Below, in pieces: positions 1 through 32,000 of a stretch of 32,000 nucleotides of DNA. The stretch comes from Alkanindiges illinoisensis DSM 15370 (GTDB lineage Bacteria > Pseudomonadota > Gammaproteobacteria > Pseudomonadales > Moraxellaceae): assembly GCF_000619845.1 (NCBI RefSeq), contig NZ_JHUX01000004.1, positions 150,001 through 182,000 on the forward strand. The letters are read 5' to 3'. How positions within the stretch are numbered: position 1 is the first letter of the stretch; each line of letters starts with the position of its first letter. Under the pieces are notes generated by a model that made no database searches, was not told where the DNA came from, and worked only from the letters and a program-made list of their open reading frames with translations. The translations under genes and the position numbers were made by a program.

Positions 1-1
1 T

Positions 2-697
2 GATACAACCTTAACCGCAGCGCAAGGTTTACCCGTCATTGCCGGGCTAATTGCCAGTACTTTTAAAGCAGCCTGTGAACGCATACGCCAGCTCAACCAG
101 TATGACATTGCAGGGATTATGCTTAGCTCGCCCAGCTATATCCGGCCTTCGCAACAGGGGCTGGTTGATTACTTTAGCCGGCTAGCGGATATCAGTGAAA
201 AACCATTGGTAATTTATGAAATTCCCTATCGCACAGGCATTCGCATGGAACTGTCATCGCTATTAACGCTGGCGCGTCATCCGAATATTCAGGCCATCAA
301 GGATTGTGCGGGATCACCGACAATCACTCAGGCCTTAATCGACGCTGGCAATCTGCAAGTGCTGACGGGTGAAGATTTCAATATTTTTAATACTCTGTGC
401 ATGGGTGGACACGGAGCCATTGCAGCAGCAACGCATATCCGGCCAGATTTATATGTCAGCATGATGCAGGCGATTCAAGCGGGTCAATTGGCTAAAGCAC
501 GGCAGATTTTTGCCAGTGTCACTCCATTAATCCAGCAGTTATTTGCTGAACCTAACCCTGCGCCACTCAAAGGCTTGCTGGCACAACAGGGCCATATCGC
601 CAATCAACTCCATTTTCCTCTGCTACCCGCGTCTACAGGACTGGTGGAACAGCTTGGCCGTCTGGCACAGCAACTGGATACATCATATCCTGCCTAA
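2..697 (+). CDS. DapA-family class I aldolase (4-hydroxy-tetrahydrodipicolinate synthase family), 5'-truncated by window edge
   Basis: Frame 2 is open from base 2 to the TAA at 695-697 (39 sense codons precede the first Met at 119). Translation has the family blocks PLVIYEIPYRTGIRM (YN.P.RTG), IQAIKDCAG (Schiff-base Lys block), GGHGAI and AEPNPAPLKGLL (EPNP.P.K). It is divergent from canonical DapA, so substrate is not assigned. Confidence 0.75.
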   Translation, partial: DTTLTAAQGLPVIAGLIASTFKAACERIRQLNQYDIAGIMLSSPSYIRPSQQGLVDYFSRLADISEKPLVIYEIPYRTGIRMELSSLLTLARHPNIQAIKDCAGSPTITQALIDAGNLQVLTGEDFNIFNTLCMGGHGAIAAATHIRPDLYVSMMQAIQAGQLAKARQIFASVTPLIQQLFAEPNPAPLKGLLAQQGHIANQLHFPLLPASTGLVEQLGRLAQQLDTSYPA

Positions 698-787
698 CTG
701 CTATTGAATGACATATGCTGAACTGGCTGCAATAGACCAGTTCAGCAATCATTTACTGTAAAACCAATCTCTTTTTGAGCGCAATTT

Positions 788-1372
788 TTAAACGGGATTT
801 TTGGCCATATTTTTTTCAATCCGGCTGTCTGGAATTACCCAAAGCAATGCAATCGCCAGATAAATCAGTTGGGCCAGCCATTCATAATAAAATGCCAGCG
901 GTACCGCCAGACAATAACCAATCACTGAAAAAATGCCCTTATAATCGCGGCCAATGGCAAAGCGCAAGGTGTTATTTTCTTCCGCAGCACAGGTAATACT
1001 ATGAACCAGCATCCAGTAAGCCACGGCACAAGCCGCCAGATTCACCCCATAAACCGCGGTGGGCAGCGCATTAAAATGATTTTCCCCCATCCAGCCAGTG
1101 CTAAACGGCAATAGTGACAGCCAGAATAGCAAATGCAGGTTGGCCCATAACACCCGGCCATTGATATGGTGAGTGGCATGCAGCAGGTGATGGTGATTAT
1201 TCCAGTAAATGCCAATGTATAAAAAGCTCAGGATATAGCTTAAAAACACAGGAATTAATGGCGTAAGCGCATGCAGGTCTGAACCATGCGGCACTTTAAG
1301 CTCCAGCACCATAATGGTAATGACAATGGCCAGCACGCCATCACTAAAGGCTTCAAGCCGGTTCTTTTGCAC
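788..1372 (-). CDS. TMEM175/DUF1211-family membrane protein (putative K+ channel homologue)
   Basis: 194-aa ORF with about six hydrophobic helices. The N terminus MQKNRLEAFSDGVLAIVITIMVLEL carries the R...FSD signature of TM1 in the TMEM175/DUF1211 family. Confidence 0.7.
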   Translation of the reverse strand: MQKNRLEAFSDGVLAIVITIMVLELKVPHGSDLHALTPLIPVFLSYILSFLYIGIYWNNHHHLLHATHHINGRVLWANLHLLFWLSLLPFSTGWMGENHFNALPTAVYGVNLAACAVAYWMLVHSITCAAEENNTLRFAIGRDYKGIFSVIGYCLAVPLAFYYEWLAQLIYLAIALLWVIPDSRIEKNMAKNPV

Positions 1373-1461
1373 AATGGATTCCTTATGTGTTGCTAACAGA
1401 TGGTTCTGTTTAATAAAAATTTAAAGCCCTAAACGTGTTTCAAGCGCTGCAATCTGCTGAC

Positions 1462-2247
1462 TTAACCCGGTTGGGCCAAATTCGCTTGGGTCATTGTGGC
1501 TGGTGGAAATGTCATTTTAAAATGAGTCATTTTAAAAGCGGCCAGCACCTTGCCCTGGCTTAAATCCGGGAAGTAAAACGGATCAAACCACCAGTTTTTT
1601 ATAGTGGCCAAACAGGCCTGACCGCTGGCTTCCGGCGCTGTATAAAAGCGTTTGCCACCCCAGTCCTGCACTAGCGTCCTTAAGCGTGCTGGAATTAGCG
1701 CAGTGCTCACCGGAAATGTAAAGCGGTTGGCTTGTAGTTCAATTTGGGCAATGGCTTGCTGGTCTAGTGTTTTCAGCTGTATGGATTCAGCCTGCAATTG
1801 GGTTGCCGCGCTGTCCTGTTGATAATCAAACTCAGCCAGTTGCTTGGAAATGCCCCAGTTTTGCTGACCATTAATGACTGATGCCATAGTTGATACATAA
1901 ATTTTATCAATGGATGGATAACCCGCCACTATCCCGTGGCTCAGGTGCGGAATATGCAATAGTTCATCATAAGGCCCGACATCACTTTGGCGATAGTGGG
2001 CAAAAATCAGCAGTTGCACACGACCATGTGGCCTCAGGCGGCCTGCTTTTTTAGCCAGCGTTACGAACAGATTTCTTGCTGGTTTTGCTTTTGATTTATC
2101 TACTTCGGGTTTATCTGCTGTATTGTTTGGATAAGGCATCCAGACAGCCACCACGTAGCCTTTGCCGTTAAGCTGCCAGGGCGCTGGGGCAATAATACCG
2201 CTATTTTCTGGTGGCAACGGGCTTGTTACTGGCATGCGATGCTCCAT
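1462..2247 (-). CDS. Hypothetical protein, acetoacetate decarboxylase (ADC)-like fold suspected
   Basis: 261-aa ORF. PAPWQLNGKGYVV near the N terminus, YRQSDVGPYDELL, and IYVSTMASVINGQQNWGISKQLAEF resemble conserved blocks of the ADC-like family as I recall them. Alternative start at Met5 (2235). Confidence 0.45.
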   Translation of the reverse strand: MEHRMPVTSPLPPENSGIIAPAPWQLNGKGYVVAVWMPYPNNTADKPEVDKSKAKPARNLFVTLAKKAGRLRPHGRVQLLIFAHYRQSDVGPYDELLHIPHLSHGIVAGYPSIDKIYVSTMASVINGQQNWGISKQLAEFDYQQDSAATQLQAESIQLKTLDQQAIAQIELQANRFTFPVSTALIPARLRTLVQDWGGKRFYTAPEASGQACLATIKNWWFDPFYFPDLSQGKVLAAFKMTHFKMTFPPATMTQANLAQPG

Positions 2248-2358
2248 TGGACTAAATGGCCTATTAATACCTGATTCACTAAAAAAAGGCGATATCCTGA
2301 TGATTAAGCTAGGAAACTTTTATCTATAGAAATGCAGGCTTAAGGCTATACTGTGTTG

Positions 2359-3567
2359 TCAGGCAGCTTTTTCATAATGCCGCGTAGCCAGCCAGACCAA
2401 TAGCGCCATGCTGCTTAGCAGTAAGCCAAGCGCGGAAACCCCAGCCCAGGCATAATGCTGGTACATCCATGCTGAAGCTAGCGATCCCAAAGCCCCGCCA
2501 ATAAAATAACTGAGCATATAACCTGCATTCAGGCGATTCCGGGCTTCCGGCTTGATCTGGTAAATAATATTCTGGTTAACCACGTGTACCAGTTGCACAC
2601 ATAAATCCAGCACAATAATGCCAATAATCAGCGCAATCACCGAATATCCGCCAAAGTATAGCGGAATCCACGACAACATCAGCAAAATACAGCCCAGCGT
2701 GGTGGTTTGCGTTGATTTACCCTGATCCACCATCTTGCCTGCTTTGGTGGCCGCCAGCGCACCAGCCACTCCGGCCAGACCAAACAGGCCAATCATAAAA
2801 TCCGAAAAGCCAAACGGGGCTTCCGACAGTAAAAAAGCCAGCGGTGTCCATAAAATACTGAAACAGGCAAAAATCAGCCCACCAATGATTGAGCGCCACA
2901 GAAACACTTTTTCAGTTTTAAAGAAGATGAAGATGGACGCCAACAGCTGTGGATAGGTCAGCCCGGCATTTTGACGCCGCACCGGCAAATGACGGTACAG
3001 CACCATCGTAGTCAATAACAACACGGCAGCTGCGCACCAGTAAATGGTACGCCAGTTGCCAAGATCCGATAAAAAGCCTGCCACCGTGCGCGCCAGCAAT
3101 ATACCCAGCAGCAGGCCACTCATGATAATGCCCACTACCTGCCCACGCTGATGCGGACTGGCCAATGCAGAGCCTAACGGTACAATCACCTGCGCCACCA
3201 CCGAGAAAAAACTGGTAATACTGGTGCCAATAAACAGCATCCAGATATTTTGCGACAAGGCGCTCAGCAGCAACCCACTGGTTGATAACAGCAACATGCT
3301 AATAATCAGGCGGCGCTGCTCAAACAAATCGCCCAGCGGAACCAATAGCACCAGCCCCAAGGCATAAGATAGCTGAGCCACCGTGACAATAATCCCGGCA
3401 CTGGCATACGAGAGCTGAAAATAATCAGCAATGCTGTGTAGTAACGGCTGTGCATAATAATTGCTGGCCACTGCAATACCAGTGGTGAACGCCATGAGCA
3501 TGACCATGCTCCGGCTCAGCGCTGCTTGTGGGTGCAAATTGTCAGGAGTAGTTCTGGATGTAGACAT
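2359..3567 (-). CDS. MFS transporter (12-TM)
   Basis: 402-aa ORF that is hydrophobic throughout, with an MFS loop 2-3 motif (PLGDLFEQRRLI) and two six-helix halves. Confidence 0.8.
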   Translation of the reverse strand: MSTSRTTPDNLHPQAALSRSMVMLMAFTTGIAVASNYYAQPLLHSIADYFQLSYASAGIIVTVAQLSYALGLVLLVPLGDLFEQRRLIISMLLLSTSGLLLSALSQNIWMLFIGTSITSFFSVVAQVIVPLGSALASPHQRGQVVGIIMSGLLLGILLARTVAGFLSDLGNWRTIYWCAAAVLLLTTMVLYRHLPVRRQNAGLTYPQLLASIFIFFKTEKVFLWRSIIGGLIFACFSILWTPLAFLLSEAPFGFSDFMIGLFGLAGVAGALAATKAGKMVDQGKSTQTTTLGCILLMLSWIPLYFGGYSVIALIIGIIVLDLCVQLVHVVNQNIIYQIKPEARNRLNAGYMLSYFIGGALGSLASAWMYQHYAWAGVSALGLLLSSMALLVWLATRHYEKAA

Positions 3568-3753
3568 CGGATTCTTACAATAATAGCGCGAAATGATTGC
3601 AGTAAATTATGCCCGAAACTTTTGACAGAACTGTAATTAAAGGTGGTAAATCAACTGACTGGCTTAAAAATTTAGTCTGTTGGGCAAGTAGTTAGCATCT
3701 AATAGCAACTGTAGTTACCTTAAATTCTGTATACCCTACCAAACATAGGGCAC

Positions 3754-3784
3754 AAAAAAAGCACTAATAAAAAGTGCTTTTTTG
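3754..3784. terminator. Bidirectional rho-independent terminator downstream of the 3849-4172 gene
   Basis: AAAGCACT (3758-3765) / AGTGCTTT (3773-3780) form a perfect 8-bp stem with a 7-nt loop. An A-run lies upstream and a T-run downstream, so the element reads as a terminator on either strand. Confidence 0.75.
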
Positions 3785-3848
3785 ATCTACTGTTCATAAA
3801 GCAGGTATTGATTAAAAGCTTGATAAAACCTTTAATCCCTTGCCTGCC

Positions 3849-4172
3849 TTACTTAAAGGCTACTGCAGAATTACACAGCGCCATGCGGTTGGAGTTTTTG
3901 GAAGGCGACCAGTCTGTGCCAGCATTGGATTTAAAATAACCCAGTGGCCCAACCTGTTTGGCCAGTGCCTGACAGGCTTTCATGTCTGCCTCGCTACCTG
4001 AAGCACCACCACTGGCCTTGCAACTGCCACCATTGCAACGCCAATCCATGTCATTGCCCTGAACATTGCCCTGATGTGCGCTGCCCGCTGTGTATTCAAC
4101 TGGCGCAGCCCAGGCCTGAGCCATGCCCAGCATCAAAAGCCCTATACCTAACAGATGTTTGATTCTCATCAA
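3849..4172 (-). CDS. Small secreted cysteine-containing protein, unknown function
   Basis: 107-aa ORF with an AAGGAG Shine-Dalgarno 7 nt upstream of the ATG. Sec signal peptide MMRIKHLLGIGLLMLGMAQAWA/AP. The mature part is Gly/Ser/Asn-rich with 4 Cys. Its own terminator is at 3754-3784. Confidence 0.7.
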   Translation of the reverse strand: MMRIKHLLGIGLLMLGMAQAWAAPVEYTAGSAHQGNVQGNDMDWRCNGGSCKASGGASGSEADMKACQALAKQVGPLGYFKSNAGTDWSPSKNSNRMALCNSAVAFK

Positions 4173-4180
4173 ACCACTCC

Positions 4181-4210
4181 TTTATAAAGGATCGGCATCA
4201 CACACGATCC
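4181..4210 (-). terminator. Possible terminator after ypfJ-like gene
   Basis: On the minus strand, GGATCG (4189-4194) and CGATCC (4205-4210) form a 6-bp stem with a 10-nt loop, followed by TTTATAAA. The stem is short, hence the low confidence. Confidence 0.35.
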
Positions 4211-4280
4211 ATTGTTTATCTTATACGCTGTTTTTGATTTTATTTCAGTAGCAAATCATTATCCCATTATACATATTTTG

Positions 4281-5222
4281 TTACAACTGCGGGATATTGA
4301 ATGTATCACATTGATTTAAATCACCTGTGTTTAAACCGGTATTAAACCAGCGTGCCCGTTGCTGGCTAGTCCCATGGGTAAAGCTATCCGGCACCACGTA
4401 ACCCCGTGCCTGTTTTTGCAGATAGTCATCACCAATTTTATGCGCAGCATCCATGGCTTCTTCTACATCGCCAGCCTGTAAGAACTGGGTGCGCTGCTGA
4501 TTATGATGGGCCCACACGCCGGCATAACAGTCAGCCTGCAATTCCTGCCGGACGGACAAGGCATTGCCCTGTGTTTCGCTAGCTTGCTGGCGTGCCTGTT
4601 GCACCTGGCTGGAAATGCCCAGCAGGTTTTGGACATGATGGCCCACCTCATGGGCAATCACATAGGCTTCGGCAAAGTCACCAGCCTGATTGCTATTGGG
4701 GTTTTCTGCACTGTTTTGCTGATCACCGCTAATGCCCATTTGCTGGCGCATTTGCTGAAAAAACGACAAATCAATATACACTTTCTGGTCGGCCGGGCAA
4801 TAAAACGGCCCCATGGCAGATTGTGCTGCGCCACAACCGGATTGCACCCCATTACGGAACAACACCAGCATGGGTTTTTGATACTGCTTGCCAGCGCTGG
4901 CAAAAATTTGCTGCCAAGTGTCTTCAGTATCCGCCAGAACCACACTCACCATTTGCCGGGTTTGTGCATCTTCCGCGCTTTCCTGATACGGCTGTGAAAC
5001 CTGCTGGGTTGCTGATTGTCCACCCAGCATGGCCAGCGGATTAATACCAAATACTTTCCAGACAATCAGGCCCAGAATCACCACCACAATGGTGCCTTTT
5101 ACCCCAAGCCGGGAAAAAATTGCCATCAGGGCAAGCGGAGCTACACCACCGCCCAGGCCTGTGCCGGAGTTGCCACGCAGGTCTTCAACCTGATTACTTT
5201 CACGACGTCCTTTCCAGCGCAT
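4281..5222 (-). CDS. ypfJ: YpfJ-family putative neutral zinc metallopeptidase
   Basis: 313 aa. The N terminus MRWKGRRESNQVEDLRG followed by one TM helix is the YpfJ hallmark. The HEVGHHVQ zinc-binding HExxH motif is present. Confidence 0.85.
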   Translation of the reverse strand: MRWKGRRESNQVEDLRGNSGTGLGGGVAPLALMAIFSRLGVKGTIVVVILGLIVWKVFGINPLAMLGGQSATQQVSQPYQESAEDAQTRQMVSVVLADTEDTWQQIFASAGKQYQKPMLVLFRNGVQSGCGAAQSAMGPFYCPADQKVYIDLSFFQQMRQQMGISGDQQNSAENPNSNQAGDFAEAYVIAHEVGHHVQNLLGISSQVQQARQQASETQGNALSVRQELQADCYAGVWAHHNQQRTQFLQAGDVEEAMDAAHKIGDDYLQKQARGYVVPDSFTHGTSQQRARWFNTGLNTGDLNQCDTFNIPQL

Positions 5223-5285
5223 GAGGCACCCCTTGTCTATCGATGATGTTGAAACTGATTTTACCCACTACGGTAAATAACTGGC

Positions 5286-6221
5286 TTAAGACCGCGCCGA
5301 TGTCCAGATTTTCTGGCCCAGACTCACAATAACCAAAACAATAATACCGGCCACAATTCCCAACAGGCCATTTAACACGGTAGGCAACAAGGCTTCAAAC
5401 AACTGGCCAAAACCCGGAATGCCACCCGCTGCCTCAGCACGGTTGTCAATCCAGTGATGAAACAACGGTACGCCATGCGCAATAATACCGCCACCCACCA
5501 GAAACATTGCCGCCGTGCCAACAACCGACAGGGTTTTCATCAGGTAAGGGGCAAAGCTGATCAAGCCCTGACCAATGCGTTTGGCCAATGAACCGGGTTT
5601 TTTCATCAAGTAAAAGCCTGCATCATCCAGCCTGACGATGCCTGCCACCAGCCCATAGACGCCGGCAGTCATGACCACTGCAATAATACTCAACACAATA
5701 AGCTGATCAAGTAGCGGTGCATCGGCCACTGTACCCAGACTAATCACAATAATTTCAGCAGATAAAATGAAATCGGTGCGGATGGCTCCCTTGGTTTTTT
5801 CTTTTTCAAACTGGGCCAGATTGTTAATGTTCAGCTCTGCTTTTTTTTCAACCGTGCCGTCTTCGCTTGTGGTTTTATCCTTGCGATGGAAAAAACTGTG
5901 CGCCAGTTTTTCTACTCCTTCATAACACAGGTATAGGCCGCCCAGCATCAGTAGCAACAGAACACCCTGCTCCCAGAATGCGCTAATCAATAACGCCAGT
6001 GGCACCAGGATGACCTTGTTAATAAAGGAACCCTTGGCCACAGCCCAGACAATGGGAATTTCACGCTCAGCCCGTACCCCGCTCACTTGCTGGGCATTGA
6101 GTGCCAGATCATCACCCAGTACCCCGGCAGTTTTTTTGGCCGCCATTTTGCTCATGAGTGCCACATCATCCAGAATTGTGGAGATGTCATCCAGTAAAGT
6201 CAGTAAACTGGCTCCAGCCAT
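5286..6221 (-). CDS. yedI: DUF808 inner-membrane protein (YedI family)
   Basis: 311 aa. MAGASLLTLLDDISTILDDVALMSKMAAKKTAGVLGDDLALNAQQVSGV and GAIRTDFILSAEI are near-identical to blocks of E. coli YedI as I recall it. Confidence 0.85.
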   Translation of the reverse strand: MAGASLLTLLDDISTILDDVALMSKMAAKKTAGVLGDDLALNAQQVSGVRAEREIPIVWAVAKGSFINKVILVPLALLISAFWEQGVLLLLMLGGLYLCYEGVEKLAHSFFHRKDKTTSEDGTVEKKAELNINNLAQFEKEKTKGAIRTDFILSAEIIVISLGTVADAPLLDQLIVLSIIAVVMTAGVYGLVAGIVRLDDAGFYLMKKPGSLAKRIGQGLISFAPYLMKTLSVVGTAAMFLVGGGIIAHGVPLFHHWIDNRAEAAGGIPGFGQLFEALLPTVLNGLLGIVAGIIVLVIVSLGQKIWTSARS

Positions 6222-6445
6222 CTTGTTCTACTCAATGATTTAATTAGCGCTAACATACGGAATTTTAAATTTTAGTTCTATCCATAAATTGCTGTAAAAA
6301 GATTATTTTTTGCAAAGCATGACTAAAATCTGGACAAAAAGCTTCTTCACAATTTAAAACCGGAACGTTGAAAAGCTTAAAGGTTATATGCAGTTTTAAT
6401 TAGCTTTTTCACATCACTAGGAATTTTTGCCGTGCTCTGATGAAT

Positions 6446-6479
6446 AAGCTGATTCCTGCCACAATCCTCATCAGCTTTT
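6446..6479. terminator. Inverted repeat downstream of the 6511-7080 gene (possible terminator)
   Basis: AAGCTGAT (6446-6453) / ATCAGCTT (6470-6477) form a perfect 8-bp stem with a 16-nt loop. The T-run follows on the plus strand only, while the adjacent gene is on the minus strand, so function and orientation are uncertain. Confidence 0.3.
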
Positions 6480-6510
6480 CTGCTGGATCAATCTTTAAAT
6501 ATGGCTTTTA

Positions 6511-7080
6511 TCATGGATTGAAATCTGCCTTATCTGTCCATTGCTTGGCCCGGTTCTCAGTAGCTTGCGGATCACGACTGACTGGAATAACGGGTGGAAT
6601 ATAACGCTGGGCCGGATGATAACTGCCCGAACCCGACGGATATAGATAATAGGTATCCTGATTAAAATACACGTCGCTAGTGGCATTTTGCGGGGCAATG
6701 ACTTCAACCTGCCGATTGATAATGGTCGTGCTGGGCGCCTGATAATACAGTTTTGCAGCTATCTGTGGACGCTGCCCGCCTGTCCGTCGTTCATTGCGCG
6801 GGTGTGTACTATAGCGATGATAACCCGGTGACTCGCTAATGACCTGACGATAGAACGGTAATTGCGGTGGTTCTGGTTTCACCCGTCCCCGGTAAATGGC
6901 ACGCGGGGATTGTACTGGTTGCGGTTTTTCTACTGAAGCATGATCAGACATCGCCAGCAGTTGAGTGGCTGCCATGGCTGGCTGGCGAACTCCCAACGCT
7001 AAGCCCACGCTTATAGCCAGCATAAAAAAGGCTGTTTTTGTAGTGAGTTTATCTGGATAATTTGTTTTCATTGCTATCAT
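6511..7080 (-). CDS. Secreted Pro/Gln/Tyr-rich protein, unknown function
   Basis: 189-aa ORF with a signal peptide ending ...GLALGVRQPAMA/ATQ. The mature part is low-complexity (P, Q, Y, R rich) with no recognisable motif. Alternative start at Met4 (7071). Confidence 0.55.
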   Translation of the reverse strand: MIAMKTNYPDKLTTKTAFFMLAISVGLALGVRQPAMAATQLLAMSDHASVEKPQPVQSPRAIYRGRVKPEPPQLPFYRQVISESPGYHRYSTHPRNERRTGGQRPQIAAKLYYQAPSTTIINRQVEVIAPQNATSDVYFNQDTYYLYPSGSGSYHPAQRYIPPVIPVSRDPQATENRAKQWTDKADFNP

Positions 7081-7364
7081 CGGTTTATGGTTGTCATGGG
7101 ATATCTTGAATCTAAAGGCTTGAATACCAGTTTTGGCCAGACTCGTATTTAAGGTTGATACAGCTTTGTCACGTAGCAGCGTTTCAGGTAGCCATGTGCG
7201 CGGTAATCTAGGTAATAGGGTTTCTAATTTAAATTAATTTGGTAAAAGGCACAATTCGCTCAAATTATATACAACAAAAATGGTATGAAGCCTCTACAAT
7301 ACCCGCATATTTGCAGCCTTGGCCTGCCACAATCACTCATTATTATGAAAGCGGAACTGGATTT

Positions 7365-8381
7365 ATGAGCAGTACTACTGACAATCGTCCTATTGTATTA
7401 ACCGGTGACCGAACCACGGGACAACTTCATCTTGGACATTATGCTGGCTCATTAAAAACCCGTACCACGTTGCAGGATACGCATCATCAGTTTTTGCTGC
7501 TGGCTGATGCACAGGCCCTGACTGATAACTTTGATAACCCGGAAAAAGTGCAGCGTAATGTGCTGGAAGTGGCACTGGATTATCTGGCAGTGGGCATCGA
7601 CCCAACCAAAACCACTATTTTTGTGCAATCCTGCGTGCCTGCGCTGTCTGAGCTAACCATGCTGTACCTGAACTTTGTGACGGTAGCACGGCTGGAGCGC
7701 AACCCCACCATCAAGCAGGAAATTGTGCTGCGTGGTTTTGAGCGCGACATTCCGGCAGGCTTTTTGTGCTACCCGGTGGCACAGGCGGCGGATATTACCG
7801 CGTTTAAGGCCACGCTGGTGCCAGTGGGTGAAGACCAGATTCCCATGATTGAACAAACCAATGAAATTGCACGCCGTATTAACCGTCAGGTGGGACGGGA
7901 CATTTTGCCGGAATGCAAGGCCATGCTGTCCAACGTGGCGCGTCTGCCCGGTTTTGATGGCAAGGCCAAAATGAGCAAATCACTGGGCAATACCATAGTG
8001 TTGAATGCCAGTGATGATGACATCAAAAAAGCCGTCAATAAAATGTATACCGACCCGAACCATTTAAAAGTGAGTGATCCGGGACAGGTTGAAGGCAACG
8101 TGGTATTTACCTATCTGGATGCCTTTGATGAATTCCCTGAAGAAATTGCCGAGCTAAAAGCGCATTACCAGCGTGGTGGTTTGGGCGATTCAGTATTGAA
8201 AAAACGCCTGTATGAGCGACTGGTCGCCATGATTGCACCGATTCGCGAGCGCCGTAACCAGTTTGCCCAAGACCCGGCCTATGTGATGGATGTGCTGCGC
8301 GAAGGCACGCAAAAGGCACAGGTGGTCACCCAGCAAACGCTGGATGAAGTAAAAAATGCATTGGGCCTATTCCGGTTTTAA
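7365..8381 (+). CDS. trpS: Tryptophan--tRNA ligase
   Basis: Class I aaRS motifs HLGHY (HIGH) and KMSKS are present, along with the conserved VPVGEDQ block. I place the start at ATG 7365 (MSSTTDNRPIVLTGDRTTGQLHLGH, 338 aa). The track ORF starts at TTG 7239 and adds 42 residues with no homology. Confidence 0.9.
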   Translation: MSSTTDNRPIVLTGDRTTGQLHLGHYAGSLKTRTTLQDTHHQFLLLADAQALTDNFDNPEKVQRNVLEVALDYLAVGIDPTKTTIFVQSCVPALSELTMLYLNFVTVARLERNPTIKQEIVLRGFERDIPAGFLCYPVAQAADITAFKATLVPVGEDQIPMIEQTNEIARRINRQVGRDILPECKAMLSNVARLPGFDGKAKMSKSLGNTIVLNASDDDIKKAVNKMYTDPNHLKVSDPGQVEGNVVFTYLDAFDEFPEEIAELKAHYQRGGLGDSVLKKRLYERLVAMIAPIRERRNQFAQDPAYVMDVLREGTQKAQVVTQQTLDEVKNALGLFRF

Positions 8382-8409
8382 TTAACGCTGGATTGACCGC
8401 TATCATTTA

Positions 8410-8439
8410 GCCTTAAGTCATTGGCTTAAGGCTTTTTTA
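8410..8439 (+). terminator. Rho-independent terminator of trpS
   Basis: GCCTTAAG (8410-8417) / CTTAAGGC (8425-8432) form a perfect 8-bp stem with a 7-nt loop, followed by TTTTTTAT. Confidence 0.8.
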
Positions 8440-8508
8440 TGGGTTTTTGTCGGTGGACTTAATATCTTGAGCCGCCTCTAATACTTCCAGCTATACAAAT
8501 CATTATTG

Positions 8509-8524
8509 TTATGTTATAACATAA
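8509..8524. promoter_or_regulatory. Zur-box-like perfect palindrome upstream of the L36 paralogue
   Basis: TTATGTTATAACATAA is a perfect 16-bp palindrome 27 nt upstream of the ATG at 8551. It contains the TGTTAT/ATAACA half-sites of gammaproteobacterial Zur boxes. Its position over a likely -10 region (TATAAC/CATAAT) fits a repressor site. Confidence 0.55.
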
Positions 8525-8550
8525 TTAATGAATAAATTTGAGTATGCATC

Positions 8551-8676
8551 ATGCAGGTTTTATCTTCCTTAAAAAGTGCCAAAAAACGCCATGCAGATTG
8601 TCAGGTGGTTCGTCGCCGTGGCAAGCTTTATGTGATTTGCAAAAGTAACCCGCGTTTTAAGGCACGGCAGGGTTAA
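8551..8676 (+). CDS. ykgO: 50S ribosomal protein L36 paralogue, cysteine-poor (C-minus, YkgO type)
   Basis: 41-codon ORF that is too short for the supplied track: [41 protein letters not shown]. It closely matches E. coli YkgO as I recall it ([41 protein letters not shown]...). It lacks the CxxC pair of Zn-binding canonical L36. Confidence 0.85.
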
Positions 8677-8695
8677 AGCGTCAGTTGAAATGAGT

Positions 8696-8722
8696 AGCCC
8701 GCTTTTGAATACGGGCTGTTTG
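8696..8722 (+). terminator. Probable terminator of the L36 paralogue
   Basis: AGCCCG (8696-8701) / CGGGCT (8712-8717) form a 6-bp GC-rich stem with a 10-nt loop, followed by GTTTGAATTATT. Confidence 0.5.
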
Positions 8723-8765
8723 AATTATTGGTAATATAAAAACTAATCATTGCCAGATTTTGGAT

Positions 8766-10028
8766 TTAATGCCTAGGTTGCTTATCCAGTAGCTGCTTGT
8801 CCAGCGGCTGTTTATCGAGCTTTAGGGAAATCATCAGCATCACCAGCCCACCAATACTTAAGCCAACTCCTACCCATATTGGCGCAAGCCAGCCATAGCC
8901 AGCACTAATCACCATACTGCCCAGCCAGGCGCCCTGTGCATTGGCAATGTTAAAGGCTGAATGATTTAATGAAGCTGCCAGTGTTTGCGCCTGACCCGCC
9001 ACATCCATCAGCCGGGTTTGCAAAGCTGGCCCCAGTGCCATGCCGGTTGCACCCATTAAAAATAGCGCTATTAATGCACTGTAAAAATTTTGCATCATAA
9101 AAGGAGCAATGGCAAAAGCTGCAATCATGCTAAACACAATGCTGTATAGCGCTTTTTTCATGCCGCGATCAGCCAGCCAGCCGCCAACCAGACCGCCACT
9201 GACCATGCCTAGGCCCCACACGGCCAAGGCCACAGGCACATAGCGAATGCTGACCTGGGTATAATGGGTTAGCAAGGGTGACACAAAGGTATACACTGAA
9301 AATAATCCGCCAAAACCAATCGCGGCAATGCCCAGTGTTAGCCACATCTGGCGATTTTTTAAGCCTGCCAGTTCGGTTTGTATGCTGGCATCGGTAGCTA
9401 TGGCTATTTTGGGTAAGGTCACGGTAATGGCCAAAATGGTGAGTGCGCCAATTGCTGCGGCAAACACAAAGCCACTACGCCAGCCCAGATGCTGCCCCAG
9501 CCATGTGGCAAAGGGTACGCCAATCACGGTAGCAATGGTCAGGCCCAGCATCACATGCGCCACAGCCTGTGCGCGTCTGGCAGGCCCGGCCAGCGTAGCA
9601 GCCACCAGCGCCGCCACACCAAAATAAGCACCATGCGGCAAACCAGCAATAAAGCGCGAAATCACCAGACTATTAAAATCCGGTGCAAAGGCGGTGGCCG
9701 CATTGCCCACGGTAAAGAACAGCATCAGTGCCAGCAGCAAACCCTTGCGTGGCACGCGAGCACACATAATGGCAATGACTGGCGCGCCAACTACAACCCC
9801 GAGCGCATAGGCGCTAATCATGTGGCCTGCTACCGGCACCGTAACGCCAACACCTTGTGCAATTTCCTGAATCAGCCCCATTGCCACAAATTCAGTAGTA
9901 CCAATACCAAAACCACCCAGCGCCAGTGCGACAATCACCCACAGCAATGAATAACCAGAACGGTTGGAAGCAGAATTCATCAGTTGGGACGAATTTAAAC
10001 TCGACATAAAAGACTCAACATCAGACAA
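8766..10028 (-). CDS. MFS transporter, DHA1 (AraJ/YdhP/NepI-like) subfamily
   Basis: 420 aa with 12 predicted TM helices. GIGTTEFVAMGLIQEIAQGVGV...AGHMISAYALGVVVGAP is typical of the AraJ/YdhP group. The C-terminal tail has an LDKQP/LDKQL/LDKQP mini-repeat. Alternative starts at Met8 and Met17. Confidence 0.8.
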   Translation of the reverse strand: MSDVESFMSSLNSSQLMNSASNRSGYSLLWVIVALALGGFGIGTTEFVAMGLIQEIAQGVGVTVPVAGHMISAYALGVVVGAPVIAIMCARVPRKGLLLALMLFFTVGNAATAFAPDFNSLVISRFIAGLPHGAYFGVAALVAATLAGPARRAQAVAHVMLGLTIATVIGVPFATWLGQHLGWRSGFVFAAAIGALTILAITVTLPKIAIATDASIQTELAGLKNRQMWLTLGIAAIGFGGLFSVYTFVSPLLTHYTQVSIRYVPVALAVWGLGMVSGGLVGGWLADRGMKKALYSIVFSMIAAFAIAPFMMQNFYSALIALFLMGATGMALGPALQTRLMDVAGQAQTLAASLNHSAFNIANAQGAWLGSMVISAGYGWLAPIWVGVGLSIGGLVMLMISLKLDKQPLDKQLLDKQPRH

Positions 10029-10385
10029 GTGATTGCAGGACTAACAGGTTTGTATTAAGGGCTTAATTATAAGGCAACTGCTGGTTTAGAATCCCTGCAT
10101 TGTTTAACCAAACTACATTTTTTAGCCTAGAAATTAAAAATAGTTAACATTAGAACTTTAATGGGCTTTAGCAGCCTTAAACCCTTGGCTGGAAAAATTA
10201 CGATAAAGTAGCGATTTCTTCAAAAATTCATCATTATTTTTCAGCGCTTGGGTATATGATGCGCGCATTCATTGCATGGTTTTACTGGCTAACTGATTTG
10301 CAGTATTTTCAATCCTGATGCTCCTGGTTTTTCATTCACCTGCGCTATTGCAGCCTGGTGATTTTTGTCTTTTTGAGTGTGTCTT

Positions 10386-12395
10386 ATGACGCGGCTTTTA
10401 TCTTTTTTGTCGGTGGTGCTGTGTATTGCTTTTATTGTGCCCGGCTATGCCAAACCCATCGCTTCAAACCAGACTTCCAATAAATCATCTGTTGCCATGC
10501 CTGCCGAACTGACCATTATCGGCTACCATGAAATTGCAGCCCCGCAGCAAGCCCTGATTCCCGATTATGCTGTTACTCCGCAACAGTTTGAACAACAGGT
10601 GATCTGGCTAAAAAACCATGGTTTCCAGTTTGTTAGCATGGATGATGTGCTGGCAGCGCGTGCGGGTAAAAAGCCACTTCCGGCCAAGGCTGTGCTGCTG
10701 AGCTTTGATGACGGCTATGCGTCGTTTTATCAGCATGCCTATCCCCTGATCAAACACTACAAAATTCCGGTTGTCCTGGCACTAGTTGGCAACTGGCTAT
10801 TGCCACCAGAAAATCAACCGGTGGATTTTGATGGAAAGACCATTAGCCGCAACAGCATGTTTAGCTGGGCCCAATTGCGCGAAATGAGTGATAGCGGTCT
10901 GGTGGAAATTGCCAGCCACACTTATGACCTGCACGATGGGATTCTGGCCAATCCACAGGGCAATATGCAGCCTGCCGTTACTGCGCGCCTGTATGACCCG
11001 GCTACCAGAACCTATGAACCGGATCAGGCTTACCGGATGCGCCTGTACAATGATTTTAAGACCAACAATGATTTATTCATTAAACATGGCTTGAAAAAAC
11101 CACGGATTATGGTCTGGCCATATGGTCGCTATAATAATGATGCGCTGGACTTAGCCAGCCAGTTGGGTATGCCTATTACCTTTACACTGGATGACGGGCC
11201 AAATCTGCCGTCCACCCCGCTCTCGGTGTTGCGCCGCATTCTGGTAGACAGCAGCATGACGCCTGCTGATCTGGGCCATGAAATCAGCATTCGCGAGCAG
11301 CAGCTCACGGACAACAACCGTGCCCAGAAAATCATGCATGTGGATCTGGACTATATTTATGATCCAGGCCCGGAGCAACAGGAACGCAATCTGGGCCATT
11401 TGCTGGACCGGATTGCCGCCATGCATGTCAATACGGTTTACCTGCAAGCGTTTTCTGACCCAGATGCCAATGGCTCAGCCGATATGGTGTATTTTCCCAA
11501 CCGGCATTTGCCTATGCGGGCAGACCTGTTTAACCGGGTAGCGTGGCAAATCCGTACCCGCACACAAGTAAAACGCGTGTATGCGTGGATGCCTTTGCTG
11601 GCATGGGAACTGCCGGACAGTGACCCAGCCTCAAAAGATATTGTGGTCACGGAACAAGGCAAAAACAGCCAGCATTTGAATATGGGCTATCATCGCCTGT
11701 CGCCCTTTTCGGCACTGGCCCGGCAAACCATTAGCGAGATTTATCAGGATCTGGCCAAGTCTGTCCCGTTTGATGGCATCCTGTTTCATGATGATGTCAC
11801 CATGTCGGACTATGAAGATGCCAGTCCCAAGGCCAAAGCACAGTACCAAGCCTGGGGCCTGCCTGATGACTTGAGTGCCATTCGGGGTAATGATGCCCTG
11901 CTGCAAAAATGGACCGCGCTCAAAACCCAGACACTGGATGAATTTGCCCTGTCACTGGCGGCAGAGGTGCGCAAGCAGCAACCCTGCCTGCTGACGGCAC
12001 GCAACCTGTATGCACAGGTGGCCTTAAAAGCCTATGCAGAAAACTGGTATGCACAATCACTGGAAAACTCCCTGCGCGATTATGACTTTACTGCCATTAT
12101 GGCCATGCCTTATATGGAACAGGTCAAAGACCCTGATGCGTTTTATAGCAGTATCGTCAAGCGGGTCAAAAGCTATCCGCAAGGCCTGAAAAAAACTGTA
12201 TTTGAACTTCAGGCTACTGACTGGCGTAGCAATACACCTGTGTCCACGGACGAAATCGCCAACACCATTAGCAAGCTGTATTTACAAGGGGTACGCCACG
12301 TTGGCTATTATCCGGATGACCCGATCAAGGATCACCCGGACCCAGCCATTCTGCGCCGGGTATTTGACAGTAAAACCAGTGCAGCCCTGCCCTAA
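10386..12395 (+). CDS. pgaB: Poly-beta-1,6-N-acetyl-D-glucosamine N-deacetylase PgaB
   Basis: Collinear similarity to E. coli PgaB (672 aa) as I recall it. CE4 deacetylase blocks: KAVLLSFDDGYASFY, LVEIASHTYDLH, VWPYG. C-terminal glycoside-hydrolase-like domain: IMHVDLDYIYD, NTVYLQAFSDPD, FPNRHLPMRADLFNRVAWQ, YAWMPLLAW, HRLSPF, GILFHDD, SDYEDAS, TAIMAMPYME, GYYPDD. The start is ATG 10386 or GTG 10377, and TGA lies in frame at 10374. N-terminal signal peptide present. Confidence 0.93.
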   Translation: MTRLLSFLSVVLCIAFIVPGYAKPIASNQTSNKSSVAMPAELTIIGYHEIAAPQQALIPDYAVTPQQFEQQVIWLKNHGFQFVSMDDVLAARAGKKPLPAKAVLLSFDDGYASFYQHAYPLIKHYKIPVVLALVGNWLLPPENQPVDFDGKTISRNSMFSWAQLREMSDSGLVEIASHTYDLHDGILANPQGNMQPAVTARLYDPATRTYEPDQAYRMRLYNDFKTNNDLFIKHGLKKPRIMVWPYGRYNNDALDLASQLGMPITFTLDDGPNLPSTPLSVLRRILVDSSMTPADLGHEISIREQQLTDNNRAQKIMHVDLDYIYDPGPEQQERNLGHLLDRIAAMHVNTVYLQAFSDPDANGSADMVYFPNRHLPMRADLFNRVAWQIRTRTQVKRVYAWMPLLAWELPDSDPASKDIVVTEQGKNSQHLNMGYHRLSPFSALARQTISEIYQDLAKSVPFDGILFHDDVTMSDYEDASPKAKAQYQAWGLPDDLSAIRGNDALLQKWTALKTQTLDEFALSLAAEVRKQQPCLLTARNLYAQVALKAYAENWYAQSLENSLRDYDFTAIMAMPYMEQVKDPDAFYSSIVKRVKSYPQGLKKTVFELQATDWRSNTPVSTDEIANTISKLYLQGVRHVGYYPDDPIKDHPDPAILRRVFDSKTSAALP

Positions 12396-12408
12396 AAGGT
12401 AATGTCTA

Positions 12409-13677
12409 ATGCTTAGTCACCCTGAACACGTATGGCAGTTGCTGCTGGGTTTTGTATTTTTTTACCCTTTGTTCATGTCTTATTTATGGATGATGGGCGC
12501 GCTGTTGTTTTATCGACGCGAACGCAAGGAACCGCCATACCAGACGCCACCTGTACTGGAACAGCCCCCTGCGGTTAGTGTGCTGATTCCCTGCTTTAAC
12601 GAAGGTGATAATGCCGAAGAAACCATCCGGCATGCAATGGCGCTGCAATATCCGGATTTTGAAGTGATTGCCATTAATGATGGCAGCACCGACAATACCG
12701 CCGACGTGCTCAACCGGCTGGCAGGCCAATATGATAGGCTCAAGGTGGTGCATCTGGCGCGTAATCAGGGTAAAGCGATGGCACTCCAGGCTGGCAGTTT
12801 GCTGGCCAGAGCCGAGTACCTGATTGGTATTGATGGTGATGCCCTGCTTGACCCGCATGCAGTGCACTGGATGGTGCGCCATTTTGTCAAAGATCCAACC
12901 GTTGCGGCGGTAACTGGCAATCCGCGTATCCGCACCCGCACCACCCTGCTGGGCAAGATTCAGGTCGGTGAATTTTCGTCCATTGTGGGCATGATCAAGC
13001 GGGCGCAGCGCAGTTTTGGTCGCCTGTTTACCGTGTCAGGAGTGATTACTGCCTTTCGCAAAAGTGCCGTGCATGACGTGGGCTACTGGTCGGCTGATAT
13101 GCTGACCGAAGATATTGATATCACCTGGAAACTGCAACGCGCAGGCTGGGATATCCAGTTTGAACCCAATGCACTGGTTTGGATTCTCATGCCGGAAACC
13201 CTGAACGGCCTGTGGAAACAGCGCCTGCGCTGGGCTATGGGTGGTGCGCAGGTACTGCTGAAAAATCTGGATGTCTTTTTCAAGCCACAACAGAACTTCC
13301 TGTGGCCACTGATGCTGGAATTGTGCCTGTCGCTGGTGTGGTCATACCTGATGCTGCTGGTGGCTGTGCTGTGGTTACTGAGCTTTATCCTGCCGGTACA
13401 CACCTTGCCGATAGTAGGCTCGCCATTTGTGCCGCATGGTACGGGTGTATTTTTAGGGGCAACCTGCCTATTGCAATTTGCCTTAAGCAAATGGATGGAC
13501 AGCCGTTATGAGTCCCGCCTTGGTCGCAACTATTACTGGATGATCTGGTATCCACTGGTATTCTGGATGATTAATATTTGCTCTACCATTGTGGCCTTTC
13601 CTAAAGTATTATTACGCCGCGAAGGTAAACGGGCACGCTGGGTTAGCCCAGACCGTGGTGTTAGACCCCCTCAATAA
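12409..13677 (+). CDS. pgaC: PNAG synthase PgaC (family 2 glycosyltransferase), copy 1
   Basis: 422 aa starting 13 nt after the pgaB stop. GT2 and PgaC blocks: VLIPCFNE, AINDGSTD, NQGKA, IDGDALLD, VTGNPRIRTR, GKIQVGEFSSI, FTVSGVI, TEDIDITWKLQ, LWKQRLRWAMGG, and the C-terminal RARWVSPDRG. Confidence 0.93.
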   Translation: MLSHPEHVWQLLLGFVFFYPLFMSYLWMMGALLFYRRERKEPPYQTPPVLEQPPAVSVLIPCFNEGDNAEETIRHAMALQYPDFEVIAINDGSTDNTADVLNRLAGQYDRLKVVHLARNQGKAMALQAGSLLARAEYLIGIDGDALLDPHAVHWMVRHFVKDPTVAAVTGNPRIRTRTTLLGKIQVGEFSSIVGMIKRAQRSFGRLFTVSGVITAFRKSAVHDVGYWSADMLTEDIDITWKLQRAGWDIQFEPNALVWILMPETLNGLWKQRLRWAMGGAQVLLKNLDVFFKPQQNFLWPLMLELCLSLVWSYLMLLVAVLWLLSFILPVHTLPIVGSPFVPHGTGVFLGATCLLQFALSKWMDSRYESRLGRNYYWMIWYPLVFWMINICSTIVAFPKVLLRREGKRARWVSPDRGVRPPQ

Positions 13678-13683
13678 ATCATA

Positions 13684-14100
13684 GTGAATAGCATGAATCA
13701 CGCATTAATTATCGATGCCCGCCAGCAACTCCGCTGGCATCAGCGTTTATTTTCCGATACTTCAACCGCCATGATGTGGGGCATCTGGTTGCTGCTCTGG
13801 CGTCCTGTGCTGATTTTTACCTGGGTGATGAGTGTCAAGCATCCGGCGGCATTGTTGCATTTCCTCAACATGGCCAGTTTTGAGGATTATATGACCGCGC
13901 TGTTTTCCGCAGTGGCTGCCTTACTGTTGTGGAGTACGCTTCCCTCCCACAAGGTTAAAAATCCGGTAGCACGCACGCTTGACGACTATGCCAGTCACTT
14001 TGGTATCCAGCCTGAACAGATTGAAACAGGCCGCGCGCAAACCATTTGTGTGGTACACCATGATGATCAGGGCAGAATTATCCGCATTGAATCGACCTGA
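13684..14100 (+). CDS. pgaD: PNAG biosynthesis protein PgaD, copy 1
   Basis: 138 aa (E. coli PgaD is 137 aa), located immediately after pgaC. It has two TM helices, and the C-terminal segment YASHFGIQPEQIETGRAQTICVVHHDDQGRIIRI parallels E. coli YAESLAIPDE...MSVHFTSQGQIKMV. Start is GTG 13684 or ATG 13693. Confidence 0.75.
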   Translation: MNSMNHALIIDARQQLRWHQRLFSDTSTAMMWGIWLLLWRPVLIFTWVMSVKHPAALLHFLNMASFEDYMTALFSAVAALLLWSTLPSHKVKNPVARTLDDYASHFGIQPEQIETGRAQTICVVHHDDQGRIIRIEST

Positions 14101-14115
14101 TGCTTAAATAAACGT

Positions 14116-14146
14116 GTCCTGCTCTGCATGGGCAAGGCAGGATTTT
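14116..14146. terminator. Convergent-operon terminator between pgaD and pgaD'
   Basis: TCCTGC (14117-14122) / GCAGGA (14137-14142) form a stem with a 14-nt loop, followed by TTTT on the plus strand and CACGTTTATTT on the minus strand. A second, mutually exclusive hairpin, AAGGCAG (14134-14140) / CTGCCTT (14154-14160), overlaps its right arm. Confidence 0.5.
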
Positions 14147-14172
14147 AGTAAAGCTGCCTTATAGTTGCGCAT

Positions 14173-14712
14173 TCAGCTTTTCTTATCCGGTTGGGCTGCC
14201 TGCTCTAGCACAGGGAAAGCCATATTGACAATCTTGCCCTGTCGGTCATAAAAAAATAAATTGATCTGTGCGCCCTGTGCCTGCTCAACCATATGGGTTT
14301 CAAGCTCATAAAAGTGTGCCATGTCACTGGGCTGGACGTCCGGCATGGCATGGCGGCGCTCTTTATTATAAAAGCGCAGAATATTATACGACGCCCATGC
14401 CAGCAGCAGCAGTCCCAGAATCATGATCACCGCCACCAGACTGGTTAAATGCTGGGTAAAACCATGTTCATAATCATGAATAATGTACTGGTCAAACCGA
14501 TGCCAGCCAAACCACCATGCCAGCAGGCTCAGCAAGGGAATAAAGAGATACAGCCATACCATCGATCCTGCGGCTGCAAGCATGCCAAAAACGCCGCGTT
14601 GCGACCAGCTTTGCAAATCCGGACGGTCAATAAATGCTGGCAACACCACGTTTTCATGTTTAAAGTTTTTATCCAGAATCGTTTCAATGCCCATCTTGTT
14701 CTCACTGCCCAT
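14173..14712 (-). CDS. PgaD-like small 2-TM protein, copy 2 (N-terminally extended)
   Basis: 179 aa, directly downstream of pgaC'. It has two TM helices. The post-TM2 segment WASYNILRFYNKERR resembles E. coli PgaD WALYNKLRFQKQ, and the C-terminal AQINLFFYDRQGKIVNM resembles E. coli MSVHFTSQGQIKMV. A GGTGAGAG Shine-Dalgarno-like sequence precedes ATG 14712. Confidence 0.7.
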   Translation of the reverse strand: MGSENKMGIETILDKNFKHENVVLPAFIDRPDLQSWSQRGVFGMLAAAGSMVWLYLFIPLLSLLAWWFGWHRFDQYIIHDYEHGFTQHLTSLVAVIMILGLLLLAWASYNILRFYNKERRHAMPDVQPSDMAHFYELETHMVEQAQGAQINLFFYDRQGKIVNMAFPVLEQAAQPDKKS

Positions 14713-14763
14713 TTTTCTCTCACCTAAGCCAATTAAACGTTAAAATTTCAGTAAGTGGTAAGG

Positions 14764-16041
14764 TTAAACACTAATGCCACGGTCCGGACTTTCCCAACGG
14801 GCACGTTTTTTTGAGCGCTTGAGCAGGGCTTTGGGTAAGGCCACCACGGTGGTTAACATGGACAAAATCCAGTACAGCAATGGATACCAGATCACCCAGA
14901 TATAGTTGCGTAATATCCGGCCCTGATCATAGCGGCGGTCCATCCACAGGCTGATAAAAAACTGCACCAGACAGGTTACGCCCAGAAAAAGCCCATAGAC
15001 CTGCGGCAAAATGCTGGCCACATACCAGCTTTCCGGCAGGTCAACCACCAGGCCGCTAAAGTACAAAATAAAAATAATCAGCATGGCATACGACCAGCCC
15101 ACGCTAAGCAGGTATTCAAAGGCCACGCCCCAGAAACGGCGCGACTTCCAGTGAAACAGCGCCTTGCCATATTTAAGCAACACCTCAACCCCACCCTGTG
15201 CCCAGCGTAAGCGCTGGCTCCATAAGCCCTTCAGCGTTTCCGGCATATACAGGTAACACAATGCCTGCGCTTCGTAGCGGATATCCCAGTGATCCAGTTG
15301 CAGGCGCCATGAAATATCAATGTCCTCGGTCACAATGTTTTCACTCCAGTAGCCTACCCGGTGCAATGCGGTTTTACGGAATCCGGCAATGGCACCCGAT
15401 ACGGTAAAAATACGGCCATAGGTACGCTGTGCCCGCTTGATCAAGCCAATAATGGACGAAAATTCGCCAACCTGAATCTTGCCAAGCAAACTGGAACGGT
15501 TAATGATGCGTGGATTACCAGTCACTGCACCAACCCGTGGGCCACTTAGCAGGTGATCCATCATCCAGTGCACGGTATAGGGATGCAGCAAGGCGTCGCC
15601 ATCAATACACACCAGATATTCATGCTGACTAACCAGTGCGCCTGCCCGTAATGCAAATGCCTTGCCCTGATTATTGGTCAAATGCACGATCCGGATACGA
15701 GAGTCCTGTGCGGCCAGTTGCTCCACAATTTGCTCGGTCTGGTCGGTGCTACCATCATTAATCACAATGACTTCAATGTTGGGATAACGGGTGGCCAGTG
15801 CAAAACGGATGGTATCTGTAACATGCTGCTCTTCGTTATAGCAGGGAATTAAAATGCTACAGCCCGGCGCAGTCTGGTCAAATTTCGGCAAGGCAGGACG
15901 ATGCAGTTCGCGTCGCAAATAAAACCAGATGCCACCAATGATCCACAGCCAGGCCATCAGCAAGGGATAGTAAAACGCAAAGGCAAATAGCGCATTGCGC
16001 ACCGATAAATTTTGCAGCCAGTTCAGGGCATCAATAAACAT
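14764..16041 (-). CDS. PNAG-synthase-like GT2 PgaC, copy 2
   Basis: 425 aa with the same motif set as copy 1: ILIPCYNE, VINDGSTD, NQGKA, IDGDALLH, VTGNPRIINR, GKIQVGEFSSI, FTVSGAI, TEDIDISWRLQ, LWSQRLRWAQGG, RARWESPDRG. About 60% identical to copy 1 over the catalytic core by my hand alignment. Confidence 0.9.
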   Translation of the reverse strand: MFIDALNWLQNLSVRNALFAFAFYYPLLMAWLWIIGGIWFYLRRELHRPALPKFDQTAPGCSILIPCYNEEQHVTDTIRFALATRYPNIEVIVINDGSTDQTEQIVEQLAAQDSRIRIVHLTNNQGKAFALRAGALVSQHEYLVCIDGDALLHPYTVHWMMDHLLSGPRVGAVTGNPRIINRSSLLGKIQVGEFSSIIGLIKRAQRTYGRIFTVSGAIAGFRKTALHRVGYWSENIVTEDIDISWRLQLDHWDIRYEAQALCYLYMPETLKGLWSQRLRWAQGGVEVLLKYGKALFHWKSRRFWGVAFEYLLSVGWSYAMLIIFILYFSGLVVDLPESWYVASILPQVYGLFLGVTCLVQFFISLWMDRRYDQGRILRNYIWVIWYPLLYWILSMLTTVVALPKALLKRSKKRARWESPDRGISV

Positions 16042-16080
16042 GCTTCATACTCGATAAATGGTTTTTATTGTGGTTATTCA

Positions 16081-19000
16081 TTAAAAAGCGCCACTCAGCC
16101 CCAGCACCCCATAGGTACGCTGTTCACGGTTGCCGTCGTAAACCTGACTGCCCCAGCCAATGCCATAATTGATTTGCCAGCGCCGGTTCAACTGCCACTC
16201 ATGCTGATACAGCGCATTCACATAGGCTTTACCGGAAAACCCGGCTTGCTGGTTAATGCCCGTACCCAGTTCAAAATGCTGATTAAAGGACTGCTGTTCA
16301 TCACCGCGCCAGGTCATCCAGTCATGATCCAGATTGATGCCATAGCTCAGGTTATGATCCGGGTTAAAATAACTGCCACCGGGCTGGCTGTTGTTTTCAT
16401 AAAACGCTTCCAGCCCACCCGTGGTAATGTGCTTTTCATTGGCAAACAAGCGCTGGTTGAAAGCCCCCGACACCGACTGTCTGAGATTGCCATCGCTAAT
16501 GTCCAGTGCCTGATAGCTAAACGACGCACTGCGTGATTCATGCTGTCGCCAGTCCACGCCCGCCTGATAGCCATTGGCATCCAGGCCTGCTTCCAGCGCC
16601 CGTAGCGGAATTTGTGCCGAGTTATGCTCATAACCCAGCCGGTAGCGCCAATGGTCATTGAGCCAGTGTCCCCAGCCTGCACTAAAGCCGGTTTTCTGGG
16701 AATTTGAGCTTTGCCCGGACTGACTTTGGCCAGAGTGATTATCCAGTTGCTGATTGACTAAAACCCAGGCATTTTTGCGATCCTGCTGCCACTCTGCCCC
16801 AAGGCCCAAGCGCTGGTCACGCTGATGCGCTGGTTCAAGGTCAGCCCAGCGATCCTGATGATCCACAAAAATTCGCCAGCGATTGTCCAGCCACGGACTA
16901 TTAAGCCGGGTATGCCACTCACGGTCATGGCTCCCATTCACACTGCTTAAGGTTCGCGCATCAGCCTTGCTGTGTGCAATTTTAAGGTCACTTTGCAGGG
17001 TGACACGCTGGCGATCCTGCCATTCCTGCTGTGCCTTAATCACACTGGAACTTTCTGGTGTTTTTTGGCTTGCCTTCTCCAGCGCATCCTGCCAGCCTGC
17101 ATAGTCCTGCAAGTCACGGGCATTGCTGGCATGGGTTAAATCCAGTGTCACACTGTGCGGCGCATTTTCATACGCCTGCTGTACCACCTGTTCAGCGGCC
17201 TGCGGCAAACCACGCCAGTTCAAAATGGTGGCATAATCATTGGCCAAGCTGGTATTGTCAGGGTTATCCTGAACCAGTTGCTGTAGCTTTGGCACAGCAA
17301 TGTCCAGCTGGTTACGGTAAGCTGCATCCAGTGCCAGCATTTGCTCCACACGCACCCGGGTCTTGCGGGCTTCCAGATCCGTCATACTGGCTGCCATAGT
17401 AGGAAATTGCTGGTCCAGTTTGACCAGTACATCACTGGCCTGCTGGTATTTTTCCTGCTCAATCAAAGCATAGTAATCGGCAATAAACAGTTCAGCATCC
17501 GGCTGTGGCAGATTTTCCAGCAAATACTGATAAATCTCATGCGCCTGCACGGGCTGTTTGGTGGCCAGATAGGCATCAGCCACGGCACGCTTGGCATAGG
17601 GCTGTAACTGGAATTGCTCACTCACCGACAGTTGCTGGTACTCGGCAATCAGCTCCGGCATGCGCTCACGCACCCGCAAGGCATACAGGTAATCATTAAA
17701 CAGCGGTGCATATTCATTCTGGTTTTTATTGAGCTGATCCAGTGCCTGTCGTAGGGCCAACAGGTTTTGGTCTATGAGCTGAGCGGCCTGCTGGTATTTG
17801 CCCTGTAGTTCCAGCTGATCCTTTTGTTTGAGCGCTGCTTGCATGTTCAAACTCAGTATATCTGCCTTAACCAGCCAAACCGCACTTGCTGGAAAAACTT
17901 CGGGATGCTGTTGTGCCAACTGGTAAGCTTCGGTAACCCGATCCAGATTTCTTAGTGCAACAAACTGCTGCTCCAGAGCCAGTCGCTGCTGCGGATTCAA
18001 GGCCAGTGCCTGCTGGCTGGAAACTACTGCCTGTCCTGAAAGACCGGCCAAACGCTGGATATACGCCAGTTGTGCATATTGGTCGGCATTGAGCGTGCCC
18101 TGCTGTAATGAGCCAAGCAGTTGCTGCACCACTGCGGTTTGCCCGGCTTCAGCGGCCAATGTGGCGTAATACCAAGGATCAAATGGTGCTTGCCCTGTAG
18201 GCTGCTGTTCAGATTGGTTATATATTTGCCGGGCCAATTCAAATGCCGCCTGAAACTGTTGCTGGTCACGCAGGGCATCTAACCAGGATTTGTACGCATA
18301 GGCAGGAATATCATTTATTTTGGTGGTTAATTTTTCTTGCTGCGCCAGTCTTACAAGTTCAGCATTGCGGCCAGCTAGTCGCAGTACCACCATTAAATCA
18401 GCAGTTGTCTTTAAATCATCAGGATTTTGCTGATGTAATTGGTAAAGCTGGCTAATGGCTGGTTCAAACTGGCGCTGGCTAGCCAGCTTGACCGCCTGCT
18501 GGCCTAGAAGTAACCGCTTTTGGGTGAGTGCCAGTTTATGGCTTGGCTGTATTGCCAGTGACTGATCCGCATAGGTCAGACCCTGCCCTGCATCACCCAG
18601 TAAACGATAAATATAGGCCAGTTGTGCATACTGATCTGCTGTTTTCAAAGTAGCCGGCTGAATACGATCAAGCGTTGCACGGGCATCAGTGCTTTGACCC
18701 GCTTCAGCAGCCAGCGTCGCATAATAGAGTACATCAAGCTGTGGTGCTTGATTGGACAATGACTGATGTGCCATGATCTGCTGTGCCACCTGATAGGCAA
18801 GCTTTGGTTGCTGGCTATCGCGCAAACCTCCAATCCAGGCCATTCTAACATAGGCAGGCAACTGTAAAGCCTGCTGTTGTAACTGGCCGGTTTGGGTTAA
18901 CTGTGCAATTGCCTGATTTTTGCCAGCCAGCCTTAACAGCACAATCAGGTCAGCCGTTACTTTCAGGTCTTTCGGCGCTTGGCGGTGCAGTTGCTGCAAG

Positions 19001-19194
19001 GTGGCAATGGCTTGCGGAAGTTTACCCTGCTTTGCCAGTTGCACCGCCTGTTCGCGCTGCTGGCTGATGCTTAATGCAGTGCCTGTCGGTTTGGCATACA
19101 GTGATGAAGATAAGGTAAAACAGCCTATTTCCAGAAAAAATAAACAGCCCAGATAAAGTTTGTTTTTTAATGGGTCAGGGTAAAATGTCCCCAT
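16081..19194 (-). CDS. pgaA: PNAG export porin PgaA (TPR domain plus C-terminal beta-barrel), enlarged
   Basis: About 1037 aa from ATG 19194; the track uses TTG 19218 (1045 aa). Signal peptide ...CFTLSSSLYA/KP. The N-terminal half is long and Q/A/L-rich, TPR-like. The C-terminal roughly 300 aa show alternating beta-strand patterns collinear with the E. coli PgaA barrel (SYFNPDHN..., YDGNREQRTYGVLGLSGAF, terminal Phe). Confidence 0.85.
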   Translation of the reverse strand: MGTFYPDPLKNKLYLGCLFFLEIGCFTLSSSLYAKPTGTALSISQQREQAVQLAKQGKLPQAIATLQQLHRQAPKDLKVTADLIVLLRLAGKNQAIAQLTQTGQLQQQALQLPAYVRMAWIGGLRDSQQPKLAYQVAQQIMAHQSLSNQAPQLDVLYYATLAAEAGQSTDARATLDRIQPATLKTADQYAQLAYIYRLLGDAGQGLTYADQSLAIQPSHKLALTQKRLLLGQQAVKLASQRQFEPAISQLYQLHQQNPDDLKTTADLMVVLRLAGRNAELVRLAQQEKLTTKINDIPAYAYKSWLDALRDQQQFQAAFELARQIYNQSEQQPTGQAPFDPWYYATLAAEAGQTAVVQQLLGSLQQGTLNADQYAQLAYIQRLAGLSGQAVVSSQQALALNPQQRLALEQQFVALRNLDRVTEAYQLAQQHPEVFPASAVWLVKADILSLNMQAALKQKDQLELQGKYQQAAQLIDQNLLALRQALDQLNKNQNEYAPLFNDYLYALRVRERMPELIAEYQQLSVSEQFQLQPYAKRAVADAYLATKQPVQAHEIYQYLLENLPQPDAELFIADYYALIEQEKYQQASDVLVKLDQQFPTMAASMTDLEARKTRVRVEQMLALDAAYRNQLDIAVPKLQQLVQDNPDNTSLANDYATILNWRGLPQAAEQVVQQAYENAPHSVTLDLTHASNARDLQDYAGWQDALEKASQKTPESSSVIKAQQEWQDRQRVTLQSDLKIAHSKADARTLSSVNGSHDREWHTRLNSPWLDNRWRIFVDHQDRWADLEPAHQRDQRLGLGAEWQQDRKNAWVLVNQQLDNHSGQSQSGQSSNSQKTGFSAGWGHWLNDHWRYRLGYEHNSAQIPLRALEAGLDANGYQAGVDWRQHESRSASFSYQALDISDGNLRQSVSGAFNQRLFANEKHITTGGLEAFYENNSQPGGSYFNPDHNLSYGINLDHDWMTWRGDEQQSFNQHFELGTGINQQAGFSGKAYVNALYQHEWQLNRRWQINYGIGWGSQVYDGNREQRTYGVLGLSGAF
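17959..19050 (-). repeat. Intragenic tandem duplication of a module of about 184 aa in the PgaA TPR domain
   Basis: Residues about 57-239 and 240-420 (track numbering) align at a constant offset of 184-185. Examples: DLKVTADLIVLLRLAGKN / DLKTTADLMVVLRLAGRN; YYATLAAEAGQ in both; ADQYAQLAYIYRL / ADQYAQLAYIQRL; ends LAIQPSHKLAL / LALNPQQRLAL. Confidence 0.8.
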
Positions 19195-19464
19195 AATTAT
19201 TCCAAAAATAAAGAGCAAAAATCAAAGCTGGCGTTTTAAATGGCCGGCATACGTTGTGTGGCCTATTGTGTATTTTTATTTTTAACCGTCAGTGTTTAAA
19301 TGATTCCAGATTGGCAAATTCGCGTAATGGAACCTGAAAAAACGTAATTCCATTGAGTAATTGGTATTAATTCAACTAATTTATTCGCTTTTGTGTAATC
19401 CATTTCTGACAGAGAAAATCGTTCATTTCCTACAGGTGTAATAGACAATACTTGCTGATACCTA

Positions 19465-19487
19465 TAAAAAAGAGCGCCGAAGCGCCC
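19465..19487 (-). terminator. Rho-independent terminator of the suc operon (after sucD)
   Basis: On the minus strand, GGGCGC TTCG GCGCTC (a 6-bp stem with one G-U pair and a TTCG tetraloop) is followed by TTTTTTAT. It lies 28 nt downstream of the sucD stop. Confidence 0.8.
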
Positions 19488-19514
19488 TTTTAAAACAAAG
19501 ATCAAAAGCAGGTA

Positions 19515-20405
19515 TTAAACCATGCCTTTATCTTTTAATACCTGATACATGGTTGAACCTAGTTCAGCAGGGCTTCGGGTGTAAGCCATACCTGCGCGTT
19601 CAAACGCTGCAAATTTTTCTTCAGCGGTGCCTTTACCGCCAGAAATAATTGCACCTGCGTGACCCATACGCTTGCCTTTTGGTGCTGTCACACCGGCGAT
19701 ATAACCTACAACAGGCTTGTTCACGTTGGACTGGATGTATTCAGCCGCTTCTTCTTCCGCCGTACCGCCAATTTCACCAATCATGATAATGGCATCAGTG
19801 TCCGGATCATCCTGGAACAGTTTGAGGGCATCAATCTGGTTCATGCCCGGAATCGGGTCACCACCAATACCAATACAGGTTGACTGTCCCAGACCCAGCT
19901 TGGTGGTTTGCGCCACGGCTTCATAGGTCAGTGTACCGGAACGGGAAATAATCCCAATACGGCCCGGCAGGTGAATATGACCCGGCATAATGCCAATCTT
20001 GCACTCGCCCGGTGTAATCACACCCGGACAGTTCGGGCCAACCAGACGCGTACCATTACCATTGGTTTCCAGATAGCGTTTGGCTTCCAGCATGTCGATG
20101 GTCGGTACGCCTTCGGTAATCACCACAATCAGGCCAACGCCAGAATCCACTGCTTCAATAATGGAATCCAGTACAAATGGTGCCGGTACATAAATAACCG
20201 TTGCATCTGCCTGGGTTTGATCCACAGCTTCACGCATGGTGTTAAATACAGGTAGATCCAGATGGGTTGAACCACCTTTACCCGGTGTTACCCCACCAAC
20301 CACTTTGGTGCCATAGGCAATGGCTTGTTCGGAATGGAATGTGCCGTTCTTACCGGTAAAGCCCTGTACCAGAACCTTGGTGTCTTTATTAATTAATACG
20401 CTCAT
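19515..20405 (-). CDS. sucD: Succinate--CoA ligase (ADP-forming) subunit alpha
   Basis: 296 aa: [33 protein letters not shown], and the phosphohistidine loop [14 protein letters not shown]. Confidence 0.97.
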
Positions 20406-20416
20406 GCTAATGCTCC

Positions 20417-21580
20417 TTAGGCTTTCACGGCTGCAACAATTTTTTCCGCTGCATCGGCCAGGCCCTGCGCTGGAATAAGTTTAAGACCTGATTGCTCCAG
20501 AATCTGGGAACCAAGCTCGGCATTGTTACCTTCCAGCCGGACGACCACAGGAACAGTGACATTCACTTCTTTTACCGCGGCAATAATGGCTTCTGCAATC
20601 ATGTCGCAACGCACAATACCACCAAAAATATTGATCAAAACGCCTTGTACCGAAGTATCCGCCAAAATCAGCTTGAATGCTTCAATCACGCGCTCCTTGG
20701 TTGCACCGCCGCCTACATCAAGGAAGTTGGCTGGCTGGCCACCGTACAGCTTGATAATATCCATGGTCGCCATGGCAAGGCCGGCACCATTCACCATACA
20801 GCCAATATTGCCTTCCAGCGCCACATAGTTCAGCTCAAACTCGGAGGCTTTTAGCTCACGCTCGTTTTCCTGAGACTTGTCACGCGATGCAGCAATCTCA
20901 GGCAAACGATACAGCGCATTGGAATCAATACCAATTTTGGCATCGACACATAGGATTTCGCCATTTTCGCGCACAGACAGCGGGTTGATTTCAAACAGGG
21001 CAAAGTCATTTTCAATAAAAGCACGATAGGCGCCTTTCATCAGCTTTACAAACTGATTGATTTGCTTGTCTTTTAAGCCCAGTTGAAACGCCACATCACG
21101 CGCTTCAAATGGTTGCAGACCCACCAAGGGATCAACAGTGACTTTAATGATTTTTTCCGGGGTTTCTTCAGCGACTTTTTCAATGTCTACGCCGCCTTCG
21201 GTAGACGCCATAAAGGTTACGCGGCGGGTTGAGCGGTCAATCACCGCACCCAGATACAGCTCACGCTCAACCGGATAAACATCCTGACAAACCAGTACAC
21301 TGTTTACAGGCTGGCCATTGGCATCAGTTTGATAGGTCACCAGACGGGTTCCAATCAGGTCACGGGCAATTTGTGCCGCTTCTTCCTTGCTCTTGGCGAT
21401 CTTTACACCGCCTGCCTTACCACGGCCACCCGCATGAACCTGAGCCTTGATGACGGCAAAGTTACCAATCTTCTCAAACGCTTCAGCTGCTTCTTCTGGC
21501 GTAGTTGCCAAAATGCCTTCCTGTACCGGCATACCATATTGCTTAAGCAACGCTTTTGCTTGATATTCATGTAAATTCAT
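20417..21580 (-). CDS. sucC: Succinate--CoA ligase (ADP-forming) subunit beta
   Basis: 387 aa: [19 protein letters not shown]-grasp blocks, [28 protein letters not shown]. Confidence 0.97.
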
Positions 21581-21749
21581 TGATAGACCTAACCGTATAA
21601 TCGTTGGTTAATTTAAATACTGCCCTGCCTGCCTATCATGATCGATAATCAGGCAGCACTTTCGTATTCCAGACACACAGCCACTTTAGGTATTAAAAAA
21701 TACGTAAAAGTGTTCCTGCTTACTTCATTTCAAATTTCTTCAAAACCTG

Positions 21750-23231
<1,482 letters not shown>

Positions 23232-23327
23232 TTAATTTTTTCAAGAGGCAAATCATCAGAAATTTGTGCTTGCCTGTATTAATGACAAGCACTTGAACTT
23301 CATTGAGCCAATTACAGATCAAGCAGC

Positions 23328-24581
23328 CTACAAATCAAGCAGCAAGGACGCTGGATCTTCAATAAACTGTTTAATCGCAACCAGGAAGCCAACAGCTTCT
23401 TTACCATCAATCATGCGATGGTCATAAGACAGCGCCAGATACATCATCGGCAGAATGACCACTTGACCATTCACCGCCATTGGACGTTCCTGAATCTTGT
23501 GCATGCCCAAAATAGCGGTTTGGGGCGGGTTCAGAATTGGCGTGGACAGTAATGAACCAAAGGTACCGCCATTGGAAATGGTAAAGGTACCGCCAGTCAT
23601 GTCTTCAATCGACAGCTTGCCTTCACGTGCCTTTTTACCAAAGTCGATAATGTTTTTTTCTACTTCGGCATGGTTCAGGCGATCCGTATCACGCAGCACG
23701 GGCACGACCAGACCACGATCAGAAGATACCGCCACACCAATGTCATAGTAACCATGGTAAACAATGTCATCGCCATCAATAGAAGCATTCACTGCCGGAT
23801 AGCGCTTTAGGGCTTCAGTTGCTGCTTTAACAAAGAACGACATAAAACCTAGCTTGGTGCCATGACGCTTTTCAAAACGCTCCTGATACAGCTTGCGCAT
23901 GTCCATAATGGGTTTCATGTTGACTTCATTGAATGTGGTCAACATGGCAGTTTGCTGGGTGGCAGACAATAAACGCTCAGCCACACGCTTGCGCAAGCGG
24001 GTCATAGGAACACGTTTTTCTACACGTTCGCCAACCGCCTGGCTCAATGCAGTAGGCGCTTGTGCAGTTGCTGGCTGGCTTGAGGTTTGTGTTGCTGCTT
24101 TAGGCGCATTCACATGATTGGTGACGTCTTCCTTGGTGACACGGCCACCACGACCTGTACCGGAAATATCCTTGATATCCAGACCCTGCTCGGATACTGC
24201 CTTGCGTACCGCTGGACTTTGATCGTTGGAAGATTCACCAGTTTGCTGGGTTGCTGCCGGCTCATCACGTTTTACAATCGGGGTTGCGCCTGCTTCAATT
24301 TTTTCAACATTCTTGGCAACGTCGTTTGCGCTAACAGCACCAACACCTGTCTCAAAGGTTGCAATCACTTCGCCAGACAGTACGGTTTCACCTTCCTGCT
24401 TGGCAATATTGCTCAAGGTGCCATCCGCAGGCGCTACAACTTCCAGCACAACCTTGTCGGTTTCAATATCAGCAATCACTTCATCGCGGGAAACAGGCTC
24501 GCCTACTTTTTTGTGCCAGGTTGCAATAGTGCCGTCAGCAACTGACTCTGGAAAGACGGGTGCTTTAATTTCGGTTGCCAT
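23328..24581 (-). CDS. sucB: 2-oxoglutarate dehydrogenase E2, dihydrolipoyllysine-residue succinyltransferase
   Basis: 417 aa: a single lipoyl domain ([10 protein letters not shown]), the E3-binding segment PAVRK, and the catalytic core with SYDHRMIDG. Confidence 0.96.
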
Positions 24582-24583
24582 AA

Positions 24584-27451
24584 TTAGGATTCTCCTTGTT
24601 GATCAGGCTTACTTGTAGAGTCAAGACCCAGGGCATCAATCACCAGAGTAGCTTGCTGTTTTGCGTGTAAATAGGGTGAACCACTGGCCGGTGCTGCCGA
24701 GGCTGGACGACCAGCATAGTTGACCGGGATAAGCTGGTCTGGACGCAGACTGGCCACATCGCTATAGATCAGGTGAGCAATAAACAGCCATGCACCCTGA
24801 TTCTGTGGTTCTTCCTGTGCCCACATGACGCGTTCCAGATTTGGATATTGCGATAACACTTCGCGCACACGGGTTTGCGGATATGGATAAAGCTGCTCAA
24901 TGCGCACAATCGCCACATCATCCAGTTCTTCTTCGCGGCGTTTTTCCAGCAAATCGTAATAAACCTTGCCACCGCACAGTACCACGCGCTTAACGGCAGA
25001 TTTATCCAGGTTATCCACCTCATCAATCACAGTTTCAAAGCGACCAGTGGCCAGTTCATCCAGTGTTGAGGTCGCCAGCTTATGGCGCAGCAAGCTCTTG
25101 GGTGACATGATCACCAGCGGCTTACGGGCTGGCCGAACCACCTGCCGACGTAATAAATGGAAAATTTGCGCGGGTGTAGTTGGCGTGCAAACCTGCATGT
25201 TGTCTTCAGCACACAATTGCAGGAAACGCTCCAGACGCGCGCTGGAATGCTCAGGCCCCTGTCCTTCATAGCCATGCGGCAACAGCAGCGTTAGGCCGCA
25301 CAGGCGCTCCCATTTGGTTTCGCCTGAGCTGATGAACTGGTCAATCACCACCTGTGCACCATTGGCAAAGTCGCCAAACTGGGCTTCCCACACAATCAGG
25401 CTGCTTGGAATGGTGGTGGCATAACCATATTCAAACGCCAGCACAGCTTCTTCGGAAAGCAAAGAATCATATAGTGCAAAACGGGGCTGGTTTTCCTTAA
25501 TGTGACACAGCGGAATATACTGGCTGCCATCTGTCTGGCTTAATAGCTTGGCATGACGATGCGAAAAAGTACCACGGCCTACATCCTGACCGGTGAGCCG
25601 AACCAGATAGCCTTCATCCAGCAAGGTGGCATACGCCATTGTTTCTGCCGCACCCCAGTTGAGGGGCAGTTTACCGGTTTGCATTTTCAGACGGTCATCA
25701 ATGACTTTTTGCACCTGCTTTTGCAGCACAAACCCTTGCGGGAGCTGTGCCATTTTCTGGCCTAGCTCTTTTAGGCGTTCAAGTGAAACACCTGTATCCC
25801 AGCTATCTTCCAGCTGATGACCGACATAAGGCGACCAGTCTACATACAGCTTTTTATTGGGCTCACGTACCAAGGCATTGGCCACGTGTTCACCAGCCTC
25901 CAATGCAGAACGATAACTTTCAATCATATTGTCAGCATCGCTACGGTTAATCACTTCTTCCTTGATCAGCTTGTCAGCATATAAGGTGCGGGTTGTTGGT
26001 AGCTTGCTAATGACTTGATACATCAGCGGCTGGGTTGCAGACGGCTCATCCGCTTCATTATGACCACGGCGACGGTAACAGAACAGGTCAATCACCACGT
26101 CTTTACGGAATTCCTGCCGGAAATCCAGTGCCAGCTGGGTAATGAACACCACTGCCTCAGGATCATCACCATTGACATGGAAAATCGGCGCCTGCACCAT
26201 TTTGGCAATATCAGTGCAGTATTCAGTCGAACGCGCATCTTCCTGATTGCTGGTGGTAAAACCAACCTGATTATTAATAATCACATGCATGGTGCCGCCC
26301 ACGGTATAACCGCGGGTTTGTGACATCTGGAAGGTTTCCATCACCACACCCTGCCCGGCAAAAGCAGCATCACCATGCACAATAATTGGCAGTACGTCGT
26401 CACCACCAATATCTTCACGGCGTACCTGACGGGCCCGCACTGAACCTTCAACCACAGGGCCAACAATTTCAAGGTGGGATGGGTTAAATGCCAGCGCCAG
26501 ATGAATTTCTCCACCGGGTGTCATCACATTACTGGAAAAGCCCTGATGGTATTTCACATCACCAGAACCCTTCTTGTTAAAGGTCTTGCCTTCAAACTCG
26601 CCAAACAGGTCAGCCGGGTTCTTGCCCAGAATATTGACCAGCATGTTCAGGCGGCCACGGTGCGCCATGCCAATGACCACTTCCTTGGTTCCTGCCTTAC
26701 CGGAACGCTGAATGATTTCATTGATCATGGGAATAAAACTTTCGCCACCTTCCAGGCCAAAACGCTTGGCGCCGACATAACGACTGCCCAGATACTTTTC
26801 CAGACCTTCAGCAGCAGTCAGACGCTCTAAAATTGCGGTTTTTTGTTCACTGTTAAAATTAAACTGGCCACGGGCACCTTCAAGACGCTGCTGAATCCAG
26901 CGCTTTTCCTTGGTATCTACAATGTGCATGTATTCTGAGCCAATCGACCCACAATAAATGGCCTCCATGGCATCGACCATTTCACCCAGTGTGGTTTCAA
27001 CCTTGCCAATGGCCAGATTACCGGTCTGAAAAACCGTATCCAGATCGGAACGTGACAAGCCATGCGCCGCCAGATCCAGATCAGGCACTTGCTCACGCTT
27101 GGCCAGATGAAGCGGATCAAGTTTGGCTTTTTGATGACCCCGGTTGCGATAGGCTGCAATCAGTTGCAGTACCCCAACCTGACGGCGCTCATGCTCAGTA
27201 CTGACTGAACTTTGCGGCATGGGTTGCACACGGGTACTATTGCGGGCTAGTAATAGAAATTGTTCTTTGATATTGCGATGCGGCTGATCCCCTTTGGGGA
27301 ACTGATCAAAATAGGCCCGCCAATCGTCTCCTACTGTTTCTGGGGCAGTGAGGTAACATTCATAAAGTTCTTCAATATATGCCGCATTTTCTGCGGATAA
27401 TTCTGTGTCCAGACGCTGTGCGTCAACAACTTCTTGCATGAGACGACCCAT
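24584..27451 (-). CDS. sucA: 2-oxoglutarate dehydrogenase E1 component
   Basis: 955 aa, collinear with SucA, with ThDP blocks ([38 protein letters not shown]). The stop is 2 nt from the sucB start. The alternative start ATG 27439 (MQEVVD...) is equally plausible. Confidence 0.96.
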
Positions 27452-27498
27452 TTTTCAATTGCAAAAATAATAGCTTGCCGGATAAACAAGCCACTTCA

Positions 27499-27528
27499 CA
27501 TTAAAGTTTCGGATACAAAACTTTAATG
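27499..27528. repeat. Perfect 11-bp inverted repeat in the sucA upstream region
   Basis: CATTAAAGTTT (27499-27509), an 8-nt loop CGGATACA, then AAACTTTAATG (27518-27528). It lies about 50-75 nt upstream of the sucA start. Function unknown (leader hairpin or operator). Confidence 0.6.
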
Positions 27529-27627
27529 CTGCGTAAATGCCCCAGATTAAGAATCCAAGCCACCCACACACGACGACAACACAACCAAGCCAGGTTAACT
27601 GGCAAACGCATGCTTCCAGACAGACAA

Positions 27628-27668
27628 GTAAAACAGGCTTTTACGTCAGACACGTTACCCTGTTTTAC
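27628..27668. repeat. Perfect 10-bp inverted repeat with 21-nt spacer in the sdhB-sucA spacer
   Basis: GTAAAACAGG (27628-27637) pairs with CCTGTTTTAC (27659-27668). The left arm can alternatively pair locally (GTAAAA cagg c TTTTAC, 27628-27644), so competing structures are possible. Confidence 0.6.
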
Positions 27669-27692
27669 TTACTTATCTAGCCGTACACCGTA

Positions 27693-27716
27693 CCCGTCCT
27701 AAAACGGGCAATTTTT
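27693..27716 (+). other. Terminator-like hairpin oriented on the plus strand (antisense to the TCA genes)
   Basis: CCCGT (27693-27697), loop CCTAAA, ACGGG (27704-27708), then CAATTTTT. The T-run is present only in the plus orientation, and no plus-strand gene is annotated here. Confidence 0.35.
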
Positions 27717-28084
27717 GCAAATCGAATTGGCCAAAACAAAGGATAGTGTAAGACACAGGTCTTTTGGCTTGGCGAATGCGACTTATTCAGCGGCATCTGT
27801 CCAGTAAATCTGGCAAAACTTTCAAATACAGACAAAAAGCGTTATCAATAATGGCTATTATTATGACCTTTCATCATCTGTTTTTCATGTGACAAATCGT
27901 ATCATGAGTTACATAACCATCTGGATTTTTTTATTCAATAGCTGATATTAAGCCGTGAAATAATCCTGCTGATAATGAATAGCATACGAGATTTATGCCC
28001 TGTTTTCAGCCCAAATAAGACCAAAGTTGAAGCATAACTGCACTAAAAAGAAACACACGGGTTTTTTACAGTTAACCTGCAGCG

Positions 28085-28116
28085 AAAAAACAAAAAACGC
28101 GCCTCAAGGACGCGTT
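28085..28116 (-). terminator. Rho-independent terminator of sdhCDAB
   Basis: On the minus strand, AACGCG(T)CC TTGA GGCGCGTT (8 bp with one bulge) is followed by TTTTTGTTTTTT. It starts about 20 nt downstream of the sdhB stop. Confidence 0.85.
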
Positions 28117-28137
28117 TTCTGACAGAACGAAACAGAT

Positions 28138-28848
28138 TTAGCCTGCCTGCTCCAGTAACAGATTACGGATATGACCAATGGCTTTGGTTGGATTCAAGCC
28201 TTTTGGACATACCGAAATACAGTTCATGATACCGCGGCAACGGAACAGGCTAAATGGATCATCCATACGTGCCAGACGTTCGGCCTGTGCTGTGTCACGC
28301 GAATCAATAATGAAACGGTATGCCTGAATCAGTGCAGATGGTCCCAGAAACTTGTCCGGGTTCCACCAGAACGATGGGCATGAGGTTGAACAACAGGCAC
28401 ATAGAATACATTCATACAGGCCATTCAGCTTTTCACGGTCTTCCTGTGACTGCAAACGCTCTTTTGGTGGCGCAGGCTGGTCATTCAACAGATAAGGGCG
28501 AACCTTTTCATATTGAACATAGAACTGGTTCATGTCGACCACCAGATCACGGATCACCGGCAAGCCCGGCAATGGGCGAATGACGATCTTTTGTGGCAGT
28601 TCGTTCAGGTTCAATAAACAGGCCAGACCATTCTTACCATTGATGTTCATGCCATCAGAACCACAGATTCCTTCACGGCAAGAACGACGGAAAGTCAGGG
28701 TTTCATCCTGCTTTTTCAACTCAAGCAATGCATCCAGCAACATACGGTGGCTATCATTCAGCTCCAGCGTATATGTCTGCATATAGGGTGCTTTATCCTT
28801 ATCAGGATCATAGCGATAAATTTCGAAAGTACGAGTACCTCTGCTCAT
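28138..28848 (-). CDS. sdhB: Succinate dehydrogenase iron-sulfur subunit
   Basis: The start is placed at ATG 28848 ([18 protein letters not shown], 236 aa) with an AGGAG Shine-Dalgarno 6 nt upstream. The track start at 28944 would overlap sdhA by 83 nt. Cluster motifs: [39 protein letters not shown]. Confidence 0.96.
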
Positions 28849-28861
28849 CTTGAACTCCTGA

Positions 28862-30706
28862 TTAGAATGTACGTGGCTTAGGTGGAATTTCATCCACTGT
28901 GAGTGGCTTTTGACGCACAGGCTTGTATTCAAGACGGTTGTCAACAGAATACCAGAGCGTATGCTTCATCCATTCGTCATCACGGCGACCATTGGCATAG
29001 GTTGGGTGATCACCCGGCAACTCATAATCAACCACGGTATGCGCACCACGGCACTCGGTACGCGCCGCTGCAGAAATCATGGTTGCCTTGGCAACTTCAT
29101 ACAGGTTTTCAACTTCCAGTGCTTCAATACGGGCAGTATTGAATACTTTGGATTTGTCTTTCAAATGCAGGTTCTTCACCCGTGGTGCCAGCGCAAGAAT
29201 CTGTTTGACACCTTCATTCATCAGAGCCTGTGTACGGAACACACCGGCGTGCTGCTGCATGACTTCACGAATCGCATCCGCAACATCCTGCGCATTTTCG
29301 CCAGTAGACGAATTTTGCAGGGCATTCAAGCGACGGTTGGTGTTTTCCAGCACTGCATTTGGCAATGGCGCATAGTCATCGCCATGATGCTTGGTCACAT
29401 AATCAATGATATGTTCACCAGCAGCCTTACCAAACACCACCAGATCAAGCAGTGAGTTGGTACCCAGACGGTTTGCACCGTGCACGCTTACACATGAACA
29501 CTCACCAATCGCATAGAAGCCTTTTACAACTTCTGTAGGGTTATCCCCTTTGGGAACAACCACCTGACCATGAATGTTGGTTGGAATACCACCCATCTGA
29601 TAGTGAATGGTCGGTACTACTGGAATTGGCTCTTTGGTACAGTCTACGTTGGCAAACTTCTTGCCAATTTCGAATACGGATGGCAAACGTTTCATGATGG
29701 TATCCGCACCCAGATGGGTCAGATCCAGTACCACGTAATCGCCATTCGGGCCACAGCCACGGCCTTCCTTGATTTCCTGATCCATGGAACGGGAAACAAA
29801 GTCACGCGGGGCAAGGTCTTTTAAGGTGGGCGCATAACGTTCCATGAACGGCTCACCGCTCTTGTTACGCAGCACGCCGCCTTCACCACGGCAGCCTTCA
29901 GTTAACAGTACACCAGCACCAGCCACGCCAGTCGGGTGGAACTGCCAGAATTCCATATCCTGCAATGGAATGCCCGCGCGGGATGCCATACCCAAACCGT
30001 CACCGGTATTGATATAGGCATTGGTAGACGCACGGAAAATACGGCCTGCACCACCAGTTGCAAACAGGGTTGCCTTAGCCTGGAATACCGCCACATTGCC
30101 AGTTTCCTGATCAATGGCCGTTACACCCAGAACATCACCCGCTTCGTTACGAATCAGGTCAAGTGCAATCCATTCCACAAAGAACTGGGTACCCAGCTCA
30201 AGGTTTTTCTGGTACAGGGTATGCAGCAGCGCATGGCCAGTACGGTCAGCGGCAGCACAGGCACGTGGCACGGCTTTTTCACCGTAGTTGGCAGAGTGAC
30301 CACCAAACGGACGCTGATAGATGGTGCCATCTTCATTGCGGTCAAACGGCATGCCCATATGCTCAAGCTCATACACCACCTTGGGTGCTTCACGGCACAT
30401 GAACTCAATGGCATCCTGATCACCTAACCAGTCGCCACCTTTGACGGTGTCATAAAAATGGTAGTGCCAGTTGTCTTCCTGCATGTTGCCTAAAGACGCA
30501 CCAATACCACCCTGGGCAGCAACGGTGTGAGAACGGGTTGGGAATACTTTGGTCAATACGGCAACCTTCAAGCCAGCCTCAGCCAGCTGCAAAGATGCAC
30601 GCATGCCCGAACCACCGCCGCCAACAATCACGGCATCGAAGTTCAGGGTTTCAATATTGGTAAAATCTTGATGTGGGGTTGATTTATTAAGATCAGTTGC
30701 TGCCAT
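28862..30706 (-). CDS. sdhA: Succinate dehydrogenase flavoprotein subunit
   Basis: 614 aa: FAD fold [14 protein letters not shown], the covalent-FAD His block [10 protein letters not shown], and [13 protein letters not shown]. An AGGAA Shine-Dalgarno lies upstream. Confidence 0.97.
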
Positions 30707-30718
30707 GATATGTTCCTA

Positions 30719-31087
30719 TCAATGTGCCCAGAAAATCTGGATACCCCAGACCATAAACACAATTATTGCAACAATCGTTGCACATTGCAGAATCAGACGG
30801 TATGCACTTGCAGAAGGACCAATCTGCGCTGGCGTAATGTAGTCAGTAAATACTGTCCACATGCCCACCCATGCATGCCCAACCAGAGATAAAATAGCCA
30901 GCAGGCTAAAAATCTTCATCGGCAGGGTCATCATAAAGCCATACCAGGCCGTGTAGTCAAAACCAGGATGGAGCAAAATCCAGCCCAGAATCAGAATGGT
31001 ATATACCGCCAGAATGACAGCACTCAGGCGCTGTACAATCCAGTCACGTGAACCGGAACCGGTCAAACCTGTTGCACTTCTCATCAC
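30719..31087 (-). CDS. sdhD: Succinate dehydrogenase hydrophobic membrane anchor subunit
   Basis: About 121 aa with 3 TM helices, including the heme-ligand region LSLVGHAWVGMWTVFTDY (compare E. coli ILIHAWIGMWQVLTDY). The start is GTG 31087 or ATG 31084, overlapping the sdhC stop. Confidence 0.9.
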   Translation of the reverse strand: MMRSATGLTGSGSRDWIVQRLSAVILAVYTILILGWILLHPGFDYTAWYGFMMTLPMKIFSLLAILSLVGHAWVGMWTVFTDYITPAQIGPSASAYRLILQCATIVAIIVFMVWGIQIFWAH

Positions 31088-31488
31088 AGCACCACCAACC
31101 AGATAAATGACGCCACAATACCAATGGCAGAAAGTACCAGCGCAGTAGTCGCAGCAGCACGGCCACTTTGCAGGCCCTCAGCGAAACCGATGTCGCCAAG
31201 CAAGTGCTTGATGCCCATAATCAAATGGTAGATCAGACCAGCCACAAATGCCCACACCACCAGACGGACAAGCAGGTTGCCGAAAATCTGGTCATGCACA
31301 TAGGCAAAACGTTCTGGAGAAGCCAAAGAACCCTGTAATAGCCAGAGCAATACAGGAATAAGTAAAAAAATGATGATTCCAGACACGCGGTGTAGAATCG
31401 AAGCAATAGCCACGGGAGAGCGCAAATTTACCGCTAACACTTGGCCCATGGACAAATTGACAGGTCTGTTGCTTTTCACAGCGGGCAT
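31084..31488 (-). CDS. sdhC: Succinate dehydrogenase cytochrome b556 subunit
   Basis: MPAVKSNRPVNLSMGQV...IASILHRVSGIIIFL aligns with E. coli SdhC (MIRNVKKQRPVNLDL...IASILHRVSGVITF). The start is therefore placed at ATG 31488 rather than the track start 31509. Confidence 0.88.
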   Translation of the reverse strand: MPAVKSNRPVNLSMGQVLAVNLRSPVAIASILHRVSGIIIFLLIPVLLWLLQGSLASPERFAYVHDQIFGNLLVRLVVWAFVAGLIYHLIMGIKHLLGDIGFAEGLQSGRAAATTALVLSAIGIVASFIWLVVL

Positions 31489-32000
31489 CCTGTAGGTAAA
31501 AACTCCCATTGGAGTTTGTATTAATTCGAAGGAAAGCTGGCGAAACAGGCGCTAAGCCTGTTAAAAACGACACGAAATTATAGTGCTGTTATGATTTAAT
31601 TACAAACTGGCAGCGAAAATGAATTTCGTTTTTTTTGAAGCGCAAATGAGAATTGCTTCTTTAGTCAGGCTGTAATTCCATAACCTCCTGCCTGATGCAT
31701 GCATTATCATTTACATGATTTTAGCCTGCATGCTAGAGATGCCAAGTGCTAGAGCAGTTCCAAGTGGCCTTCTTGCTTTAATGGATAGTTTGCCAAAATA
31801 TGCCTGAAAAAAATCTTTTAATAAGGTCAAGTAAAATTTATGCGGCTAAAGTCTAAGAATAATTTTAAGCCATTGCCCTAAAAAGCAGCATCTGCATTTA
31901 TTTAAAAATTATCATTCAATTCATTAAATTAGCTTAATAAAAACTTTGATACTGCATTTTTTTGGTCTTAAAGATTCAGGAATGGCAATTTTTTACAAAT

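Follow-up and report, generated by a model that had tools for sequence, protein, structure and literature searches.

PNAG is a major polymer of biofilms and immune evasion. Acinetobacter baumannii, a priority pathogen, carries two PNAG modules, a canonical pgaABCD operon with the deacetylase AbPgaB2 (A1S_2161) and a second, porin-less pgaBCD locus (A1S_0938-0940) with AbPgaB1, and little is settled about the role of the latter or its tie to the canonical operon. The two loci are separated by ~1.4 Mb; with a pgaB in each of them the species has two deacetylases, both of which have been deleted experimentally (PMC9935895). AbPgaB1, which we assigned to the porin-less (BCD) type by peptide mapping, is an active deacetylase with a part in biofilm formation: its deletion brings biofilm down to 58% and abolishes cell-attached exopolysaccharide (PMC9935895). 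The presence of two loci in A. baumannii has been noted (PMC10117892), and the second was called a 'partial duplication' (PMC7112194). More than one PNAG synthase pair per genome is also found in Methylovora versatilis 301 (PMC7112194) and in MAG REEB393 (locus L011). In the E. coli system, the TPR domain of PgaA binds and activates PgaB, and PgaB is critical for export (PMC5933820, PMC9384988).

Here we describe a window of 32,000 nucleotides (the whole stretch of DNA analysed) from Alkanindiges illinoisensis DSM 15370, which holds both of the A. baumannii module types. Unlike in A. baumannii, the modules stand tail to tail, the canonical pgaB appears to have been deleted and the AbPgaB1-type deacetylase alone remains. 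The locus also differs from E. coli pgaABCD, Yersinia hmsHFRS and Bordetella bpsABCD in having two synthase pairs and in not forming one co-directional operon, and from Methylovora versatilis 301 and L011, where the copies are complete, co-directional A-B-C-D sets with no division of labour between them. The initial annotation of this DNA implied that such a system lacks precedent, which does not hold for the modules themselves, both being known in A. baumannii down to the deletion of their deacetylases (PMC9935895). We found no published description of the loss of the canonical pgaB or of the tail-to-tail placement, the parts and the biochemistry being known.

Results

Six pga open reading frames were identified in the window, pgaB-pgaC-pgaD on the plus strand converging on pgaA-pgaC'-pgaD' on the minus strand, with a trpS-like gene flanking the locus on one side and sucCD on the other. 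The initial annotation's count of two PgaC, two PgaD, one PgaA and one PgaB agrees with the reading frames and with the NCBIfam and Pfam matches, and by the coordinates the stop codons of pgaD and pgaD' are 72 bp apart, as stated there. All six proteins exceed the curated NCBIfam equivalog cutoffs (321.9 bits for PgaB, 422.3 for PgaC, 31.45 for PgaD and 366.65 for PgaA), with concordant Pfam matches. The locus encodes all four protein types of E. coli pgaABCD, matching them in domains and catalytic motifs, and by analogy E. coli-type biochemistry would be expected here, with a PgaC-PgaD synthase, deacetylation and hydrolysis by PgaB and a TPR-porin in PgaA. The six frames are intact, no frameshift being found in either PgaC, as had been claimed. 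The independent Logan assembly of run SRR3313971 encodes six pga proteins 100% identical to those of the window, and an independent gene caller placed the starts of pgaB (10386) and pgaA (19194) at the same positions. All six genes were found to be under purifying selection (dN/dS 0.02-0.16, at dS up to ~1.4), ruling out that one arm is decaying. A single co-directional pgaA-B-C-D operon is absent here, pgaB standing apart from pgaA in two convergent units; among the loci retrieved from beyond the clade (L010-L085), all 76 showed the canonical gene order wherever the genes were detected.

The plus-strand arm (module 2) opens with pgaB (10386..12395; TIGR03938, 844.6 bits; Pfam Polysacc_deac_1 and GHL13), which has an alternative GTG start at 10377 and is the sole PNAG deacetylase/hydrolase gene in the window. 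Its product shows the two-domain architecture and catalytic residues of the CE4 deacetylase and GH153 hydrolase type, residues 62-651 aligning with E. coli PgaB (4F9D) and the FDDGY, ASHT..H and FHDD motifs being conserved. It is 59% identical to the PgaB of the A. guerrae BCD locus versus 30% to that of the A. guerrae canonical operon, and 66% identical to the AbPgaB1 type of A. baumannii versus 34% to its canonical type. The GT2 synthase gene pgaC follows (12409..13677; TIGR03937, 613.5 bits), with identities of 79% and 78% to the BCD-locus PgaC of A. guerrae and A. baumannii, respectively, and of 51% to the canonical PgaC of A. guerrae. Lying 6 bp further downstream, pgaD (13684..14100; TIGR03940, 102.9 bits; PF13994) encodes a small membrane partner, 46% identical to the BCD-locus PgaD of A. 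guerrae versus 23% to the canonical one. The dN/dS ratios of the three genes were 0.055-0.115, 0.04 and 0.02-0.13, respectively, and the BCD-type B and C proteins each form a clade with 100% bootstrap in neighbour-joining trees. The gene order B-C-D without pgaA in the same transcription unit (10386-14100) is likewise found in A. guerrae, A. baylyi and A. baumannii, and no porin gene was present at the locus of this module in any genome examined. Judged by these comparisons, the B-C-D arm and the porin-less pgaBCD locus known in several Acinetobacter species (A1S_0938-0940 in A. baumannii) are orthologous. The neighbours differ: here the arm is bordered by an MFS/trpS-like pair on one side and by the canonical module on the other, and in Acinetobacter YaeQ-FKBP precedes the locus. 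A search of a plasmid database for the BCD-type module gave close matches to A. baumannii records alone. These measure 0.29-4.1 Mb and include three of chromosome size; the one inspected (1.02 Mb, non-mobilizable) had chromosomal-type genes around the module. With no sign of a mobile carrier, plasmid carriage was dropped.

The minus-strand arm (module 1) holds pgaA (16081..19194; alternative TTG start at 19218; TIGR03939, 481.8 bits; PF21197 PgaA_barrel at residues 743-1034; dN/dS 0.09-0.16), which encodes an outer-membrane porin. Its TPR domain is lengthened: a TPR module of ~184 aa is duplicated in tandem (48% identity, E = 5e-43), an extra module relative to E. coli. The synthase gene pgaC' (14764..16041; TIGR03937, 582.1 bits; dN/dS 0.03-0.05) is of the canonical-operon GT2 type: its product is 65% and 66% identical to the pgaABCD PgaC of A. 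guerrae and A. baumannii, respectively, versus 53% to the BCD-locus PgaC of A. guerrae, and nests in the Moraxellaceae canonical clade with 98% bootstrap. The small membrane partner PgaD', encoded 51 bp downstream (14173..14712; TIGR03940, 87.3 bits; PF13994; dN/dS 0.08-0.14), has two hydrophobic segments and is likewise of the canonical-operon type, with 29% identity to the canonical PgaD of A. guerrae versus 21% to the BCD type. In A. guerrae, pgaABCD directly follows sucCD, the slot held here by A-C'-D'. Both modules are present together in the two species examined at the level of a whole genome or chromosome record, A. guerrae and A. baumannii, and the module 2 locus is also present in A. 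baylyi.

The two PgaC proteins are 53% identical by BLASTP (53.8% in a global alignment), and their catalytic cores, from IPCFNE to just past QRLRW, are 61.8% identical over 220 columns with 84 mismatches, close to the ~60% that had been obtained by hand. As also reported there, both copies retain the DGD, TED and QRLRW motifs and the RARW.SPDRG tail, and the PgaD pair is indeed barely alignable (21% identity, E = 7e-4). Identity comparison paired each PgaD with its own PgaC type throughout. That the copies are old paralogues and not the outcome of a recent duplication is borne out by the placement of C and C' in separate clades, each with 100% bootstrap. Together with the orthology of the B-C-D arm to a distinct Acinetobacter locus, this rules out a recent local duplication, and the description of the locus as 'half-duplicated' has to be abandoned, the B-C-D arm corresponding to a separate porin-less locus and being no copy of its neighbour. 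As read from these data, the locus places side by side two PNAG modules of ancient divergence, both carried by several Moraxellaceae.

Between pgaA and pgaC' we found a mini-ORF of 16 codons (16031..16081, minus strand; MNNHNKNHLSSMKHVY) that bridges the two genes. Its ATG overlaps the pgaA stop codon (TAATG), exactly as pgaB' overlaps pgaA in the seven-gene locus L089, and it ends 11 nt inside pgaC'. The mini-ORF is conserved across the clade: its frame stays open in L009, in L007 and, despite an in-frame indel of 3 nt, in L006, and in L008 it extends to 31 codons with a signal-peptide-like start (MNTNKKNIMLSIFLLLK). We infer that it is a relic of the start of a deleted canonical pgaB. A tblastn search of the window for canonical pgaB remnants with PgaB' of L089 matched only the paralogous pgaB (39% over 420 aa), and the same protein used as a database query, an indirect test for a hidden copy, had close relatives only in metagenomes and zero among Alkanindiges-named proteins. 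On this comparative evidence, the canonical operon lost its pgaB by clean deletion in Alkanindiges. The PgaB of the window differs from that of E. coli in having no E. coli-type lipobox cysteine; because such a lipobox is absent from both PgaB types in Moraxellaceae, it is uninformative on the two types, and lipoprotein status was dropped as a distinction between them. The TPR duplication of PgaA is present in L089 and in Aquirhabdus, where pgaB is retained, and L008, with no canonical pgaB, does not have it; a tie between the duplication and the loss of pgaB was therefore rejected.

We compared related loci within one interval, from trpS to sucCD. Seven genes, B-C-D facing D'-C'-B'-A, occur in L089 and L090; six genes in the window, L001, L006 and L009; four, A-C'-D' facing a lone BCD-type pgaB, in L007 and L008; and three, B-C-D facing sucDC, in L087 and L088. 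L089 (JGI 3300062547) shares with the window the interval, the convergent placement of the modules and the long PgaA; unlike in the window, its pgaA and pgaC' are still separated by a canonical pgaB' (674 aa), and it would represent the state before the deletion. The BCD-type pgaB of L007 gave a dN/dS of 0.115 against that of the window, and for L008 dS was saturated, so no ratio could be given. In the gap of L007, remnants of both ends of the second pgaC survive, 5' (E = 1e-3) and 3' (E = 5e-3), correctly ordered. We read the six-gene state as a stable intermediate that relatives have pared down, some to A-C'-D' with B and others to just B-C-D. The order of events was inferred by parsimony over few genomes and from neighbour-joining trees with moderate within-clade support (73-85%).

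Discussion

We consider it probable that the locus is a composite of two modules in which the canonical pgaB was deleted and a single PgaB and a single PgaA serve both synthase pairs. Module 1 would derive from a canonical pgaABCD beside sucCD, reduced to pgaA-pgaC'-pgaD' by clean deletion of its own pgaB, and module 2 from a porin-less pgaB-pgaC-pgaD placed tail to tail against it. Since the canonical set lost its own pgaB, a single deacetylase and a single outer-membrane pore most likely serve both gene sets: the two inner-membrane PgaC-PgaD pairs, each with its co-evolved PgaD, would hand polymer to the single module 2 PgaB, a deacetylase and hydrolase, and to the single module 1 PgaA, which would act as TPR scaffold and porin. 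Because module 2 coexists, without a porin of its own, with a canonical pgaA in A. guerrae and A. baumannii, its PgaB may already have been able to work with the canonical PgaA before the loss; we propose that this made the canonical pgaB redundant and its loss permissible. The docking of the module 2 PgaB, 30-39% identical to canonical PgaB proteins, on PgaA is assumed, and the mini-ORF may couple translation of pgaC' to that of pgaA. More tentatively, and with slightly less than even confidence, we extend this to the family: the porin-less pgaBCD of Moraxellaceae would always have exported via the canonical PgaA, its PgaB docking on the PgaA TPR domain despite ~30-39% identity to canonical PgaB, the deacetylases would be interchangeable, one porin would serve two synthases, and the mini-ORF would have been kept for translational coupling of pgaC' to pgaA. 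If this is true, the Alkanindiges series (7, 6, 4 and 3 genes) constitutes a natural genetic experiment on deacetylase interchange and porin sharing. Module 2 may, conversely, be able to dispense with PgaA, if the genomes with B-C-D only (L087, L088) have no pgaA elsewhere.

Several other explanations were weighed. Convergent paralogue junctions can in principle mislead assemblers, and two separate loci might have been wrongly fused at the 72-bp gap. We found no sign of such an artefact, and the convergent pairing given in the initial annotation recurs beyond this assembly: the six-gene layout is found in the Logan assembly of SRR3313971, in A. illinoisensis NFYY 23406 and in MAG PMG_235, and the D-to-D' junction also lies, in its seven-gene version, in two JGI metagenome contigs. 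This recurrence in independent assemblies and genomes rules out a misassembly for practical purposes, and the paralogues, being only 53% identical in protein, share too little DNA identity to collapse, leaving such a fusion a vanishingly small chance. The initial annotation had itself offered two options, of which the sharing of one PgaB and one PgaA by two synthase pairs gains support from L007 and L008, which lost the second C-D pair and kept a BCD-type pgaB facing A-C'-D'. Its other option, that A-C'-D' is a deacetylase-independent exporter of a fully acetylated or otherwise distinct polymer, with PgaB serving C-D alone, would suit the position of pgaB on the opposite strand in another transcription unit, the clean loss of the canonical pgaB and the linkage of pgaA to pgaC', still tight through the bridging ORF. 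It is nonetheless very improbable and found no support, for these same four-gene relatives retain an intact pgaB though the second C-D pair is gone, which would not be expected of a PgaB confined to C-D; C', moreover, groups unremarkably with the canonical PgaC proteins, and in E. coli PgaB is critical for export and is bound and stimulated by PgaA (PMC5933820, PMC9384988).

A transitional redundancy, in which both pairs make one polymer without distinct roles and the six-gene state is a slow step towards four or three genes, is unlikely, if less so. In its favour are the losses in sister lineages, of the second C-D pair in L007 and L008 and of the entire A-C'-D' arm in L087 and L088, the decayed pgaC remnants in the L007 gap and the motifs, which are all alike in C and C'; the loss of either synthase pair in some lineage is indeed also compatible with plain redundancy as opposed to two separately useful synthases. 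Against it stand the strong purifying selection on all six genes over dS of ~0.2-1.5 in the three six-gene lineages, the coexistence of the modules in A. guerrae and A. baumannii and the presence of module 2 in A. baylyi, which speak for long-term retention, and the fact that every PgaD stayed with its own PgaC type.

Read as a composite with a shared export route, the locus is a tidy evolutionary intermediate and no new kind of machine, revealing neither new chemistry nor a new class of machinery, and it offers a clean example of redundant paralogous operons pruned reciprocally. Its bearing on A. baumannii, which carries the same two modules, lies in comparative genetic evidence suggesting that the deacetylase of the second locus can take the place of its canonical counterpart and function alongside the canonical porin, and that either synthase pair is dispensable across relatives. 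It predicts for A. baumannii that the porin is shared and that PgaB1 and PgaB2 cross-complement.

As to regulatory elements, promoter and terminator scans of the window gave counts not above those of shuffled sequence, and the whole window had zero Rfam matches (riboswitches or other known RNA elements) at gathering thresholds. Within the 72-bp gap, a hairpin at 14116..14143 (8+3 bp stem, then UUUU on the plus strand) is a candidate bidirectional terminator, the initial annotation having called this a terminator gap; its fold z-scores of -0.99 and -1.10 are indistinguishable from shuffles and a consensus terminator scan made no call, and its sequence is identical in L009.

Gene content and integrity of the pga locus

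All six pga ORFs called in the initial annotation were confirmed in the window, namely pgaB (10386-12395), pgaC (12409-13677) and pgaD (13684-14100) on the plus strand, facing pgaD' (14173-14712), pgaC' (14764-16041) and pgaA (16081-19194) on the minus strand. Each scored above its NCBIfam equivalog cutoff, with Pfam in agreement, giving a locus of one PgaB, one PgaA and two PgaC-PgaD pairs, from which the canonical pgaB is missing. PgaC and PgaC' are 53% identical overall and 61.8% identical over 220 columns of the catalytic core, in line with the ~60% previously estimated by hand, and both retain the DGD, TED and QRLRW motifs and the RARW.SPDRG tail; PgaD and PgaD' share 21% identity. PgaB aligns almost end to end with E. 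coli PgaB (PDB 4F9D), with the deacetylase motifs FDDGY and ASHT..H and the hydrolase motif FHDD conserved. The arms are indeed separated by 72 bp, though the "terminator" placed in this gap is a reasonable guess only, as the hairpin it contains (14116-14143) cannot be told from shuffled sequence by its stability and a consensus terminator scan made no call there.

The nearest named proteins are those of Alkanindiges illinoisensis (Moraxellaceae; 96-97% identity), and the Logan assembly of run SRR3313971 encodes six Pga proteins 100% identical to those of the window, in the same layout (sucAB-lpd-sucCD-pgaA-C'-D' facing D-C-B). This layout was also reproduced in A. illinoisensis NFYY 23406 (L009) and in the MAG PMG_235 (L006), so the convergent pairing recurs and misassembly of its junction is excluded. 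Nei-Gojobori dN/dS ratios, calculated for the window against L009 (dS 0.17-0.50) and L006 (dS 0.86-1.46), were low for all six genes (pgaB, 0.055 and 0.08; pgaC, 0.04 and 0.04; pgaD, 0.02 and 0.13; pgaD', 0.14 and 0.08; pgaC', 0.05 and 0.026; pgaA, 0.09 and 0.13, respectively); neither arm shows decay.

Two old, distinct modules

The initial annotation had described the locus as half-duplicated, a description that does not hold, as the arms match separate loci of A. guerrae and fall in separate clades. In A. guerrae, a canonical pgaA-B-C-D operon immediately follows sucCD, the place held by A-C'-D' in the window, and a stand-alone pgaB-C-D locus without a porin gene lies elsewhere in the genome. 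The B, C and D proteins of the window are 59, 79 and 46% identical to those of the porin-less locus and 30, 51 and 23% identical to those of the canonical operon, respectively; for C' and D' the corresponding values are 53 and 21% (porin-less) and 65 and 29% (canonical). Bootstrapped neighbour-joining trees with E. coli as the root placed the PgaC and PgaB of the porin-less type (hereafter BCD-type) each in a clade with 100% support, outside every canonical gammaproteobacterial sequence sampled, and nested C' within the canonical Moraxellaceae PgaC clade (98% support). The porin-less locus is also found in A. baylyi and A. baumannii. The two arms are thus two different, old modules, and the locus very probably originated as a composite of them.

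Several observations accompany the trees. A PgaC of the betaproteobacterium Pseudogulbenkiania sp. MAI-1 (P0216), 80% identical to the BCD-type PgaC of the window, occupies a basal position in that clade, suggesting either cross-class horizontal transfer of the porin-less module or contamination of the Pseudogulbenkiania assembly. The canonical-operon PgaB of Acinetobacter (A. guerrae L002 8175-10001, 608 aa) stands out from other canonical PgaB proteins by its short length and very long branch; it may have diverged faster in genomes that also carry a second-locus PgaB. The MAG REEB393 (Gammaproteobacteria; L011 1-11724) holds two tandem complete pgaABCD operons, the first pgaA being cut by the end of the locus, and one of its PgaC copies groups with Aquirhabdus while the other branches separately.

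Loss of the canonical pgaB

Related loci form a series of architectures. Seven genes are present in L089, where B-C-D faces D'-C'-B'-A followed by sucDC (B' being the canonical pgaB), and L090 has the same junction. Six genes (B-C-D facing D'-C'-A) are found in the window, the SRR3313971 assembly, L006 and L009; four in A. hydrocarboniclasticus H1 (L007) and the MAG OH_PBrB_6 (L008), where A-C'-D' faces a lone BCD-type pgaB; and three in L087 and L088, where B-C-D faces sucDC. Outside this clade, all 76 loci sampled (L010-L085) showed the canonical A-B-C-D order wherever the genes could be detected. Among the annotated ORFs of the window there was no transposase or integrase. The interval from a trpS-like class I tRNA synthetase gene to sucCD is variable (7239-10376 in the window and its equivalents in L006, L087 and L089): an MFS transporter gene (8766-10028) is absent from L006 and L089, and the L089 interval holds thiolase, AraC-type regulator and fatty-acid desaturase genes.

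No remnant of the canonical pgaB was detectable by tblastn. The spacer between pgaA and pgaC' (39 bp) opens with TAATG, the same overlap of stop and start codons as between pgaA and pgaB' in L089, and at this overlap starts a mini-ORF of 15-16 codons (16031-16081, minus strand) that ends 11 nt inside pgaC'. Its frame is uninterrupted in L009 and L007, and also in L006, where a 3-nt indel keeps the frame; the more distant L008 has a version of 31 codons, which starts MNTNKKNIMLSIFLLLK and resembles a PgaB signal peptide. From these sequences, we take the mini-ORF to be what is left of the 5' end of the deleted pgaB, common to the whole clade, which would imply one ancestral deletion, and it may have been retained for translational coupling. 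The 246 bp that separate pgaD' from the lone pgaB in L007 still hold weak traces of both ends of the second pgaC, 5' (72% over 50 nt, E = 1e-3) and 3' (77% over 43 nt, E = 5e-3), in the correct order, indicating that the four-gene state arose from the six-gene one.

A probable shared export route

In L007 and L008, the second synthase pair was lost and the BCD-type pgaB remained intact beside A-C'-D' (dN/dS 0.115 between L007 and the window; dS for L008 was saturated, precluding a ratio). Its retention is most simply explained if BCD-type PgaB works with the canonical synthase and porin; a single PgaB-PgaA route would then be used by both synthases in the six-gene state, a mechanism that we consider likely and that corresponds to the first option of the initial annotation. 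No genome examined has a porin gene at the porin-less locus, and in A. guerrae and A. baumannii this module occurs together with a canonical pgaA; we therefore propose that BCD-type PgaB was adapted to the canonical PgaA beforehand, so that the canonical pgaB would have become expendable.

The second option, that A-C'-D' is instead a deacetylase-independent exporter, is disfavoured by the same four-gene relatives, which keep a BCD-type pgaB beside it. Plain redundancy, with the six-gene state on its way to loss, is compatible with the repeated losses in relatives but hard to square with purifying selection over the long term and with the presence of the two modules side by side in the genomes of A. 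guerrae and A. baumannii. As for a canonical pgaB or second full operon hidden in sequenced Alkanindiges, a search with the canonical PgaB' of L089 found close relatives in metagenomes only (100%, 71% and 70%), then Aquirhabdus (45%), and no Alkanindiges-named protein, which argues indirectly against it. The shared route agrees with two papers on E. coli (PMC5933820; PMC9384988), according to which the polymer is made by PgaC and PgaD, PgaB is critical for export, and the TPR domain of PgaA binds PgaB, raising both PgaB activities.

Relation to the A. baumannii loci

The components, biochemistry and two-module background of the locus are already known. Dual pga loci have been published (Bundalovic-Torma et al.). 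A tail-to-tail arrangement in which the canonical deacetylase has been lost, and the surrounding 7-6-4-3 series of gene numbers, are apparently undescribed in the literature searched. In chromosome-sized A. baumannii records the two locus types lie ~1.4 Mb apart, each with its own deacetylase, AbPgaB1 (A1S_0938, in pgaBCD A1S_0938-0940) and AbPgaB2 (A1S_2161), whereas in the window the arms adjoin and one deacetylase is present. Both were deleted in a functional study, in which loss of AbPgaB1 reduced biofilm to 58% and abolished cell-attached exopolysaccharide (PMC9935895). The peptide published for AbPgaB1, TDPVSKDLVVTEQAK, was located at residue 407 of the PgaB from the A. baumannii BCD locus; the window PgaB is 66% identical to this protein (vs 34% to the canonical type), and thus the only deacetylase of the window is an AbPgaB1 orthologue. 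The main value of the locus is as a natural complementation experiment, bearing on the interplay of the two A. baumannii loci.

Residues 412-418 of the window PgaB (SDPASKD; 11619-11639) retain the serine and aspartate matching AbPgaB1 S411 and D413 (TDPVSKD), which are reported to be phosphorylated and regulatory in A. baumannii. The three A. baumannii records that served here as whole chromosomes (NZ_CP064203.1, NZ_CP077849.1 and NZ_CP104448.1; 3.7-4.1 Mb) are listed by PLSDB as plasmids and would distort plasmid statistics. Finally, the N-terminal TPR module of PgaA (~184 aa) is tandemly duplicated (residues 57-238 and 241-422 of the 1045-aa ORF; 17929-19050, minus strand; 48% identity, E = 5e-43), bringing the protein to ~1040 aa vs ~810. 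Among the PgaA proteins sampled, those of A. illinoisensis, PMG_235, A. hydrocarboniclasticus, the seven-gene L089 and Aquirhabdus share the duplication, and the rest, including L008, Acinetobacter and E. coli, lack it.
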